The notes beneath the pieces were generated by a model that saw only the letters and a program-made list of their open reading frames with translations, was not told where the DNA came from and made no database searches. Source: Limnochordia bacterium (GTDB taxonomy: Bacteria > Bacillota > Limnochordia > DTU080). From it: 64,000 nt of DNA. The stretch is taken from NCBI GenBank assembly GCA_050951545.1, contig JBMNJG010000005.1, forward strand, positions 192,001 through 256,000. Direction: 5' to 3'. How positions within the stretch are numbered: position 1 is the first letter of the stretch; every line of letters starts with the position of its first letter. Below are positions 1 through 64,000 of the stretch, piece by piece. Position numbers and translations under genes: made by a program.

Positions 1-348
1 TGGCGTAAGGCGAGCACAGACCAGAGGTAGAGCACCTGCCTCAAGTACCAGTCGCGCCTCCCACAGATCCGTCTGAGGTTCGCAGACAAAGCGCAAGCCA
101 TAGGCCAAGTGCTCCATCAGATCGCTGATCGCTGGCGCCTGTATCACCACGCCGTGTCGCTGCCGAATTTGGACAACCCCCAGCGACTGCAGAAAGCGAA
201 GCGCCTCACGCACCGATGAACGACTCGCCCGAAACAACTCCGCCAATTCGTGTTCGGTCGGGAGCTTGTCGCCGGGCTGCAACTCCTGTTCCACAATCAG
301 GATCTTCAATCTATCGGCGATCTGCTGGTACAGTGGGCGCCTGGACAT
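1..348 (-). CDS. FadR/GntR-family transcriptional regulator (C-terminus runs off the window start)
   Basis: Not in the ORF track. Manual translation gives MSRRPLYQQIADRLKILIVEQELQPGDKLPTEHELAELFRASRSSVREALRFLQSLGVV..., a GntR wHTH, followed by an FCD-like 'LWEARLVLE'. Confidence 0.85.
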   Translation of the reverse strand, partial: MSRRPLYQQIADRLKILIVEQELQPGDKLPTEHELAELFRASRSSVREALRFLQSLGVVQIRQRHGVVIQAPAISDLMEHLAYGLRFVCEPQTDLWEARLVLEAGALPLVCARLTP

Positions 349-479
349 CGGGTCAAGGCGATACAGGCCACGCTGCCTGTCGTCGTCCGGAACATGACCT
401 GCACCTGAACCAGTTGCGTCTGTGGTTGGCATGCGACAAAACCCCTTATTGTCCTACAAATGACTAGTTCCAATATACC

Positions 480-500
480 TGACATCCGGAGATGATGTCA
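480..500. promoter_or_regulatory. Palindromic operator candidate TGACATC-N7-GATGTCA upstream of the GntR gene
   Basis: Perfect 7-bp inverted repeat in the divergent intergenic region. Confidence 0.5.
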
Positions 501-663
501 ACATCATTACAGACTTTTCGACCCATTGGCTGGCTCGCCAGATTGGAGCAATGCCGATCACCTTTTTCCGCTTCCTATCCCGAAACGTCGCCTTCGTGTT
601 GCAGGATAAGACACCCGGCATACCGTATTAGTGCATCACTTCACTGCGAATGGGGACAGATCC

Positions 664-1305
664 ATGGGTGACCACATCGAGTATGTGCGCAATTACCAGG
701 ACAGAAGCACCAATGAGGGGTTCCAGTTTGAGTTCTTCTGCGATCGGTGCAGTTCAGGTCTCCGTACCGAGTTTAAGCCATACGCGGCTGGCAAGATCGC
801 CAGTGTCCTGGATGCAGCAAGTGGTATCTTCGGCGGACTTGGATCCATCGCCCACATCGGTGGTCGCGTCCGCGACGCGGCTTGGGAAAAGGCTCATGAC
901 ACCGCCTTCAAGAATGCTGTGCAGGAACTGAAGCCGAAGTTCGTACAGTGCCCGCGTTGCTCCACATGGGTATGTCGCAAAAGCTGCTGGAATGAAAAGC
1001 GCGGACTGTGCAAAAGCTGCGCCCCTGACTTGGGTGTGGAGATGTCAGCCGCACAAGCTAGCCGGTCTGTAGAGGAAGTATGGGCGCACGCGGCCATGGC
1101 CGAAGAAGACAAAAAACTCGCCAAGGAAAACTGGCGAGAGACCATCCGCGCCTCATGCCCCAACTGTGAGGCCCCCCTGGCGACAAATGCCAAGTTTTGT
1201 CCAGAATGCGGTGCACAACTGAAAGCAAAAGGCAAGTGTAAGTGTGGCCACAGCCTAGCGCCCGGGACGAAGTTTTGCCCGGAATGCGGTGCCAAACAGG
1301 AGTAG
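664..1305 (+). CDS. Multi-zinc-ribbon (double zinc ribbon) protein
   Basis: Many CxxC pairs; C-terminal CPNC...KFCPECG...KFCPECG DZR motif; ATG at 664 preferred as start. Confidence 0.8.
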   Translation: MGDHIEYVRNYQDRSTNEGFQFEFFCDRCSSGLRTEFKPYAAGKIASVLDAASGIFGGLGSIAHIGGRVRDAAWEKAHDTAFKNAVQELKPKFVQCPRCSTWVCRKSCWNEKRGLCKSCAPDLGVEMSAAQASRSVEEVWAHAAMAEEDKKLAKENWRETIRASCPNCEAPLATNAKFCPECGAQLKAKGKCKCGHSLAPGTKFCPECGAKQE

Positions 1306-1380
1306 GTCATGCCTACTGGCCCCCCAGGGCTGTCATCTAAGGACATGGGGGGCCTTATCCATTAGGGTGAGGTGTGTCTT

Positions 1381-1713
1381 CTACTTGAGTGCAAGCAGAA
1401 GCATGCTTCCGCACATCCCTGCTACGCCTGCCCACTGCAGACCACTCAAGGGCGAGCGGAAGACCCACGAGATCATCACCTGAGCGATAAGAAACGCCCC
1501 GCCTATGGCCACACCATAGGCCACATTCACATTCATCAGTCCGTAAAGCTTCATGAGAAAGAAAATGCTAGGGACTGCGATGGCGTTGCCCACCAGCAAC
1601 GCCTTCAGACCGTGCTCGGGGTAGCGTCCGCCGTAGGTAAAAAGCAGAACCGCCACCACCTGCATTGCCCAGAAAACGAGAAAGTAGAAGACCATGGAAG
1701 GCGTTATCTTCAT
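1381..1713 (-). CDS. Small 4-TM membrane protein, SMR/DMT-like
   Basis: 110-aa hydrophobic ORF with SMR-like 'VAYGVAIGG' and 'LQWAGVA' segments; ATG at 1713. Confidence 0.6.
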   Translation of the reverse strand: MKITPSMVFYFLVFWAMQVVAVLLFTYGGRYPEHGLKALLVGNAIAVPSIFFLMKLYGLMNVNVAYGVAIGGAFLIAQVMISWVFRSPLSGLQWAGVAGMCGSMLLLALK

Positions 1714-1738
1714 GCACCTGCTCCCAAACGAATGCTCG

Positions 1739-2533
1739 CTAAGATTGTCTTGCGGCAAAGGTGAAGCCCAGTTGACTATAGACATCGACAACCTCACGAA
1801 AACCGCGATAGAGCAGGCCGAAATCTCCTGGCGCGGTGAGAAACTTGACACCCATTTGCATGAGCATCTTGGTGTAGTCCACATCGAGCCCCGGCGTACC
1901 GCAGTAGATGCCGTGTTTTTCACAGGCGGCTACGCTGCGTTCGATAGCCTCAATGATCTTCGGATGCTTTAGTTGACCGGGCACGCCGTAGCTCTGCGAC
2001 AGATCTGCGGGACCGATAAAGATCACATCGATACCCTCAACTGCAGCGATTTCCTCGACACAGTCAACAGCCTCTGCATCTTCGACTTGCACCACAATGA
2101 AAGTATGGTCATTCGCGAATCGGATGTAATCGGGTATAGAGACGAAGCCCATATCTGCGTCAGGGTTTGCTCCGTCAATGCCCCGCTTGCCCAGCGGGTA
2201 GAAACGAGTGTCATAGACAATCTGGGCTACCTCTTCCGGAGTACGCAGACGCGGTATCATCAAGCCTTTTGCCCCGAACTCCAAGGGCCGAATAAGATCG
2301 TCGTGATTGCCCCTAACCACTCTGACCATGACATCCATGCCTGTCAGCCGACCGGCCCGCACGATGTGCTCTAATAGGCTCATGTCGGTAGCCACATGCT
2401 CCGTACAGACCCATAGGCAGTCAAAGCCAAACTGACCGATCAGTTCAGCAAGACTGGCGTTGGGGAAGTGAATGGCTGTGCACAGAATCGGTTCCTGGCG
2501 GCGCATCTTCTCCCTGACTCGGCTCTTCTGCAT
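1739..2533 (-). CDS. HpcH/HpaI aldolase family protein
   Basis: EH motif, 'VQVED', 'FIGPADLS'. Confidence 0.9.
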   Translation of the reverse strand: MQKSRVREKMRRQEPILCTAIHFPNASLAELIGQFGFDCLWVCTEHVATDMSLLEHIVRAGRLTGMDVMVRVVRGNHDDLIRPLEFGAKGLMIPRLRTPEEVAQIVYDTRFYPLGKRGIDGANPDADMGFVSIPDYIRFANDHTFIVVQVEDAEAVDCVEEIAAVEGIDVIFIGPADLSQSYGVPGQLKHPKIIEAIERSVAACEKHGIYCGTPGLDVDYTKMLMQMGVKFLTAPGDFGLLYRGFREVVDVYSQLGFTFAARQS

Positions 2534-2595
2534 CGAACCTCTCCTCTATCACCTATGAGCCAACGCCCTGGTCATCGCTCGGTGTGACACTACGC

Positions 2596-3483
2596 CTATC
2601 GAATCACCTTAGCGATGGGTATCTCGATGATATCCTCAGCCCCAGCAGCCTTTAGGTTCGGGATAAGCGTGTTAATGCCAGCCTTCTCGACAACCGATTC
2701 CACTGCATAGTAGATCTGTTTGCCACCTGAGAGTTGGGATATGGTTGGCTGCTTCATTGACGGCAGAATGGCCAAAACTGCCTCAAGCGCCGCCTGTGAT
2801 ACGTTCATCTTCATCAAGACCTTACCTCTAGCCTCGAGTACGCCCTGAACCAGAGTAACAAGGTCGTTGATGTGACGCCGCTTCTCGGGATTACCCCAAC
2901 TCTCCTTGTTGGCCATCAAGACCGTGCTAGACTCCATCACCGTGTCGATGATCTTCAAGTGATTGGCCCTCAGACTGGAGCCACTCTCAGTCAGTTCCAC
3001 AGCGACATCCGCGATCTCGGGCACTTTGGCCTCGGTCGTCCCAAACGAGAAATCGATCTTCACAGGTATACCGATCTTCTCAAAATATCTGGTGGCGATG
3101 GCTACATACTCTGTGGTGACTTTGCTGCCGGGCTTGATATCCGAAGGTTTCTCAATGCCGGATGTCTCGGACACCGCCACGACCAGTCTGACCGGACGAT
3201 GGCTTTGCTTGCTGTAGTTCAGATTCATGATAACCTCAACGTCGTTCTCACAACCACGCTCTAACACCCAGTCATATCCACCGATGCCGATATCAAAAAG
3301 CCCCTCGCCCACATACACCGGTATCTCCTGAGGCCTCATCCACCTCACGCGGGAGATCCTGTAGTCGTCAATCGTCGCTTCATAGCAGCGCGCATCGGGC
3401 GTCGAGATACTCAGGTCGGCAGCCTCAAACATCTCAATAGTACCTTTTTGCAGGCTCCCAGAAGGTAACGCTAGCTTAAGCAA
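2596..3483 (-). CDS. hisG: ATP phosphoribosyltransferase (long form)
   Basis: LALPSGSL, RPQEIP, ELTESGSSLRANHL, C-terminal regulatory domain; TTG start after GGAGGAG. Confidence 0.95.
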   Translation of the reverse strand: MLKLALPSGSLQKGTIEMFEAADLSISTPDARCYEATIDDYRISRVRWMRPQEIPVYVGEGLFDIGIGGYDWVLERGCENDVEVIMNLNYSKQSHRPVRLVVAVSETSGIEKPSDIKPGSKVTTEYVAIATRYFEKIGIPVKIDFSFGTTEAKVPEIADVAVELTESGSSLRANHLKIIDTVMESSTVLMANKESWGNPEKRRHINDLVTLVQGVLEARGKVLMKMNVSQAALEAVLAILPSMKQPTISQLSGGKQIYYAVESVVEKAGINTLIPNLKAAGAEDIIEIPIAKVIR

Positions 3484-3764
3484 GATAGCTCCTCCCCGCG
3501 AATCGTCCCAGGCTTTCTCCAGTTCGAGAGACACGCTGCACATCTAGAAGAGCTCACAGGTGTCCTACTAGAGCAGACCTGAACGCTTCTAGTGTAGCTA
3601 CTTGCAGACCGTAGGGCAAGAGCTACCTCAGATGGGGCCGCCGGACAGCGACAATGTCACCCCTAGGGGAGCGTCGAAACCTCAGTTGCGGTGAAGGGAG
3701 TCATCAACAGGCAACACTTTCGGCATCGTTCCCTCCATCCGAACATCAGTGTGTGGCCTTCGCC

Positions 3765-5336
3765 TTACGTATCGACCAGTATCACTGGTACCTGCGCCGC
3801 GGTCAGCACCTGACGCGTCACACCACTTAAATCGTTCTCCTTTTTGCCTCTGCCCATGACAATCAGGTCAGCGCCCACCACCCCAGCCATCTGCACTATT
3901 TTCTCTGCAGGGTCACCATCCTTGACGCTCACAGTATGCTCTAAGTCCTGCATGCTAGCATGTCTGCTCATCGCCTCGTGGACAAGCTGAGGATGATCAC
4001 TGATGTGGACCACGTGCAGCGTGGCATCTAGCTGACGAGCGATCGCGATACTTTCGTCCAGCACACGGGACGCGCTAGGGGAGTTGCTCAGGGCAACCAG
4101 AAGGCAATACTGCCTACGCACACTGACAGTAGTGGGGTCAACATGCCCGCGGGTCAGCATCCGGGGGGCTGCATAGGAAGTGGCCGCCGCACCCAACGGC
4201 GCCGTCACCAAGATCGACAGTACAGCGACGGCCAATGTCGCTTCCCCGTTTGGCAATCCTAAGGCCATCGGGACAGCACCGATTGCCGCCTGAACCGTAG
4301 CCTTCGGTGTGTAGGCGATGGCCATAAACAGACGCTCGTTCCTGCTAAGCGCAGCGCCAACGGTGGACAACCAGATCCCTGCCCACCGGCCCATGAACAG
4401 CCCCCACAAAAGGATGAGAATCCCCACCGAACCAGCCCGTGACACGTCCGTGACGTTCACTGCGGCTCCTACCAACACAAAGAGCAAGAGCTCTGCGATA
4501 ACCCACGCCCTATCCAGTTCCGCTCGCACGCGGCGGGCCATCACTCGGTTGCCCTCAAGAAGCAGAAAGCCCAACACCATCGTCGCTAGATATCCAGAGA
4601 ACCCAAAACGGTCACCTCCAACCACCAGGCAGGCGGCTGCTCCTCCCACCACAAGAGCCATCCGAGTAGGCTCCTCACATCGTGTCCTCTGTGTTGCTAA
4701 CAGGCACACTCTACTCGCTACGTAGCCAGCGACGGCGCCGCCGAGGACCTGCACAGGTAGCCTCAATGCCTGGACCCCCAAAGTGCCCCCCATCACTGAC
4801 GCGCCTGTACGTCCCAAATCCAGCACAATGCCAAAAAGAGTGATGGCCACCACATCACTCAGTGCCCCACCAGCTAGCATGAGGTCAGGCACACCATGGT
4901 CGGCACCCCACCCCTCCTGCTTGAGGCGTAGCATGCCGGGCACGATGACCGCAGGAGACTCTGCACACACAATCCATCCGAGAAGCCAGGCGCTGTACCA
5001 ATCCCACCGGAGAACCATGCGAGCCGCCACTGCTACCGCAGTGGCCTCCAGTGTAGCTGGTAGCACTCCGAGCCGCAAAGCAACCGAGCCTTGGGACTTA
5101 AGCTGCTGACGATCCAGACCCAGACCCGCCTTTAGCAGAATGACGATAAGCGCACCCACACGAATCGTGTCGCTGAGATCAAGAACATGGGGAGACAGCA
5201 GGCCGAGTCCATGAGGCCCAACCAGCACGCCAGCGAGCAGCATCCCCACCAAACGAGGCAGACCCGCCCGCCTGGCTAGCGCTCCTGCGACTAGGCCACT
5301 ACCTGCAACCACCACCACGTCCCATATCAATTCCAT
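3765..5336 (-). CDS. Cation:proton antiporter (CPA1/NHA2-like) fused to a C-terminal universal stress protein domain
   Basis: Multi-TM core with 'AESPAVIVP' and 'YTPKATVQAAIG'; USP tail 'GDPAEKIV...ADLIVMG...VPVILV'. Confidence 0.85.
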   Translation of the reverse strand: MELIWDVVVVAGSGLVAGALARRAGLPRLVGMLLAGVLVGPHGLGLLSPHVLDLSDTIRVGALIVILLKAGLGLDRQQLKSQGSVALRLGVLPATLEATAVAVAARMVLRWDWYSAWLLGWIVCAESPAVIVPGMLRLKQEGWGADHGVPDLMLAGGALSDVVAITLFGIVLDLGRTGASVMGGTLGVQALRLPVQVLGGAVAGYVASRVCLLATQRTRCEEPTRMALVVGGAAACLVVGGDRFGFSGYLATMVLGFLLLEGNRVMARRVRAELDRAWVIAELLLFVLVGAAVNVTDVSRAGSVGILILLWGLFMGRWAGIWLSTVGAALSRNERLFMAIAYTPKATVQAAIGAVPMALGLPNGEATLAVAVLSILVTAPLGAAATSYAAPRMLTRGHVDPTTVSVRRQYCLLVALSNSPSASRVLDESIAIARQLDATLHVVHISDHPQLVHEAMSRHASMQDLEHTVSVKDGDPAEKIVQMAGVVGADLIVMGRGKKENDLSGVTRQVLTAAQVPVILVDT

Positions 5337-5369
5337 GTGTGGACGAGCCCCCTTGCTTAGCGATTTCGA

Positions 5370-5404
5370 AACAGAAAAGCCCCTACCTCTGATACAGAAG
5401 TAGG
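5370..5404 (-). terminator. Intrinsic terminator (riboswitch expression platform)
   Basis: On the minus strand, CCTACTTCT...AGAGGTAGG followed by a U-rich tail; overlaps the 3' end of the aptamer. Confidence 0.8.
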
Positions 5405-5460
5405 AGCCATTAGCCTAGGCGGTCTGCTGGGAATAGCCCCAGCCAGCAAGCCCCATTGCT
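5400..5460 (-). ncRNA. Fluoride (crcB-motif) riboswitch
   Basis: Minus strand AGCAATGGGGCTTGCT...AGACCGCCTAGGCTAATGGCTCCTAC fits the GGCGAUGRYGUUCGCC..ACCGC..GCURAUGRCRYCUAC consensus; an extended -10 (TGaTATGAT) lies just upstream. Confidence 0.85.
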
Positions 5461-5535
5461 GCGAGTTGATCATATCACGTCCCCCGGGGCGAGGCCAGCC
5501 TCTTCGCCTCATCCTCCAGCAACTTCTTTTGGGGG

Positions 5536-5685
5536 GAGCGTGTGTCGGCGGCCAACCACGCGCGGAGGTCGAGGCAGCTGCGGCAGGTGTTCGCCGCAGC
5601 GTACACCATCGGTAGGGGGCTTTCGTCACAAAAGGCGAACACGGAGAGCAGCCGCCGACATGCCCGCACAGCGCGACACGATTTT
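5536..5685 (+). repeat. Dispersed hairpin repeat, copy 1 (core GACATGCCCGCACAGC at 5657-5672)
   Basis: Core identical to 6560-6575 and 37294-37309; stem 5543-5552 pairs with 5651-5660. Confidence 0.75.
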
Positions 5686-5784
5686 CTGAAGGACGCGTGT
5701 GGAGGGATCATACTACGCCCGGCGTAGTAATATGTGTTCAGCCCTATGGTTGGGCATCATTCCTCTGATGGGAGGTGGCCCCAC

Positions 5785-6528
5785 ATGCTAAAGATCAACG
5801 GCGTCAGCAAAAGCTACGACCGAGGTGCCACATGGGCAGTGAAAGACCTGACACTTCATGTACCAAGCGGTGAGATCTTTGGGTTTCTCGGACCCAATGG
5901 CGCAGGCAAGACCACCACGTTGCGGATGGTCGTCGGCCTTCTTCCTATCGATCAGGGAGAGATCCAGGTTGACGGCTTCGACGTATCCCGAGATCCATTG
6001 CAGGCGAAGCGCCGCATCGGTTTTCTGCCAGACAACCCCGATGTCTACGATCGACTCAGCGGCTTGGAGTATATCCGCTTCATCGCTGATATCTACGAAG
6101 TGCCCGAGCAGGAACGCATTCAGCGCACCGAGCGCCTGCTGCGGATGTTCGAGATGACCGAGGCAGCGCCAGACCTTATCAAGAGCTACAGCCACGGCAT
6201 GCGACAGAAGATCGCTTTGACCGCTGCCTTGGTGCACCAGCCGCCGCTTCTGATCCTCGATGAACCGATGGTGGGCCTGGACCCCCGTTCGGCTGCTCTG
6301 TTCAGACGGACGATGCGGGAGCACTGCGACGAAGGCGGAACAGTGCTTTTTTCTACACACGTCTTGGAAGTAGCCGAGCGAGTATGCGACAGAGTGGGCA
6401 TCATCAACAAGGGGTCTCTGATAGCCCAAGGCAGCATGGCTGATCTGAAGAAGGGTCAGGACGCCAACGCTACCCTTGAAGCTCTTTTCTTTCAGCTCAC
6501 TGAGGCGAACCTCACCGAGATCACCTGA
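5785..6528 (+). CDS. ABC-2 type transporter ATP-binding protein
   Basis: GPNGAGKT, YSHGMRQK, ILDEP, H-loop. Confidence 0.95.
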   Translation: MLKINGVSKSYDRGATWAVKDLTLHVPSGEIFGFLGPNGAGKTTTLRMVVGLLPIDQGEIQVDGFDVSRDPLQAKRRIGFLPDNPDVYDRLSGLEYIRFIADIYEVPEQERIQRTERLLRMFEMTEAAPDLIKSYSHGMRQKIALTAALVHQPPLLILDEPMVGLDPRSAALFRRTMREHCDEGGTVLFSTHVLEVAERVCDRVGIINKGSLIAQGSMADLKKGQDANATLEALFFQLTEANLTEIT

Positions 6529-6539
6529 CGAATCACGCG

Positions 6540-6590
6540 TGTCTGCGGCTTCAGCCGCAGACATGCCCGCACAGCGTACCACGATTTGCT
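6540..6590 (+). repeat. Dispersed hairpin repeat, copy 2
   Basis: TGTCTGCGGCT-tc-AGCCGCAGACA hairpin running into the GACATGCCCGCACAGC core. Confidence 0.75.
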
Positions 6591-6606
6591 AGGAGGGCTG
6601 AGTGAG

Positions 6607-8685
6607 ATGACTGGCTTTCTCGTGCTACTGCGAACCATGCTCAGACACTACTTCAGCCTCTCTGTAATGCGAGAGGTATACATAAAACGAAAACAAGAAC
6701 TGTGGAAGCCCGCCCTGGTGCTGTTGGCGATCGTCGCTGGTGTGCTACCGACGCTCTATGCCTATGTGCGTTTTCTACAAACGGCATACGCGGCAGCTGG
6801 CCAACTGCAACAGCCTGGCTTAGTGATCGTCCTCGGCCTCGTTAGTGCCCAATTGGTCATCCTGTTTTTTGGTCTGTCCTATCTGATGTCAGTCTTTTAC
6901 TTCAGCGCAGACCTGGAGCACCTGGTGCCCTTGCCTATCAAGCCTGAAACCATCTTAGCAGCCAAGTTCAGCATAGTACTCATCAGTGAATACATCACCG
7001 CACTGCCCATGGCCGTGCCTCCAATTGTTATCTACGGTCTCGGTCAAGGTGTCGGGCTTCTCTATTGGCTGAGGGCTGCGTTCGTCGTCATCCTCCTACC
7101 CCTGTTGCCCCTAGCCTTGGCGTCCATACTGGTGGTAGGGATCATGCGCTTCACAGGCCTTGCTCGCAACCGGGAGCGCTTTACGGTAATCCTGGGCCTA
7201 GTCACACTGACCCTGGTGTTAGTAGTGCAATGGCAACTGGGGCGGCTTGGCAGTGACCAGCTAGATCCCACCGAAATGCTCATCCAACTGATGAGCACGC
7301 CAAACAGCCTCCTAAACCTGCTGGGCAGACGCTTTCCTCCCGCCCTATGGGGATCCCTGGCACTCAGCAGCCAAGGCTCGGTAGCCTGGCGCTACCTGCT
7401 ATTCTACCTTGGTAGCACGTTGGCGAGTCTAGCTCTCCTTTGGGGACTGGCCCGCAAGTTCTTCTTCGACAGCCTGCTACACGGTTCACCCGTGAAACGT
7501 CATCACCGCCACCCTTCAGCCAGCCTTGCCACTGACCTGGGCGTGCGCTCGCCTCTGGCTGCCTTGATCCACAGGGAATGGCATATTCTGGTCCGCAATC
7601 CCATTTTCGCGATGAACGCCGGGGCCAATGTGCTCCTGCCCCCCATCCTTGTCGCACTGCCGATTTTGGGCGGTGGTGAGCAGTTTCTTGATCTGCGGGC
7701 GGCTCTGGCCAACCCCCGCTTAGCGCTCTGGGGCAGCCTTGTGGTGGCCGCTTTTTTCGCCGTGTCTGCACCTATGTCCGCAATTCCCGCTACTGCCATC
7801 TCACGGGAAGGCCGACTCTTCTGGATCTCTCGCTCCATGCCAGTCGCGCCTCGTAGGCAACTGCTAGCCAAGCTGGCGTTCTCTGTAGCATTGCTTTCTG
7901 CGAGCTCGCTTCTGCTGGTGCTGGTTCTTGTGGCCCTATTGAGACTGCCGCTAGACTTTCTCTTCACGGGCTGCATGTTAGGCGTCTTGGGGTTGCTGGG
8001 TACCTCTGCCATCAGCCTCGCCATTGACACTTTGTGGCCTCGACTTGACTGGGACAACCCACAGCAGGCCATGAAGGGCAATTTCAACGTCGTGGTAACG
8101 CTGGTTATCGTAGGTGCAGTCGGTTACGGCCTGGCCCGTCTTGTCATCCGCTGGGTTGGACAAGGGTGGTCCGATCAAGCTGTTGTGTGGGCAACGACCG
8201 CAGTGCTGGCTGTATTGAGCGTATTGAGCATTCGCCTGCTGCTGTATGTGGGCCCCGCCGTATACACTCAGTATCGCAGATACGAGCCGAGATCTGGCCG
8301 TCGTCTCACCGCTCGTTCTGTGATCACGATTGCCTTGGTCCTTGTCGGCGTCCTGTTTCTTGGGCGGGAGTTGCTCACGATGACTACCCTCGATTACACC
8401 TTTGGACCAGAGGACATCCGCTTCGGTTCGGTCCGAATCGCCTACGACGAGATCACTGAAGTGCAGTACCTGGAGCGTATTCCCTCACTCAGCAATCGAG
8501 TGGGTACCAGTATCGGCGTGTACAAGGCTGGCACCTTTACCGTGGCTGGCATCGGCAGAGGCAAAGTGTTCGCCACCGACTCCACAGGACCAGCGCTGCT
8601 TCTGCGCACACAGACTACATTCTACGTTATTACGCCAGATGACGCACGCCAGCGTTTTCTTGAGCTACAGTCAGACCTGGAGTGA
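6607..8685 (+). CDS. ABC-2 permease with an extra C-terminal bacterial PH-like domain
   Basis: About 14 TM segments, 'AISREG..FW' and 'PRLDWDNP' motifs; tail 'RIAYDEITEV...RVGTSIGVYKAGTF' resembles a bPH domain. Confidence 0.8.
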   Translation: MTGFLVLLRTMLRHYFSLSVMREVYIKRKQELWKPALVLLAIVAGVLPTLYAYVRFLQTAYAAAGQLQQPGLVIVLGLVSAQLVILFFGLSYLMSVFYFSADLEHLVPLPIKPETILAAKFSIVLISEYITALPMAVPPIVIYGLGQGVGLLYWLRAAFVVILLPLLPLALASILVVGIMRFTGLARNRERFTVILGLVTLTLVLVVQWQLGRLGSDQLDPTEMLIQLMSTPNSLLNLLGRRFPPALWGSLALSSQGSVAWRYLLFYLGSTLASLALLWGLARKFFFDSLLHGSPVKRHHRHPSASLATDLGVRSPLAALIHREWHILVRNPIFAMNAGANVLLPPILVALPILGGGEQFLDLRAALANPRLALWGSLVVAAFFAVSAPMSAIPATAISREGRLFWISRSMPVAPRRQLLAKLAFSVALLSASSLLLVLVLVALLRLPLDFLFTGCMLGVLGLLGTSAISLAIDTLWPRLDWDNPQQAMKGNFNVVVTLVIVGAVGYGLARLVIRWVGQGWSDQAVVWATTAVLAVLSVLSIRLLLYVGPAVYTQYRRYEPRSGRRLTARSVITIALVLVGVLFLGRELLTMTTLDYTFGPEDIRFGSVRIAYDEITEVQYLERIPSLSNRVGTSIGVYKAGTFTVAGIGRGKVFATDSTGPALLLRTQTTFYVITPDDARQRFLELQSDLE

Positions 8686-8797
8686 GCGCACCCTGCCCAG
8701 GCGCTCATGTCGGTCGATGATGCAGCGTGGAGGAAGTGCTCGGACAGCAGCAGGAAGATGCAAAAGGCAAGCATAATTGGAAAGGAGCAACGTGTCA

Positions 8798-11700
8798 ATG
8801 CATTCCAGTCGGGTCACGTTGGTGGTTCTCCTGCTGTTAGCAATCAGTCTCACTACCGCGAAAGCAGCCTCCTTGGTGTCCAACGGGAGTTTCGAGGAGC
8901 TCGATGTCAGTGACAGGCCCGTTGGGTTTAGCACTTGGGTGGGTCAGGGCAGTCCTGGGTTTGGTGTCGAGATTGGCGAAGCACACAGTGGCCAAAACTC
9001 CTTTCGCATTTCAGGCGATGGTGCAGCCCGAGGCAGTATCAACTGTACACTGCCCTTTGAGGGCGGTACCTACAAGATGAGTCTGTGGTACCGAGTCAGT
9101 GCAAGCATGCCCAAAGACGGCGTGGTACTGCGGCTTATGGCTTTCCACAGCCATGGATCCAGCGAAAATGACAAAGTTCAGTGGAGCATGTCTGAGGTCG
9201 CTCCCGCCCCCGGTACGCGCGTGCAGCTAAATGGGAACAATCTGCATGTCATTGCTGATCAGTCGCTTGTAGCTGGTGAGTGGTACCCTCTGAGCATCAC
9301 CTTTTCCCTACCAGACGAAGTGCAGCGGCTACAAGCCAACATCTTTAACTGGTTAGGCAACGGTACTGTCTGGTTTGATGATGTGCACTTAGAGGCCACC
9401 ACCTTTGACTGGATCGCGTACCAAGAGACCGCCATGCGGGAGCTGGAAGCACGCGAATTGGAGGGTCCATCTATGCTGACCACCCTGCAAGACCAGCATC
9501 CGCGACTTCTTGTTTCGTCATCCGATCTCGCGCACCTGAGGCAGCTCATTGAGAACGAACCCCAGGCCCGAGAATGGTACACTGCCCTTAAGATCAGTGC
9601 GACCAACGTACTGCTTCAGCCAGTATCGCAGTACGAGATACCTGATGGCAAGCGTCTGTTGGCCACGAGCCGTCGAGTACTGGACCGTGTGCTTCTCCTG
9701 GCCTTTGTCTATCACATGGAGGAGGATGTGCGCTTCGCTGAGCGGGCTTGGAAGGAACTGGAGGCCGCAGCCCACTTCCCAGACTGGAATCCGAGCCACT
9801 TCCTTGATACCGCTGAGATGACCCATGCCTTTGCCATAGGCTATGACTGGCTCTACCATGTGTGGACGCCAGAGCAGCGAGATGTGCTACGCAACGCCAT
9901 CGCCCACATGGGTCTCGAGCCTGGTCTCCATGCGTACAGAGGCACCGCACCCTACGGTTGGTGGGTAAATGTAACACACAACTGGAACCTGGTGTGCAAC
10001 GGTGGCCTGGCCATGGGGGCACTAGCTATCGCTGACGAAGAACCAAGACTGGCTGAGCTCATCTTGCGTGCTGGTATCAAGAGCGCACCGGCAGCCATTG
10101 CCCAATTCGCACCGGATGGTGGTTGGGACGAGGGTGTCGGCTACTGGCACTACTCAATTCGCTATTTGATCCCCTACATCGCCGCCCTTGAGAGCGCACT
10201 CGGCAGCAGCTTTGGTCTGGCCGAAGTGCTGGGCCTAGGGCTAGCGGGGACGTTTCCGATGTACCTCACTTCTCCCGCGGGGGTGACCTTCAACTTTGCC
10301 GACGGCGGCACTGGTGTGGTCAACGCGCCTGAACTATTCTGGATGGCCAGACGTTTTGAGCAGCCCAGCTATGCCTGGTGGCACAGCCAGGTATCTGGAG
10401 GCAAAGCAAGCGTTCTGGCCCTTGTGTGGTATGCCCAAGATCTTCTAGAAGGTTTCGCACCGTCCGATCTGCCACTGGACAAGCACTTTGGTCATATAGA
10501 AGTGGCCAGCATGCGTAGCTCGTGGGAAGAGAAAGACGCCCTCTTTGTCGGCTGGAAAGCTGGCGATCTGAAAGCCAACCACGGCGATCTCGATATGGGC
10601 TCTTTCGTGCTCGATGCCCTCGGAGTACGCTGGGCAGCTGATCTGGGCTCTGATGACTACAACATGCCCGGCTACTTCGGGTCACAGCGCTGGTCATACT
10701 ACCGCAAGCGGGCGGAAGGACATAACACACTGGTGCTAGACCCCTCTGCCGCAGCTGATCAAGATCCAGCTGCCGTAGCCCGTATCGTCTTCCAGGGAGC
10801 CAGTGATGGCGAGGCGGTCTCCATCGCGGACCTCACACCAGGCTATCGTCGTCATGCCAGCTCTGTAAAGCGCGGTATCGCCCTGATCGATGGACGCAGT
10901 CAAGTCCTGGTGCAAGATGAAATCGAGGCACCACATCCCTCGGAGATCTGGTGGTTTATGCATACGCGGGCCAACGTCTCTTTGGATGGCGACGGGTCGA
11001 CAGCGATCCTTGAGCAAGGGGGGAAGCGCTTGGCTGTGCGTGTTCTTTCCCCAGAAGGTGCGGCTTTCACTGTCATGCCTGCCGCGCCCTTACCCACCTC
11101 TCCCAATCCTTCGGTGCAGGCTGTGAACCATGACGTGCGTAAACTGGCCATCCAACTGCACGACGTCACCAGCACCTGTATCGCAGTGCAATTGGTGCCA
11201 CTGACAGAGAATGAAGCGGCATCCGTAGCGCCCGTGATCAAACCACTGCATGTCTGGCAAGAGACAGTCCAGGCGAGTGAGCGCCTGTGGCCAGCCTTGG
11301 GACGGATCACGGTCGACGTAAGTTCACCGCCGGAGCGGGGACAGACGGTGCGAGGTGTGATTCCTGTTGACATTGAGTTGGGCGTGCCTACCTCTGGCAC
11401 ACTGGAGAAAGTGTCTGTCCTGGTCGATGGTGAGCCGCTCTTCAGCGGTCCGATGCTACCGGAAGAGCTTCTGCTCAACACCTACACTCTGACCGATGGT
11501 ATACATCGCCTCCTAATCGAAGCCACAGTGAATGGCACCCTAGCGACACGTGCCTTCTCATTTAGAGTGGAGAACTGGTGGAATACCACCGATCGCATGG
11601 AACCGCCCCTCGAGACAGGCTGGTTTGGCACGCTGGTACGCTCACAGACTAGCTCAGAGAGTGACGGTTGGAGATATACCACTGGCATCTCACGAACTCA

Positions 11701-12046
11701 ACTGGGCGGTGCAGATCGCCGTATTCGCGAGCATGACACAGAAGAGCACCTAACTTGGGAAACACCGAACCTGCGGAGCGTCAAGATCATGGTACAGGCT
11801 CCCCGGACTGCCGTTGAGTCTGCACTGGAGCTGTTGGTCTCCCAGAATGGCCAGAAATGGGACAGTCTTGCCTACACGGTGCAAGAGCTGGAGTTGTCAC
11901 CAGAGGGACTTCATGAGCTAGCGCTAGTCGCCGAACTACCTGCAGGAACCCCTGCCCACTGGTGCAGACTGCGCGTGCTCCCAGGGCACTTTGCCCCAGA
12001 CGAGCTGCAGATTGCACAAGCCGAACTTACAGGTCTGCACAAGTAA
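8798..12046 (+). CDS. Secreted modular heparinase II/III-family polysaccharide lyase (CBM-like N-terminus, Ig-like C-terminal modules)
   Basis: Signal peptide, 'NGSFE...VWFDDV' CBM4/9-like domain, HPRLL, WNPSHFLD, HNWN.VC, EG.GYW.Y, H.DLD.GSF, GHNTL. Confidence 0.8.
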   Translation: MHSSRVTLVVLLLLAISLTTAKAASLVSNGSFEELDVSDRPVGFSTWVGQGSPGFGVEIGEAHSGQNSFRISGDGAARGSINCTLPFEGGTYKMSLWYRVSASMPKDGVVLRLMAFHSHGSSENDKVQWSMSEVAPAPGTRVQLNGNNLHVIADQSLVAGEWYPLSITFSLPDEVQRLQANIFNWLGNGTVWFDDVHLEATTFDWIAYQETAMRELEARELEGPSMLTTLQDQHPRLLVSSSDLAHLRQLIENEPQAREWYTALKISATNVLLQPVSQYEIPDGKRLLATSRRVLDRVLLLAFVYHMEEDVRFAERAWKELEAAAHFPDWNPSHFLDTAEMTHAFAIGYDWLYHVWTPEQRDVLRNAIAHMGLEPGLHAYRGTAPYGWWVNVTHNWNLVCNGGLAMGALAIADEEPRLAELILRAGIKSAPAAIAQFAPDGGWDEGVGYWHYSIRYLIPYIAALESALGSSFGLAEVLGLGLAGTFPMYLTSPAGVTFNFADGGTGVVNAPELFWMARRFEQPSYAWWHSQVSGGKASVLALVWYAQDLLEGFAPSDLPLDKHFGHIEVASMRSSWEEKDALFVGWKAGDLKANHGDLDMGSFVLDALGVRWAADLGSDDYNMPGYFGSQRWSYYRKRAEGHNTLVLDPSAAADQDPAAVARIVFQGASDGEAVSIADLTPGYRRHASSVKRGIALIDGRSQVLVQDEIEAPHPSEIWWFMHTRANVSLDGDGSTAILEQGGKRLAVRVLSPEGAAFTVMPAAPLPTSPNPSVQAVNHDVRKLAIQLHDVTSTCIAVQLVPLTENEAASVAPVIKPLHVWQETVQASERLWPALGRITVDVSSPPERGQTVRGVIPVDIELGVPTSGTLEKVSVLVDGEPLFSGPMLPEELLLNTYTLTDGIHRLLIEATVNGTLATRAFSFRVENWWNTTDRMEPPLETGWFGTLVRSQTSSESDGWRYTTGISRTQLGGADRRIREHDTEEHLTWETPNLRSVKIMVQAPRTAVESALELLVSQNGQKWDSLAYTVQELELSPEGLHELALVAELPAGTPAHWCRLRVLPGHFAPDELQIAQAELTGLHK

Positions 12047-12081
12047 GTCCTGTTGACAGATCGAACTGAGATAGACGGACC

Positions 12082-12123
12082 CACACAAAAACCCCAACGT
12101 CAAGGCGTGGGGGTTTTTGTGTG
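12082..12123. terminator. Bidirectional intrinsic terminator
   Basis: CACACAAAAACCCC...GGGGTTTTTGTGTG between convergent genes. Confidence 0.85.
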
Positions 12124-12150
12124 TCGAAGGGTTATCATCAGGTTCAGACC

Positions 12151-13512
12151 TTACTCTCTCTGCGAGGCCACGTGTGCCAGAACCGCAGCCCGCATACGCC
12201 GTGTGGCCTCAGGCGTGTTGACATGACCTGCTGCGATGTCGTGGTAGATCGCTGTCCCCGTGTTCACGTTGTTGTAGGCAGCGTAGACAGTTGCTGGTGG
12301 GCAGGCGGTGTCGACAAACCCGACGGTGAAAAAACCGTCCGCCTTGATACGCGTAGCGAAGTTCATCCCATCAAAGTAGCGCACGGTCTCCAAGACGTCT
12401 TTCACCTTGCTCACATTGCTATAGACACCCATGCCAGGCCACCCCATGGGTCGGTGTGCTGCTATTCCGGTCAGGTCAGCCATGGCAGGTACACCTGCCA
12501 CGAAAAAGGTGACGCGAGGGTCGAGTGCGGAGCCAGCCAGCGACTGAGCTGCGCCCTGGCTGGTGCCGTAGAGAATGAGAGTCTTGCCATCCCATTCTGG
12601 CTGTGACGCAAGAAAATCGATGGCTCGGACCACCCGCAGAAACATGCCCAAGAAGTAATATGTGTCGCGTGAGTCGCGTCCACGCATACTATATCTGCTG
12701 AGAGAACCCGTAACCAGCCCATCATAGTAGGCTGCGGGTTTGCCGTTGGGCACCCCGTGGGCGTTGATATCCATCGCCAGCATGCCCTCTTTTGCCCAAC
12801 CCGTAGGGATGCCAGCACTGCGTACTCCCGCCCCATGCAAGGTCAGGATGGCTGGCAGGCTCCCCGGCTCCGCATCGGCAGGCCGCACAAAGTAGCCAGA
12901 TACCGGCACTCCACCGATACTATCCGCTTGAACGTCGAAGATCTCAAAGCCCTTAGCGCTTGGGCTGACGGGTACCATCCGCGGATTCATCGGTATCTCA
13001 GCCAGCAGTGCCTTCTTAGAAGCCCAGAAGGCATCGAAATCGTCAGGAACAGGCAGGCTGGGAGCGATGTCTTGCGGATCGACTCCCGCGCCCGCCAATG
13101 CGACAGTTTCGGCGCCACCAGCTTGAAAGGCAACTCGGCACTGCAAGAACCCGGGTTCGCTCAGGCTAGCCGATACGCGGGCCTCACCGTTCTCTAAGCG
13201 GATACTTCCCTGTTCGATGGTTGTCTCACCATTCTTGCTGATCCGCCATTGCACGTCGGCTTCGCCTAGAGGTTGCCCATGGTGAAGCACCCGGATAACA
13301 AACGTTGCGGTTTCACCCACATGATACAGCGCATCGGTACGGTCGGTAACCACCGAGACCGTATACGCAGGCGCCATTTCCTCGGCAGCTACCAGACCGG
13401 GCGACAGTGTAGCTACCGAACCAAGAATGAGGCAGGACCTCCAGACCAGCTTCTTCAGACCCTTAACACCCAATCGACTCTCCACCTCCGCATGGCATAG
13501 ATGAATTGGCAC
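12151..13512 (-). CDS. Secreted acetylxylan esterase / cephalosporin-C deacetylase (CE7); true start probably near 13470
   Basis: GTSQG nucleophile, 'GFVDTACPP..VYAAYN', terminal GH; signal peptide. Confidence 0.85.
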   Translation of the reverse strand: MPIHLCHAEVESRLGVKGLKKLVWRSCLILGSVATLSPGLVAAEEMAPAYTVSVVTDRTDALYHVGETATFVIRVLHHGQPLGEADVQWRISKNGETTIEQGSIRLENGEARVSASLSEPGFLQCRVAFQAGGAETVALAGAGVDPQDIAPSLPVPDDFDAFWASKKALLAEIPMNPRMVPVSPSAKGFEIFDVQADSIGGVPVSGYFVRPADAEPGSLPAILTLHGAGVRSAGIPTGWAKEGMLAMDINAHGVPNGKPAAYYDGLVTGSLSRYSMRGRDSRDTYYFLGMFLRVVRAIDFLASQPEWDGKTLILYGTSQGAAQSLAGSALDPRVTFFVAGVPAMADLTGIAAHRPMGWPGMGVYSNVSKVKDVLETVRYFDGMNFATRIKADGFFTVGFVDTACPPATVYAAYNNVNTGTAIYHDIAAGHVNTPEATRRMRAAVLAHVASQRE

Positions 13513-13547
13513 AGATAAATGCGGAACGGCACCAGCCCCAGGATGCC

Positions 13548-15086
13548 TCAGTCAAGAAAAAGCTGCTCACACAGATCATCGTACTCGCCCCCGAGCTCAC
13601 CGAGGTTCTCGTAGAGCTCAAGACGCTCCACGATGAAACGGCGCAGTCGGTAGACGAGTTCTGCAAAGCGAGCGTCCGTAATACGTCCTTGTGCTTCCTG
13701 ATAGCGATAGAAGTCCCGCAGGTCTAGGGGGAATGACTTGGCGTCTGACTTCGAGTTGGGGAAACGTCGAATGTAGGTCCAGAAGAAAAAGGACTCCAAC
13801 GCCCCCTCATCCACGTCCAGAAGATGCCCGGGCACCTCAGGCTCATGGCTTTGACTCTGCAGGTAACTAGCGAAGAGCAAAAGGTGGTTGATCTTCCTAC
13901 GGTGAAGGGTATCGCTGATGCCTTGCTTTTCCAGCTCGGCGTCCCATTCCGCAATGAGCTCCTCATGCGTTGGCTTGAAAAGCAGTCGAACCACACCGCG
14001 TCTCTCGCTCGGAAGCACTGTCCCGTCCTCTCGCAAGCCCAGTCGTCCTGCCTCTTTAGCCCGCGCCTGCCGCAATCTCTCGGGATGCTCCATGATCGCC
14101 TCGTACTGCTGGCGCTCCCATGCGCCAGACCTAGCGACTACCTCGTCGTGCCGTCGCGTGCGCTTGGTGTACGCAGGTCCATCAGGGTGGGCAATCGCCC
14201 ACCCTTCAAAGAGTGATTCCTCATCTCTGATGAGTCTCATGCGAGTGTCTGACCATACGACTCTAGAGAGTTCCGAGCCAGGAGTCTGACCCAACTCGGG
14301 ACACTGAGCGTATGCCTCCAGATACAATGACGACAGCGGTACAGCGTATGCCATAGGTAGACGGGAGACGAAGAAATCGGCCAGGATCCTGTCCTCGGCC
14401 TCCATGCTTGCCGGATCATCGCTCCCCGGAAGGCGGAGAGAAACCACCAGTGCACCGCCCTGTTGATCCCACCGGACGATAAGGTCACCGATGTAGCCCG
14501 ATTCACTCACAGGAAGCTTGTCAAGGTCTAGAGGAGTAAGGTCAATCACTCCCATGTCAAACCTGTCGAGGTCATGCATCGACAAAATGTCCTCATCCGA
14601 GAGGCGTGCGACCAACCGTTGGCTTAGCCGGCTCTGCTCATGCAAGGTAGCCCTTAGGCTGCCTGCAAGAGAGCGATCGTCTTCGGGAGTGCTCACGTCT
14701 GACCAGAAGAGCGTCCTAAGCGGATCCCCCTCTTCGGTCTGCAGGGGAGGGTAGTTAAGAGCTTGGTAGAACGGCTCCAGACGGGTCTTCTTCAAGGCAG
14801 CCCGGTCGATGTCCATATGATAGATGACGCCATCGCTGATGGTCACACGAAAAGCCTTACCATCTAGGACAACGCGGGCAGGACCATAGACTTCTTCGCC
14901 ACACCGTATGATCCCCGGCTCTTGCGCCAAGACCTCGCTCACAAACCGAGGTGTATTCTTGGTAATCGGCCTGCCGGTTCGACTGGCCACCTCCTGGACA
15001 ATAGTCCTAAGCGAAAGGGGCCTCGTCATCCCTAGTGCAATCCCTGAAGCAGCTGCGTGTATGGTGGGTCTTCCCATGTCAAACAC
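13548..15086 (-). CDS. Hypothetical protein with a C-terminal integrase SAM-like (core-binding) domain
   Basis: Long ORF; C-terminal helical segment ending 'LRDFYRY' resembles the N-terminal domain of tyrosine recombinases; no catalytic RHRY domain. Confidence 0.55.
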   Translation of the reverse strand: MFDMGRPTIHAAASGIALGMTRPLSLRTIVQEVASRTGRPITKNTPRFVSEVLAQEPGIIRCGEEVYGPARVVLDGKAFRVTISDGVIYHMDIDRAALKKTRLEPFYQALNYPPLQTEEGDPLRTLFWSDVSTPEDDRSLAGSLRATLHEQSRLSQRLVARLSDEDILSMHDLDRFDMGVIDLTPLDLDKLPVSESGYIGDLIVRWDQQGGALVVSLRLPGSDDPASMEAEDRILADFFVSRLPMAYAVPLSSLYLEAYAQCPELGQTPGSELSRVVWSDTRMRLIRDEESLFEGWAIAHPDGPAYTKRTRRHDEVVARSGAWERQQYEAIMEHPERLRQARAKEAGRLGLREDGTVLPSERRGVVRLLFKPTHEELIAEWDAELEKQGISDTLHRRKINHLLLFASYLQSQSHEPEVPGHLLDVDEGALESFFFWTYIRRFPNSKSDAKSFPLDLRDFYRYQEAQGRITDARFAELVYRLRRFIVERLELYENLGELGGEYDDLCEQLFLD

Positions 15087-15176
15087 CCCTTGTCAGCAAC
15101 CCGTTGCCACCACGGCAGGGCCACCCCGGCCGCATAGCAACGCTGAAACGCCTTTGATCCCTGCCCTGCAGCGTGT

Positions 15177-16409
15177 TCACTGCTCTTTGTGCTTGGACCA
15201 CTGCACGTTATGTGGCTCAACCTCCAGGCGGGCCTGCACCGCCGCCACATCAGTCTCCCGGGGCATGCGGTTGGTTGCGGCCGCCTGGGCAGCAGCTATA
15301 CCTGCTGCCTGGCCTATCGAGCTCACCGTAACCATGACACGAAAACCCGACATGGCAATATGCGTTGCGGACAGACAGCGGCCAGCGACCAAGAGCCCAT
15401 CTATACTGATCGGTACCAAGGCCCGGTAGGGAATATCGTACATCGGTGAACGGCCGTAGAAGATCTTCTTGCGATCCGGCTCCCAGCTATCAAGACCGCG
15501 GGACGACGAACTGATGGCATCTGCAAAGCGCCGCCCTTCATTGCAGTCGTTCTCGGTGACGATTACCTCACCGACAATGCGGCGAGATTCCCTAATACCT
15601 AGCCTGGGCGCCACCCAGGTCACGGCGAAGCCATTCTCCTCCAAAGTGGCCCAGTTGGGCAGCATTGCTTCCCAAGCTGCTTTTTCTGCTCGGGCTAGAG
15701 CTTCGGCATCGGTCGTGTCTTCACACTCTACCTTGCATCCCCAATGCAGGTATTCGCCGAAGCCAATATCTCGATTGTAGTCAAAATCGGGAACGTAAGT
15801 CGAACAGGGATCGAGCCGACGGCTCCTATACATCCAGGTACATTGCTGCACCCTGGAATCTGCCACCTCGGGAGCGTGCGGTTCATTGAACTCCGACCGC
15901 GCTTCGCGTCCATAGCGACACTCTGCGCCTGATGCAACTGCGATGTCAGCATCGCCCGAACAGTCGATAACGACATGAGCCTTGATCTTGCGTTGGACGT
16001 AGCCATGATCTCGCCCCGCGCGGGTCTGAGCGACCACCCCTGTCACCCTATCGCCCGCTTGGATCACATCGATACCCGTCGTGTGGGGCAAGACAGTCAG
16101 ATTAGCCTCATGGGCAGCTATCATGCTGCAAGCATGGGCATACCAGTGGCTTGAAAACTCCGAACGCTTGTGCCTAAACGTGTAGTCTTTCCGTGTAAGG
16201 ATGTTACGTATCTCTTGGTTGACGCCGCAGACGATCCCTGGGCTGAAGCCCTGCACCCCATAGTCGACAGCCGCACCGCCCAACACGGCATCCTCTTCGA
16301 GCAAGAGGACGCGAGCACCCTCGCGCGCCGCTGAAATTGCGGCACCAAAACCACTGGGCCCTCCGCCTACGACAACAACATCGGCGCGCAACGTATCCAT
16401 TGCATCCAC
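15177..16409 (-). CDS. FAD-dependent oxidoreductase (FAD_oxidored family)
   Basis: GGGPSG, IDCSGDAD, GIRESRRI, IPYRALVP, LLVAGRC. Confidence 0.9.
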   Translation of the reverse strand: MDAMDTLRADVVVVGGGPSGFGAAISAAREGARVLLLEEDAVLGGAAVDYGVQGFSPGIVCGVNQEIRNILTRKDYTFRHKRSEFSSHWYAHACSMIAAHEANLTVLPHTTGIDVIQAGDRVTGVVAQTRAGRDHGYVQRKIKAHVVIDCSGDADIAVASGAECRYGREARSEFNEPHAPEVADSRVQQCTWMYRSRRLDPCSTYVPDFDYNRDIGFGEYLHWGCKVECEDTTDAEALARAEKAAWEAMLPNWATLEENGFAVTWVAPRLGIRESRRIVGEVIVTENDCNEGRRFADAISSSSRGLDSWEPDRKKIFYGRSPMYDIPYRALVPISIDGLLVAGRCLSATHIAMSGFRVMVTVSSIGQAAGIAAAQAAATNRMPRETDVAAVQARLEVEPHNVQWSKHKEQ

Positions 16410-16540
16410 TCCTGACTATAGCGCAAGTCACAAATGGTCTTGCCGAGGGTCACTATAGCTATCATAAATTGCCTTTGCTGGAAAGGCAAGCCTTCTCACC
16501 GCGCCAGAGACGGGGGAAGGGGGCGGGTTGCCCCCCCGCC

Positions 16541-17887
16541 CTACACACCCTCAGCGAGCAACGCCTGCGCCTGTTCGTGAATCCGCTGAACTGCTGCTTC
16601 GGGAGATAACTGCCCTTTCCACACCTGACCAGTGACGCTACTCACCAGAGACTCTAGACGCGCATCCTGGTACACATACGGAGCATAGCTTGCTGGATCA
16701 AACCCCGTGTCAACAAAGGCCATCCAGTTTTCGGGCAGTAAGTCCATGACCTTCGGGTACTGCAGCATGGCTTGGCGAAGGGAGGGCATCCGACCCGTGA
16801 CCTTCGTGAACTCTAGCTGGCTATTCACGTTTCCCGCGATGAACTTAACCCACCCCCAAGCCGCTTCGCGATGCTTACTGCTAGCCAAGACCTGGAAGCC
16901 ATCGGGATTCACGCGCGCAGCTCTGCTGGCCTCACCCTTCGGTTGAGAGGCGATGTCCCAGTTGAAGCTGACGTTGCGAAGGTAGGTGTTGATAACCCCG
17001 GGACCATAGGCGAGTGTCATGGCGGCTTTCTCATTCCACACCGTGTAGGAGCCACCCAGCGAGTCCACCTTATTCACGGCCATGAGGTCGTGCAACCAAG
17101 TCATTGCCTTGAGAACCTCGGGTGTGTTAAAGAAGCTCTTCGTTGGGAAGACCAAGCGATCCCAGATCTTGCCGCCTGCCTGATGTACGTGCATCTCCCA
17201 GCGCCAGTTCTGGCGATAGGTGCCGTAGATATCAGTCACTCCATCCCCGTTCGTGTCCGTAGTCAATCGCTTTGCGCTCCTGGAAAACGCATCCCAATCC
17301 CATTTCTCGCCTAACTGGGAAGGCGTAAGCAACCCCATCTGAGAGAACATGTCTGCATTAAAGAAGGTGACCATGGGGTAGATGCTGATGGGAAAACCCC
17401 ACATCATCCCGTTGGGAGCCTTCACTCCCTCCACTGCGGCAGGGGGCATCTGATTGACCGGAATGTTGTCGCGCTCAATGTAGGGCCGCAGATCCACAAA
17501 TACGCCCTGCGAGGCAAACGGCCCGGCGATAGCGGGATGGCCGTCTGTCACGTCTGGCGCCACCCCCCCTGCTAGCATCGATGTCAACTTAGGTTTCCAT
17601 TCCGCATTGCTACCAGTGACCAGAAAGCTGACCTTGACTCCTGTCTCTGCCTCGAATCTGGGAGCCATCGTCTCCAGGTACTCAAGCCACTCCCGGCCAT
17701 GCCCACTGTAGGTAAAGTGCGTGATCTCTACGCTCGCAGCGACAGCCATCGCTAGCCCACCTATCGTGACCAGCAACACCCCTACACAAACGATCCATCG
17801 TCTTGCCAATACGTGAGCGCTGCCCATGCTTGCGACCTCCTGTTCGCACCTCGGATGAGGCACAGATATAGTCTGATCCTTCAGCAT
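16541..17887 (-). CDS. Sugar ABC transporter substrate-binding protein (orphan)
   Basis: CUT1 SBP features 'MLAGGVAPDV', 'FFNADMF', 'WDW', 'AAWGWVKF'; start may be about 17827. Confidence 0.85.
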   Translation of the reverse strand: MLKDQTISVPHPRCEQEVASMGSAHVLARRWIVCVGVLLVTIGGLAMAVAASVEITHFTYSGHGREWLEYLETMAPRFEAETGVKVSFLVTGSNAEWKPKLTSMLAGGVAPDVTDGHPAIAGPFASQGVFVDLRPYIERDNIPVNQMPPAAVEGVKAPNGMMWGFPISIYPMVTFFNADMFSQMGLLTPSQLGEKWDWDAFSRSAKRLTTDTNGDGVTDIYGTYRQNWRWEMHVHQAGGKIWDRLVFPTKSFFNTPEVLKAMTWLHDLMAVNKVDSLGGSYTVWNEKAAMTLAYGPGVINTYLRNVSFNWDIASQPKGEASRAARVNPDGFQVLASSKHREAAWGWVKFIAGNVNSQLEFTKVTGRMPSLRQAMLQYPKVMDLLPENWMAFVDTGFDPASYAPYVYQDARLESLVSSVTGQVWKGQLSPEAAVQRIHEQAQALLAEGV

Positions 17888-17948
17888 GTGCGGCGGGCTA
17901 TCCTCCCCATGTGGGTTGCCATCGCGTGCGGATAAGCCCCCAGCCAGC

Positions 17949-20900
17949 CTACCGCACAGTGAAGTAGACGCACTGTGGATGATGGAAAACGATCGCGCTG
18001 ATCGAAGCTGCGGGATCCATCATTAGGGTCTCCGTGAGCTCAACCCCGATCTCTTCTGGCTGAAGTAGACGAAAGAGGTCCTTCTGCAAAGCGAGATCTG
18101 GACAGGCGGCATGGCCAAAGGAGTACCTACGTCCCCGGTAATGCCCCTGCAAGATCCGCTGTGTGGGTAGTGCCGGGTCATCTGGAAATCCCCACCAGCC
18201 GCGCATTCGGGCGTGTAGCCACTCCGCCGCTGCCTCTGCGGTCTCGATGGCCAGCGCCTGAAGTACATGACTGCGAAGGTAGTCCCCCTGCTCTTTGAGC
18301 CTCTCCGCCTCACGGGCGATCCCATGGCCGGCGGTAACCACGAAAAGGCACACACTGTCGCGGCTGTCACTCGTAACTGGTAGGGTGTAATCAGCCAAAC
18401 ACAAGCCCCGCTTGGCGTGCTGACGGGGAAACACCCACTCTGCGAGTACATCCCCGTTTTCAGGATGATACAGAATCAGGCAATCGCCTCTGCTAGCAGC
18501 GGGGAAATACTGCCAGACCGCACTGGCCCGCATCAACCCCTGGCGGCACTCGGCCTGCACCTCCTCAACCAACGCCCGCAGCATGTGGGCCCGCTCATCT
18601 TGGGCAGCCCAAGCCCGGTGCACTGGTGTCTTCAGCCCTAAGTGATGATTGTAGAGACTAATTGGATTCATGTAACCCCAGACACTATCCAGGTCGATGG
18701 CGGTCAACACATGTCTGTCGAAATCGGCCGGCTCGGGCACCGCGCTCGGCATGGATACTGCAGAAAGCTGCTGTGGTGCCGCGGCTGTGAACTCCCTACT
18801 CCCTAATGGCGACAGCTGAGCCGCCTCTTGCACCAACTGATCCACCAACACCTGGCGCTGGTCAGAATCCATAATCTGGTTGGCCAGCGCCAAACCATGC
18901 ATCACATCGCTGGCGTAGGCAACCAGACCCCCATAGGCAGGAGCGATCCTCTTGTGGGTAAAGCTCTGAGTGAGCGCCGCTCCGCCAACCAGCATCGGCG
19001 GACACAGGCCTGCTCGTGTGAGCTCCTCTGCGGTCACTACCATCTGTTGCGCCGATCGCACTAAGAGCCCCGACAGGCCTATAAGGTCCGGTTGGTGCTC
19101 CCGAACCGCTTTGACGAGCTCCGCTGGTGCCACCTTCGTCCCGAGATCGATGATGCGGTAGCCACTGTTTCCGAGAACCATTTCCACCAGATTCTTGCCG
19201 ATATCATGCACGTCTCCCTGTACGGTAGCCAGGATCACGGTTCCCTTGGTCATCAGAGCCGTCTGATCGATGCGAGACTCCAGATAGGCGACGGCGGCCT
19301 TCATGACCTCCGCGCTCTGCAACACCTCGGTAACGATCAGCTCATTGCGGTTAAACAACCGCCCGACTTCATTCATGCCCTCCATCAAAGGTCCGTTGAC
19401 GATCTCAAGGGGCGATGCCTCCTCAAGCTTCAGAGCCAGATCATCAACCAGCCCATTCTTGCTACCCTCAACGACATGCCTGGTCAGTCGCTCATCAAGG
19501 CTGAGTTGTGGGGTCGGAGGCGCCGTGCTCCTGACGTCCCGATAGTGCGCAGCAAACGTGCCGATTGTCTCGTCATCCGGACAAAAGAGCACCTTGAGTG
19601 CCAGGTCTCTCTCACGGGCGGAAAGACTTGCATAGCGCCTCAGTCGTTCGGTGTTCACAATGGCCAGGTCAAGACCCGCTTCCGTACACTCGTAGAGGAA
19701 CACAGAGTTCAGCACTTCACGCGCTCCAGGGGGTAGACCAAACGACACGTTACTTATCCCGAGCAGCGTCTTGCATGTCGGCAGAGCCTTCTTGATCAGG
19801 CGTAGCCCCTCAATTGTTTCCCGTACCGAGCCGACGTACTCCTTATCACCGGTGGCACACGGGAACACCAAGGGGTCCATAATGATGTCCGTGGGCCGCA
19901 TGCCGTACTTCACCACTAAGATCTCGTAGGCGCGCAGAGCGATCTCCAACTTGCGCTGCCGAGATACGGCCATGCCGCCTTCGTCAATCAGCCCCACGAC
20001 CAGGGCAGCCCCGTAGCGCCGGACAAGCGGAACCACCTCGTCAATGCGACGCTCGCCGGCCTCCAGATTCACCGAGTTGATAATTGCTTTCCCCTGACAG
20101 AACGTCAATGCAGGCTCAATCACCCGAGGGTCCGTGGAGTCGATCATGAGGGGCGCCCTCACCTGGCGAATGACATTGGAGAGAAGAGCCTCCATATCCT
20201 GACGCTCATCGCGGTCAGGATCACTCACGCAGATATCGAGGATCTGGGCTCCGCTGCGCTCCTGCCGCCGCGCCACTTCAGCTGCTTCCTCGTACTGGGC
20301 CTCGTGAATCAGACGGCGGAACTGACGCGAACCGATTACATTGGCCCGCTCACCAACCAGCACGGGCCGGTTACTCTCGCCGATCTCCAGATTGTCGATC
20401 CCGGAGACGAAAGTTGCAGTGATAGCCTTTGGGGTGCGTGGCGAGTAACCACTCACTGTCTCGACCAGAGCCCGAATGTGCTCCGAAGTCGTGCCGCAGC
20501 ACCCGCCCACGACGTTGAGCCAGCCTTGCTGAGCAAAGCGTTCAACCGCTCTCGCCATATGATGAGGCGTCTCGCCATAGTGTCCGTCCTCATCAGGCAT
20601 TCCCGCATTGGGCACACACGCCACCGCCACCGCGGCCCGCTCAGCCATCACTCGCAAGTGATCTGCCATCTGCTCCGGCCCGGTGGCGCAGTTGAGCCCG
20701 AGATACAGCAGATCTACATGCTCGAGACTTGTGATCAAGGCCTCCATATCTTGGCCAGCCAGCATGGTCCCCCCAGGCTCGATGGTGACCGAGACGGCTA
20801 CCGGAATAGGCCTGCCCCACTCCTGGGAGAGCTGCTCGATGCCCACCAACCCCGCCTTTATATTCCGCGTGTCTTGGCATGTCTCTAATAGAAGATAGTC

Positions 20901-21389
20901 AACGCCCCCATCAACCAGAGCTCGTGCCTGTTCCCGGAAAGCACGAACAAGCTGATCGAAACGAACCCCCCCTGTTACGGAGATAGCCTTGGTGGTTGGC
21001 CCCATAGACCCTGCTACAAAGCGAAGCTTGCCCGATGTGCTGTAGCGATCAGCCGCTTTTCGAGCGAGCCTGGCTGCTTCATAGGTAAGGGCGTAGGCTT
21101 GATCTGCGAGCTCGTACTCCGCCAAGACGAGGGAGCTGGATCCGAAGCTGTTGGTCTCGATGATATCAGCGCCTGCCCGCAGATAGCCCTCATGGATGGC
21201 CAGGATCACATCGGAGCGAGTTCTGACCAAGTGCTCGTGGCACCCCTCGTAGCGAGGGTCTCCAAAATCAGCGGCAGACAGGCCTCGTTGCTGAATCGCA
21301 GTGCCCATGGCCCCGTCGAGAACCAAGATCCGTTCCTGCAGCGCCCGACGAAAACGCTCGACCCGGTGATCCTGACTCGCCATGCTCAT
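17949..21389 (-). CDS. metH: Cobalamin-dependent methionine synthase
   Basis: LDGAMGT, GGCCG, pterin-binding domain, DVHDIGKN..SGLL B12 motif, activation domain RYSFG. Confidence 0.95.
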   Translation of the reverse strand: MSMASQDHRVERFRRALQERILVLDGAMGTAIQQRGLSAADFGDPRYEGCHEHLVRTRSDVILAIHEGYLRAGADIIETNSFGSSSLVLAEYELADQAYALTYEAARLARKAADRYSTSGKLRFVAGSMGPTTKAISVTGGVRFDQLVRAFREQARALVDGGVDYLLLETCQDTRNIKAGLVGIEQLSQEWGRPIPVAVSVTIEPGGTMLAGQDMEALITSLEHVDLLYLGLNCATGPEQMADHLRVMAERAAVAVACVPNAGMPDEDGHYGETPHHMARAVERFAQQGWLNVVGGCCGTTSEHIRALVETVSGYSPRTPKAITATFVSGIDNLEIGESNRPVLVGERANVIGSRQFRRLIHEAQYEEAAEVARRQERSGAQILDICVSDPDRDERQDMEALLSNVIRQVRAPLMIDSTDPRVIEPALTFCQGKAIINSVNLEAGERRIDEVVPLVRRYGAALVVGLIDEGGMAVSRQRKLEIALRAYEILVVKYGMRPTDIIMDPLVFPCATGDKEYVGSVRETIEGLRLIKKALPTCKTLLGISNVSFGLPPGAREVLNSVFLYECTEAGLDLAIVNTERLRRYASLSARERDLALKVLFCPDDETIGTFAAHYRDVRSTAPPTPQLSLDERLTRHVVEGSKNGLVDDLALKLEEASPLEIVNGPLMEGMNEVGRLFNRNELIVTEVLQSAEVMKAAVAYLESRIDQTALMTKGTVILATVQGDVHDIGKNLVEMVLGNSGYRIIDLGTKVAPAELVKAVREHQPDLIGLSGLLVRSAQQMVVTAEELTRAGLCPPMLVGGAALTQSFTHKRIAPAYGGLVAYASDVMHGLALANQIMDSDQRQVLVDQLVQEAAQLSPLGSREFTAAAPQQLSAVSMPSAVPEPADFDRHVLTAIDLDSVWGYMNPISLYNHHLGLKTPVHRAWAAQDERAHMLRALVEEVQAECRQGLMRASAVWQYFPAASRGDCLILYHPENGDVLAEWVFPRQHAKRGLCLADYTLPVTSDSRDSVCLFVVTAGHGIAREAERLKEQGDYLRSHVLQALAIETAEAAAEWLHARMRGWWGFPDDPALPTQRILQGHYRGRRYSFGHAACPDLALQKDLFRLLQPEEIGVELTETLMMDPAASISAIVFHHPQCVYFTVR

Positions 21390-23437
21390 TTGCCCACCTC
21401 ATCGCCTGATGACCGTACGTGCTGACGAACCTGCTCCACGAACGTGCAGATAGGCTCATGCTTGCCAAAAGAGAGCACCACGTAGATCCCGGCAATAAGC
21501 GAGCTGGCCTGCGTCACGAGTTCAGCGGCTTGCGTGAGGCCGACCCTGAGTCCATCGTCCCCGGCGAGTTCAAGCTCGCGGCGGATGGCCTCCGGCACAG
21601 TGATCCCGGGGACCTCATTGTGAAGGTAGACCGCATGCCTGTAGCTGTGGAGAGGCATCACTCCCAGCAAGATAGGCACATCGCAGCCCCCAATCTCATC
21701 CAAGACCCGATGCAACGGGGCCAGATCATAGACGGGTTGCGTCATCACAAACTGAGCCCCGGCTGCCAACTTCCGGCGAAAACGATCTGTCTCACGCGCC
21801 AGATCGTCAGCGTTCGGGTTCAGAGCACAGCCTACTGCGAAGTCCGTGGCCTGCCCAGTCGGGTTGCTAAGCAGGTCACGTCCAGCGTTGAGTTCGGTAA
21901 GCACACGGATAAGACCGATGGCGTCCACATCATATACCGGCGTTGCCTGCGTGACATTGCCCAACGATGGCGGATCGCCAGTCAACGCCAGTATATTGCG
22001 CAACCCCAAAGCATGGGCGCCCAGCAAATCGGATTGCAGCCCCATCAGATTGCGGTCCCGCGTTGTCAGATGCACAATGGTTTCCACGCCAACTCCATGC
22101 TCAATGAGATGCGCACTGGCCATGGCGCCCATCCGCACCCGGGCCATCGGACTATCTGCCACATTGATGCAGTCAACACTAGCAGCCTTGAGCGCTGTGG
22201 CAGCTTCGAGGAACTTCTTGGTCACCGAACCCTTGGGAGGATCCAACTCGACACTGATGACAAACTCACGGCCTAGGTTGGCCCGCAACCCTCGATCAGC
22301 TGCCCGGGGAGTAGCTTCCGTAACCTCCTCCACAGGACGAACCCGCGGGCGAAGAGGGCTCGTACCCTGACCAGCGGGGGCTGCCATCTTCCTCTCCAAC
22401 TTGACGCTTGGCGATACGGCCTTCGACGCCCCGACTGCGTCGCCGTTGGTGCTGTTGGTTTGCCGCGCGTCGAGATACTCTCTCATGGCTGCGATGTGCT
22501 CCGGTGTCGTGCCGCAGCAGCCGCCAATCAAGCGTACACCCCGACTGATGAACCCCTCCATCATCGCTGCGAAGTACTCCGGTGTGGCTGAGTAGAGCAC
22601 GCGGCCGTCTACGTATGCTGGCAGACCAGCGTTGGGCATGGCAGACCACATGACAGGGAACGTGATGCTTTCCTGCAGCGTCTCCAATGCCTCCACCACG
22701 TGGACAGGACCGCTGCTGCAGTTGACACCGATCACATCAGGGTAGGCCGCAGGATCCAAGTCGTTTAGGGCGGCCGCCACGCCCTGCGGCGTATACCCAG
22801 CGGCGGTGGCCTGCCTCACACCATTACCCAGACCCGGCAGATTACGGGGAGCACCATCTGGCCAGAAGGCGAATTGCACAACGATGGGCAGTTTGGAGAT
22901 CTCACGAGCAGCTCGAATGGCCTCACTCGCCTCCACGGGATCTGCCATAGTCTCGATAACGAAAAGATCGACACCACCGGCAAGCAAAGCCTCCATCTGT
23001 TCTCGGAAAAGAGCGCGCATCTCTCGCCGTCCCATTGTGCCCGCTACGCCAATTGGTAAACCTAGAGAGCCCACTGATCCCGCCACCAGGGCGGCCTCAC
23101 CAGCTATCTCGCGCGCTGCTCGAGCAATCTTAGCACCCCACACATTGATATCCCACACCCGCTCCTCCTGACCGCATTTCTGCAGTCTGATCCGGTTAGC
23201 ACCATAGGTGTTGGTCTCAATCAAGGATGCTCCGGCCTGCAGATAGTCCAGATGCGCCTTCTGGACTATCTCCCGATCTGATAGATTCAGACACTCAAAG
23301 GATCTCGCCGCCCGGTCACCTCGCTCGTGAAGCAAGGAACCCATGCCGCCATCAGCCAACAAGACCTCCCCCTGCAGACGTGAGAGGAATGCGCGCACAG
23401 CGGAAGGGACATCCGCTCTGCCAGTAAGTGGAGCCAT
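21386..23437 (-). CDS. Bifunctional homocysteine S-methyltransferase / methylenetetrahydrofolate reductase (YitJ/SamT-like)
   Basis: DGGMG, GVNC, GGCCGT, then ISVELDPP, HLTTRDRN, LTGDP, TQPVY; 4-nt overlap with metH. Confidence 0.9.
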   Translation of the reverse strand: MAPLTGRADVPSAVRAFLSRLQGEVLLADGGMGSLLHERGDRAARSFECLNLSDREIVQKAHLDYLQAGASLIETNTYGANRIRLQKCGQEERVWDINVWGAKIARAAREIAGEAALVAGSVGSLGLPIGVAGTMGRREMRALFREQMEALLAGGVDLFVIETMADPVEASEAIRAAREISKLPIVVQFAFWPDGAPRNLPGLGNGVRQATAAGYTPQGVAAALNDLDPAAYPDVIGVNCSSGPVHVVEALETLQESITFPVMWSAMPNAGLPAYVDGRVLYSATPEYFAAMMEGFISRGVRLIGGCCGTTPEHIAAMREYLDARQTNSTNGDAVGASKAVSPSVKLERKMAAPAGQGTSPLRPRVRPVEEVTEATPRAADRGLRANLGREFVISVELDPPKGSVTKKFLEAATALKAASVDCINVADSPMARVRMGAMASAHLIEHGVGVETIVHLTTRDRNLMGLQSDLLGAHALGLRNILALTGDPPSLGNVTQATPVYDVDAIGLIRVLTELNAGRDLLSNPTGQATDFAVGCALNPNADDLARETDRFRRKLAAGAQFVMTQPVYDLAPLHRVLDEIGGCDVPILLGVMPLHSYRHAVYLHNEVPGITVPEAIRRELELAGDDGLRVGLTQAAELVTQASSLIAGIYVVLSFGKHEPICTFVEQVRQHVRSSGDEVGK

Positions 23438-23706
23438 CTCGCCAAATCCCTTCTAGTCTTACGGCTTCGTTCACAATGGAATCAGCCTGCGGATAATGAT
23501 AATGATCAGCCAACTTCAACACCACAGCGGCGATCACCTTTTCCAGAGCACAGTAGCATCACCAAGAACGAACGTGACCATTCCATGGTGCCCCACAAGA
23601 GGCGCAGGGGGTGACCGACACCCGCAATGAGTGGGTTGACTGCTTCGGGAAGCTGGCCGAGCAGTCGGCTGCCAGCGAAACGCAGGTCTGAAGATCCGGG
23701 CAGACA

Positions 23707-23821
23707 GAACCAGTGAGCATCGACCGCTTCTTACCGAATTGGGTGATGTAACCGGTGTGTGCACGGGTCTGCTTTGGCAGGACGGCACTGGTCACCGCTG
23801 CGGGCTAGCGCTGTCCTACCC
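23707..23821 (+). repeat. Diverged direct-repeat copy (left) of the 25301-25621 repeat family
   Basis: GAGCATCGaCCgCTTCTTaCCGAaTTGGGtgATGTAACCG...CGGGCTAGCGC..CCTACCC is shared with 25509-25621. Confidence 0.75.
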
Positions 23822-23909
23822 AGATGCGCCCATCACGACCGGAAAACGTGCCATCGCGCCTCGCTTGGAAGAGCTCGGTGCACGCCGCCTCTGGTTTTGT
23901 CTGAATCGA

Positions 23910-25079
23910 CCTTTTGGTGAAGGAACCCTACCGGAGAGTGTCGAACATGTATTCGGGACCCGAACAGACATTCTGGCTGGAGGTGGCACCCTTGGATATC
24001 GAAGAGGTTCGCGTGCCGATCTCGTTGCTGCTCACTAGCCAGTTAAGAGCGACGGATAAGGTAGTTTGGCTGGCTCTCACACTCGACGCTGAATTGGGGC
24101 AGCGAGCCCGTCTGTCGCCCACTCGCCTCGCTGCTCGTACCGGTTTGTCCCGACCCACCATCCGCAAGGCTACGGCAAAGCTAACCACTGAGGGCTGGTA
24201 CAATCTGCCCACAGGCGTCAACCGGGCCCCAGCAAAAGGGCTGTCGGGGCCAAGGGTGGTCATGCCTACTGAGCTGATCATCGCCACGGAGGTCAGTGCT
24301 CAGGCCAAGGTGGTCTATGGTGCACTGCAGGCCACGCCGGATTACCGTAATTTGCAGGGCGTGTTCACATATGCATCTGTGGCCCGGATGATGAGTCTAG
24401 ACGCCAAGACGGTCAAGCGGGCCGCTCGACAGCTGGCCAAGCTGGGCTGGCTGGAGACGCAGCAGGAGCACAAGCAAGCTCCCATTTGCTTCAGCCTCTG
24501 CAACCCGGTCGCCCGCAGGTACATGGATGAACTGCTAGCGGCGCAGCAGCGACTCGACGAGGCTGAGTTCTTCGGACAGACCTTGATGCAGGAATACCTA
24601 TCGGCTATTTTCGACTCCGATGACCATAAGGACAACGCGTCTCCCCGTTTTCTAGTCAACCCGGCTACTGGCATGTTACTGGAGCTCGACCGCCACTATG
24701 ACCTCGAGGCCGTGGCCTTTGAGTTTAACGGGCCACAACACTACACCCCTACCAAACGGTTCTCGGCTGACGTGGTCGCCAAGCAGATGGAACGTGACAA
24801 GACCAAGCGTGAATTGTGTGAGGAGAACAAAGTCACGTTGGTTGTGATCCATGCCAAGGACCTGTCCTGGCTCACCATGAAGTTCAAGGCTGGCCAACTG
24901 CTGCCGTTGCGAAGCGACCTTAACAAGAAACTCCTCAGGTACCTCGATCTGAGGAGTCGCTTCTACCGCGAGACGGCTAAGGGTGGCTGGGCGCCCACCA
25001 GTGACGCCGCCAACGAATAGCCAACGACGGCCAAGAGTGCGCTATAGCCTCGAATCATCTCTCCCCCTTCACCAAAAGG
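23910..25079 (+). mobile_element. Candidate IS-like/selfish element bounded by 14-bp inverted repeats
   Basis: CCTTTTGGTGAAGG (23910-23923) and CCTTCACCAAAAGG (25066-25079) bracket a single nuclease ORF. Confidence 0.5.
23947..25020 (+). CDS. Tandem winged-HTH protein with a C-terminal Vsr/DUF559/EDxHD-like endonuclease domain
   Basis: Two internal repeats (VP..LL....L....KVVW/Y..L...S...LA...GLS..TI/V......L...GW); tail 'LELDRHY..AVAFEFNGPQHY...QMERDKTKRELCEENKVTLVVI'. Confidence 0.7.
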   Translation: MYSGPEQTFWLEVAPLDIEEVRVPISLLLTSQLRATDKVVWLALTLDAELGQRARLSPTRLAARTGLSRPTIRKATAKLTTEGWYNLPTGVNRAPAKGLSGPRVVMPTELIIATEVSAQAKVVYGALQATPDYRNLQGVFTYASVARMMSLDAKTVKRAARQLAKLGWLETQQEHKQAPICFSLCNPVARRYMDELLAAQQRLDEAEFFGQTLMQEYLSAIFDSDDHKDNASPRFLVNPATGMLLELDRHYDLEAVAFEFNGPQHYTPTKRFSADVVAKQMERDKTKRELCEENKVTLVVIHAKDLSWLTMKFKAGQLLPLRSDLNKKLLRYLDLRSRFYRETAKGGWAPTSDAANE

Positions 25080-25300
25080 GGTCTCAGCAACCTCTCGCTG
25101 CCGCTCGCTGAAGCGGGTGCCCCTATGCCCTCGCCCAGGTGCCCTCGCGACGAGTCGTGACAATAGCAGACCCGTGGTGCGCCAACGGGCGCTGCGCTTC
25201 CTGCTGTAACCGCCTCGAAATCACAATGTTGCGCCCAATAGCCATCTTGCCTTGCCCAGAACCCGCCTCGTCGCCTGGTCCACTTCCTGTGATCGAAGAT

Positions 25301-25561
25301 GAAACTGGAGCATCGCCCTCTTCTTGCCGATTTGGGCAATGTAACCGACCCCGGGCCCCGACCCGGGCCCCGACTCACCAGCCGGGTCCGGGACTGACGG
25401 AAGTGAAACTGGAGCATCGCCCTCTTCTTGCCGATTTGGGCAATGTAACCGACCCCGGGCCCCGACCCGGGCCCCGACTCACCAGCCGGGTCCGCGACTG
25501 ACGGAAGTGAAACCGAGTGGGCATCGCCCCCTTCTTGCCAAATCAGGCGATGTAACCGACC
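25301..25561 (+). repeat. 104-bp tandem repeat (2 near-identical units plus 1 diverged partial)
   Basis: Units start at 25301, 25405 and 25509; the first two contain an internal (ACCCGGGCCCCG)x2-like duplication. Confidence 0.9.
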
Positions 25562-25801
25562 TGTGTATCGCCCACGACGAGCCTGGGCATCGACACACGA
25601 CGGGCTAGCGCGGCCCTACCCCGACCCAACTGATCACAGTCGGTGCAAACCCTAGCATGGAGGAAGACCACAGTCAGAATCCTAGTCATACTTGAAATGA
25701 ACTGGTGGGGCCTTTCCAAAGGCGGCGCAACAGCGATACGCGAATTCTCGTCACCGTATTCGCCCGTATTCCCCCGTGTTCACGCCGACGAGTATTCGCG
25801 G

Positions 25802-25830
25802 TTGCGTGGCTCGAGGGATAGTGCTATAAT
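25802..25830 (+). promoter_or_regulatory. SigA-type promoter for tRNA-Arg
   Basis: TTGCGT-N17-TATAAT with an extended TG. Confidence 0.7.
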
Positions 25831-25843
25831 GTGAAAGCGGTAG

Positions 25844-25920
25844 GCGCTCGTAGCTCAGCTGGATAGAGTGCTTGACTACGAATCAAGAGGCCAGAGGTTC
25901 GAGTCCTCTCGGGCGCACCA
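25844..25920 (+). tRNA. tRNA-Arg (anticodon ACG)
   Basis: Cloverleaf, anticodon loop CTACGAA, GGTTCGAGTCC, encoded CCA. Confidence 0.97.
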
Positions 25921-25921
25921 G

Positions 25922-25970
25922 CAAGAAACACCTCCACGAAGCGGTTTTCGGGAGGTGTTTCTTGTTTGTT
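25922..25970 (+). terminator. Intrinsic terminator after tRNA-Arg
   Basis: CAAGAAACACCTCC...GGAGGTGTTTCTTG plus a T-rich tail. Confidence 0.85.
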
Positions 25971-26317
25971 GGGGGTTGGGGAAGGGCGGTTTTGTAGCCA
26001 ATGTGTAGCCAACAGGTTCTGCCACGAAGGCTAGGGTATGTACCAAGGCGGTTGTCGAGCAGTCGGGTCGACGCGTCGAACCCGAACCTAGATGCAGCCG
26101 CACACTAATCTATCTGTAGCTTGCGTAATAAGGGACGCTTTGGTGAATATCCATAAAAAGAAACAGGAAAATCCTTCTAGGGTGTGGTAATACTATCCGG
26201 ACATTGAAGCCGCCTACTCGGATGTCCCAGTTACCCGCGGAGATGTGCGCTTGGTCGCGCTAAGCAACAAGAGGTATCCATGTCGATGATGCCACGCCTT
26301 GAATATCAGGGAGGTCC

Positions 26318-27346
26318 TTGATCATGAAAGAGAAAGCTGACCTCGTTCTAGAAGGAGGCGGGGTCAAAGCCATCGCCTTAGTAGGAGCCCTCAACTACGC
26401 CGAATCACAGGGGTACCACTGGAACAACATAGCCGGTACCTCAGCCGGGGCTCTCGTCGGTGCACTCCTAGTAGCTGGGTACTCAGGTAACGCCCTGAAA
26501 GACATGGTGCTCAATATGGATTTCACCGCCCTGTGCGACAAGCGCCTTATCCAACGTCTGCCTGTCGTAGGTCCGGCGGCTGCTGTGGGTCTCTACATGG
26601 GCCTGTGTCGCGGGCAAGCGCTCGAGACGTGGATCCGTGACATACTACTCAACAAGGGCGTGCGTACGTTCGGGGATCTAAAGGTGTATGATGAGCACAA
26701 TCCGCGCTACCGCTATCGCCTGCAAGTCATCGCCTCAGATCTCACACGCGGCCGCATGCTGGTACTGCCCGACGACATGAGGGCCTACGGGCTTAATCCC
26801 GACCAAATGGAGGTGGCCCAAGCCATACGCATGAGCACAAGTATCCCTTTCTTCTACGAGCCCGTTGTGCTGCGTTACGGCAGACTACACAACAAGAGCA
26901 GCTACGTCGTTGACGGCGGCGTACTCAGCAACTACCCTGTCTGGCTCTTCGACTGCCCCCAGTACCGGGCGCCTCGCTGGCCTACCATCGGACTGCGACT
27001 CGTCGACCCGCGAGCAGCACACCCCAACAAAATCAGAGGGCCGTTATCCTTGCTTACGGCCCTGTTCTCAACCATGCTAGAAGCGCATGACGCCCGCCAC
27101 GTCAAAGAGGCCAACTTCGTGCGCACTGTTGCGATAAATACCCTCGGTGTGCGAACCGTCGATTTCGGCATTCCGACAGCCACCCGTCTGCGACTGTATG
27201 ATTCCGGCGTCTCGGCAGCACGAACCTTCCTCAAGACTTGGGACTTCGAGACCTACAAGAACCGCTACAGGCTTCCCCAAACACTAACTACTTTCTCTCG
27301 GGCAGAACGTACTCCGACAACGAGAACAGCGCACCTGCTGCCCTAG
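26318..27346 (+). CDS. Patatin-like phospholipase
   Basis: GGGVK, GTSAG, DGG motifs. Confidence 0.92.
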   Translation: MIMKEKADLVLEGGGVKAIALVGALNYAESQGYHWNNIAGTSAGALVGALLVAGYSGNALKDMVLNMDFTALCDKRLIQRLPVVGPAAAVGLYMGLCRGQALETWIRDILLNKGVRTFGDLKVYDEHNPRYRYRLQVIASDLTRGRMLVLPDDMRAYGLNPDQMEVAQAIRMSTSIPFFYEPVVLRYGRLHNKSSYVVDGGVLSNYPVWLFDCPQYRAPRWPTIGLRLVDPRAAHPNKIRGPLSLLTALFSTMLEAHDARHVKEANFVRTVAINTLGVRTVDFGIPTATRLRLYDSGVSAARTFLKTWDFETYKNRYRLPQTLTTFSRAERTPTTRTAHLLP

Positions 27347-28027
27347 TAGATCCTCCGGCACATCATACTCCTGCTGACAATGAGGACAGACGCTCTTTTT
27401 GGGTGACAAGCCAGGCGAGTACTTGCGCCCAGGATACAACACGACGGTCGACCGCGGTGCCACAAAAGAGGCCCGGACCAGTCCTACCTCGGCCACTGGT
27501 TCTTCCTGGCTCTCCTTGCCCAACACCGTCTCAGCCAACCGCCGCCCTTCACTGAGCGCCAGTGACCATATTTTCTTGACCTCTTCGACTAGAATAGGTC
27601 GCCCAGCCCGTTTCTGGTCAAAGTAGTACTCCGCAATACGTCCTATAGCATAGCTAGACGCAAACACCAGGGGGGCCGCCATGAGCCCTCCCGCGGTTGG
27701 AAGACCCAGCTTATAGAGACTAGCCATCCCATGTTGGGCAAGTAACCCCAAACCGACCATGCCACCGAGTTCCTTCAGGATATCTTCCGCTTGCTTCTTG
27801 CTGATAGGGAATCCCTTTATTTCGCCTATTTTGGCGGCCATGAATACCTGTACAGGGGTGTGTACCAGCACGTCAACAAAAGGGAGCGGCTGAATGGCAA
27901 GCCCCGCGCATACTGCTGCCGTAAGAAAGATCACCCTTTGCACCCGTGCAGCCTCAGCCAAACGAGGGTCATCACTCTCACGCAGTTGGGCTTCAAAGGT
28001 TCTTCGCAGCTCGTCGGCCCGTCGCAT
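27284..28027 (-). CDS. DUF697/YcjF-like membrane protein with a C-terminal zinc finger
   Basis: 'QPLPFVD...Q..M..KIG' DUF697-like core; tail CPHC...VRCSRC (MJ0042-type finger). Confidence 0.65.
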   Translation of the reverse strand: MRRADELRRTFEAQLRESDDPRLAEAARVQRVIFLTAAVCAGLAIQPLPFVDVLVHTPVQVFMAAKIGEIKGFPISKKQAEDILKELGGMVGLGLLAQHGMASLYKLGLPTAGGLMAAPLVFASSYAIGRIAEYYFDQKRAGRPILVEEVKKIWSLALSEGRRLAETVLGKESQEEPVAEVGLVRASFVAPRSTVVLYPGRKYSPGLSPKKSVCPHCQQEYDVPEDLLGQQVRCSRCRSTFCPRESS

Positions 28028-28159
28028 TGAATTCTGCCCTCCCCGCAACTCGAGCGACGCTCAGAAAACCTGTCCACGTTCCTCTTCAACTACATTCTAC
28101 CTGTTACAGGAGTACCCTGGTAGACCACATGACCCGATAAGGTAAAAAGAGTTGCCATC

Positions 28160-30046
28160 TTAGGGATTAGCTGTCTCTGGAGTCGCCTGCTTCTCTTGGT
28201 CCACAAGTATGTCTGCGAGGTGGTTAGGCCAACTGGTGATGATCCCATCTGCATCTGCCTGAATCAGTTGCTTCATCGCCTGCTTGTTATCGGCAATCCC
28301 GACATGAACCTGCATGCCCACACGATGTGCAAGTCGAATGAGCGCCGGGCTTGCCAGTTGCAGAACACCCAGGCGTTGCGGTATCCGCAAGTAACGAGCT
28401 GGTGGCCTGTAAAACACGCCTACCCCTAGACGAGCCATGACGACGAAACGCTTCACTTCTTCTCGGGACAGTGCAGTCGGAATCTCAGGAGCCAGGGTTC
28501 GGAAATACTGTATGGTGGGACCATCTTCTGAGGTCACGATGACGCGGTGACGGGCGCTTGCAGCGTCGAGTACGCCGAGCAGGTTGCGAGCGATATCCTC
28601 ACCACTATCCCTGATATCCACACTGAAGCGAGCTGAGGGATAAGCCAGAAGCACCGCCTCCAACGTGGGTATTCGTACATTGCGACCGCGGTAGGGATAG
28701 CTATTACCATCCAGAGTAAAGCGGTACCCTGCATCGAGCTCTCGTAACTCGGCTACTGGCATGTCGCCCACGGCACCGCTGACCTCAGTAACACCATCGA
28801 GACGCTCCTCGGCAAAAACCACGAGAACACCGTCCATACTGCGGCGAACATCAAGCCCCAATAGGTTTGCTCCGGCCTGCAGCCCTTGTCCAAATGCAGC
28901 GATAGTATTGCCTGGCGCCAAACCCGCAGCACCCTGATGTCCAATCACTACCGGATCCTGCTCAAATTCGAGTCCTGGAAGAAATTGAGTCGAGCGGGGC
29001 AGCTCCGTTACGGTGGACATCCTATCCGGGAGGTGTTCTGCGGTCTCGAGCGTCATAAGTGAGATTCCGATGGCTAGCAGGCCACAGAGGGCCGCTGCCA
29101 TAGCAGAGGAGATTGTCGGCTGAGGCCACTTACTGGGGAGTGGCACGTCAGCGGGAATGGGGTACCCCTTGCCGGGATCCTCCTCATCGGTTGACGGGGG
29201 CTGGGCTGGGCCCAGACCCACATAGCGAAAGAGCGCTGGTGCACCAACCGTGACCCACATCGTCAGCGCACAGTAGGCGAGCATAGAGGCAATGCCGGGT
29301 GCGACAAACCTCCTGCTGACAAGCCAATGGCCCAGCATCAGGCTAGGCCAGCCGAGTGCTAGCCGACCGAGGACTACTCCTGGCGATGGGCGTGCTTCAC
29401 TGTCATCAGGCACATGCCGTGTAACCCCAGTGAGCAACACCCCCATAGCCACACCAGCTATACGAAAGGCATCGTCAGATTGCACCAGAAAAGCCGCCAC
29501 ATACGGCAGCAAGACGCTGTACAGCCAGTCACGCAACCTCGGCTGAGATGGCACTGTAGCCCGATGGACTCGCCGCACAAAGAAGACAGCAATAGCTACG
29601 CCGATAATGATCCCCGCGCAGACCTGATACAGATAGTGCACGCCCAGGTACAAACGAGACAAAGAGATCATGAAAACAACCAACAGGGCACCTGTCGTCA
29701 TGATCGTGCTCCGAGCGTAGAGGGCTAGAAAGCCCCACACGGTGGCAGCCAGCTGAGCGTGGCCTGACGGGAAGCCCGAGCTCCACTCGTAAACCATCAC
29801 ACGTAGCAGTTCGTCCGACGGCCTGGGAATTCCGAGAGCGTCTTTGAGTACACTGCTTACCCACACAGACGTAAGGAGGGCAAGCAACAAACTCCTTCCA
29901 ACGTGTCGGTTCACACACCACAAGACAAACGTAACCAGCAACAGATAGGCAAACTCATTGCCCAAGGCTGATGCCGAGCGGAAAAACCAATCAAGGCTAG
30001 GGATGGAGAATCGCTGTAGCCAGATATTTACGGCCTCGGAGAACAA
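28160..30046 (-). CDS. PAP2 phosphatase fused to a glycerophosphodiester phosphodiesterase-like domain
   Basis: PAP2 motifs K..RP, PSGH, SRLYLGVH; GDPD fold 'RIPTLE', 'DGIIT'; TTG start at 30046. Confidence 0.8.
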   Translation of the reverse strand: MFSEAVNIWLQRFSIPSLDWFFRSASALGNEFAYLLLVTFVLWCVNRHVGRSLLLALLTSVWVSSVLKDALGIPRPSDELLRVMVYEWSSGFPSGHAQLAATVWGFLALYARSTIMTTGALLVVFMISLSRLYLGVHYLYQVCAGIIIGVAIAVFFVRRVHRATVPSQPRLRDWLYSVLLPYVAAFLVQSDDAFRIAGVAMGVLLTGVTRHVPDDSEARPSPGVVLGRLALGWPSLMLGHWLVSRRFVAPGIASMLAYCALTMWVTVGAPALFRYVGLGPAQPPSTDEEDPGKGYPIPADVPLPSKWPQPTISSAMAAALCGLLAIGISLMTLETAEHLPDRMSTVTELPRSTQFLPGLEFEQDPVVIGHQGAAGLAPGNTIAAFGQGLQAGANLLGLDVRRSMDGVLVVFAEERLDGVTEVSGAVGDMPVAELRELDAGYRFTLDGNSYPYRGRNVRIPTLEAVLLAYPSARFSVDIRDSGEDIARNLLGVLDAASARHRVIVTSEDGPTIQYFRTLAPEIPTALSREEVKRFVVMARLGVGVFYRPPARYLRIPQRLGVLQLASPALIRLAHRVGMQVHVGIADNKQAMKQLIQADADGIITSWPNHLADILVDQEKQATPETANP

Positions 30047-30089
30047 GTTTCTCCCCTCCCGCGACGCTCTCGCCCTCAGCTGGGCTCGT

Positions 30090-30806
30090 CTACGGGCCCA
30101 GCAAGACCCGAGCGTGCTGGTCCAAGGCATCCTTTACATAGGTATCCCAGTAGTCCCAGCTGTGGACGCCTGTATGCTCCCGATAGGTGTGAGCAATGCC
30201 TACCTGCTTGAGATGATCACGGAATCTGCGATTCTGTTCTATAAGGAAATCTTCAGTGCCGCAATCAAAACCGATCACTGGCAGTTCCTTGTCCACAGCC
30301 GCCACGGCCAGAGCATAGATATCGCCTTCCGCGCTCGCAGGGAAGACATGCCCTCTGGCCGCCATCTCGTCCTCAGTCCATACCGCTGAGGAGTGCGCCC
30401 ATACAGAAGCAAATCGTTCGGGGTATTTGAGGGCCAGGCGTAGGCTGCCAAAACCACCCATCGACAGACCTCCGATGGCAGCCTTGCCTGCTCGGACGTT
30501 GTATGTACTACTCAGATGCTGAGCTAGATCCTGCATAATGAAGTCCTCATAGCGATCCCGAGCGCCTACGTTCATCCAGAAACTCAGGGCCCCATCCGGC
30601 ATGACTACCAGGAACGGCAGCTTCGCCACGTGCCGGGCGAGGTTGCTCCGGTTGAGCCAGGCGGCGTGATCGTCGGAGGCTCCGTGGAGCTGATACAAGA
30701 CAGGATACGGGCCGGGCCCAACCTCTTGAGCATCGGGCAATATGGCACTGTAGGTCACATGACGCCCCAACGAGCGGCTTCTCATCTGTACCGTAGCGAT
30801 ATTCAT
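30090..30806 (-). CDS. Esterase (FrmB/tributyrin esterase-like alpha/beta hydrolase)
   Basis: YPVLY.LHG, GLSMGG, DCGTEDF, HSWDYW. Confidence 0.88.
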   Translation of the reverse strand: MNIATVQMRSRSLGRHVTYSAILPDAQEVGPGPYPVLYQLHGASDDHAAWLNRSNLARHVAKLPFLVVMPDGALSFWMNVGARDRYEDFIMQDLAQHLSSTYNVRAGKAAIGGLSMGGFGSLRLALKYPERFASVWAHSSAVWTEDEMAARGHVFPASAEGDIYALAVAAVDKELPVIGFDCGTEDFLIEQNRRFRDHLKQVGIAHTYREHTGVHSWDYWDTYVKDALDQHARVLLGP

Positions 30807-30942
30807 CAGTGCTGGCCTCCCATAGCTAGTCATCTCAGTTCTGGTCAGACCCGAAATTGTGAAGATCCCCATCGGATCACGCATGTCTACATAAGTAATA
30901 AGCCCCGAGGCGTGTACACACAACCGCGGGGCTCATTTTCTA

Positions 30943-31037
30943 TGGCGGAAGGGGAGGGATTCGAACCCTCGGTAGGAGTTTATGCCCCTACTACAGTTTA
31001 GCAAACTGCCGCCTTCGACCAGCTCGGCCACCCTTCC
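30943..31037 (-). tRNA. tRNA-Ser (anticodon GCT)
   Basis: Long variable arm, anticodon loop TTGCTAA, GGTTCGAATCC, CCA. Confidence 0.97.
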
Positions 31038-31234
31038 GCATGATACAGCCACAGTGTAGCACATCGGCTTCGGATCAGTCAACGCCTCTTTTGCCGGTAC
31101 CGCAGACTTTATGGGGCAATACCCGCCATCCATGGCAGGAACTGTGCCCATAGAGGCTAAACGTTCTGTATAGACGCGCCCCCTGTCTGAAGGGTACCAC
31201 GTCAGAAATGCCGCGTAAAGAGATACGCTAAGGA

Positions 31235-31600
31235 GTGAGCGCATTGGCAACACCGCCCCCCGGACTCGCAGTTTTCGCGCGTCCGCAGATCGATTGGTCC
31301 GACTTGGGCAAGGAAGTGGGTCTAGGTGCCATCTTCGGTTTTGCCGTAGGCTATGCCGCAAAAAAAGCTATGAAGGTGGTTCTTGTCGTTGCGGGCGTGC
31401 TCCTGCTTTTGGCAGTGCTTTTCGAGCAAAAGGGGATCATCGCTGTCAAATGGGACGTACTTGAGGCCACCTATGCTCGCACAGTGAAGCCACGCGCTGT
31501 GACAGGCGCACTAACCCAGTTTGCCCAACGCCTTGGCCGCCTTATCCCCGTGTCAGGCGGGTTCGTCGCGGGATTCGTGCTTGGGTTCCGCAGCGGATAA
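31235..31600 (+). CDS. FUN14-family membrane protein
   Basis: 'G.GAIFGFAVGYAAKK', 'GII.VKW', 'GF.AGF.LGF'. Confidence 0.8.
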   Translation: MSALATPPPGLAVFARPQIDWSDLGKEVGLGAIFGFAVGYAAKKAMKVVLVVAGVLLLLAVLFEQKGIIAVKWDVLEATYARTVKPRAVTGALTQFAQRLGRLIPVSGGFVAGFVLGFRSG

Positions 31601-31607
31601 GCCAGTG

Positions 31608-32372
31608 CTAGATTCGCCTGGCCACATACACATGCCGCGTGTCCGTCTCCTGCGCCGGAGATCCATCGGTTCGAACCACCTCCAACACCTTGAATTCTGC
31701 CTGCTCTAACAGATGGATGACCTCGGGCATGTAGTAGCCGCACTCAACATGGACTTCAGTGAAACGTTCGTATAGATCTCCACATTGGACAAAAAACGTT
31801 GCAGTGAGGGTCCCTGTATGCGTCACTGGCTCGTACGCATTTTGCCAGATATATACCACGTCGCCGTGATCCTCAACAAATGCATTGTTGCCCCACAGAT
31901 GGCCCAGAGCATAAACGCTATTCATGTCGAAGACAAAAAGGCCACCGCTCTCAAGACAGGCCGCTGTACAGCGAAAGGTGGCCAAGAGATCCTCTTCACG
32001 CAGGTTGTAATTCATGGCATCAAACCAACAGGTGACCATCTGCACGGGTTCAGCCAGCTGAAAAGAACGCATGTCGCCGTGGACAAACGAAACAGGCAGA
32101 CCCGCCTCTAGGGCCAGCTTGGCTCGGGCTTGGGCGAGCATCTGCTCCGAAAGGTCCAAGCCCGTCACCTTGATCCCCTTTTTGGCCAGGGCCAGGGCTA
32201 CCGAACCTGTGCCACAAGCAAGATCAAGAGCAGCACGAGGCTGGCAACCATGCTTCTCGAGTGTGTTCGTCAGCAGACGCAAGAGCTTCAGTCCAAACTC
32301 ATCGCTGCCCATCCTATCATAGATCTCCGCGTATCGTTCATAGGGGCCTGCGGTGGCACCCCAGGTCTTCAC
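31608..32372 (-). CDS. Class I SAM-dependent methyltransferase
   Basis: LDLACGTG, GLDLS..ML, GDM, L..GGLFVFD. Confidence 0.9.
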   Translation of the reverse strand: MKTWGATAGPYERYAEIYDRMGSDEFGLKLLRLLTNTLEKHGCQPRAALDLACGTGSVALALAKKGIKVTGLDLSEQMLAQARAKLALEAGLPVSFVHGDMRSFQLAEPVQMVTCWFDAMNYNLREEDLLATFRCTAACLESGGLFVFDMNSVYALGHLWGNNAFVEDHGDVVYIWQNAYEPVTHTGTLTATFFVQCGDLYERFTEVHVECGYYMPEVIHLLEQAEFKVLEVVRTDGSPAQETDTRHVYVARRI

Positions 32373-32383
32373 ACGCCTACCTC

Positions 32384-33667
32384 CTACGCCAAGTCACCAT
32401 AGTACGCCTGGGCCACCTTGCGTATCGCAGCGGCCACATCGTCCGCATCTTCTTCAGTCCATCTTTGACTGAGGCTGATGGTCAGCACCCGACCTAGGTA
32501 ATCCAGGCTACGCGGACACATGTCGGGGCTGTACTCGACATTCCCCTTGTAAAACTCAGGAGCCCACGGATAACCCGTGCGATCAGCACTCCATTTGTTC
32601 ATCACGTAATCCCAGTAGCTGTAAATGTGGCGATCCGGGATCTCCTTATTGTAGATCGTGCCGTTGCCCACGCCTTCAGCAGCCAGGGCACGAGAAAAAC
32701 GTTGTGCCTCCTGTGCGGAGGACAGATACAGACCCAGCACAATGCCACAATCGCCTTCGGCATCTGCCGAACGTACTGGCCGGATTCCCGGTACATCAAT
32801 GATCTGAGATAGAATCCGCTTCTTTGTCGCCCGAGTGCGCGCCAGTATCCCAGCCAGACGCTGGAACTGCACGTAACCTACGGCGGCCCTCAGCTCACAC
32901 ATCCGGGCATTCTCGCCTGCGAACGGCTCCCACGCATCTTCCTTTTTCCAGAAAGACATCGCGGAGTCGTGTTTGCAGGCAGCTCGTCTGAACACCCGTT
33001 CATCATCCGTAATCACCATACCGCCTTCACCACTAGTGATTACCTTATAGTGTTGGAAGCTGAATATCCCGGCGTGCCCTAGGGAGCCGAGTTTGCGCCC
33101 ATGATACTCGCCACCCACCGCTTGGGCCACATCCTCCAACACCAATATGTTGTGCCGTTGGGCAACATCCATTATCTCATCCATCTGCGCTGGCCAACCC
33201 CGCATGTGCACCGGGATCACGCAGCGAGTCAACGGCGTGATCTTGCGCTCGACATCATGCGGGTCAAGCGTCAGCGTATCGTCAACATCCGCGATGACGG
33301 GAATGGCTCCGACGCTGAGCACTGCTGCAGCCGTGGCGATATAGGTGTAGGCGGGCACAATCACTTCGTCCCCAGTACTGATCCCTAGTCCCACTAGGGC
33401 AGTGATCAAGGCCGTTGTGCCTCCGGTGACAGACAGCGCATACTGGCTATTCGTGAACTCTCTAAACGCTGCCTCAAGACGGAAAGCATACGAGTCCTCG
33501 TCTGTCAGCAGGAAACGAAACATCTTCTTGCGGCGGAGAACCTCTGTTACCGCCGCTATCTCTTCGTCACCCACCTCTTGAATGCCATGCAGACTGGATG
33601 GCAAAGGCCTAGTGCGAACCTTGTCACCACCATCTATCGCTAAGCGACCGCCGCGCCCACATGCCAC
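32384..33667 (-). CDS. DegT/DnrJ/EryC1/StrS PLP aminotransferase
   Basis: GTTAL, EVIVP..TY.ATA, LEDVAQ, SFQHYK..TSGEGG. Confidence 0.9.
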   Translation of the reverse strand: MACGRGGRLAIDGGDKVRTRPLPSSLHGIQEVGDEEIAAVTEVLRRKKMFRFLLTDEDSYAFRLEAAFREFTNSQYALSVTGGTTALITALVGLGISTGDEVIVPAYTYIATAAAVLSVGAIPVIADVDDTLTLDPHDVERKITPLTRCVIPVHMRGWPAQMDEIMDVAQRHNILVLEDVAQAVGGEYHGRKLGSLGHAGIFSFQHYKVITSGEGGMVITDDERVFRRAACKHDSAMSFWKKEDAWEPFAGENARMCELRAAVGYVQFQRLAGILARTRATKKRILSQIIDVPGIRPVRSADAEGDCGIVLGLYLSSAQEAQRFSRALAAEGVGNGTIYNKEIPDRHIYSYWDYVMNKWSADRTGYPWAPEFYKGNVEYSPDMCPRSLDYLGRVLTISLSQRWTEEDADDVAAAIRKVAQAYYGDLA

Positions 33668-33751
33668 TGCTGGCCACCTCCAGGTTAACCTCTTTCTTAT
33701 CAGCTAAGAATCTTCGGGACCGGCACCGCAGCTCCTGCAAGAACCCCGGCG

Positions 33752-34585
33752 TCAGTGCGCCGTTGTTGTCAGCAACAGGCTATCATCCACAACTTGTGCA
33801 CCGCGTACCCGCCGAAACTCCTGAAGCAAATCGTCCACTCCCATCCTCGCCCGCTCAGGACCTGAGATGCTAAGCACGATCTGGCCCTCGTGCATCATGA
33901 TGGTCCGATCGCCCAGACGAAGCGCCTGCTCCAAGTTGTGGGTTATCATTAGGGTGGTCAGCCCCTCTTGAGCGACTAAACGCTCAGTAAGCAGGATAAT
34001 CTGCTCGGCGGTAGTGGGATCAAGAGCAGCCGTATGCTCATCAAGCAGCAGCAGACTGGGGCGGGCCAAGGTCGCCATCACCAATGCCAATGCTTGGCGC
34101 TGGCCGCCAGACAAGAGACCTACGGCACTATGCAGTCGATCTTCCAGACCTAGTCCCAGCACACATAGGCTCTGCTTGATCCGTTCCCTTCCCTGTCGAG
34201 TAAGCCCTCTGTTGAGACCCCGTCTCTGACCTCTGCGCCTGGCCATGGCCAGGTTTTCCTCAACGCTCATAGAAGCCGCGGTCCCCTGTAGGGGATTCTG
34301 AAACACTCGCCCAATGCGTGCAGCCCGTTCGTGCTCGGGCTGCAGAGTGATATCCTCTTTGTCCAACAGAATGATTCCTCGGTCCACGGGGAAAACACCT
34401 GCGATAGCATTCAACAGCGTCGATTTCCCGGCCCCGTTGCTCCCTATGATGGTGACAAACTGCCCAGGACACACCTTGAGATCAACGCCGGACAAGGCCC
34501 CTTTCGGAGCGACACCTCCCACCATGAAGATCTTATGCAGATTGGCTATCTCTAACACTGCTGGTGCCTCCTCCTTGCCCGACAT
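33752..34585 (-). CDS. Putative aromatic amino acid ABC transporter, ATP-binding subunit
   Basis: GSNGAGKS, LSGGQRQ, LLDEHTAALDP. Confidence 0.9.
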   Translation of the reverse strand: MSGKEEAPAVLEIANLHKIFMVGGVAPKGALSGVDLKVCPGQFVTIIGSNGAGKSTLLNAIAGVFPVDRGIILLDKEDITLQPEHERAARIGRVFQNPLQGTAASMSVEENLAMARRRGQRRGLNRGLTRQGRERIKQSLCVLGLGLEDRLHSAVGLLSGGQRQALALVMATLARPSLLLLDEHTAALDPTTAEQIILLTERLVAQEGLTTLMITHNLEQALRLGDRTIMMHEGQIVLSISGPERARMGVDDLLQEFRRVRGAQVVDDSLLLTTTAH

Positions 34586-35510
34586 ATCCCTCTGTCAGCA
34601 AGCGAGCATTCTCGATGGCCACCTGCCTGGAAAGGCTGCGCTCTTGCCAGCTAGTTCTCAAGGTGGGCAATGCCAAAGCTGCGATAACGAGGACGGCTGT
34701 CATGATACGCAGATCAGTAGGCTCCAACCCCATGCGCAATGCGAAGAAGATGGCAAGGCGATAGATGATCGCTCCCATCAACACGCCAAAGGTGGCGCGA
34801 AAAATGGAGTGCGAACGGATTACCCCCGTGCCAATGATCACGGACGCCAATCCCACCACCACGGTACCAATACCCATGCCTACGTCAGCAAAACCTTGAT
34901 ACTGGGCCACTAATGCCCCAGACAAAGCGACCAAACCATTGGCCAGACTGAGCCCGACGATGGTCATCGCCTGGGTATCAACGCCCAAGCTTCGGATCAT
35001 CTCCGGGCTATCACCTGTAGCCCGCATGGCCAAGCCGATATCTGTGCTTAAGAAGCCATCCAGAAGCAGCTTGATACCGACAGCCAGGAACAACAGCAAC
35101 AACAAGGCCAGATAAGGAACACCTGGCAGCAACTCCTCGAGCAAAGTGAACACAGTCGCCTGGCGCAACAAGGGGATATTGGCTCTGCCCATGATGCGCA
35201 GATTGACAGAGTACAGCCCTGTCATTGTCAGAATACCGGCCAACAGCCCTGCTATCTTCAGTTTCGTGTGCAGCACACCAGTCAACGCCCCACCCAACAT
35301 TCCAGCGAACAACGCCGCAAGACACGCCAGAAATGGAGAGACACCTGCCGTTATCAATGAGGCGGCTACTGCTGCGCCGAGTGGAAATGTGCCATCCACC
35401 GTAAGGTCAGCAACCTGCAAAACCCTATAGGTGATAAAGACTCCCAGGGCCATGATGGCGTAGGCCAGCCCTTGCTCGATCGAGCTACTGATCAGCTCAA
35501 AGCTCAACAT
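34533..35510 (-). CDS. Putative aromatic amino acid ABC transporter, permease
   Basis: DLTVDG.FPLG, YSVNLRIMG, GFADVGMGIG. Confidence 0.9.
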   Translation of the reverse strand: MLSFELISSSIEQGLAYAIMALGVFITYRVLQVADLTVDGTFPLGAAVAASLITAGVSPFLACLAALFAGMLGGALTGVLHTKLKIAGLLAGILTMTGLYSVNLRIMGRANIPLLRQATVFTLLEELLPGVPYLALLLLLFLAVGIKLLLDGFLSTDIGLAMRATGDSPEMIRSLGVDTQAMTIVGLSLANGLVALSGALVAQYQGFADVGMGIGTVVVGLASVIIGTGVIRSHSIFRATFGVLMGAIIYRLAIFFALRMGLEPTDLRIMTAVLVIAALALPTLRTSWQERSLSRQVAIENARLLTEGYVGQGGGTSSVRDSQSA

Positions 35511-35543
35511 GGCGGCCCCCCTTGGTAACCTTCCTTCGTTCCA

Positions 35544-36506
35544 CTAGCGAATAACCTCGTCTGCCTTGGCGATGAGTGCTTGAGGCACCGTAACGCCCAT
35601 TCGCTCTGCAGCCCGCAAATTGACAACCACCCGCAATTCCTGCTGATACTGGATCGGCATCTTGGCAGGATCGGTCCCGTTGAGCACCTTGACCGCCATG
35701 TCTGCCGTCTGCTGCCCCAGACGGTAGTAATCTAAGCCCAAGGTAGCGAGGGCACCACGCCGCACACTGTCACCCTCGCCCGCGATCAAGGGGATTTTCG
35801 CTCGCTCGGCCACCATGATCACTGACTCCAGGGCAGAGACCACAGTGTTGTCAGTAGGCACGTAGATAGCATCCACGCGACCGACCAAAGACTGCGCAGC
35901 CTGCAAGACCTCACTGGTGTTTCCCGCCGTTGCCTCGACAAGTGCCAGGCCTTCTTCCTTGGCGACCTGTTTGGCCAGCTCCACCTGTACTACTGAGTTT
36001 GTCTCGCCCGCGTTGTAGACCACACCCAAACGGCGGGCCTGCGGCCGGAGGCTCTTGACCAGGGCTATCTGCTGAGCCACGGGGTTGAGATCCGACGTAC
36101 CAGTCACATTGGTCCCAGGGGTTTGGTTTGATCGTACGAGCCCTGCAGCCTGCGGATCGGTCACGGCGGTGATCAGGATCGGAATCTTGCTCGTCACATT
36201 CGCCGCTGCCTGAGCCGTGGGTGTCGCGATAGCTAGGATCAAATCCACACCATCACCCACGAACTTGCGCGCGATGGTCTGCGCCGTGGCCATGTCACCT
36301 TGCGCGTTGCGCATGTCATAGATAACCTGCTTACCCTCCTGATAGCCTAGCTGCTTCATTCGATCGACAAACCCCTGTCGAGCAGAATCCAGAGCCGGGT
36401 GTTCAGCGATCTGCGCGATGCCGATAGTGACGGTCTTTGCCGCTCCAGTTGCTGCTGCAGCAAGAATAATCAGACACACGACGAAAAGGGAGACGCGTGA
36501 TCTCAT
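35544..36506 (-). CDS. ABC substrate-binding protein (TrpX-like)
   Basis: EHPALD, NAQGD, AVTDP, NVTGTSD, PTDNTV. Confidence 0.9.
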   Translation of the reverse strand: MRSRVSLFVVCLIILAAAATGAAKTVTIGIAQIAEHPALDSARQGFVDRMKQLGYQEGKQVIYDMRNAQGDMATAQTIARKFVGDGVDLILAIATPTAQAAANVTSKIPILITAVTDPQAAGLVRSNQTPGTNVTGTSDLNPVAQQIALVKSLRPQARRLGVVYNAGETNSVVQVELAKQVAKEEGLALVEATAGNTSEVLQAAQSLVGRVDAIYVPTDNTVVSALESVIMVAERAKIPLIAGEGDSVRRGALATLGLDYYRLGQQTADMAVKVLNGTDPAKMPIQYQQELRVVVNLRAAERMGVTVPQALIAKADEVIR

Positions 36507-36525
36507 GAAGACACACTCCTCTGGC

Positions 36526-36993
36526 CTAAGGCCCTTCCCATTCATGGCTGTGTTTGCCCACTTTCATAACCAAGGACGTGTCGCTGCTACTTACTCCAGG
36601 AATGGCGCGCAACGTCTTGGTCAAAAAAGCATACAAATCCTCCATGTTGCTGACCACCACCTCCATGATCACGTCGTAGGCTCCAGTACATATAGCCATG
36701 TATCTCACCTCTGGCAGCATCTCTAGCTGAGCCACCACCTCCTCCACCTCAGCACCCGTTAGCTTCACTCCCACGATGGCCAGCGTCTGGACGCCAACCT
36801 TGCTGGGATCTAGCACCCCGGTGATCTTGAGAACGCCCTCGTCAATGAGTCGGTTGACGCGCTTGCGCACCGTTCCCTCTGCGAGATTCAAAGCAGTAGC
36901 GATGGCAGTGAAAGGCATTCGCCCATCTTGCTGCAGATAACGCAAAATCTTGCGGTCGAGGTCATCCAAACCGGGTTGTGGGAACGAACGCAT
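36526..36993 (-). CDS. Lrp/AsnC transcriptional regulator
   Basis: LDDLDRKIL..LQ.DGR, TVRKRV.RL, TGAYD. Confidence 0.92.
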   Translation of the reverse strand: MRSFPQPGLDDLDRKILRYLQQDGRMPFTAIATALNLAEGTVRKRVNRLIDEGVLKITGVLDPSKVGVQTLAIVGVKLTGAEVEEVVAQLEMLPEVRYMAICTGAYDVIMEVVVSNMEDLYAFLTKTLRAIPGVSSSDTSLVMKVGKHSHEWEGP

Positions 36994-37271
36994 GCAATCT
37001 GTCGCCTCCCTCGAGCGATATCCACATCGACAGTTACGTATTACGTAATTATGACTGCAACGCCGCAACAAGGTGTTTGAACCGCATTATATCACCTACC
37101 AAGTGACGAATCAAGCACCTTTTGGCCCTATTAGTACCGAAAGACGTGCCCGCATCAGTCCATGGCCGCTGGCTCGCCCAGTGCCTTGGGCATTCCCGCC
37201 AGGAATATGGCGCCCCAAGGACGAAGCCCGCTGGTGTCATCCGAACAGCATCGTCGAACGGTTCTTTTTGG

Positions 37272-37332
37272 AGTAGGCATGTCCGAAGCCTCCGACATGC
37301 CCGCACAGCATCACATCATTTCCTTAGGGAGG
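37272..37332 (+). repeat. Dispersed hairpin repeat, copy 3
   Basis: GTAGGCATGTC...GACATGCCCGCACAGC, then CATCATTT and GGGAGG. Confidence 0.75.
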
Positions 37333-37341
37333 ATTCGCGCA

Positions 37342-39306
37342 TTGCAGATGCTTGGCTCGTCAGCTGCACGAGATTTCACAAAGTGGTTACGGGCACAGGT
37401 GGCACAGCCGGATGCACTGCCCCCTGATCCCCAAAGGGCTGAAGAGGTACCAGCCTACCAGGCCGCTGTCCGCAACATCCTTGCCACCGCGGCCGGAGAG
37501 GTACCTGAGTATGATAAGCTTGATCCCGTGGTACACCAAGTGATAGAGCGTGAGGGTTACCGCATCGAGGCTGTCTCGTTCGCTACATTCGCTGGGCTAC
37601 GCATGACCGCCAATGCCTACGTACCGCAGAGCTCCGGCCGCGTACCAGGCGTGCTGATAGTGCATGGCCATTGGCCCCACGGTCGGCGCGACCCGCAGGT
37701 GCAGTTCCGCTGCTTAGCCCTTGTGAAATCAGGATACTTCGTCCTCGCCGTCGACTGCATCGGTGCTGGTGAGCGAGCGGTCACGTTGCCCGGTGCTTAC
37801 CACGGGGGCGTAGATGGTGCCGCTCTCTGGCTCCACGGTTACTCCCTGTTTGGTATTCAGATCCACGAGAACGTCCGTGCATGCGATTATCTCGTGTCAC
37901 GACCCGAAGTCGATTCTGCAAGGCTAGCCATCACGGGGGCGTCCGGCGGTGGTAACCAGTCCTTTTACACGGGCGCCTGGGATACGCGTTTTAGCGCAGT
38001 GATTCCCGTCTGCTCAACCGGAGCGTATCGGCACATGGTGGGCAACAGCAACTGTGTCTGCGAAACGCCTCGCGCCTTGCCAGCAGCTATGGAACAGGGA
38101 GCTCTCTTCTCTTTGATCGCTCCCCGCGCCTTGCTGGTCATGAATGCCCTGAACGATTCTATCAGCTTCTGGCATGAAGATGCCCGCCAGCAGATCGCCA
38201 CAGCAAGTCGCGCTTGGGAGCTGTTGGGCTGTCGAGAAAAGGTAGCCTTTAGGGCCCTGCCCACCACACATGGGTACTGGCCTCCCTACCGTGAAGCGTT
38301 GCTCGGCTGGCTCGCTCGTTGGCTCAAGGACGAATCCGAGGCAACACCGCGCCCGGAACCTGCTGTAGAGATCGAAGACTTCCAGAGACTGTCTTGCTAC
38401 CCCGAAGCGGAAGCTCCCCAGGTGATGACTGTGCGCGACCTCTACGGCAGGCTGTCACAGTCTGAGACCCCAAAGGAACAGCCGACTCTGCCTGCCCTGC
38501 AAGAGTTACTGCAGGTACCATCCTCGGCTCTGAGCCTGCGCGTCGAACGCGTGACTCGAGCTGGTTCTCCCATGGGACTGGGAATCGCCCTGCACACAGA
38601 CGATGGCCTGGTGCTGCCTACCATAGCCCTGTGGCAGGGCTATGAGCGTCCTCACGCGGATGTCTTGATCTGGATAGGCAATGACAAAGGCGAGGCAGCA
38701 AAGTGCCCCATGGTGCGCACCGCTTTGGAGAAGGGCCAGCTTGTGTGGGCTGTTGACCTACCTGGCCTTGGGGAAGCCACGCTGAACAGCGACCTGAGCG
38801 GAGGCGACCAGCGTATTCGCCATAATGCCACCCGGGCTTGCCATATGCTGGGCTTTGACCTCGCTGGCCTGTGGCTTCACCTGCTACGCAGGGTGGTTAC
38901 TACGGCCCGCGAAAACGGTGCCGGATCCGTGGCACTAGCGGCGCAAGGTGGACCAGGAACCGTGGTTCTTCTCGGCGCAGGCCTCCTAGACGGTGTCGAC
39001 CGCCTCTTGGTAAGAGCGCCTTTGGCGTCGTATTGCATAGGCGACACCTTCGAACACCAACCCATGGAGATCTTCATATCTAACCTTGCGCGCCTGGGAG
39101 ACATCCCCCAGCTTGCTGGCTTACGCGCTCCTGGCAGACTCACTGTCGCCGCGCCATTGGGGCCGCGCAACGAACAGTTGTCGCTGTCGCAGCGAGAGGA
39201 GATCTTCGCGTCAACCCGCAGCTGCTATGCCCAAACTGGTCACCCTGGCAACTTCCGCCTGATTGGACTTGCCGAAGTGCAAAGCGGCCTGGGCCGATGG
39301 CTGTAG
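37342..39306 (+). CDS. Two-domain alpha/beta hydrolase (acetyl esterase/dienelactone hydrolase-like)
   Basis: HGHW, D..G.GER, TGASGGG nucleophile, LIAPR; degenerate second domain; start after GGGAGG. Confidence 0.8.
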   Translation: MQMLGSSAARDFTKWLRAQVAQPDALPPDPQRAEEVPAYQAAVRNILATAAGEVPEYDKLDPVVHQVIEREGYRIEAVSFATFAGLRMTANAYVPQSSGRVPGVLIVHGHWPHGRRDPQVQFRCLALVKSGYFVLAVDCIGAGERAVTLPGAYHGGVDGAALWLHGYSLFGIQIHENVRACDYLVSRPEVDSARLAITGASGGGNQSFYTGAWDTRFSAVIPVCSTGAYRHMVGNSNCVCETPRALPAAMEQGALFSLIAPRALLVMNALNDSISFWHEDARQQIATASRAWELLGCREKVAFRALPTTHGYWPPYREALLGWLARWLKDESEATPRPEPAVEIEDFQRLSCYPEAEAPQVMTVRDLYGRLSQSETPKEQPTLPALQELLQVPSSALSLRVERVTRAGSPMGLGIALHTDDGLVLPTIALWQGYERPHADVLIWIGNDKGEAAKCPMVRTALEKGQLVWAVDLPGLGEATLNSDLSGGDQRIRHNATRACHMLGFDLAGLWLHLLRRVVTTARENGAGSVALAAQGGPGTVVLLGAGLLDGVDRLLVRAPLASYCIGDTFEHQPMEIFISNLARLGDIPQLAGLRAPGRLTVAAPLGPRNEQLSLSQREEIFASTRSCYAQTGHPGNFRLIGLAEVQSGLGRWL

Positions 39307-39335
39307 ATGAGAAAGAGCCCCAGTCGAAGGGCTGC

Positions 39336-40496
39336 CTACTGGCGGCCCTTCTCAACTCGTAGCAGACGCCAGGCTATCCACAGCAGGGGCAGAATCAACA
39401 GATAGTTCATTCCGACAGCCACTTTGAAGCTCCATCTGTCCGCTATGATACCAGTCCACCATGGTGGAATCATGGTACCCAGTGTCATAGCCAATGACAT
39501 CGTGGCCGCGACCGTACCAGCCAATGCAGGAAACAGATTGTTCGCATAGGCCAGTGCAGTGGGATAAAGGCCCGAAAAAAAGAGCCCGCTCAAAGCTACG
39601 CTGAAGGTGATCACCAGTGGGTGCCTGCCAAGGATGACAAGAGGGAAGCTCACCACTGCACCTATCGACAGGATCAGTATGGTTTTTGCGTACCCTACCC
39701 GATCCGCCACCGACGCACACACAAAGCGCCCTAGAGTCAGTCCGACATAAAACAAAGAGATCATGCTGGTCGCCAAGAACGCAGGGACTCCCCCACTCTC
39801 CTGCAGATACATGTTCACCCACCCCAATAGCACCCAGGCGACGCCGTTATAGATGAAAGCTACAGCGAATAGGGAGAGAGCCACGCTATTCTTGAGGAAT
39901 TCCACGCTTAGAAGCTGCCTCTTGGCAACGGTTGCGCCCTTCTTGGGGTAGTTGAAAAGGAGCGCAGCCAGCCCAAAGGCAAGCCAAACAAGCGCCGAGC
40001 CAGCGAATATCACCCGCCAGTCTCGGCCCAATCCCAGCACCAGAGCTATCAGCAATGGCGACAGTGCTGCACCAGTGCTGTAGATGCCGTGCAGTAGGTT
40101 CAGTGCCTTTGCCCGGTTTTCCTGGTGAAGGTCTGACATCAAAGCGTTGATGGTCGTCGAGACCGCTCCCTGCGAGGCACCCATGATCGCAAACCCCAAC
40201 AGAAAAACAGGCCAGCTGCCAGCGAGGGCAGCTAGGCCCAATCCCGCCGCCTGTAACAGAGCGCTGGTCACCAGCAACGGTTTGCGGCCCAGCAAATCTG
40301 AGGAGACCCCCGAAAACATGCTCCCAATAAATGAACCGAGCGCCTTGGCCGGGAAGGCTAAGCCCGCCGAAGCCAGCGAAAGACCGAAATGGGCGATGAT
40401 ATTGGGCATCAATGGCGGGAAGATGATCACGATGGTACCGACAATGAAGTAACCAACCTGACAGAAACGAACAAGGCCTTTGCTTGAGGCGCGCAT
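39336..40496 (-). CDS. MFS transporter (fucose permease-like)
   Basis: 12 TM, 'SD..GRK', 'LNLLHG.YS.GA..SP'. Confidence 0.88.
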   Translation of the reverse strand: MRASSKGLVRFCQVGYFIVGTIVIIFPPLMPNIIAHFGLSLASAGLAFPAKALGSFIGSMFSGVSSDLLGRKPLLVTSALLQAAGLGLAALAGSWPVFLLGFAIMGASQGAVSTTINALMSDLHQENRAKALNLLHGIYSTGAALSPLLIALVLGLGRDWRVIFAGSALVWLAFGLAALLFNYPKKGATVAKRQLLSVEFLKNSVALSLFAVAFIYNGVAWVLLGWVNMYLQESGGVPAFLATSMISLFYVGLTLGRFVCASVADRVGYAKTILILSIGAVVSFPLVILGRHPLVITFSVALSGLFFSGLYPTALAYANNLFPALAGTVAATMSLAMTLGTMIPPWWTGIIADRWSFKVAVGMNYLLILPLLWIAWRLLRVEKGRQ

Positions 40497-40646
40497 GACA
40501 TCGGTCCTTTACATGAATTGGGTTGCTCCAGTATCTATTGGCAGCGAACTACCGCCACTCCTGCGGCAAGGGAACGAAAAGGGGCGGTCGTGAGCCCAGA
40601 AGACTCTTACCGCCCCTCTGTTTCAACTACTATATGGAAGCTGTAT

Positions 40647-41882
40647 CTAAAAGCTCACCGTCAGTCCCGCAAGAACGCCTTGAGCAGCTTCTTTCAGATC
40701 CGCTAACTCGCTTTTTTCACTACCAGTCACCCATACTGCCCCAAGCGTGAGCTTGGTAGCCTCCGCCAGCTCGTAGGTATACTGTGGTAACAGCAAAGCC
40801 CCGCTGTCCGTCGCATTGAAGAGAGCAACCAGCTCGAGATCGTGCTTGTCTCTGGGCGAGTACTGCCCTCTAGCGACTACGTAGGTCTGCGCCTCACCGC
40901 CCACCATCGGATCAAAATAGGGGACAAGTAGGGAGCCTCCCTGATGATACACGACCTGTGCTGATGCATAGAGCCCGTTGTCGAAGGAGTAGTCTGCGCC
41001 CACCACACACTGCATATAGGGGTCGTTTGATGACATAGCCAGGCTCATCGGGGCGTCAAGCTCATCCAGGTGGTCAGGTACCTTGTAGGCTCCCTCAAAC
41101 CAAAGAGACGCACCTCGGAAGTCAAAGGCTGTCGCTACGCCAGCACTCTGCACGCGACGATACTGAGTGCGAGGGACCGGAGGCGGGGCGAGTGGGTCGG
41201 CAAAGGTCAGCCACGCCGCTGGCAGGTCATCCCAACCGTTGAAATAAGTCACATAAACTGGCCACCCGCCGACGGGCAGCTCTCCTCGTACGGCAAATTC
41301 CAACTGATCGCCATTGCCAGCAGGCCCCCCCGACGCAGGAGGCAGCTTCAGCTCGCTGGGCAGATCTCCAGGGACAAAATCCAGCACGCACACACCAGTA
41401 ATCCCTGCGCCGCCAGGCAGATAGTAGGCCGCCATAACCGCAGGCACTGGCTTCCCTTTGAGCTGCAGTGCGCTCAGGGAGCCATAGTCCCTGGGGTTGA
41501 TATCACTCGTGGGGTTAAGACCGTCTGCCGTTCCCCAGTTGATCACCTGGCGGCCCACTCGAATATCCACCTGCGACAGGTAGGCATCAGCATATGCTTC
41601 GTCAAGCTCCCACCAAGTTCTGGATACAGGCCGATATCCCGCACCGCCCTTAAACGACAAGCGGTAAACGGTGGCCAAACCTACCTCTCCATCTAGGCTC
41701 AGGCTGTAGCGCAGCTGGCTGTTTCCAAAGGACTGCGCTTCAGTCAGGTAGTGCAGATCATAGCCAAGCTCACCACTAACCTCCGCCGTGGCAGCCCATC
41801 CGGGTATGGTGAACATGATGAGCCCCACAAGCACGAACAGAAACCATCGATCTGCCAATGTACGAACCGCCAACAACAACAC
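40647..41882 (-). CDS. Probable outer-membrane beta-barrel protein (DUF1302-like)
   Basis: Signal peptide, 'EAY.D...RVGRQVINWG.AD..NP.', alternating beta pattern, terminal Phe. Confidence 0.65.
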   Translation of the reverse strand: MLLLAVRTLADRWFLFVLVGLIMFTIPGWAATAEVSGELGYDLHYLTEAQSFGNSQLRYSLSLDGEVGLATVYRLSFKGGAGYRPVSRTWWELDEAYADAYLSQVDIRVGRQVINWGTADGLNPTSDINPRDYGSLSALQLKGKPVPAVMAAYYLPGGAGITGVCVLDFVPGDLPSELKLPPASGGPAGNGDQLEFAVRGELPVGGWPVYVTYFNGWDDLPAAWLTFADPLAPPPVPRTQYRRVQSAGVATAFDFRGASLWFEGAYKVPDHLDELDAPMSLAMSSNDPYMQCVVGADYSFDNGLYASAQVVYHQGGSLLVPYFDPMVGGEAQTYVVARGQYSPRDKHDLELVALFNATDSGALLLPQYTYELAEATKLTLGAVWVTGSEKSELADLKEAAQGVLAGLTVSF

Positions 41883-41909
41883 GTCCTTTCTGTCAGTGGT
41901 GAGGTCCTC

Positions 41910-42698
41910 TTACCGCCTTAGGTAGCGCAGTGTGAACACATCCTCAGAGACCGGCTTCTCGCTTGAACTGAGTATGCGTAGAACCGTCGTGCTCCCGGTG
42001 TTCAGATCAGCCAGAGTGACCTCATGGGGCTGCCACTCACCCTTGCTGTTGCGGCGCAGATCCTTGCTATCCAGTCGTTTGATGGGGCGCTTTCGCTTGT
42101 CGAAGAACTCCACAGACAGCGGTATCCGGGACTGTTTGTCTACCGCCATTGTTAGCCGGCCGTAGCTGGCCTTTGTGGATTTCGGCGCCAACTCCAGCAC
42201 ATAGCAGTCTCGGCCGTCTATGCTCTTGTCACGCTGACGTACAGGCTTGTATTCCTCCGAGAACGAGGAAGCCCCGCTAATCTCCTCAAAGGTGAAGTCT
42301 GTACCCATAAACTTCCCTTGGACCGCGCTTCCGGCAATAACTCGCTCGCGCCCCACCGCTGGTAGATAGAGCCACATCTGGGTGCTTTGTCTGGGCGAGC
42401 TGATACTCAGGAACTTCGTGCCCTTAACATCAGCCGGAGCCACGAACACAACAAGCTGCTTGGTTGTGCCTCGCCCGTCATCCGAGCGATACAGGTCAAC
42501 TTGCTGCGTCTTTACCTGTCCCCGCCTACTTGTCACTGTCATGTCGACTCTTGCCTCACCGCTGCCCGCAAACGCAGTCGAATCCGAGACGCTGTCAAGA
42601 ATCTGCTGAGCCGTCGGTTCAGCAGCCTCTACCGCCCCCGAGAAGACCATGCCGCACAGCAGCGATACTACCACGAGTACACCGAGCCTTTCACGCAA
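41910..42698 (-). CDS. Outer-membrane lipoprotein-sorting protein (LolA-like/DUF1329)
   Basis: 'PADVKGTKFL', 'WLYLPA', 'FMGTDFTFEE', terminal 'FT.RYL'. Confidence 0.85.
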   Translation of the reverse strand: MRERLGVLVVVSLLCGMVFSGAVEAAEPTAQQILDSVSDSTAFAGSGEARVDMTVTSRRGQVKTQQVDLYRSDDGRGTTKQLVVFVAPADVKGTKFLSISSPRQSTQMWLYLPAVGRERVIAGSAVQGKFMGTDFTFEEISGASSFSEEYKPVRQRDKSIDGRDCYVLELAPKSTKASYGRLTMAVDKQSRIPLSVEFFDKRKRPIKRLDSKDLRRNSKGEWQPHEVTLADLNTGSTTVLRILSSSEKPVSEDVFTLRYLRR

Positions 42699-42713
42699 TA
42701 CGAACGCCCCCCA

Positions 42714-43325
42714 CTACTGAGTTTCTGCTGCGGGTGCTAGTGCCCCCACGCGGAATAGCTGATACACCTCTTGGGCCAGCGCCTCCGGGGATTCGTCGCC
42801 ATTTGTGACAATCCAATCGAAGGCTACGGCGTGGATCATGCCCTGAAGAGCCTGAGCCAGAGTGTGCTCATAGACCGTTCGCAGCACACCTTCTCGTATG
42901 CCACGCTTCAGAACATCAGCTATCAGCTGACTCATATGCTCTGATCCACGCTTTGCTGGCCCCTCCATCCCCTCTGCTATCTGGCCAAGCTGACCATAGA
43001 GAATGGCGATAAACTCTCTCTCTTCGAAGTAGAAGACGAAATGAGCACTGATGATCCCTCTGATCATGGCCGCGATATCGCGTCCCTCGGATATCTGGCC
43101 CTCAACCAAGTGAATTAGTCGACCCATTCGCTCCTCGACCAACGCTCTGAGCAGCTCTTTCTTGCTCGGGAAGTACAGGTAAATGGTACCCTTTGCTATA
43201 GAAGCTCTCTCAGCAATGGTCTCAACCTTAGCCCTGTAGAAACCATGTTCTGCAAAAACCTCCTGCGCGGCCGCCAGTATGGCGGCGCGCCGATCACCGC
43301 GTTCATAGGCTGACGAAGTACCCAC
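42714..43325 (-). CDS. TetR/AcrR transcriptional regulator
   Basis: 'IA.RA.IAKGTIYLYF.SK.EL'. Confidence 0.93.
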   Translation of the reverse strand: MGTSSAYERGDRRAAILAAAQEVFAEHGFYRAKVETIAERASIAKGTIYLYFPSKKELLRALVEERMGRLIHLVEGQISEGRDIAAMIRGIISAHFVFYFEEREFIAILYGQLGQIAEGMEGPAKRGSEHMSQLIADVLKRGIREGVLRTVYEHTLAQALQGMIHAVAFDWIVTNGDESPEALAQEVYQLFRVGALAPAAETQ

Positions 43326-43338
43326 GGGCCAGACCCCC

Positions 43339-45627
43339 TCATCTCGTGCTGTGAGCTGTCGCTGCAGCCCGTTTCTCGCTACGCGCCGCTCTTGTCACGA
43401 GCAGTGCGGGTAGCACGGTAATGGCACTAGTCGCTGACACAACCATAGTAGCTGCGATCAAGGCTCCAAACTCACGCATCGGCTGAAAGGCTGACAGCAC
43501 AAGCACCAAGAATCCAGCGGTTACGGCTCCCGCATTGAGTAGCACGGCATACCCCGTGGTTGCAGTAGCCTTGGCAATGGCCTCTGCCGAGTGGGCACCA
43601 TTCGTCCTCTCCTCTTTGTGTCGCGTATACATGTGAATGCTGTAGTCGATACCCATCCCCACGGCCACGCTGGTCACCAAGGCTGTAACCACATTAAACG
43701 ACAGCCCAAACCAGCCCATCACCCCAAAATTGACAATGATCGTGATGACGATGGGGACCAGACACAGCAGGCTAGCTGCCGCAGACCCAACCATCGGCCA
43801 AACCAGGAGAAAGACTGTGATAAGCGACAGTACGAGGCTTTGTACTTGGCCCTCAGTGATCAAGTCAGCCATGGACCGCCCCAGCAGAGGTGTCCCCGTA
43901 ACCTGAACCTCGCTCACCTCAGGGACGGCGCCCAACTCGTCGCAGATCCGCTGCACCCGGTCCAACACAAGCCGTTGCTCCTTAGACGACGTCGCAGCCA
44001 TAATGATCTCGATCTTGGCTTGCTCGTGATCGATCGTCAGCAGCTCAGACAATCCGGCATCACCTGACATCGACAGCAGTAGCAAATACTGAGCTATAGC
44101 CTCGCGTGTATCGGGAATGCGCTCGTAGGCAGGGTCATCTGCATGCAAAACTCGAGAGACCCGCTTCACCAAGTCTACTACAGACAGCGGAGTAGACAGA
44201 TGCGGAATCGCCTTCAGCTGTTCTTGAGCCGTTTCCATCGCCCGCAGCACTTCCGGCTCGGTGATACTGCCATCCACAACGATCTGGATAGTACCCGTGC
44301 CCCCAAAATGCTCCTGAACCAGGTCAAACGCGTTACGCGTGGGGCTCCCCTTCTCGAAGAAGTTGATGAAGTCGGTCTCGACACTCAGGCGAGGCAAGCC
44401 TAAGGCCGCAACGACTACTATACCAAACGCTATTACGGCCACAACACCCCGATGGCGGGCCACCCATCCGCCGAATCTGGCCAGAAAGGCCGCTTCACCC
44501 TGCTCGACACTGCGCGACCAACCCCGCTCACTGCGCTTGCCGACCAACAGAAGAATGCTGGGGATCATGACAGTGGAGACAACCAAGGCCACCAACACGC
44601 CAAAGGCTGTCAATAGCCCAAACTCGCGAATGCGGATAATGCTGCTAAAAGCATTTGACAGAAATCCAGCGGCCGTAGTAGCGCCAGCCATGAAGACTGC
44701 GGGGCCTACCTGTCGCACCACGCGCTCTACTCGCTCACGGTTATCTGTTACCTGAGTTACCTCTCCCCGGTAGCGATGTAACACGTGAATGCCGTAGGCA
44801 CTGCCGACACTAGTGAAGACAGCTGGCAGGATGGCACTCAGTTGAGTGAGCGGCACGCCAGTGAAGCCCATCAGACCGAGGGTCCAGGTCATGCTGATTA
44901 ACATGGTCAGTAGCGGCAGAAGCACGCCCTGCCAGTTGCGAAAACTGAGGAAGAGCATGGACAGAATGAGAATCACTACAAGCGGTGACAAACGCAGGAG
45001 GTCGCTACGCAAGGCCTCGTTCATCACCTGGTTTAGAACCGGACCACCCGTAAGATGCACCGTCATGTCACCGCACGCCTCACCAATCGCCGCCCGAATA
45101 GCGTTTACGGTTGCATCATTATCCGCCCATTCGTCTAGCGTAAGCAGGATAAGAGTGAAGGCTCCGTCTTCAGATACCAGCTTTCCAGCCAGCTGGTTGT
45201 CCTCCATCACTTGGCGCCGGAAGGCTTCAACCTCATCCTGAGTCGTCGGCAGCTCAGACAGCATGGGGCTCACTTCGATACCCCATTCCGAACCCCTGAT
45301 GTTCTCGATGCTGGTCAGACTACGTACTGTGTCCACGCCTTCGACAGCACTGAGAGCCTCGGTCAGCCGATCCAGGTCAGCGATGCCGCTGAGAGAGAAA
45401 ACCTCCTGGGCCTCTACCGCCAGCATGATGTATTCCGAACTGCCGAAGGTGTCTTGTGTCTCATTGAACAGCACCACACGGGGGTCATCTTCAGAGAAAA
45501 AGTTGGTCACATCGGTAGCCATGGTGACCCGCAAGGCACCATAGCCAAACACCAGCGTCGCCAGCACAAAAAAGCTGACCACCCATCCTGGGTAACGCCG
45601 TATTAGCTTCTGAACGAGATCTCGCAC
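43339..45627 (-). CDS. MMPL/RND-family lipid transporter
   Basis: Two repeats of TM + periplasmic loop + 5 TM; 'GMGIDYSIH'. Confidence 0.9.
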   Translation of the reverse strand: MRDLVQKLIRRYPGWVVSFFVLATLVFGYGALRVTMATDVTNFFSEDDPRVVLFNETQDTFGSSEYIMLAVEAQEVFSLSGIADLDRLTEALSAVEGVDTVRSLTSIENIRGSEWGIEVSPMLSELPTTQDEVEAFRRQVMEDNQLAGKLVSEDGAFTLILLTLDEWADNDATVNAIRAAIGEACGDMTVHLTGGPVLNQVMNEALRSDLLRLSPLVVILILSMLFLSFRNWQGVLLPLLTMLISMTWTLGLMGFTGVPLTQLSAILPAVFTSVGSAYGIHVLHRYRGEVTQVTDNRERVERVVRQVGPAVFMAGATTAAGFLSNAFSSIIRIREFGLLTAFGVLVALVVSTVMIPSILLLVGKRSERGWSRSVEQGEAAFLARFGGWVARHRGVVAVIAFGIVVVAALGLPRLSVETDFINFFEKGSPTRNAFDLVQEHFGGTGTIQIVVDGSITEPEVLRAMETAQEQLKAIPHLSTPLSVVDLVKRVSRVLHADDPAYERIPDTREAIAQYLLLLSMSGDAGLSELLTIDHEQAKIEIIMAATSSKEQRLVLDRVQRICDELGAVPEVSEVQVTGTPLLGRSMADLITEGQVQSLVLSLITVFLLVWPMVGSAAASLLCLVPIVITIIVNFGVMGWFGLSFNVVTALVTSVAVGMGIDYSIHMYTRHKEERTNGAHSAEAIAKATATTGYAVLLNAGAVTAGFLVLVLSAFQPMREFGALIAATMVVSATSAITVLPALLVTRAARSEKRAAATAHSTR

Positions 45628-45707
45628 TCGCTGCCACGCCCCTTTACCATTCCTTCTGCGCCCATCGTGTCGAGAACTTGTGCGCCGTCCCTCTGCTAAT
45701 CCACTTC

Positions 45708-45765
45708 ACTGACTGGCCGGTCAGTCACTGGTTTCCACTATATACCCCAAGAGAGTATTCGTCAA
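45708..45765 (-). promoter_or_regulatory. SigA promoter with a downstream TetR-type operator
   Basis: TTGACG-N17-TATAGT on the minus strand; palindrome ACTGAC-TGGCCG-GTCAGT at 45708-45725. Confidence 0.75.
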
Positions 45766-45781
45766 CACCCACCATATGATA

Positions 45782-45837
45782 CCCCTCCCCAGTAAATGAT
45801 GCGATACTGTGCGAGCATGTCGGCCGCCAACCACGCG
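45782..45837 (-). repeat. Dispersed repeat, copy 4 (inverted)
   Basis: Minus strand GACATGCTCGCACAGT-ATCGCATCATTT..GGGAGG; 45818-45837 matches 5543-5562 at 19/20. Confidence 0.7.
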
Positions 45838-45904
45838 TACCCGAAGGACGATACCCACTGGAGCACGAACTCAGTCATAGAACAAGGGATGAGGGTGTAG
45901 CCAG

Positions 45905-47275
45905 ATGATGACACTTGATAGTCAACACGCGGACGGTCCCAATGTCGTGCTTGTCGTCTCCGACGATCACGGCCGAGAGGCACTGGGCTGCTACGGCAAT
46001 CCAGCTGTGAGTACGCCCTATCTTGATGAACTAGCGACTGACGGCGTACGCTTCACGCATGCCTTCTGCACGACCGCATCGTGCGCAGCCAGTCGCTCCG
46101 TTATCTTGACTGGCCTATACAACCACGCCAATGGTACCTATGGGCACACGCACGGTGCCCATCATTTCGCCTGTTTTGAGCATGTGCGCACTTTGCCCAG
46201 CCTTATCAAGGCGGCTGGGTATCGCACTGGACGCGTCGGCAAGATGCACTATGCCCCTGAACACCTCTTTCCCTTTGACTGGGGTGTGCCCGCAGGCAGA
46301 TTTGGGCGCGACGATGTGCGCATGGCAGAGCATTGCCGTGAGTTTGTGAAGGGAGAACAGCCCTTCTTTTTGTACTGGTGCTCCCATAATCCCCACCGAG
46401 CAGGGCTAATCAGAGAGCACCCGCTTCGTGCCAACAGCTTCGGCAATCCACAACAGGCCTTTGCAGGAGATGAGGAGCTCCTATATGCGCCAGAGGACGT
46501 GATGGTGCCCCCGTTCCTGCCCGACATTCCCGAAGTGCGAGCAGAGTTGGCCCAGTACTACCAGTCCATCTCTCGCCTGGACCGAGGCATCGGACGCCTC
46601 CTCCAGATTCTCAAGGACGAGGGAAAGTACGACAACACGGTTGTTATCTACATCTCCGATAACGGGGCAGCCTTTCCGGAAGCAAAGACCACTCTGTATG
46701 ATCCCGGCATGCGTCTTCCTTGCATTGTACGTAGCCCCTTGCACAAAAACCGCCACACCACCTGTGACGGGCTAATCACGTGGGCCGACATTACCCCCAC
46801 GATCCTCGATTTTGCTGGGGCCTACCAGGATCCTGAGCAATTTCACGGCCGTTCTTTCAAGGGGATCATCGATCAAGAGACCCCCTCACAATGGCGAGAG
46901 GAGATCTACGCAGCACACACCTTCCACGAGATCACCAACTACTACCCGATGCGCGTAGTGCGCACAAAGAGACACAAGTTCATCTGGAACATAGCCTGCA
47001 ACCTAGACTACTCTTTCGCCAGTGACCTGTGGAGCTCAGCCTCTTGGCAAGGCGCTCTTCAACGAGGACTGAACGCTTTTGGTGCCCGAAGCATAGAGGC
47101 CTACATCCACCGACCACGCTTTGAGCTCTATGATCTCGACATCGATCCCTATGAAACCAACAACCTCGCCGAGCGAGAAGAGTACCAGCAGATGATACAA
47201 ACGTTTGCAGGCAAGCTGCAGGCTTTCCAGGAGAAAACCGGGGACCCTTGGCTACACAAGTGGACGTATGAATGA
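45905..47275 (+). CDS. Sulfatase (sulfamidase/SGSH-like)
   Basis: PNVV...SDDH, CAASR..LTG, GK.H, SDNG, K..LY, 'NYYPMR..RT'. Confidence 0.9.
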   Translation: MMTLDSQHADGPNVVLVVSDDHGREALGCYGNPAVSTPYLDELATDGVRFTHAFCTTASCAASRSVILTGLYNHANGTYGHTHGAHHFACFEHVRTLPSLIKAAGYRTGRVGKMHYAPEHLFPFDWGVPAGRFGRDDVRMAEHCREFVKGEQPFFLYWCSHNPHRAGLIREHPLRANSFGNPQQAFAGDEELLYAPEDVMVPPFLPDIPEVRAELAQYYQSISRLDRGIGRLLQILKDEGKYDNTVVIYISDNGAAFPEAKTTLYDPGMRLPCIVRSPLHKNRHTTCDGLITWADITPTILDFAGAYQDPEQFHGRSFKGIIDQETPSQWREEIYAAHTFHEITNYYPMRVVRTKRHKFIWNIACNLDYSFASDLWSSASWQGALQRGLNAFGARSIEAYIHRPRFELYDLDIDPYETNNLAEREEYQQMIQTFAGKLQAFQEKTGDPWLHKWTYE

Positions 47276-47283
47276 GCTGTGTG

Positions 47284-47313
47284 ACGATGAGGCCGGAAAC
47301 CCGGCCTCATCGT
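47284..47313. terminator. Hairpin terminator between the sulfatase and the tRNA
   Basis: ACGATGAGGCCGG-aaac-CCGGCCTCATCGT. Confidence 0.75.
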
Positions 47314-47322
47314 GTTCTCCTT

Positions 47323-47398
47323 TGGTGCGCGCGAGAGGATTTGAACCCCTGGCCCTCTGATCCGAAGTCAGATGCTCTATCCACTGAGCTACGCGCGC
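47323..47398 (-). tRNA. tRNA-Arg (anticodon TCG)
   Basis: Cloverleaf, anticodon loop CTTCGGA, encoded CCA. Confidence 0.95.
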
Positions 47399-47484
47399 TC
47401 AAGATCAACCCGCTTTCTTATACTACCACAGTGGCCCCGCCCGCTCAATAGCCAGCGGAGCCACTAACCTAACGCATGGTTACC

Positions 47485-48198
47485 TTACTTAATCGTCAGC
47501 TTCGCGTACTCCCACTTGGGGCCTGGGCTAAACAGTCCGCCCCAGACACCGCCAGCATATGAGACCGAAGAGATGGCAACAGCATACTCGCCGTCCTTCT
47601 TGAAGGCGCTGAGTCCAGCAAACTTCGCCTTGGGAATGGCTGCCTCCAAGCGGTAACCAGTGGCGGTGCGCACCGTAGCCAGCTTCACATCACCGCTGTC
47701 GCCGATGCCATGACTAAAGCACCAAGCAGTCGGCGTCTCTTTTCCACCACTCATTACAGCCAAGTCAATCTGGAAGTCGGTCGTCTCATAGCTTTCTGCG
47801 CCTGCGACGGCGCTCGGAATGTTGATGTTTCCGCCATTCAGCCACAGCTCAATGCCTGTGTTATTCCAGATACCAGACCCAATGCCGCTGCCTTGGATGT
47901 TGATATCTGCTACGTCAGCAGCCACGTAAAGGTACACATCGTCGTAACCCAGATAGACCTTCGCAGAATGGTCCTTGGCCTGAATCTGGGGGCCACGCAC
48001 AAAAGAGACGGATGGATCAAGGATAAATGTGGGCGTGGAGTAGTCGGTGAGATTCCAGTCATCAAAACTACCGTCAATGCTCAGAGGCTTGGCGATAGGA
48101 AGGGCCGTGAAGCTCCCGGTTGGGCCGGCCATAGCCGCGCCAGCCATCAACATGACGACAGACAGTACCAGACAGACTATCGCGACGCATCTCTTCAA
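47485..48198 (-). CDS. Secreted CBM9/DOMON-like sugar-binding protein
   Basis: Signal peptide, 'IDG.FDDW', 'YDD.YLYVA..V.D', 'GYRLE.AIP'. Confidence 0.75.
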   Translation of the reverse strand: MKRCVAIVCLVLSVVMLMAGAAMAGPTGSFTALPIAKPLSIDGSFDDWNLTDYSTPTFILDPSVSFVRGPQIQAKDHSAKVYLGYDDVYLYVAADVADINIQGSGIGSGIWNNTGIELWLNGGNINIPSAVAGAESYETTDFQIDLAVMSGGKETPTAWCFSHGIGDSGDVKLATVRTATGYRLEAAIPKAKFAGLSAFKKDGEYAVAISSVSYAGGVWGGLFSPGPKWEYAKLTIK

Positions 48199-48323
48199 TT
48201 GAATCCCCCTCTTTCTCACATTGTGCTGTGCGAGAACACCGCAGTAGTTAGTTCGCCATGCACTGTTACACACCTTTGAGAACGGCTCTCCTCGTCAAAA
48301 AGGGGCATATACTAGCTGCATGC

Positions 48324-48372
48324 TTATTGACATATGCTCACATACTCCGTATCCTGGCATTGAGCATATGCC
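48324..48372 (+). promoter_or_regulatory. Promoter with paired CATATG palindromic operators (site A)
   Basis: TTATTGACATATGCTCA...TGAGCATATGC; TTGACA-N17-TATCCT. Confidence 0.7.
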
Positions 48373-48447
48373 CTGTTTGTGCTGAGACTGCACATACTAG
48401 ATTTGCTAATTGCCAGGCAACGTTACGCAAAAGAGAGGGGTTTGACA

Positions 48448-49191
48448 GTGAAGATAGCCATCACAGCGCAGGGAAAATCACCTGACGCCACTCTGGATCG
48501 CCGCTTTGGTCGAGCACCCTTCGTTTTCGTTGGAGATAGCGAAAGTGGTGTGCTCCATCCCTATGAAAATGAAGCCCGTCTGCACCAGAGTGGCGCTGGC
48601 ATTGCAGCGGCTCAGTCGCTGGTCGATCAAGGCGTTGAAGTTCTCATCACAGGGGAGGTCGGTCCAAAGGCCGCGCAAGTACTACAAGCTGCGGGAATCA
48701 AGGTACATCGCACGACAGCAAATACCGTACCGGAAGCCCTGGCCGAGTTCCAGCAGGCATTCACCAAACCAGCAACTCCGTTGACTCTCTCGCCTGCTGG
48801 CTCAAGAAGTGCCACGACGCAAGACACACCTGTACAGCAGAAGCGCCAGCCTGTCTCCGAAGCCGTTGTGGCCGTAGCCACTGATGGAGACAGTGTGGCA
48901 CAGCACTTCGGCAGATGCGAAGAGTATACGTTAGCAACCATCAAGGGCGGAGCGGTAGTCAGCCGCCGCGTGGTCACCAATCCGGGCCATGAACCTGATT
49001 TCCTACCGGGCTTCTTGGCGGAACGCGGGGTGACAGCGATCATTGCCGGGGGCATGGGTCCAAGAGCGATAGAGCTGTTTAAGTCCAAGGAAATCGACAT
49101 CATCGTGGGTGTCTCGGGACTTGTCTCTGAGGCCATCAATGGCTATAGAGACGGATGCCTGCTAGACGGCGAGAGCTCTTGTACGCACTAG
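48448..49191 (+). CDS. Tandem NifB/NifX (FeMo-co biosynthesis family) domain protein
   Basis: Two copies of 'FGR(A/C)' and 'G..GP.A' motifs. Confidence 0.85.
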   Translation: MKIAITAQGKSPDATLDRRFGRAPFVFVGDSESGVLHPYENEARLHQSGAGIAAAQSLVDQGVEVLITGEVGPKAAQVLQAAGIKVHRTTANTVPEALAEFQQAFTKPATPLTLSPAGSRSATTQDTPVQQKRQPVSEAVVAVATDGDSVAQHFGRCEEYTLATIKGGAVVSRRVVTNPGHEPDFLPGFLAERGVTAIIAGGMGPRAIELFKSKEIDIIVGVSGLVSEAINGYRDGCLLDGESSCTH

Positions 49192-49219
49192 ACCTAACAC
49201 CCGTGGATGGTGAGGATGT

Positions 49220-50083
49220 ATGAAACTGGCGATCGCCAGTGGCAAGGGTGGCACCGGAAAAACCACCATTGCCACCAACTTAGCTGTCACTTTGGCTGAG
49301 ACCAATGGACAAGTGCAGCTGCTAGATTGCGATGCAGAGGAACCGAACGCGCACCTCTTCCTGAATCCTGTAGGGACCGCCAGCCGTACCGTAGAATCAC
49401 TGGTCCCTCAGATTGATGCTGAAAAATGTAACCTGTGTGCAAAGTGCGTTGAGGTCTGCGCCTACAGCGCTCTTGCTACAGCTGGCGGCCAAGTGCTGCT
49501 CTTTCCTGAGATGTGCCATGGTTGCGGCGGGTGTGCTCGCTTTTGCCCTAAACAGGCCATTGAAGAGGTCACGCGCCCTATTGGCGCTGTCCTCAACGCC
49601 CAAGTCTCCGAACTTGAACTTGTCTGGGGCAAGGCGCACATTGGCTTACCACTGGTACCAGCGGTCATCGCAGAAGTGAAAAAGATGGCCAGACCTGAAG
49701 CAACAGTGATCATTGATGCGCCCCCTGGCACCTCCTGTGCAGCAGTGGCGGCGATCACAGATTGCGACCTGTGCCTTCTCGTAACGGAACCTACTGCCTT
49801 TGGCCTGCACGACCTGATGCTCGCCACAGAGATGGCTCGCGAGCTCAATCTGCCTTCTGCAGTCATCATCAACCGTTCTGATCTCGGTGATGAAAGGGTT
49901 CGCGCCTACTGCCAGGACAACTCGCTACCGATCCTGCTGGAGATTCCTTTCTCCCGCAAGCTTGCAGCGTGCTATGCACGCGGACAGCTATGGGTTAGGG
50001 AGTACCCTGAATGGCGAGCCGCATTCACAGGCCTGTGGAAGCGAATAGAGGAGTACGCACATGAAAGAGCTATTGGTAATTAG
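49220..50083 (+). CDS. MinD-superfamily P-loop ATPase with an inserted ferredoxin domain
   Basis: SGKGGTGKT, DCD.EEPN, 2x CxxCxxCxxxC, PPGTSC, TEPT.FG. Confidence 0.9.
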   Translation: MKLAIASGKGGTGKTTIATNLAVTLAETNGQVQLLDCDAEEPNAHLFLNPVGTASRTVESLVPQIDAEKCNLCAKCVEVCAYSALATAGGQVLLFPEMCHGCGGCARFCPKQAIEEVTRPIGAVLNAQVSELELVWGKAHIGLPLVPAVIAEVKKMARPEATVIIDAPPGTSCAAVAAITDCDLCLLVTEPTAFGLHDLMLATEMARELNLPSAVIINRSDLGDERVRAYCQDNSLPILLEIPFSRKLAACYARGQLWVREYPEWRAAFTGLWKRIEEYAHERAIGN

Positions 50084-50963
50084 CGGTAAGGGTGGTACAG
50101 GCAAGACCTCGGTGGTGGGGGCCTTCGCCACATTGGCCCGCAACGCAGTCCTGGCTGACTGTGATGTTGACGCGGCAAACCTGCACTTACTGCTCGATCC
50201 GGAGATCCAACATGAGCATGTTTTCCACGGACTACCGCGAGCTCAGATCGATCAAGCCACCTGCGCCTCCTGTGGCCTATGTCGGGAAGTCTGCCGCTTT
50301 GACGCTATCAGTAGCGACTACGTTGTCGATCCCATGGCCTGTGAAGGCTGTGGCATCTGTCTTCGTGTCTGCCCGGTAGATGCGATTACCGCCCAAGAAC
50401 GCGTAGCCGGACACTGGTTCGTCTCCACGACTCCCCACGGCCCCCTCGTACACGCTCGCCTCAATACGGCGGAAGATAACTCAGGCAAGCTTGTGGCTGA
50501 GGTTCGCAGAGAAGCACGAGAACTTGCTGAAGAGCGGCAACTCGACCTGATCATTGTGGATGGACCACCGGGCATCGGTTGCCCAGTGATCTCCGCTCTG
50601 ACTGGCACCGACCTCGCCTTGTTAGTGACCGAACCGAGTGTGTCGGGCTGGCATGACTTGGCCCGAGCGCTAGAGCTTACAGAGCATTTCGAGGTCCGAA
50701 CCGTCGTCTGCATCAACAAGGCTGATCTGCATGAGCCCATGAGCAAACAGATCGAGTGGCACTGTTACGACCGGGGCGTCGACGTGATAGGCAGAATTCC
50801 CTTCGACAAGCAATTGGCTCAAGCTGCAGTTAGGGGTACTGCTCCTGTCTTGGGCGATACCCCGGCCTCCACTGCATTACGTAAGCTCTGGGAAAAAACA
50901 CATGCTCTACTCATGCAGGATTCATCGAGGAATCCACGTCCCCTTCGTCTCGACACCCGTTGA
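50061..50963 (+). CDS. MinD-superfamily P-loop ATPase with an inserted ferredoxin domain (second paralog)
   Basis: SGKGGTGKT, DCDVDA.N, 2x Cys clusters, NSGKLV, PPGIGCP. Confidence 0.9.
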   Translation: MKELLVISGKGGTGKTSVVGAFATLARNAVLADCDVDAANLHLLLDPEIQHEHVFHGLPRAQIDQATCASCGLCREVCRFDAISSDYVVDPMACEGCGICLRVCPVDAITAQERVAGHWFVSTTPHGPLVHARLNTAEDNSGKLVAEVRREARELAEERQLDLIIVDGPPGIGCPVISALTGTDLALLVTEPSVSGWHDLARALELTEHFEVRTVVCINKADLHEPMSKQIEWHCYDRGVDVIGRIPFDKQLAQAAVRGTAPVLGDTPASTALRKLWEKTHALLMQDSSRNPRPLRLDTR

Positions 50964-50991
50964 ACCGCCGATCGCGATCTCGGTCGAATTG

Positions 50992-51041
50992 TTATTGACA
51001 TATGCTCGCCACGATGTTACGCTTTTAATGAGCATATGCTC
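50992..51041 (+). promoter_or_regulatory. Promoter with paired CATATG operators (site B)
   Basis: TTATTGACATATGCTC...TGAGCATATGCTC; TTGACA-N17-TACGCT. Confidence 0.7.
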
Positions 51042-51074
51042 TTTAGCGTGTGCTAAGGGAAGGAGGCGAATGGG

Positions 51075-51413
51075 ATGCCACGCGGTGATGGAACTGGCCC
51101 ACAGGGCTTCGGTCCCATGACAGGACGCGGCGCTGGTTTCTGTGCAGGATTCCCCGTACCAGGTTACCAGAACACGCCCGGATGGGGCGCTGGTCGTAGC
51201 GGTGGATGGGGCGGCGGCGGAGGGCGAAGACGTTGGTGTTACCGAATGCCTATGCCGTACCCTGCCGCATACGACCCAGGGTATGCGCCTGCAGCGACCT
51301 CCAGTGAGGCGGAGTTAGGTCTCCTAAAAGGTGAGGTTTCGCGTCTAAAGGGTCTGCTGTCTGAGATCAACGCCCGCATCAGGGAACTCTCGCCGAAAGA
51401 AGAGGCCGAGTAG
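51075..51413 (+). CDS. DUF5320 family protein
   Basis: MPRGDGTGP.G.GPMTGRG.G.C, Gly-rich stretch, coiled-coil tail. Confidence 0.9.
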   Translation: MPRGDGTGPQGFGPMTGRGAGFCAGFPVPGYQNTPGWGAGRSGGWGGGGGRRRWCYRMPMPYPAAYDPGYAPAATSSEAELGLLKGEVSRLKGLLSEINARIRELSPKEEAE

Positions 51414-51437
51414 ACTCTGTTTGACGGGGATCGGGTA

Positions 51438-51470
51438 GGATGACGCCCGCCCATCAGCGGGCGTCATCCC
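51438..51470. terminator. Hairpin terminator
   Basis: GGATGACGCCCGC...GCGGGCGTCATCC. Confidence 0.7.
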
Positions 51471-51510
51471 TCTTACAGAACCATGCTGCGAGCTTTCGCT
51501 AGCGACTCGT

Positions 51511-52151
51511 CTAGTAGAGAGCCCCGGCTCTTGACCAGTTATATCCGTAGAAGGAGCGCCTTTCATCTATGAACTCCCTAGCGTACGCAAGAACCACGAG
51601 TAGCAGTGGCAACCTATGCGCATCGAAGTCATAGATAGTGGTCTGATCGCAGTCAGCTGACACGACCTTCTTCTTTTCGAGACCGTATCTGGCGAGGGCA
51701 TCCACGACCCGCATGCACTGCTCCTCATCAAGGGCGCATGTTCTCTCTATCGCTGAAGGTGCGAAACTGAAATGCTGTTTCTCAGCGAGGAACGCCAGCA
51801 CCCTTAGGAAACCAGGTGTAGAGATGTCGCCAAAGAGACCTGTAACAGCACTGGTCGCATCTAGGACCGATCTCCACCCGTCAGGGGGATCTGACATCAC
51901 GACAAAACCGAAACCAGTGCGGATGTTGGTAAAGCCCCCAGTCACGATGATCCGTGATGAGTGCTGCTCTTCCTGCTTGGCCCTGTTCCGTTCAGCCTCG
52001 CTCGTCTCCGACAAGAGGTCAAAGGAGTCTAGCTGCATGTCCCAACATCGATCCATGAAGGCCCCAATGATGTCGCCGCCAGGCCCGGTCGGGTGACTCC
52101 CTTCTTCTTTCTCAGGCCAGCAATCTCCTCACCGATGCCTACATCGCTCAT
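51511..52151 (-). pseudogene. XRE-family regulator pseudogene (internal deletion/frameshift)
   Basis: SD plus MSDVGIGEEIAGLRKKKGVT (start of an XRE HTH) breaks off near 52090; a C-terminal part continues in another frame. Confidence 0.6.
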
Positions 52152-52415
52152 ATGCTGATCACCTCCGTGATTCTGAGGCTGGGCCCCGCAGCCGTGATGC
52201 CAGCATACTATCGGAGCGCAGTCGATAGCAACAGAGCGGGCATTGATTGCGGCGAAGGTCATTCGATACGCGCATACACGATCAACCAGCGGTTGAGCAT
52301 CTCGCATCGTCACTCAGATCCCCAAAGCCTCACGCATCCCCGCTAAGAGGTCGCATAATAGCCCTGACAAAGCCTGAGCGCCCCCTGCGGGGCGCCCTTT
52401 GTTAGCGACCTAGGC

Positions 52416-53045
52416 CTACTGACCCATCTGTTTCACTTTCATCAGCCGCGTGATGTTCGCTCGTTCAGCTTCATCGAGCTTCATGGTGATGTACCTTATC
52501 GATTCCTGCAGCTGCGGGATCAGCACATACTCCAAGGCATTCACTCGCCTACGGGTTCTCTGCAGCTCTACCGCCAGCAGCTCTGCGGCCTTCTCCAGCT
52601 CTGCCAAACGCAACAAATCCGGCATGGCAACACTCAGCGCCTTGATTGCCGCATCCAAGTCTGCTGGTGTGTGTGCTGGGCCGTAGGGATAGTGATCTGC
52701 TTCTCCCCCAACGCTCTCCCACGAGTGATCAAAGCGAGCAATCGGCACACCAACCAGCGCGTCCTCTCGCACGTGCACGTCAAGCTTCTGCTTCGGGAAA
52801 AGAAGCGCCTCCTCAATGACTGCAGGAGAAGCCGTCGCAGTGGCCATCACCATCGAGGTACTGACCTTCTCCAGCTGCGCTTCAACCTTCACACGCAGAT
52901 CTCGGCTCTCCCACACCAGCTCGAGAAAGCGCCGCATCAACTCATCATGCTTATCCTTTAGCAGCTTGTGCCCCCGCTCGGCTGTCTTCAGACGAGATCT
53001 GAGGCGCAGTAGCTGCATCCGGTTAGGGTTGACCCGCGTCTGCAT
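52416..53045 (-). CDS. ntpD: V/A-type ATPase subunit D
   Basis: NPNRM.L, GHKLLKDK, TRRRVNALE. Confidence 0.95.
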   Translation of the reverse strand: MQTRVNPNRMQLLRLRSRLKTAERGHKLLKDKHDELMRRFLELVWESRDLRVKVEAQLEKVSTSMVMATATASPAVIEEALLFPKQKLDVHVREDALVGVPIARFDHSWESVGGEADHYPYGPAHTPADLDAAIKALSVAMPDLLRLAELEKAAELLAVELQRTRRRVNALEYVLIPQLQESIRYITMKLDEAERANITRLMKVKQMGQ

Positions 53046-53049
53046 CGGT

Positions 53050-54438
53050 CTACTCTTCCTTTGACTCAGCCTGTGTGGGCAGATACTTATCTAAGAATGC
53101 ATCTCGGATTCTCTTCAGTTCTTGTCGCGGCAACATGCTTAGCAGCTCCCAACCCAAATCCAATGTCGCCTCAATGGACCGATTCTCGCCTAGTCCCTGG
53201 CTGACGTAGCGCGCCTCAAAGGCATCGGCAAACTTAGCTAGCAGCTTGTCTGTGTCCGTCAAAGCCGCTTCGCCTAAAATCACCGCCAACTCCTTTGCCT
53301 CCTTGCCTGTAGCATAGGCGGCATAGAGTTGGTTCATCGTATCCGCATGGTCCTCGCGCGTCTTGCCTGCGCCAATCCCCTTGTCTTTCAGACGCGACAG
53401 AGACGGCAGCACATCCACGGGTGGATAGATCCCTTTCCGGTGCAGCTCACGGCTGAGGATTATCTGACCCTCCGTAATGTACCCAGTAAGGTCGGGTATC
53501 GGATGTGTCTTGTCGTCCTCAGGCATTGTGAGGATGGGTATCTGTGTGATCGAGCCTTGGCGACCTTTCACTCGGCCAGCCCGCTCGTACAGAGTCGCTA
53601 GGTCTGTATACAGATAGCCCGGATAGCCCCGCCGACCAGGAACCTCGCGCCGAGCAGCGGATACCTCACGCAGGGCCTCGCAGTAGTTGGTCATGTCCGT
53701 CAGGATCACCAAGACATGCATGTCGAGCTCAAAAGCCAAGTACTCCGCACAGGTCAAAGCTACCCGTGGCGTGGCGATACGTTCGATCGCCGGGTCGTCC
53801 GCCAGGTTCAGAAAGACCACAGAGCGTTCCAGCGAGCCTGCAGCCCGGAAATCCTCAACAAAGAAGCTCGCCTCTTCAAACGTGATGCCCATCGCCCCAA
53901 AGACCACAGCAAAGCGCTCATCAGTACCTAACACCCGCGCCTGCCTGGCAATCTGAGCCGCCAGCTGAGCATGTGGCAGGCCCGAGGCCGAGAAGATTGG
54001 CAGCTTCTGCCCCCGTACCAGCGTGTTTAACCCGTCAATCGTCGAGATCCCGGTCTGGATAAACTCATCGGGGTAATCTCGTGCATAGGGATTGAGTGGC
54101 AGACCATTGATATCAAGCCGCTTAACTGCTACGGGACGTGGGGTGTCCCCGCGTGGTTGTCCCAGCCCAGTATAGACGCCGCCCAGCATCTCTGGCGATA
54201 CCGCCAACTCGATTCCCCTGCCCAGAAAGCGCACGCGGGTAGCCTTGGGGTTGATCCCAGACGACCCCTCGAAAAGCTGGACTAAGGCTGTCGTGTCTTC
54301 CACCTCGAGCACACGGCCACGCCGCACTTCCCCATTGGTGTCAATCTCCACCAGCTCTTCAAATGTGACACCGTCAACCCCCTCCACCAGCATCAGGGGC
54401 CCAGCGACTTCACGCACATTTCGATACTCTCTAAGCAA
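53050..54438 (-). CDS. ntpB: V/A-type ATPase subunit B
   Basis: [32 protein letters not shown]. Confidence 0.97.
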
Positions 54439-56200
54439 CCTCTCCGCCTTCTCCCTTCACGGCTGCCACCTGCTTTGTGATGTCGGTATGAAGGGTGGCA
54501 AAGGCAGCCTCATCGTTTTCCTCTAGGTACTTCGCCCTGGCAATGGCCTCTCGCACTGGTAGATGCAACAGCTTCTCCAGGCGCACCCCTTGAGCCAGCG
54601 CTTCCCGCGCCTCGTGATACCAGGCCAAGATCACTTTGAGCATCCGTATCTGTTTCTCTAAGGACGTGTAGGTATCAACCTCATGAAAGGCGTTCTGGTG
54701 CAGGAAGTCCTCGCGAATGGACTTGGCTGCCTCTAGCACGAGTCGATCCTCGGCAGAAAGGGCATCAATGCCGATCAATCGCACAATCTCATCAAGCGAA
54801 GATTCCTCTTGCAGAAGGGCCATGCCCTGCTGACGCATGGTCACTGGCTCTTCCCCGTAGTGCTCCCTTAGGTACGTATCGATACGATCCAGATACAGTG
54901 AATAGCTGTTCAACCAGTTGATGGCCGGAAAGTGGCGCCTCGCAGCAAGTTTGTCATCGAGACCCCAGAACACCTTGACCACTCGTAGCGTGTTCTGAGT
55001 AACTGGCTCAGAAAGGTCACCGCCGGGCGGAGACACAGCACCAACCACTGTCAGGGTGCCAGTGCGGTCTCCTACGATGCGAGCTCTGCCCGCTCGTTCG
55101 TAGAAGTCGGCGAGACGTGAGCCCAGGTAGGCCGGGTAACCCTCTTCTCCCGGCATCTCCTCGAGGCGACCTGACATCTCACGTAAGGCTTCTGCCCACC
55201 GTGATGTGGAGTCGGCCATAAGGGCCACAGAGTAGCCCATATCCCGATAGTACTCGGCAATGGTAATGCCAGTGTACACAGACGCCTCGCGGGCTGCCAC
55301 TGGCATGTCCGAGGTGTTGGCGATAAGTACAGTGCGCCTCATCAGTGGTTCGCCAGACTTCGGGTCTTCCAGCTGCGGAAACTCCACCAAGACATCCGTC
55401 ATCTCGTTGCCGCGTTCGCCACAGCCTACATACACGACGATGTCGGCGTCCGCCCACTTGGCCAGCTGATGCTGCACGACGGTCTTGCCAGAGCCGAAAG
55501 GACCCGGCACGCACGCAGCCCCCCCCTTGGCCACAGGAAAGAAAGTGTCGATGATGCGTTGACCAGTGACCAGTGGCTCCGACGGGGCCAGCTTCTCAGC
55601 CACTGGCCGGCTTCGGCGCACAGGCCAGCGCTGCAACATCACGATCGGCTCCCTTTCGCCGTTGGGGCGCTCCAACTCAGCGATGGGCTCGGTAATGGTG
55701 AAATCGCCTTCCTTGATTGCGGCAATCTTGCCCTGCATGCCTTGTGGGACCATGACCCGATGCTCCACAATACTGGTCTCTTGCACAGTGCCCAGGATGT
55801 CGCCTGAGGCCACCTCATCGCCCGGTTTCACGCAAGGAGTAAACCCCCAGCGGCGTTCGCGATCGAGTTGTACAACAGAAATGCCCCTGTGGATACGATC
55901 GCCGAAGTGATCACGCAGAGCTGACAACGGGCGTTGGATACCGTCAAAGATAGACTCCATAAGTCCCGGACCCAGCTCTGCCGAAAGAGGCTCTCCAGTG
56001 GTGATCACTAGCTCACCGGGCCCCAAACCCGCCGTCTCTTCATACACCTGAATACTCACGCGCTCGCCGCGAATCTCAATAACCTCTCCGATCAGGCCCG
56101 CCTCGCTGACACGGCACACGTCGTACATCCTTGCCTCGGGAAGGCCTTCGGCAACTACCAGAGGTCCGGAGACTTTAACAATCCTGCCACCCATGTTCAT
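54431..56200 (-). CDS. ntpA: V/A-type ATPase subunit A
   Basis: [25 protein letters not shown]. Confidence 0.97.
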
Positions 56201-56526
56201 TCCCCACTCCCAGGCAAAATGTCGACGCCCACAGCCTTCTCTGCCGCCCGGCGCATCTTTTCCATACCAATACCCAGACTGCCCTGGCTTCCCGGGATCA
56301 GCACAATGGCTGGCGAGGGCTGATCAGCATACTCATTGATGGTGTCGAGGATGTTGACAGCAGTCGCTTCAGCCACATACACAATAGCGTAATCCTTCTG
56401 CACGAGCCGCCGCAAAGCAGCGCGCGCCGCCTCCGAGTCCGAAACAGCTACTGCCTCACAGCCTAGCACCTTAAAACCCATCACGGAGGCCTTATCGCCA
56501 AGGACGGCGATCTTCTGTCTAGACAT
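56197..56526 (-). CDS. V/A-type ATPase subunit F
   Basis: KIAVLGD...[12 protein letters not shown]; operon position. Confidence 0.92.
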
Positions 56527-57628
56527 AATCAATGCGCTCCCTCAGCTGCTCCTCGCTCAATCCTGCAGATTTTCCTACGAGGATGAGCCGGATGAGGCGT
56601 ACCTCGCGCTCTTTGGCCATGAGATAGGCCCAGACAGCTCCCAGACCAAACGGCTGGAACCGCGCCAAGTCGAGGTGCCTCTGGAGAAACCGATCCATCA
56701 AACGCTCCATGCCGTAGAGGAGCCCCTCTTTCTGATAGGCTTGCCAGCCTTCCGCCAATAGTGGAGCATATGCCGTACCTACCAGCACCTGAGAAAGCGA
56801 CTCATAGCGCTCCTGCGGTTCCTCAGCTTCGACGTAGGCCTTAAGAATGTGCTGCGAAGCAATAATGCCCCCTGGAAGCAGGGCGCGAGCAAGGCTATCC
56901 TCTGAGCGCCCCGCCACCGCGAAACGGACGTAAGTGCTGAGATTTGTTACATCCGCAAAGCGCACGACCCAACCCCGAAGAAACACTGATTGGGGATGGT
57001 CAGTTAGGCTCATGAGGTACTGCTGGTAAAGCGCATCCACTGCATGGTCTATCTCCTCTGGAGCCTCGTAGAGCCGATAGGCACTTACCGCCGCCCGTGC
57101 TGCTCGAAGCAGGTGCGCCTTGAGCTCCTTGGAGTCAGTGACATCGTCAGCATCCGTCTCGAGCTCTTCTTCTATGGCCCGACGTGCAGTCTCTTGCAGC
57201 CATGCGCGTTCCACGGATGTCCATAGTGGCAGAAGCCTGTCGTCAACAGTCTCCTGCTGAAAACCTGCCTTCAGCAGCATCTTGAGCGCCAGAAAGGCAT
57301 ACCGCGCCACCCACATCCTCAGAAGTTCTGACTGCGGAGCAAAGGACGTAACCGAGGCGTAAACCCGCTGCAACTCAGCGGAGAGCATCAGCTCATAGTC
57401 GTCAGTTTCCTCCATGGTAGCCATAGCCGAGGCATACTCTGTATCGGCAAGGACACGCAAACCCGCATGTACGCTTGGCGCAGTGAGCAAGCGCTCAACA
57501 TCGCCTCTACTGAGCATGCGTTGCTCGAGCATGCGCACCCTAGCGCTTGCATAGGCAAAAGGCACATCCGCCGTATTGCTCATCTGTATAGCTTGAGAGC
57601 CAGCAAGCACAAACCTGCCCCCTAGCAC
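56519..57628 (-). CDS. ntpC: V/A-type ATPase subunit C
   Basis: YA.ARVR..E, 'YL.AKE.E...IR.I..GK'. Confidence 0.9.
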   Translation of the reverse strand: MLGGRFVLAGSQAIQMSNTADVPFAYASARVRMLEQRMLSRGDVERLLTAPSVHAGLRVLADTEYASAMATMEETDDYELMLSAELQRVYASVTSFAPQSELLRMWVARYAFLALKMLLKAGFQQETVDDRLLPLWTSVERAWLQETARRAIEEELETDADDVTDSKELKAHLLRAARAAVSAYRLYEAPEEIDHAVDALYQQYLMSLTDHPQSVFLRGWVVRFADVTNLSTYVRFAVAGRSEDSLARALLPGGIIASQHILKAYVEAEEPQERYESLSQVLVGTAYAPLLAEGWQAYQKEGLLYGMERLMDRFLQRHLDLARFQPFGLGAVWAYLMAKEREVRLIRLILVGKSAGLSEEQLRERIDYV

Positions 57629-57646
57629 GTACTGGAAAAGCCTACC

Positions 57647-58258
57647 CTAACGGTCGTTCTCAAAGAGAACCCGCGCTATCTCCGGCTCGAGCAGTTCACC
57701 TGCGTTAGCCAGCAAGCGCTCCAGCGAGGCATCTACCTCGAAGTCGGCTCCAATAAGCCTGAAGCCCCCCGACATGAAGCCCGCATCAGGTGCTATACGA
57801 AGCCGAATGTGATAGCCTTTGGCTATCAACGCCGTTTCTACCTTGCGCAAGAGGTCGTCTCCAAAACGGGAGCGATCTCTCTCGTTGAGTACCACATGGG
57901 CCTCGCCTTGATGAGGTACAGCTTCCTGCAAGAGTTTAACCAAGAAGTCCCGATAGCGCTCTTCGGGCAACTCCTCTAGCATGACACCAGCTCTACGCAT
58001 CGCCTCATCAGCAAGTTCGGCCTTAGCGCTCACACTGATGCGTCGCCGCATCAGTCTCGCCTCAGCTTCCGTGCGGCGGTGAAGCTCCTCAATCTCCTGA
58101 TCTACACCAGCGAGAATCTCTGCCTTGACTTCCTCAGCCTTGTTCCGGGCAGCAGCCTCGATGGCAGCCACCTTGCCCTCCGTGTCGGTCCGGATGACCT
58201 CGATCTCGGCAGTGGCTTCCTCCTGCAGCGTCTCTCTCAGTCTCTTCAGGCTGAACAT
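57647..58258 (-). CDS. ntpE: V/A-type ATPase subunit E
   Basis: Coiled-coil N-terminus, 'GGF.L...D.S.E', 'EIA..LF'. Confidence 0.88.
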   Translation of the reverse strand: MFSLKRLRETLQEEATAEIEVIRTDTEGKVAAIEAAARNKAEEVKAEILAGVDQEIEELHRRTEAEARLMRRRISVSAKAELADEAMRRAGVMLEELPEERYRDFLVKLLQEAVPHQGEAHVVLNERDRSRFGDDLLRKVETALIAKGYHIRLRIAPDAGFMSGGFRLIGADFEVDASLERLLANAGELLEPEIARVLFENDR

Positions 58259-58278
58259 AAACCTATCCTCTCACAGCT

Positions 58279-58770
<492 letters not shown>

Positions 58771-58807
58771 TTATGGTCGGGCGCCCATGCGTGTGCTCCC
58801 CGATGAC

Positions 58808-60797
58808 CTACTTTTTCGAAGGTGTTGCTACATCTGGTTGTACGACCAAGAAACGATGTCGCTCCGACAGCGGCTTGAATGGCTTTCCCCCTGCCTCCAA
58901 GAATTTGGTGAAAAACTCCACATACTGCAACCTGCTGGAGTGCACATAAGCACTGATCAGGTTAATGAGCAGATTCAGGAGATGTCCCACTACCAACAGG
59001 GCAATGGTGAGGATCCAGCCGAGAAACGGTATGGCGAACAACCGGCGACCCATGTCGTTGATGACCATGCCAATAACTCCACCTGCCATTCCCAGTGCCA
59101 ACAGGCGGGAGTACGACAAGGCATCGGACATATAGCCACTCACCCCGTACAGAGAGAGCAAGCCAGACAACAGACGCTTGATCGGGTTCCTCTCACGTCG
59201 CCCTTGCGTCAGGACCAAACCTGCCGCCCCTCCAATCGCCAGATAACGAGCGACAAGGCCAGCATGCGGCCACTGGGGCAGGTAGCCAGCCACCAGGAGT
59301 AGCACCAGTCCTGTAAGAAAGACGAGCCACAAACCCTGATCGCAGATAGCGTCGAACAGATGACCCTTTCGAATTGAGTCATAGCCCTTAATGGCCAAGC
59401 CCGCGAAGATCTGAATCACACCCAAGCCAATGGAGAGGACCAGCAGGGGAAGAGGATTCTCCATGGGGCTAAACCAAAGAGGCGGTATACCCAGCAGGTC
59501 ACCAAACCAAGACCCCGTAAGCGCTCCGGCGACCACAGTGGAGATACCGCAGATAGCGAGCATGTGCATCAGCTGCAACCCTAGACCCACCGCATTGGCC
59601 CGCTCTGGCCAACCAGAGGCTCAGTATGCTAAGCACGATGCCATAGCCTGCGTCCCCGAGAGCCAAGCCAAAAAAGATGAAGAAAAACGGCGCCAAAAAG
59701 GGTGTCGGATCCAGAGCGCCTGGCTGGGGCAGACCAGCCACGCGCGTTACCACCTCAAAGGGCCGAATAACGCGTGGGTTCTCAATATCCACGGGATGCG
59801 GCTCATCAGGGCCAGGCGGCTCATCTTCCACCACAATTGCCGGAGACACCTCAGACATAGCCAAGCGCAGGCTCTCGATATCACGAAGGCGCGCCCAGCC
59901 ACGCATCACGAATAGGCGTGAAGTGTAGCCCAAAAGGCTTTTCGTCTCCTCGCGCTCAATATGGTTGCGCAGTTCATCTTCTCTGGCATAAAGAGCCAAC
60001 CGCTCTTCCACCAGCGTGCTGACAGCGCTAATAGCCTCTTCCTGCTCTGCGGCGATCGTCTGTAACCGCTTCTCGAGCGAAACGATCGTCTCCGCTACTG
60101 TTGAAGTGGTGGACGGCAGCACCGCAGGTGTCCAATTCACGTCTCGCAGTGACGCCTGCAGCTGTTCTTCATACTTTCGTGGATAGTACAAGAGTATGGA
60201 GATGCCATCGCGCGATTCGGCGATCACCTCATAGCCTGCCGCAGGAGTAACCGCCTCTAGTTCCTGAGCAAACTCCTGTGCATTGTTTACTGCTATCTCA
60301 CCCAGCTGCACGCGAAACAGTTGGGTATCCGAGACCTCAGCAACAGCAACATCCAAAGCCTGCCAAGGGCTTAACGCCTCGAGATCCTCAAGTATGGTGC
60401 TGTATTTCACCTGGAGCCTTCGGAGTCTCTCTTTGAGCTCTTGCGCCTGGGACACAGAGGTCGCGGTATGCTCGCCTGACCCCGCCCAGCGCCGGTACTC
60501 GTTTTCCTCAACCGCATAGCGGACGCCTGCAAAAGTCTCAATGACTCCCCTAGGCGCTCGGAAATGCTGATCCAGCAAGTCGAGTGCTGAGCGCACCCGC
60601 GCCGCTTGCTCCTCCAATTGCACAAAGGAGTTGCCGCTTGGTGGGGAATCCGTGAACAGTGTAGTGCCCTCGGGCGAAAGGGTCTCCGCAACGTCATCAA
60701 CCTGCAGCACCTCGAGGCGCTGCAGCGTAGACATGACCGAATCCAGCAGCGATTGGTGACCGACAATGGTCACCCGGCGCATCTCAGCTACTGCCAT
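58808..60797 (-). pseudogene. ntpI: V/A-type ATPase subunit I, split by a frameshift near 59600-59610 (possibly a sequence error)
   Basis: The N-terminal ORF ends after DP...GDAGYG; the C-terminal ORF carries SY.RL.AL and H..RLQYVEFF. Confidence 0.85.
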
Positions 60798-61110
60798 TGT
60801 CGCCAACAACCCTCTCTACAACCAGTCTAGCCGCCTGTAGTACTCGCGCTTCTGCCTGCTGTTTCATGGTGTGTGCCTGCTCTTGGGCTTGGGCTTGCGC
60901 CTCAGCCAGGCGTGTCTGTGCCTCTGCCTGTGCAGCCGCCAGCCGTCGCTTACCTTCGGCCTGAGCCTCACCGCGAGCGGCAGCCACGTGGGCAGCAGCC
61001 TCTTCTTCGGCCTTTGCCAGCGCCTCAGCTGCCTGGCGCTTGGCCTCCGCCACCTTTTCGAGCATCTCAGCCTCGGCTGCGCGAATGATTTGTAGAGTCT
61101 CCAGAGCCAT
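60784..61110 (-). CDS. V/A-type ATPase peripheral stalk subunit G/H
   Basis: Ala/Glu-rich coiled coil, first gene of the operon. Confidence 0.8.
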   Translation of the reverse strand: MALETLQIIRAAEAEMLEKVAEAKRQAAEALAKAEEEAAAHVAAARGEAQAEGKRRLAAAQAEAQTRLAEAQAQAQEQAHTMKQQAEARVLQAARLVVERVVGDNGSS

Positions 61111-61240
61111 CCAGTAGTACCTCCGCACGGTAATTCCTCTGCCACTTCGAGGAGGATAAGTGATATCCTCCCTTGAGACCGGGATTTCTCAGGTGATCTC
61201 CCACCCTCAGTCACACTGTATAGCAGGAGGCCTGCTGCGC

Positions 61241-62311
61241 TCACACGTAGGATCCCAGCCTCTTGCCCAGCTCCACAAAGTGCCGGAACTGCTCCAGACT
61301 CACACTCTGCGGCACGGAGTGATCAGAGCCTAACACGTAACCGCCTCCCACTTTCATAGCCGGGATCACCTGCTCCATCTGCTTCCAAAGCACTTCTGGT
61401 TGGTCAAACAAGGCCGCGTTCAACCCTCCGTGAAAGGCTAGGCGGTCACCATACTGCCTCTTGAGAAGCAACGGGTCCATACCAGCCTTTACCTCTATCG
61501 GATTTAGCATGTCGATGCCAATCTCAATCAATTCAGGCACCAGCGGGTTGATGTTGCCACAAGAGTGCAGCTGGACTTTCACGCCACGGGCGTGCGCCCA
61601 ATCAGCTGCCTTGCGGTGCACCGGTTTGAGTAGGTCACGATACATGGCCAGGGAGAAAAACTGCGTACCTTTATAACCCATATCATCGGGCCAGCGAATC
61701 TCGTCGAAGTGATACCCGGCCTCCCATACCATTTCGTAGAGGGCCAGATCCAGGTCCAGCTGATGGTTGAAGATATCCGTAAGCCACTCCGGATCAGATA
61801 CCATGGAGAGAAGGACCCGCTCTGTACCCACCACCCAGGAGTGCGTAACATCAAAACCAAACCACAGATTCGCTGTAATCCAGTGGCCTTCTTTGCGCCA
61901 CTGGCTGTAATACCGACGAAGCCGTTCCCAGTTCACACGATCCCGGGTGGGTGTCATGCGTGCCTTGGCCTGCTCCCACGACGGGCGATCCATTATAGTG
62001 AAGTCAAGAAACTCGGGAACTCCCCCAGCATGAACCCAGTTACGCATGGTGGCGCCCCACGCTGTTGTGTGCACCCGGTAGGCATCAGTCTGCTCAAGCG
62101 TTCTAACCTCGTAGCGAGGGCTATTGTCCACTCCAATGCTTGCGAACTTATCAAGACCAAAGTAGTCTGCAAAAGCCACGCGCTCTGGCATGCCTTCCCT
62201 GCGCCAGCGCTCGAGCGTAGCGTCCCAGGGAACGTCGGTGATAGGCACCCGGTCAGCCTCCTGATGAGCATACATGCGACTCATCCGCTCATACGTCGAC
62301 AACTCGCCCAC
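61241..62311 (-). CDS. Uroporphyrinogen decarboxylase-like (URO-D/MtaA/CmuA family) protein
   Basis: DRVP, DD.G, HSCG, GG Y.L.SDH. Confidence 0.85.
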   Translation of the reverse strand: MGELSTYERMSRMYAHQEADRVPITDVPWDATLERWRREGMPERVAFADYFGLDKFASIGVDNSPRYEVRTLEQTDAYRVHTTAWGATMRNWVHAGGVPEFLDFTIMDRPSWEQAKARMTPTRDRVNWERLRRYYSQWRKEGHWITANLWFGFDVTHSWVVGTERVLLSMVSDPEWLTDIFNHQLDLDLALYEMVWEAGYHFDEIRWPDDMGYKGTQFFSLAMYRDLLKPVHRKAADWAHARGVKVQLHSCGNINPLVPELIEIGIDMLNPIEVKAGMDPLLLKRQYGDRLAFHGGLNAALFDQPEVLWKQMEQVIPAMKVGGGYVLGSDHSVPQSVSLEQFRHFVELGKRLGSYV

Positions 62312-62342
62312 TGTGTAGCCTCCCTCCCCAAAACTGAGGCTG

Positions 62343-63353
62343 CTAAGTGATCGCCAGCCACTGGTACACATACCCGGCAATGATCGCCCCGCCCAGAGCT
62401 ACGCTGTAGTAGAGAGTCAGGAAATTGGCCTGAAACAGCGTCCCCAAAATAAGCACTGTGGAGATGTTCGTCGCCGGACCCGTAAGGAAAAAGGCCAAAA
62501 CTGCCCCGGGACTCATACCCATCTCAGCCAACACCTGCATCAAGGGGATGGCTGCTCCCCCACATGCGTACAGGGGGATCCCAGCTGCAGCAGCCAGCAG
62601 AATGGAAAAACGCGACGAAGCGCCGAAAACCCGCATGATCAGCGAGGGCGACATAAGCTCCCGCACAGCCGCCGAGACCACCAACGCCAGCAGAAAGTAC
62701 CGACCAGCAAACTTGATCTGCATGCCGAAGTTGTACAACCAAGAGCGCGCGCTCTCTTTTCCCTGAAGTAATCCCTGGAATCTGCCGCTTCGTAGGCCGT
62801 CAAGTGACTTACGGTAGTGACGCAGAGGCACATCCACAGGCAATGCCTCCTGCTGCCGCAAATAGGCCGCAGGTTGACCCCACCGCTTCTCGCAGCGACC
62901 CGCTAGCCAGCCACCCACGATGGCCAGAGTGAAACTGGCCACCATCCGCGCCACGGCCATCCCCAAGCCCATGCCACCTGCAGTCATCGCGAAGATGCCC
63001 GGATTAATCAAAGGTGAGCTGATCATAAAAGCAGCTACGGGCGCCAGAGGCGCTCCTTGACGCAACATGATCACCGCCAACGGGATTACGCTATAGGTGG
63101 CCAACGGTGAGATCACGCCAAGAATGGCTGCAAAGAGTACGCCGAGGCCCTGCATGCGCTGAAGGCTCTTGGCCAGCGAGGCTGGGGATAAAAACGTGGC
63201 AATGGCCGATGTGATGGCCAGCCCCATTACAAACCAGACCCAGAGTCGAGCCCCGAGCGTCCAGGCCCCGTACACAATCTGCCACGAACGCGTTTGCTCC
63301 ACGATTCTGGCCCAGTACATCAACGACACTAATGCATCAGTCACCCATCTCAT
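62343..63353 (-). CDS. DUF318/ArsP-family permease
   Basis: 'AFMISSPLINP', 'PLYACGG..IP', 'F.L.GPAT'. Confidence 0.85.
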   Translation of the reverse strand: MRWVTDALVSLMYWARIVEQTRSWQIVYGAWTLGARLWVWFVMGLAITSAIATFLSPASLAKSLQRMQGLGVLFAAILGVISPLATYSVIPLAVIMLRQGAPLAPVAAFMISSPLINPGIFAMTAGGMGLGMAVARMVASFTLAIVGGWLAGRCEKRWGQPAAYLRQQEALPVDVPLRHYRKSLDGLRSGRFQGLLQGKESARSWLYNFGMQIKFAGRYFLLALVVSAAVRELMSPSLIMRVFGASSRFSILLAAAAGIPLYACGGAAIPLMQVLAEMGMSPGAVLAFFLTGPATNISTVLILGTLFQANFLTLYYSVALGGAIIAGYVYQWLAIT

Positions 63354-63556
63354 GACGGCCTTTTTCTCCTTTAACTGCGCCTGATCACACCGCCCCTGTT
63401 CGCCCTGAGTCCAGGCGGTTCCTCCGAGTATACGCCAGTGATCTTGAGGAAACAGCTGGTAGATTGCCTTCGCCAACAGAGCAGGTAGGCAGCCTTTTGC
63501 TGGCGTAATGTATGATGAAACCTGACAATAACAAGTGAAAGTGAGGCCAACCTAGC

Positions 63557-64000
63557 ATGTTGGATAGTCCTAGCCAGGCCTTCTCCATCTCCGACAAAAT
63601 ATGCCATAGCGGAGACGTGGTAGCAGACCTGACGGCGCTGCGCATAGCTGGTTTCGACTACATACATTTCAGCACCCGCTGGTTTCAGGCTGAGCCGATG
63701 GAGGCAGCGGAGCTAGAGACGTGGGAGCAGGCTCTTGCCCAAACTGGTACTAGAGTCCTCGATGTGCACGGCACCCTGACTCCCAAAGTGAACTTGTGGG
63801 CAGAAGATCCCGAGATACGCGCCTTAGCCCTGAAGCTGCTTTTCCATCGACTGGAAGTCACTTATAGGCTGGGTGGCGATGCCATGGTCTACCATGCCCC
63901 CAATGGCATTGCCCCTTCAGAAGCGGTATATGAGCGTCTTGTCGACGGGCTGGCCCGCGCCGAAGAGAGGGCCCGCCATCTGGGGCTGCGCATCGCTTTG
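63557..64000 (+). CDS. Sugar phosphate isomerase/epimerase (AP-endonuclease-2 TIM barrel), truncated by the window end
   Basis: Manual translation: AGFDYI..DVHG..LGG..MVYH..LGLRIAL. Confidence 0.75.
   Translation, partial: MLDSPSQAFSISDKICHSGDVVADLTALRIAGFDYIHFSTRWFQAEPMEAAELETWEQALAQTGTRVLDVHGTLTPKVNLWAEDPEIRALALKLLFHRLEVTYRLGGDAMVYHAPNGIAPSEAVYERLVDGLARAEERARHLGLRIAL

Follow-up and report, generated by a model that had tools for sequence, protein, structure and literature searches.

Insertion sequences of the IS4 (Tn5-like) and ISLre2 families make 9-bp target duplications, and 9-bp duplications together with terminal inverted repeats are a signature of DDE-type transposition. In Tn7, the nuclease TnsA works at the transposon ends and depends there on two partners, the DDE protein TnsB and TnsC. 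The iteron repeat units of Rep initiator systems are about 20 nt long. The yeast elements Ty1 and Ty3 and the Dictyostelium element TRE, all eukaryotic retroelements, are directed by Pol III factors to sites a short, constant distance upstream of strongly transcribed genes, tRNA genes above all, sparing coding sequence; no bacterial parallel to fixed-distance insertion upstream of promoters was found in the literature searched. The EDxHD homing endonucleases, among them I-Bth0305I, the phage Hef-type enzymes and gp194, lie in introns or inteins or stand free in phage genomes, and spread when the cognate empty allele is cut and then mended by homologous repair (PMC3239194); they are not known to have terminal repeats or target duplications.

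The element described here lies in the window (the 64,000-nucleotide stretch of Limnochordia bacterium DNA that was analysed) and is an intact-ORF copy of subfamily A of a family found in Limnochordia/Symbiobacteriia-type Bacillota, placed in front of the promoter of a tRNA-Arg gene (Table 1). The reading that we favour, with a probability of about 0.55, is that these are IS-like transposons of a family not described before, which carry a nuclease of the homing type and target sites upstream of promoters. The idea in an earlier note on this DNA was partly supported: its core survives, while the ends and the target that it proposed do not.

With the EDxHD endonucleases the family shares the C-terminal fold (Z 8.4 to I-Bth0305I, 3r3p_B), a likeness to gp194 (32% over 123 residues) that includes acidic and histidine residues conserved in the family, and the bipartite build of I-Bth0305I, in which DNA is bound by the N-terminal region and the nuclease is C-terminal (PMC3239194). 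Unlike them, it has two winged helices and not NUMOD motifs, and it combines terminal inverted repeats with 9-bp duplications and tandem arrays; its 28 copies are dispersed over varied chromosomal sites, not lodged in an intron, an intein or a cognate empty allele. Its size of 1.9-4 kb, one gene, many copies, imperfect terminal inverted repeats, fixed-length duplication and ORF-less derivatives are all shared with the 9-bp-duplicating insertion sequences (IS4/Tn5-like, ISLre2), from which it differs in having no DDE/RNase H-like, DEDD, HUH, Ser or Tyr domain, in its internal tandem arrays with units of 94-403 nt, and in its fixed distance to a -35 box. TnsA is likewise a restriction-endonuclease-like nuclease (1t0f_A, Z 6.6 over 109 residues), though Vsr and I-Bth0305I match better and TnsB/TnsC-type partners are not conserved next to the family gene (36 loci). 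RepE of mini-F and Pi of R6K resemble the family in their two tandem winged helices and in neighbouring direct repeats with one motif each; here, however, the units measure 94-403 nt, a nuclease is fused on, the copies are chromosomal insertions and not replicons, and the scores are weak. As to Ty1, Ty3 and TRE, the family differs in being a bacterial DNA element beside sigma-70-type promoters.

Table 1. Features of the window copy and its tRNA-Arg flank (positions in the window)
Feature	Position	Strand	Remarks
Left terminal repeat unit of the subfamily A element	23698..23821	+	from blastn against the genome, 7-copy alignment and unit alignment
Second, longer inverted repeat, left arm	23762..23783	.	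arm present in 4/7 copies
14-bp inverted repeat, left arm	23910..23923	.	overlaps start codon; not conserved in paralogues
ORF, sole gene of the element	23917..25020	+	two winged helices and Vsr/EDxHD-type nuclease
14-bp inverted repeat, right arm	25066..25079	.	not conserved in paralogues
Second inverted repeat, right arm	25154..25176	.	arm conserved in 7/7 copies
Tandem array of 104-nt units, 2.5 copies	25295..25561	+	between ORF and right repeat
Last, diverged unit	25509..25621	+	right direct repeat of the earlier note
Post-array segment, candidate right end	25622..25785	+	common with the C16 copy up to 25734
Candidate 9-bp target CGACGAGTA	25786..25794	.	adjoins candidate right end
tRNA-Arg promoter	25802..25830	+	-35 TTGCGT 25802-25807, 17-nt spacer, TG-extended -10 TATAAT 25825-25830
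tRNA-Arg (ACG)	25844..25920	+	gene whose promoter has the element in front

Using Pfam, only helix-turn-helix (HTH) families, twice over, are recognised in the window protein; NCBIfam likewise finds HTH families only, and a sequence-profile search of PDB chains returned HTH regulators only. The AlphaFold models are confident: pLDDT is 88 over the full length and 93.6 over residues 195-357. Compared with 48,161 structure chains, the C-terminal domain has as its top match Vsr (1cw0_A; Z 8.4, rmsd 3.1, 106 aligned), with I-Bth0305I at the same Z score (rmsd 3.0, 94 of 98 aligned), while NGO0050 (3hrl, Z 7.8) and TnsA are weaker. The C-terminal domain thus has a Vsr-like nuclease fold. Foldseek, which the earlier note had suggested, gave no match at E <= 0.001, either for the whole protein or for the C-terminal domain alone. 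In tblastn the protein matches gp194, a "homing nuclease" of Bacillus phage 0305phi8-36 (E 8e-6; pairwise, 39 identical of 123 residues, E 1e-13), PHROG homing/intron-endonuclease families match residues 256-303, and the ESM Atlas gave leads only, below 0.9, to phage DUF559-like proteins.

D248, E259, H265, D284 and K287 never vary among 39 homologues, of which at least 90% also keep N261 and E211; D248, E259, H265, D284, N261 and E211 align to identical residues in gp194. I-Bth0305I has a composite catalytic motif E...D...(N/H)...H...D, made up of Glu170, Asp196, Asn208, His213 and Asp222 (PMC3239194). By order and spacing, not by superposition, the conserved residues would correspond to these, and position 211 of the protein to a possibly catalytic Glu. 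The window protein itself has Gln at 211, a position at which Glu is present in at least 90% of homologues, which counts against the favoured reading; catalysis by it is putative. The N-terminal half resembles the iteron-bound Pi initiator (2nra_C; Z 8.0, 164 residues) and, weakly, RepE54 (TM-score 0.46, normalised to the target), and is matched by PHROG replication-initiator families (E 4e-9 to 1e-6). No DDE/RNase H-like, DEDD, HUH, tyrosine or serine recombinase was found by Pfam, NCBIfam or fold search, and no PADLOC defence family matched at E <= 0.01. The models, the structure matches and the gp194 similarity thus bear out the earlier description of two winged helices plus a Vsr/EDxHD nuclease, just as the searches agree with its failure to see a DDE, HUH, Tyr or Ser motif.

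The ORF encodes 357 amino acids from the ATG at 23947, as had been proposed, or 367 from the GTG at 23917, which is the likelier start because an ATG stands there in 5/6 other copies and the codon at 23947 is ATT in 2/6. The tRNA-Arg gene said to lie downstream is indeed present. The "met operon leader" said to lie on the other side found no support in an Rfam scan of positions 20000-28000, which gave no family but the tRNA; neither a SAM riboswitch nor a T-box came up at E <= 1 in the stretch from yitJ to the element.

As the ends of its IS-like element, the earlier note took a 14-bp inverted repeat (CCTTTTGGTGAAGG / CCTTCACCAAAAGG) tightly bracketing the ORF. That repeat is present and perfect, though just mildly unusual, since the window holds three perfect inverted repeats of at least 14 nt within 1500 nt (mean 0.37, maximum 2, in 30 block-shuffles). 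Its complementarity is kept in none of the six other copies, at 96-97% identity, and these show no compensating changes; the left arm varies among copies and the right arm varies independently of it. By blastn against the genome, the similarity between copies runs past the repeat, by about 200 nt leftward and by more than 450 nt rightward, placing it inside the region that the copies have in common. The perfect match is an accident of the window copy, and the repeat does not mark an end of the element. The other inverted repeat around the ORF, which is longer (Table 1), was taken from the inverted-repeat record of one subfamily A copy.

On the left, similarity between copies starts at about 23707, with a boundary starting in GGG at about 23698, and the unit there contains the conserved GATGTAACCG motif. 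The direct repeats of about 115 bp within which the element had been thought nested are real (23707-23821 against 25509-25621: 86 identical of 123 columns; alignment score 39, as against -13 +/- 5 and a maximum of 8 in 500 shuffles), but they are in fact the first and last members of one repeat family. Each unit of the array has GCATCG..CTTCTTGCC..ATGTAACCG, and the number of 104-nt units differs between copies, most of the others having more than the window copy. The 104-nt unit occurs only beside the seven ORF copies of subfamily A; because it never occurs without the ORF there is no pool of empty repeat targets, and nothing shows the element targeting its own repeat family, as the earlier note had supposed. 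A structured RNA made from the repeat unit was considered and rejected: RNAalifold, run on 26 of the 33 units (7 being omitted without a stated criterion), gives just a 5-bp hairpin, with a covariation term of -0.45 kcal/mol and a two-sided change in one sequence.

The segment that follows the array terminates in GTGTTCACGC, which by eye resembles the right terminus of subfamily B, GTGTGCACCC, at 8/10 positions; its assignment as the right end is tentative, since the subfamily B terminus matrix gave no match there. Over all seven A copies, a matrix built from three B terminus types gave no match of at least 7 bits within 1.5-1.8 kb. No partner of the 9-bp candidate target was found at the left boundary of the window copy, nor were partner 9-mers found at the left boundary for the candidate subfamily A ends; terminal inverted repeats and target duplications were sought in subfamily A and none was found, its repeats being direct and not inverted, which counts against the favoured reading. 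The earlier remark that no target-site duplication was evident is correct for the window copy. The -35 box of the tRNA-Arg promoter, which a strict consensus promoter scan omitted because that box matches at only 3/6 positions, begins 16 nt past the candidate right end. In both the window and the C16 copies the right-end-like terminus stands exactly 16 nt before a -35 box, each time at a tRNA-Arg gene, and a third A copy has the identical spacing, to TTGACA-17-TATGCT.

There are 28 near-full-length loci, in four subfamilies, in the 3.64-Mb genome: 7 of subfamily A, at 96-97% amino acid identity, and 21 others at 44-51%. The family is multi-copy, as the earlier note had held of its selfish element, and under purifying selection, with dN/dS of 0.20 among six copies of the window subfamily and 0.13-0.24 within subfamilies, and an intact ORF in the 23 copies analysed. 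The paralogue search which that note had proposed thus finds homologues that are neither single-copy nor syntenic, with the 14-bp repeat kept in none of six. One copy lies inside an ABC ATPase gene, on the opposite strand. The family is also multi-copy in several other genomes, though its distribution is patchy (0/2 same-genus genomes carry it); across 36 loci of other genomes no neighbouring gene is conserved, at most 5 sharing one. A search of 72,556 plasmid records yielded no homologue, and phage matches are limited to the nuclease domain. Copies in five other assemblies and in genome G009 either have only the ORF in common or are 75-83% identical, and neither termini nor duplications could be defined there; the ends, the duplication and the target rule given below rest on one genome, because copies elsewhere are too diverged.

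Subfamily B, whose protein is 48% identical to that of the window, is the best preserved. Its eight complete elements have a single gene between imperfect terminal inverted repeats (GGGGCCACGCAAAAAACTGCGG... / ...CGCGATTTCACGTGTGCACCC; 18/30 positions match in a hand alignment) and no second conserved gene. A 9-bp target duplication is present in six of them, perfect in five and with 8 of 9 matching in one; that two of the eight have none, and that several B copies are left-truncated at varied points without a duplication, counts against the favoured reading. Tandem units of about 403 nt lie inside the B ends, an ORF-less 1.9-kb derivative carries a target duplication, and several B copies have as their right part a segment of about 440 nt whose termini look like element ends. 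All 32 strong terminus-matrix matches fall within elements or remnants of the family. Every repeat unit in the family elements has a CA(C/T)(A/G)TAACC motif, and direct copies of the unit motif always lie to either side of the ORF. Terminal inverted repeats with a fixed duplication, as in a classical insertion sequence, are thus seen in subfamily B and were not found in A. Termini common with an autonomous insertion sequence, as in a MITE, were not seen among the other types examined (ISLre2-like, IS1634-like, Tn5-like, IS66 and IS3), whose ends were read for three of the five, in an assembly that is 94% complete; the ends of the first three are unrelated to GGGGCCACGC.../...GTGTGCACCC.

Exactly one flank of each of the eight complete B elements carries TTGAnn-N16-18-TAnnnT, with the -35 box 16 nt from the element end in seven and 11 nt in the other, and with the right end facing the promoter in five and the left end in three. 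These 16 nt, which precede a TTGAC-type box, consist of the 9 duplicated bases and 7 more; at random sites TTGA[AC] occurs at that offset in 0.29%, and with a -10 box as well in 0.009%. The 9-mers at the insertion sites are varied, at a fixed distance from the -35 boxes. Subfamily B thus inserts in either orientation such that its end precedes the -35 box of a functional promoter by 16 nt. T-box or TPP leaders directly follow the promoter in 3/5 other target flanks tested, and 6 of the 28 family elements have one of the 51 tRNA genes 34-90 nt downstream.

The flanks of two B loci are 220-352 nt apart in the same-genus genomes G001 and G002, as against 3.3-4.3 kb here, and the T-box promoter is conserved; at gene level, empty sites thus exist for sister copies of subfamily B. 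For the window copy, the yitJ-to-tRNA-Arg interval of G001 holds other genes and an inverted tRNA, and in G002 the two flanks are on separate contigs. In four metagenome runs no joint skipping the window element was seen, contigs entering it from both flanks; its insertion is fixed in these four metagenomes, which counts against the favoured reading.

In the mechanism that we propose, the winged helices would bind the repeated motif and the element ends, much as iteron-binding initiators bind their repeats; the choice of a -35-linked target may come from the same protein or from promoter-bound RNA polymerase holoenzyme; the nuclease domain would cut the element ends and make a 9-bp staggered cut in the target; and joining may be the work of the winged-helix/nuclease protein or of host repair. 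Nucleases of the PD-(D/E)xK/Vsr type are known as hydrolases and not as strand-transfer enzymes, which weighs against the favoured reading. That the sole protein is itself a transposase without DDE, HUH, Ser or Tyr chemistry, which assembles on iteron-like arrays, reads the -35 box (directly or via sigma/RNA polymerase) and inserts 16 bp upstream of it, is a tentative view, to which we give somewhat less than even odds.

The alternative that deserves most weight, though we hold it unlikely, is a non-autonomous cassette, its ends moved in trans by an ordinary (e.g. DDE) transposase and its gene travelling as a passenger, which might be a regulator, a nuclease for addiction or exclusion, or a target-selecting protein like the accessory proteins of larger transposons. 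The 9-bp duplications and terminal inverted repeats, and ORF-less derivatives with the same ends, would be expected of it; the genome also has Tn5-like and ISLre2-like elements, and the assembly, at 94% completeness, could lack a trans-acting transposase that has matching ends. However, the ISLre2-like, IS1634-like and Tn5-like ends are unrelated to the family termini, whose strong matches all lie in the family's own elements or remnants, and a passenger would have to account for an ORF kept intact by purifying selection in 23 copies and multi-copy in several other genomes without a conserved neighbour. A host family of HTH regulators, with the repeats as operator arrays and the promoter position as regulation and not insertion, is very improbable: it draws on database names ("ArsR family", "HTH domain-containing"), on Pfam matches to HTH only and on the location directly upstream of promoters, whereas the duplications, terminal repeats, empty sites and the copy in the ABC ATPase gene argue for insertion, the nuclease domain has conserved catalytic-type residues, and the distribution is patchy, with the family absent from both same-genus genomes.

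Still less credible is an origin as remnants of an integrated plasmid or phage replicon, a Rep-like initiator beside iterons that was multiplied by duplication. The PHROG initiator matches of the N-terminal half, the weak structural likeness to iteron-bound RepE54 and Pi, and the tandem repeats adjoining the gene suggest it, but the copies number 28, at unrelated sites and with terminal repeats and target duplications, the plasmid records hold no homologue, the phage matches are to the nuclease domain only, and plasmid or phage genes are not conserved alongside. Least probable of all is the model of the earlier note, an ORF in 14-bp IS-like ends, nested in direct repeats and homing into its own repeats; the perfect and tight inverted repeat, the homing-endonuclease type of the nuclease domain and the direct copies of the unit motif that always flank the ORF speak for it, and against it stand the loss of the repeat from 6/6 other copies with no compensating changes, the similarity that exceeds it on both sides, and a 104-nt unit never met without the ORF.

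About 400 protein clusters of the family now carry the label "HTH/ArsR transcriptional regulator", a warning for annotation. Should the protein of this IS-like family be its mobility enzyme, a nuclease fold of mismatch repair and intron homing would join the short list of transposase chemistries, and it would have to be asked how target duplications of a constant 9 bp can result from a hydrolytic nuclease. The target rule, 16 nt upstream of the -35 box at tRNA, T-box and riboswitch promoters, is undescribed for bacterial elements in the literature searched, and its significance is independent of the enzyme's identity: it offers a directly testable model of promoter-guided integration and is a possible tool to place DNA beside promoters. 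If the sole protein does carry out the insertion, placement at promoters would be a "safe-harbour" strategy comparable to that of Ty3, in bacteria.

With the protein as query, a six-frame search of the window's own genome (G000; 3.64 Mb, 16 contigs, 94% complete) identified 28 near-full-length loci, so the paralogs that the earlier note had proposed to look for do exist. Seven, including the window's copy, form subfamily A (96-97% identity, one frameshifted) and two form subfamily D (about 50%), while the 19 at 44-49% separate by DNA similarity into subfamily B, with 15 members of which two are frameshifted, and subfamily C, with 4. The ORF is under selection, with dN/dS among copies of 0.20 in A (6 copies), 0.13 in B (13 copies) and 0.24 in C (4 copies). 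A subfamily-C copy lies within ~18-25 kb duplicated between contigs C8 (487-18787) and C9 (61618-80123), which may reflect either a true segmental duplication or redundancy in the assembly.

The ends, duplications and target rule described here come from this single genome and mostly from subfamily B. B elements are 1.9-4.1 kb long and run from a left terminus, GGGGCCACGCAAAAAACTGCGG..., through 1-6 tandem units of ~403 nt, the ORF and a tail to a right terminus, ...CGCGATTTCACGTGTGCACCC; by hand alignment these termini are imperfect inverted repeats, matching at 18 of 30 positions. A terminus matrix applied genome-wide gave 32 sites, every one in family elements or remnants, and eight B elements have both termini. 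These bear the signatures of insertion: 9-bp direct duplications, differing in sequence, are perfect in five of the eight and agree at 8 of 9 bases in another, and are missing in two. No homologue was detected in two same-genus genomes, and at two B loci the flanking genes are 220-352 nt apart in same-genus genomes as against 3.3-4.3 kb in G000; beside one of these empty sites the T-box promoter is retained in each of the three genomes. At the window's own locus the same-genus genomes show rearrangement; the insertion there is fixed in four metagenomes, where depth over the element is several-fold above the flanks, as expected of a repeat.

Each array unit contains a direct copy of CA(C/T)(A/G)TAACC, and further direct copies flank the ORF on either side in subfamilies A, B and C. 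One 1.9-kb B derivative has no ORF, and in several B copies the right-hand part consists of a ~440-nt segment bearing its own end-like termini, as if a miniature derivative had inserted in tandem. The segment starts 17-18 nt past the inner right-end-like site, and the composite moves by its outer ends; such segments, with left-end-like and right-end-like termini, are seen at G000:C7:457714-458150 and C16:2098-2332. An ISLre2-like element (UPF0236 transposase; G000:C11:1461-3232) lies 8 nt from a solitary B left terminus, as though the IS had nested in an element or the region had been rearranged. The genome also holds at least three copies of a Tn5-like transposase (Tnp_DNA_bind, Dimer_Tnp_Tn5) whose N-terminal region matches Druantia DruA (PF14236, E 5e-32), among them G000:C7:472074-474203 and C9:13381-15120 (loci L012 and L013).

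The target is linked to promoters. TTGAnn-N16-18-TAnnnT is found on exactly one flank of all eight complete B elements, its -35 starting 16 nt from the element end in seven (the 9-bp duplication and 7 further bases) and 11 nt away in the eighth; for the copy on contig C3, spacing was counted from the end set by its duplication. The end facing the promoter is the right one in five and the left one in three. Random sites satisfy the -35 condition in 0.29% of cases and the full pattern in 0.009%, and the latter occurs only 338 times genome-wide. The promoters at the target sites are real; 6 of the 28 elements precede one of the 51 tRNA genes by 34-90 nt, and of five other target flanks tested, two run into T-box leaders and one into a TPP riboswitch. 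A left-truncated B copy on the opposite strand within an ABC-transporter ATPase gene (G000:C7:431541-435471; L009 1042-4972) splits that gene exactly between LSGGE and KQRVAIARV, with zero codons lost and no duplication; here TTGACG lies within the coding sequence, 16 nt from the right end, without a -10.

In the window, GTGTTCACGC ends at 25785, 16 nt ahead of the tRNA-Arg promoter TTGCGT-17-TATAAT; the copy on contig C16 ends ...CCGTATGCACTC 16 nt ahead of TTGCAG-17-TATAAT of a tRNA-Arg(CCG) gene, and the array of the C4 copy ends 16 nt ahead of TTGACA-17-TATGCT, so that three of the seven A copies obey the target rule on the right side. The terminus matrix gives no score to candidate right ends of A copies, and no 9-mer at their left boundary matches the candidate right-end target, in keeping with the earlier observation that no target-site duplication was evident.

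Features at the window locus (window coordinates)
Feature	Position	Remark
metH-like and yitJ-like genes	17949-23437	- strand
Direct repeats, ~115 bp	23707-23821 / 25509-25621	outside ORF
Second inverted repeat, about 22/23 nt matching	23762-23783 / 25154-25176	brackets ORF
14-bp inverted repeat, perfect	23910-23923 / 25066-25079	brackets ORF
Tandem array, 104-nt unit, 2.5 copies	25295-25561	between ORF and right direct repeat
tRNA-Arg(ACG)	25844-25920	downstream of element

The ORF and the repeats reported around it are all present in the window (G000:C5:192001-256000), but the reading of the 14-bp inverted repeat as IS-like ends fails: its arms vary independently in the six other A copies, so that complementarity is kept in none. 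Its left arm overlaps the start codon at 23917, GTG in the window and ATG in five of the six other A copies; the codon at 23947 is ATT in two A copies. Within 1.5 kb, perfect inverted repeats of at least 14 nt number 3 in the window versus 0.37 in block-shuffles. The direct-repeat pair is identical at 86 of 123 aligned columns, far over shuffled sequences, and since the tandem array lies between ORF and right repeat, these are the outermost members of a single repeat family. The 104-nt unit is found solely beside the seven A ORFs, whose common DNA, aligned with flanks, extends from ~23707 through the array and further. The second, longer inverted repeat has its right arm in all seven A copies and its left in four; the C13 copy has a matching change in both arms, the C16 copy a change in one only. 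The site had been placed between a met operon leader and tRNA-Arg; the tRNA stands, but the leader is unverified: Rfam gave no leader hit upstream of yitJ, and the 260 nt separating yitJ from the element showed neither a SAM riboswitch nor a T-box. The metH-like (1146 aa) and yitJ-like (683 aa) genes overlap by 4 nt, the latter's product being homocysteine methyltransferase plus MTHFR.

Pfam and NCBIfam detected only HTH families in the protein (residues 33-84 and 138-183) and no known transposase class, consistent with the lack of DDE, HUH, Tyr or Ser recombinase motifs noted earlier; PADLOC matched no model. PHROGs replication-initiator families match the N-terminal half, which also aligns with the iteron-bound Pi initiator (Z 8.0, 164 residues), and homing/intron-endonuclease families match residues 256-303. 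AlphaFold, given an alignment of 39 homologues, yielded a pLDDT of 88 for the whole protein and 93.6 for the C-terminal 163 residues modelled alone. Foldseek returned nothing at E <= 0.001; an exhaustive structural aligner run over 48,161 chains placed Vsr (1cw0_A, Z 8.4), the catalytic domain of I-Bth0305I (3r3p_B, Z 8.4, 94 of 98 residues) and NGO0050 (Z 7.8) at the top, with TnsA at Z 6.6. A tblastn match among phage records was gp194, annotated 'homing nuclease', of Bacillus phage 0305phi8-36, which also encodes I-Bth0305I; pairwise, 39 of 123 positions are identical. D248, E259, H265, D284 and K287 are invariant across the 39 aligned homologues, in the order of the I-Bth0305I catalytic residues in the passages of PMC3239194 that describe them; residue 211 is Gln here and Glu in at least 90% of homologues. 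These models show a predicted domain make-up that agrees with the earlier note, namely two initiator-like winged helices and a nuclease domain that, by modelled structure, falls within the Vsr/EDxHD fold group.

Database searches for the family gave 107 clusters at 90% identity, all named 'HTH domain-containing' or 'ArsR family', and 403 representatives at E <= 1e-30, the best 150 of which span 233-544 aa. Of 41 related genomes, counting G000, 14 have matches, several of them 5-13, and named records are chiefly MAGs of Symbiobacteriaceae, Limnochordia, Thermaerobacter and Fermentithermobacillaceae. Elsewhere there are partial C-terminal matches and a few oddly labelled MAGs (Mycobacterium leprae, Bacteroidota, Ignavibacteriales, Promethearchaeota; L063, L080, L084, L087, L110, L113, L114), the archaeal matches covering the nuclease core only (residues ~210-301); mis-binning or a broader spread of the nuclease domain may account for these. 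No homologue was found in any plasmid record searched, and no neighbour gene is conserved, any one being common to at most 5 of 36 loci. Tandem arrays of period at least 40 nt occur no more than 3 kb from the ORF at 9 of 36 loci (one inside the ORF) and at 3 of 13 in G009, another genome. On contig C12 of G009, which comes from another family within the same order, a 241-nt array of 9.6 copies lies directly 3' of a diverged member (L134 4893-7211).

In the likeliest mechanism, the winged helices would bind both the termini and the recurrent motif, the -35-linked target would be chosen by the protein itself or via promoter-bound holoenzyme, and the Vsr-type domain, its catalysis putative, would cut element ends and target with a 9-nt stagger, joining being left to the element protein or host repair. 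The strongest rival is mobilisation in trans by a conventional transposase that was not seen. Other IS types in G000 are ISLre2-like, IS1634-like, Tn5-like, IS66 and IS3; their ends, where read, are unrelated to the B termini. Full-text searches of open-access literature turned up neither such an element nor -35-linked targeting by a bacterial element. Compared with homing endonuclease genes, the element has a predicted Vsr/EDxHD-fold nuclease domain yet behaves differently; compared with insertion sequences, it is without any known class of transposase, and its behaviour is like theirs.
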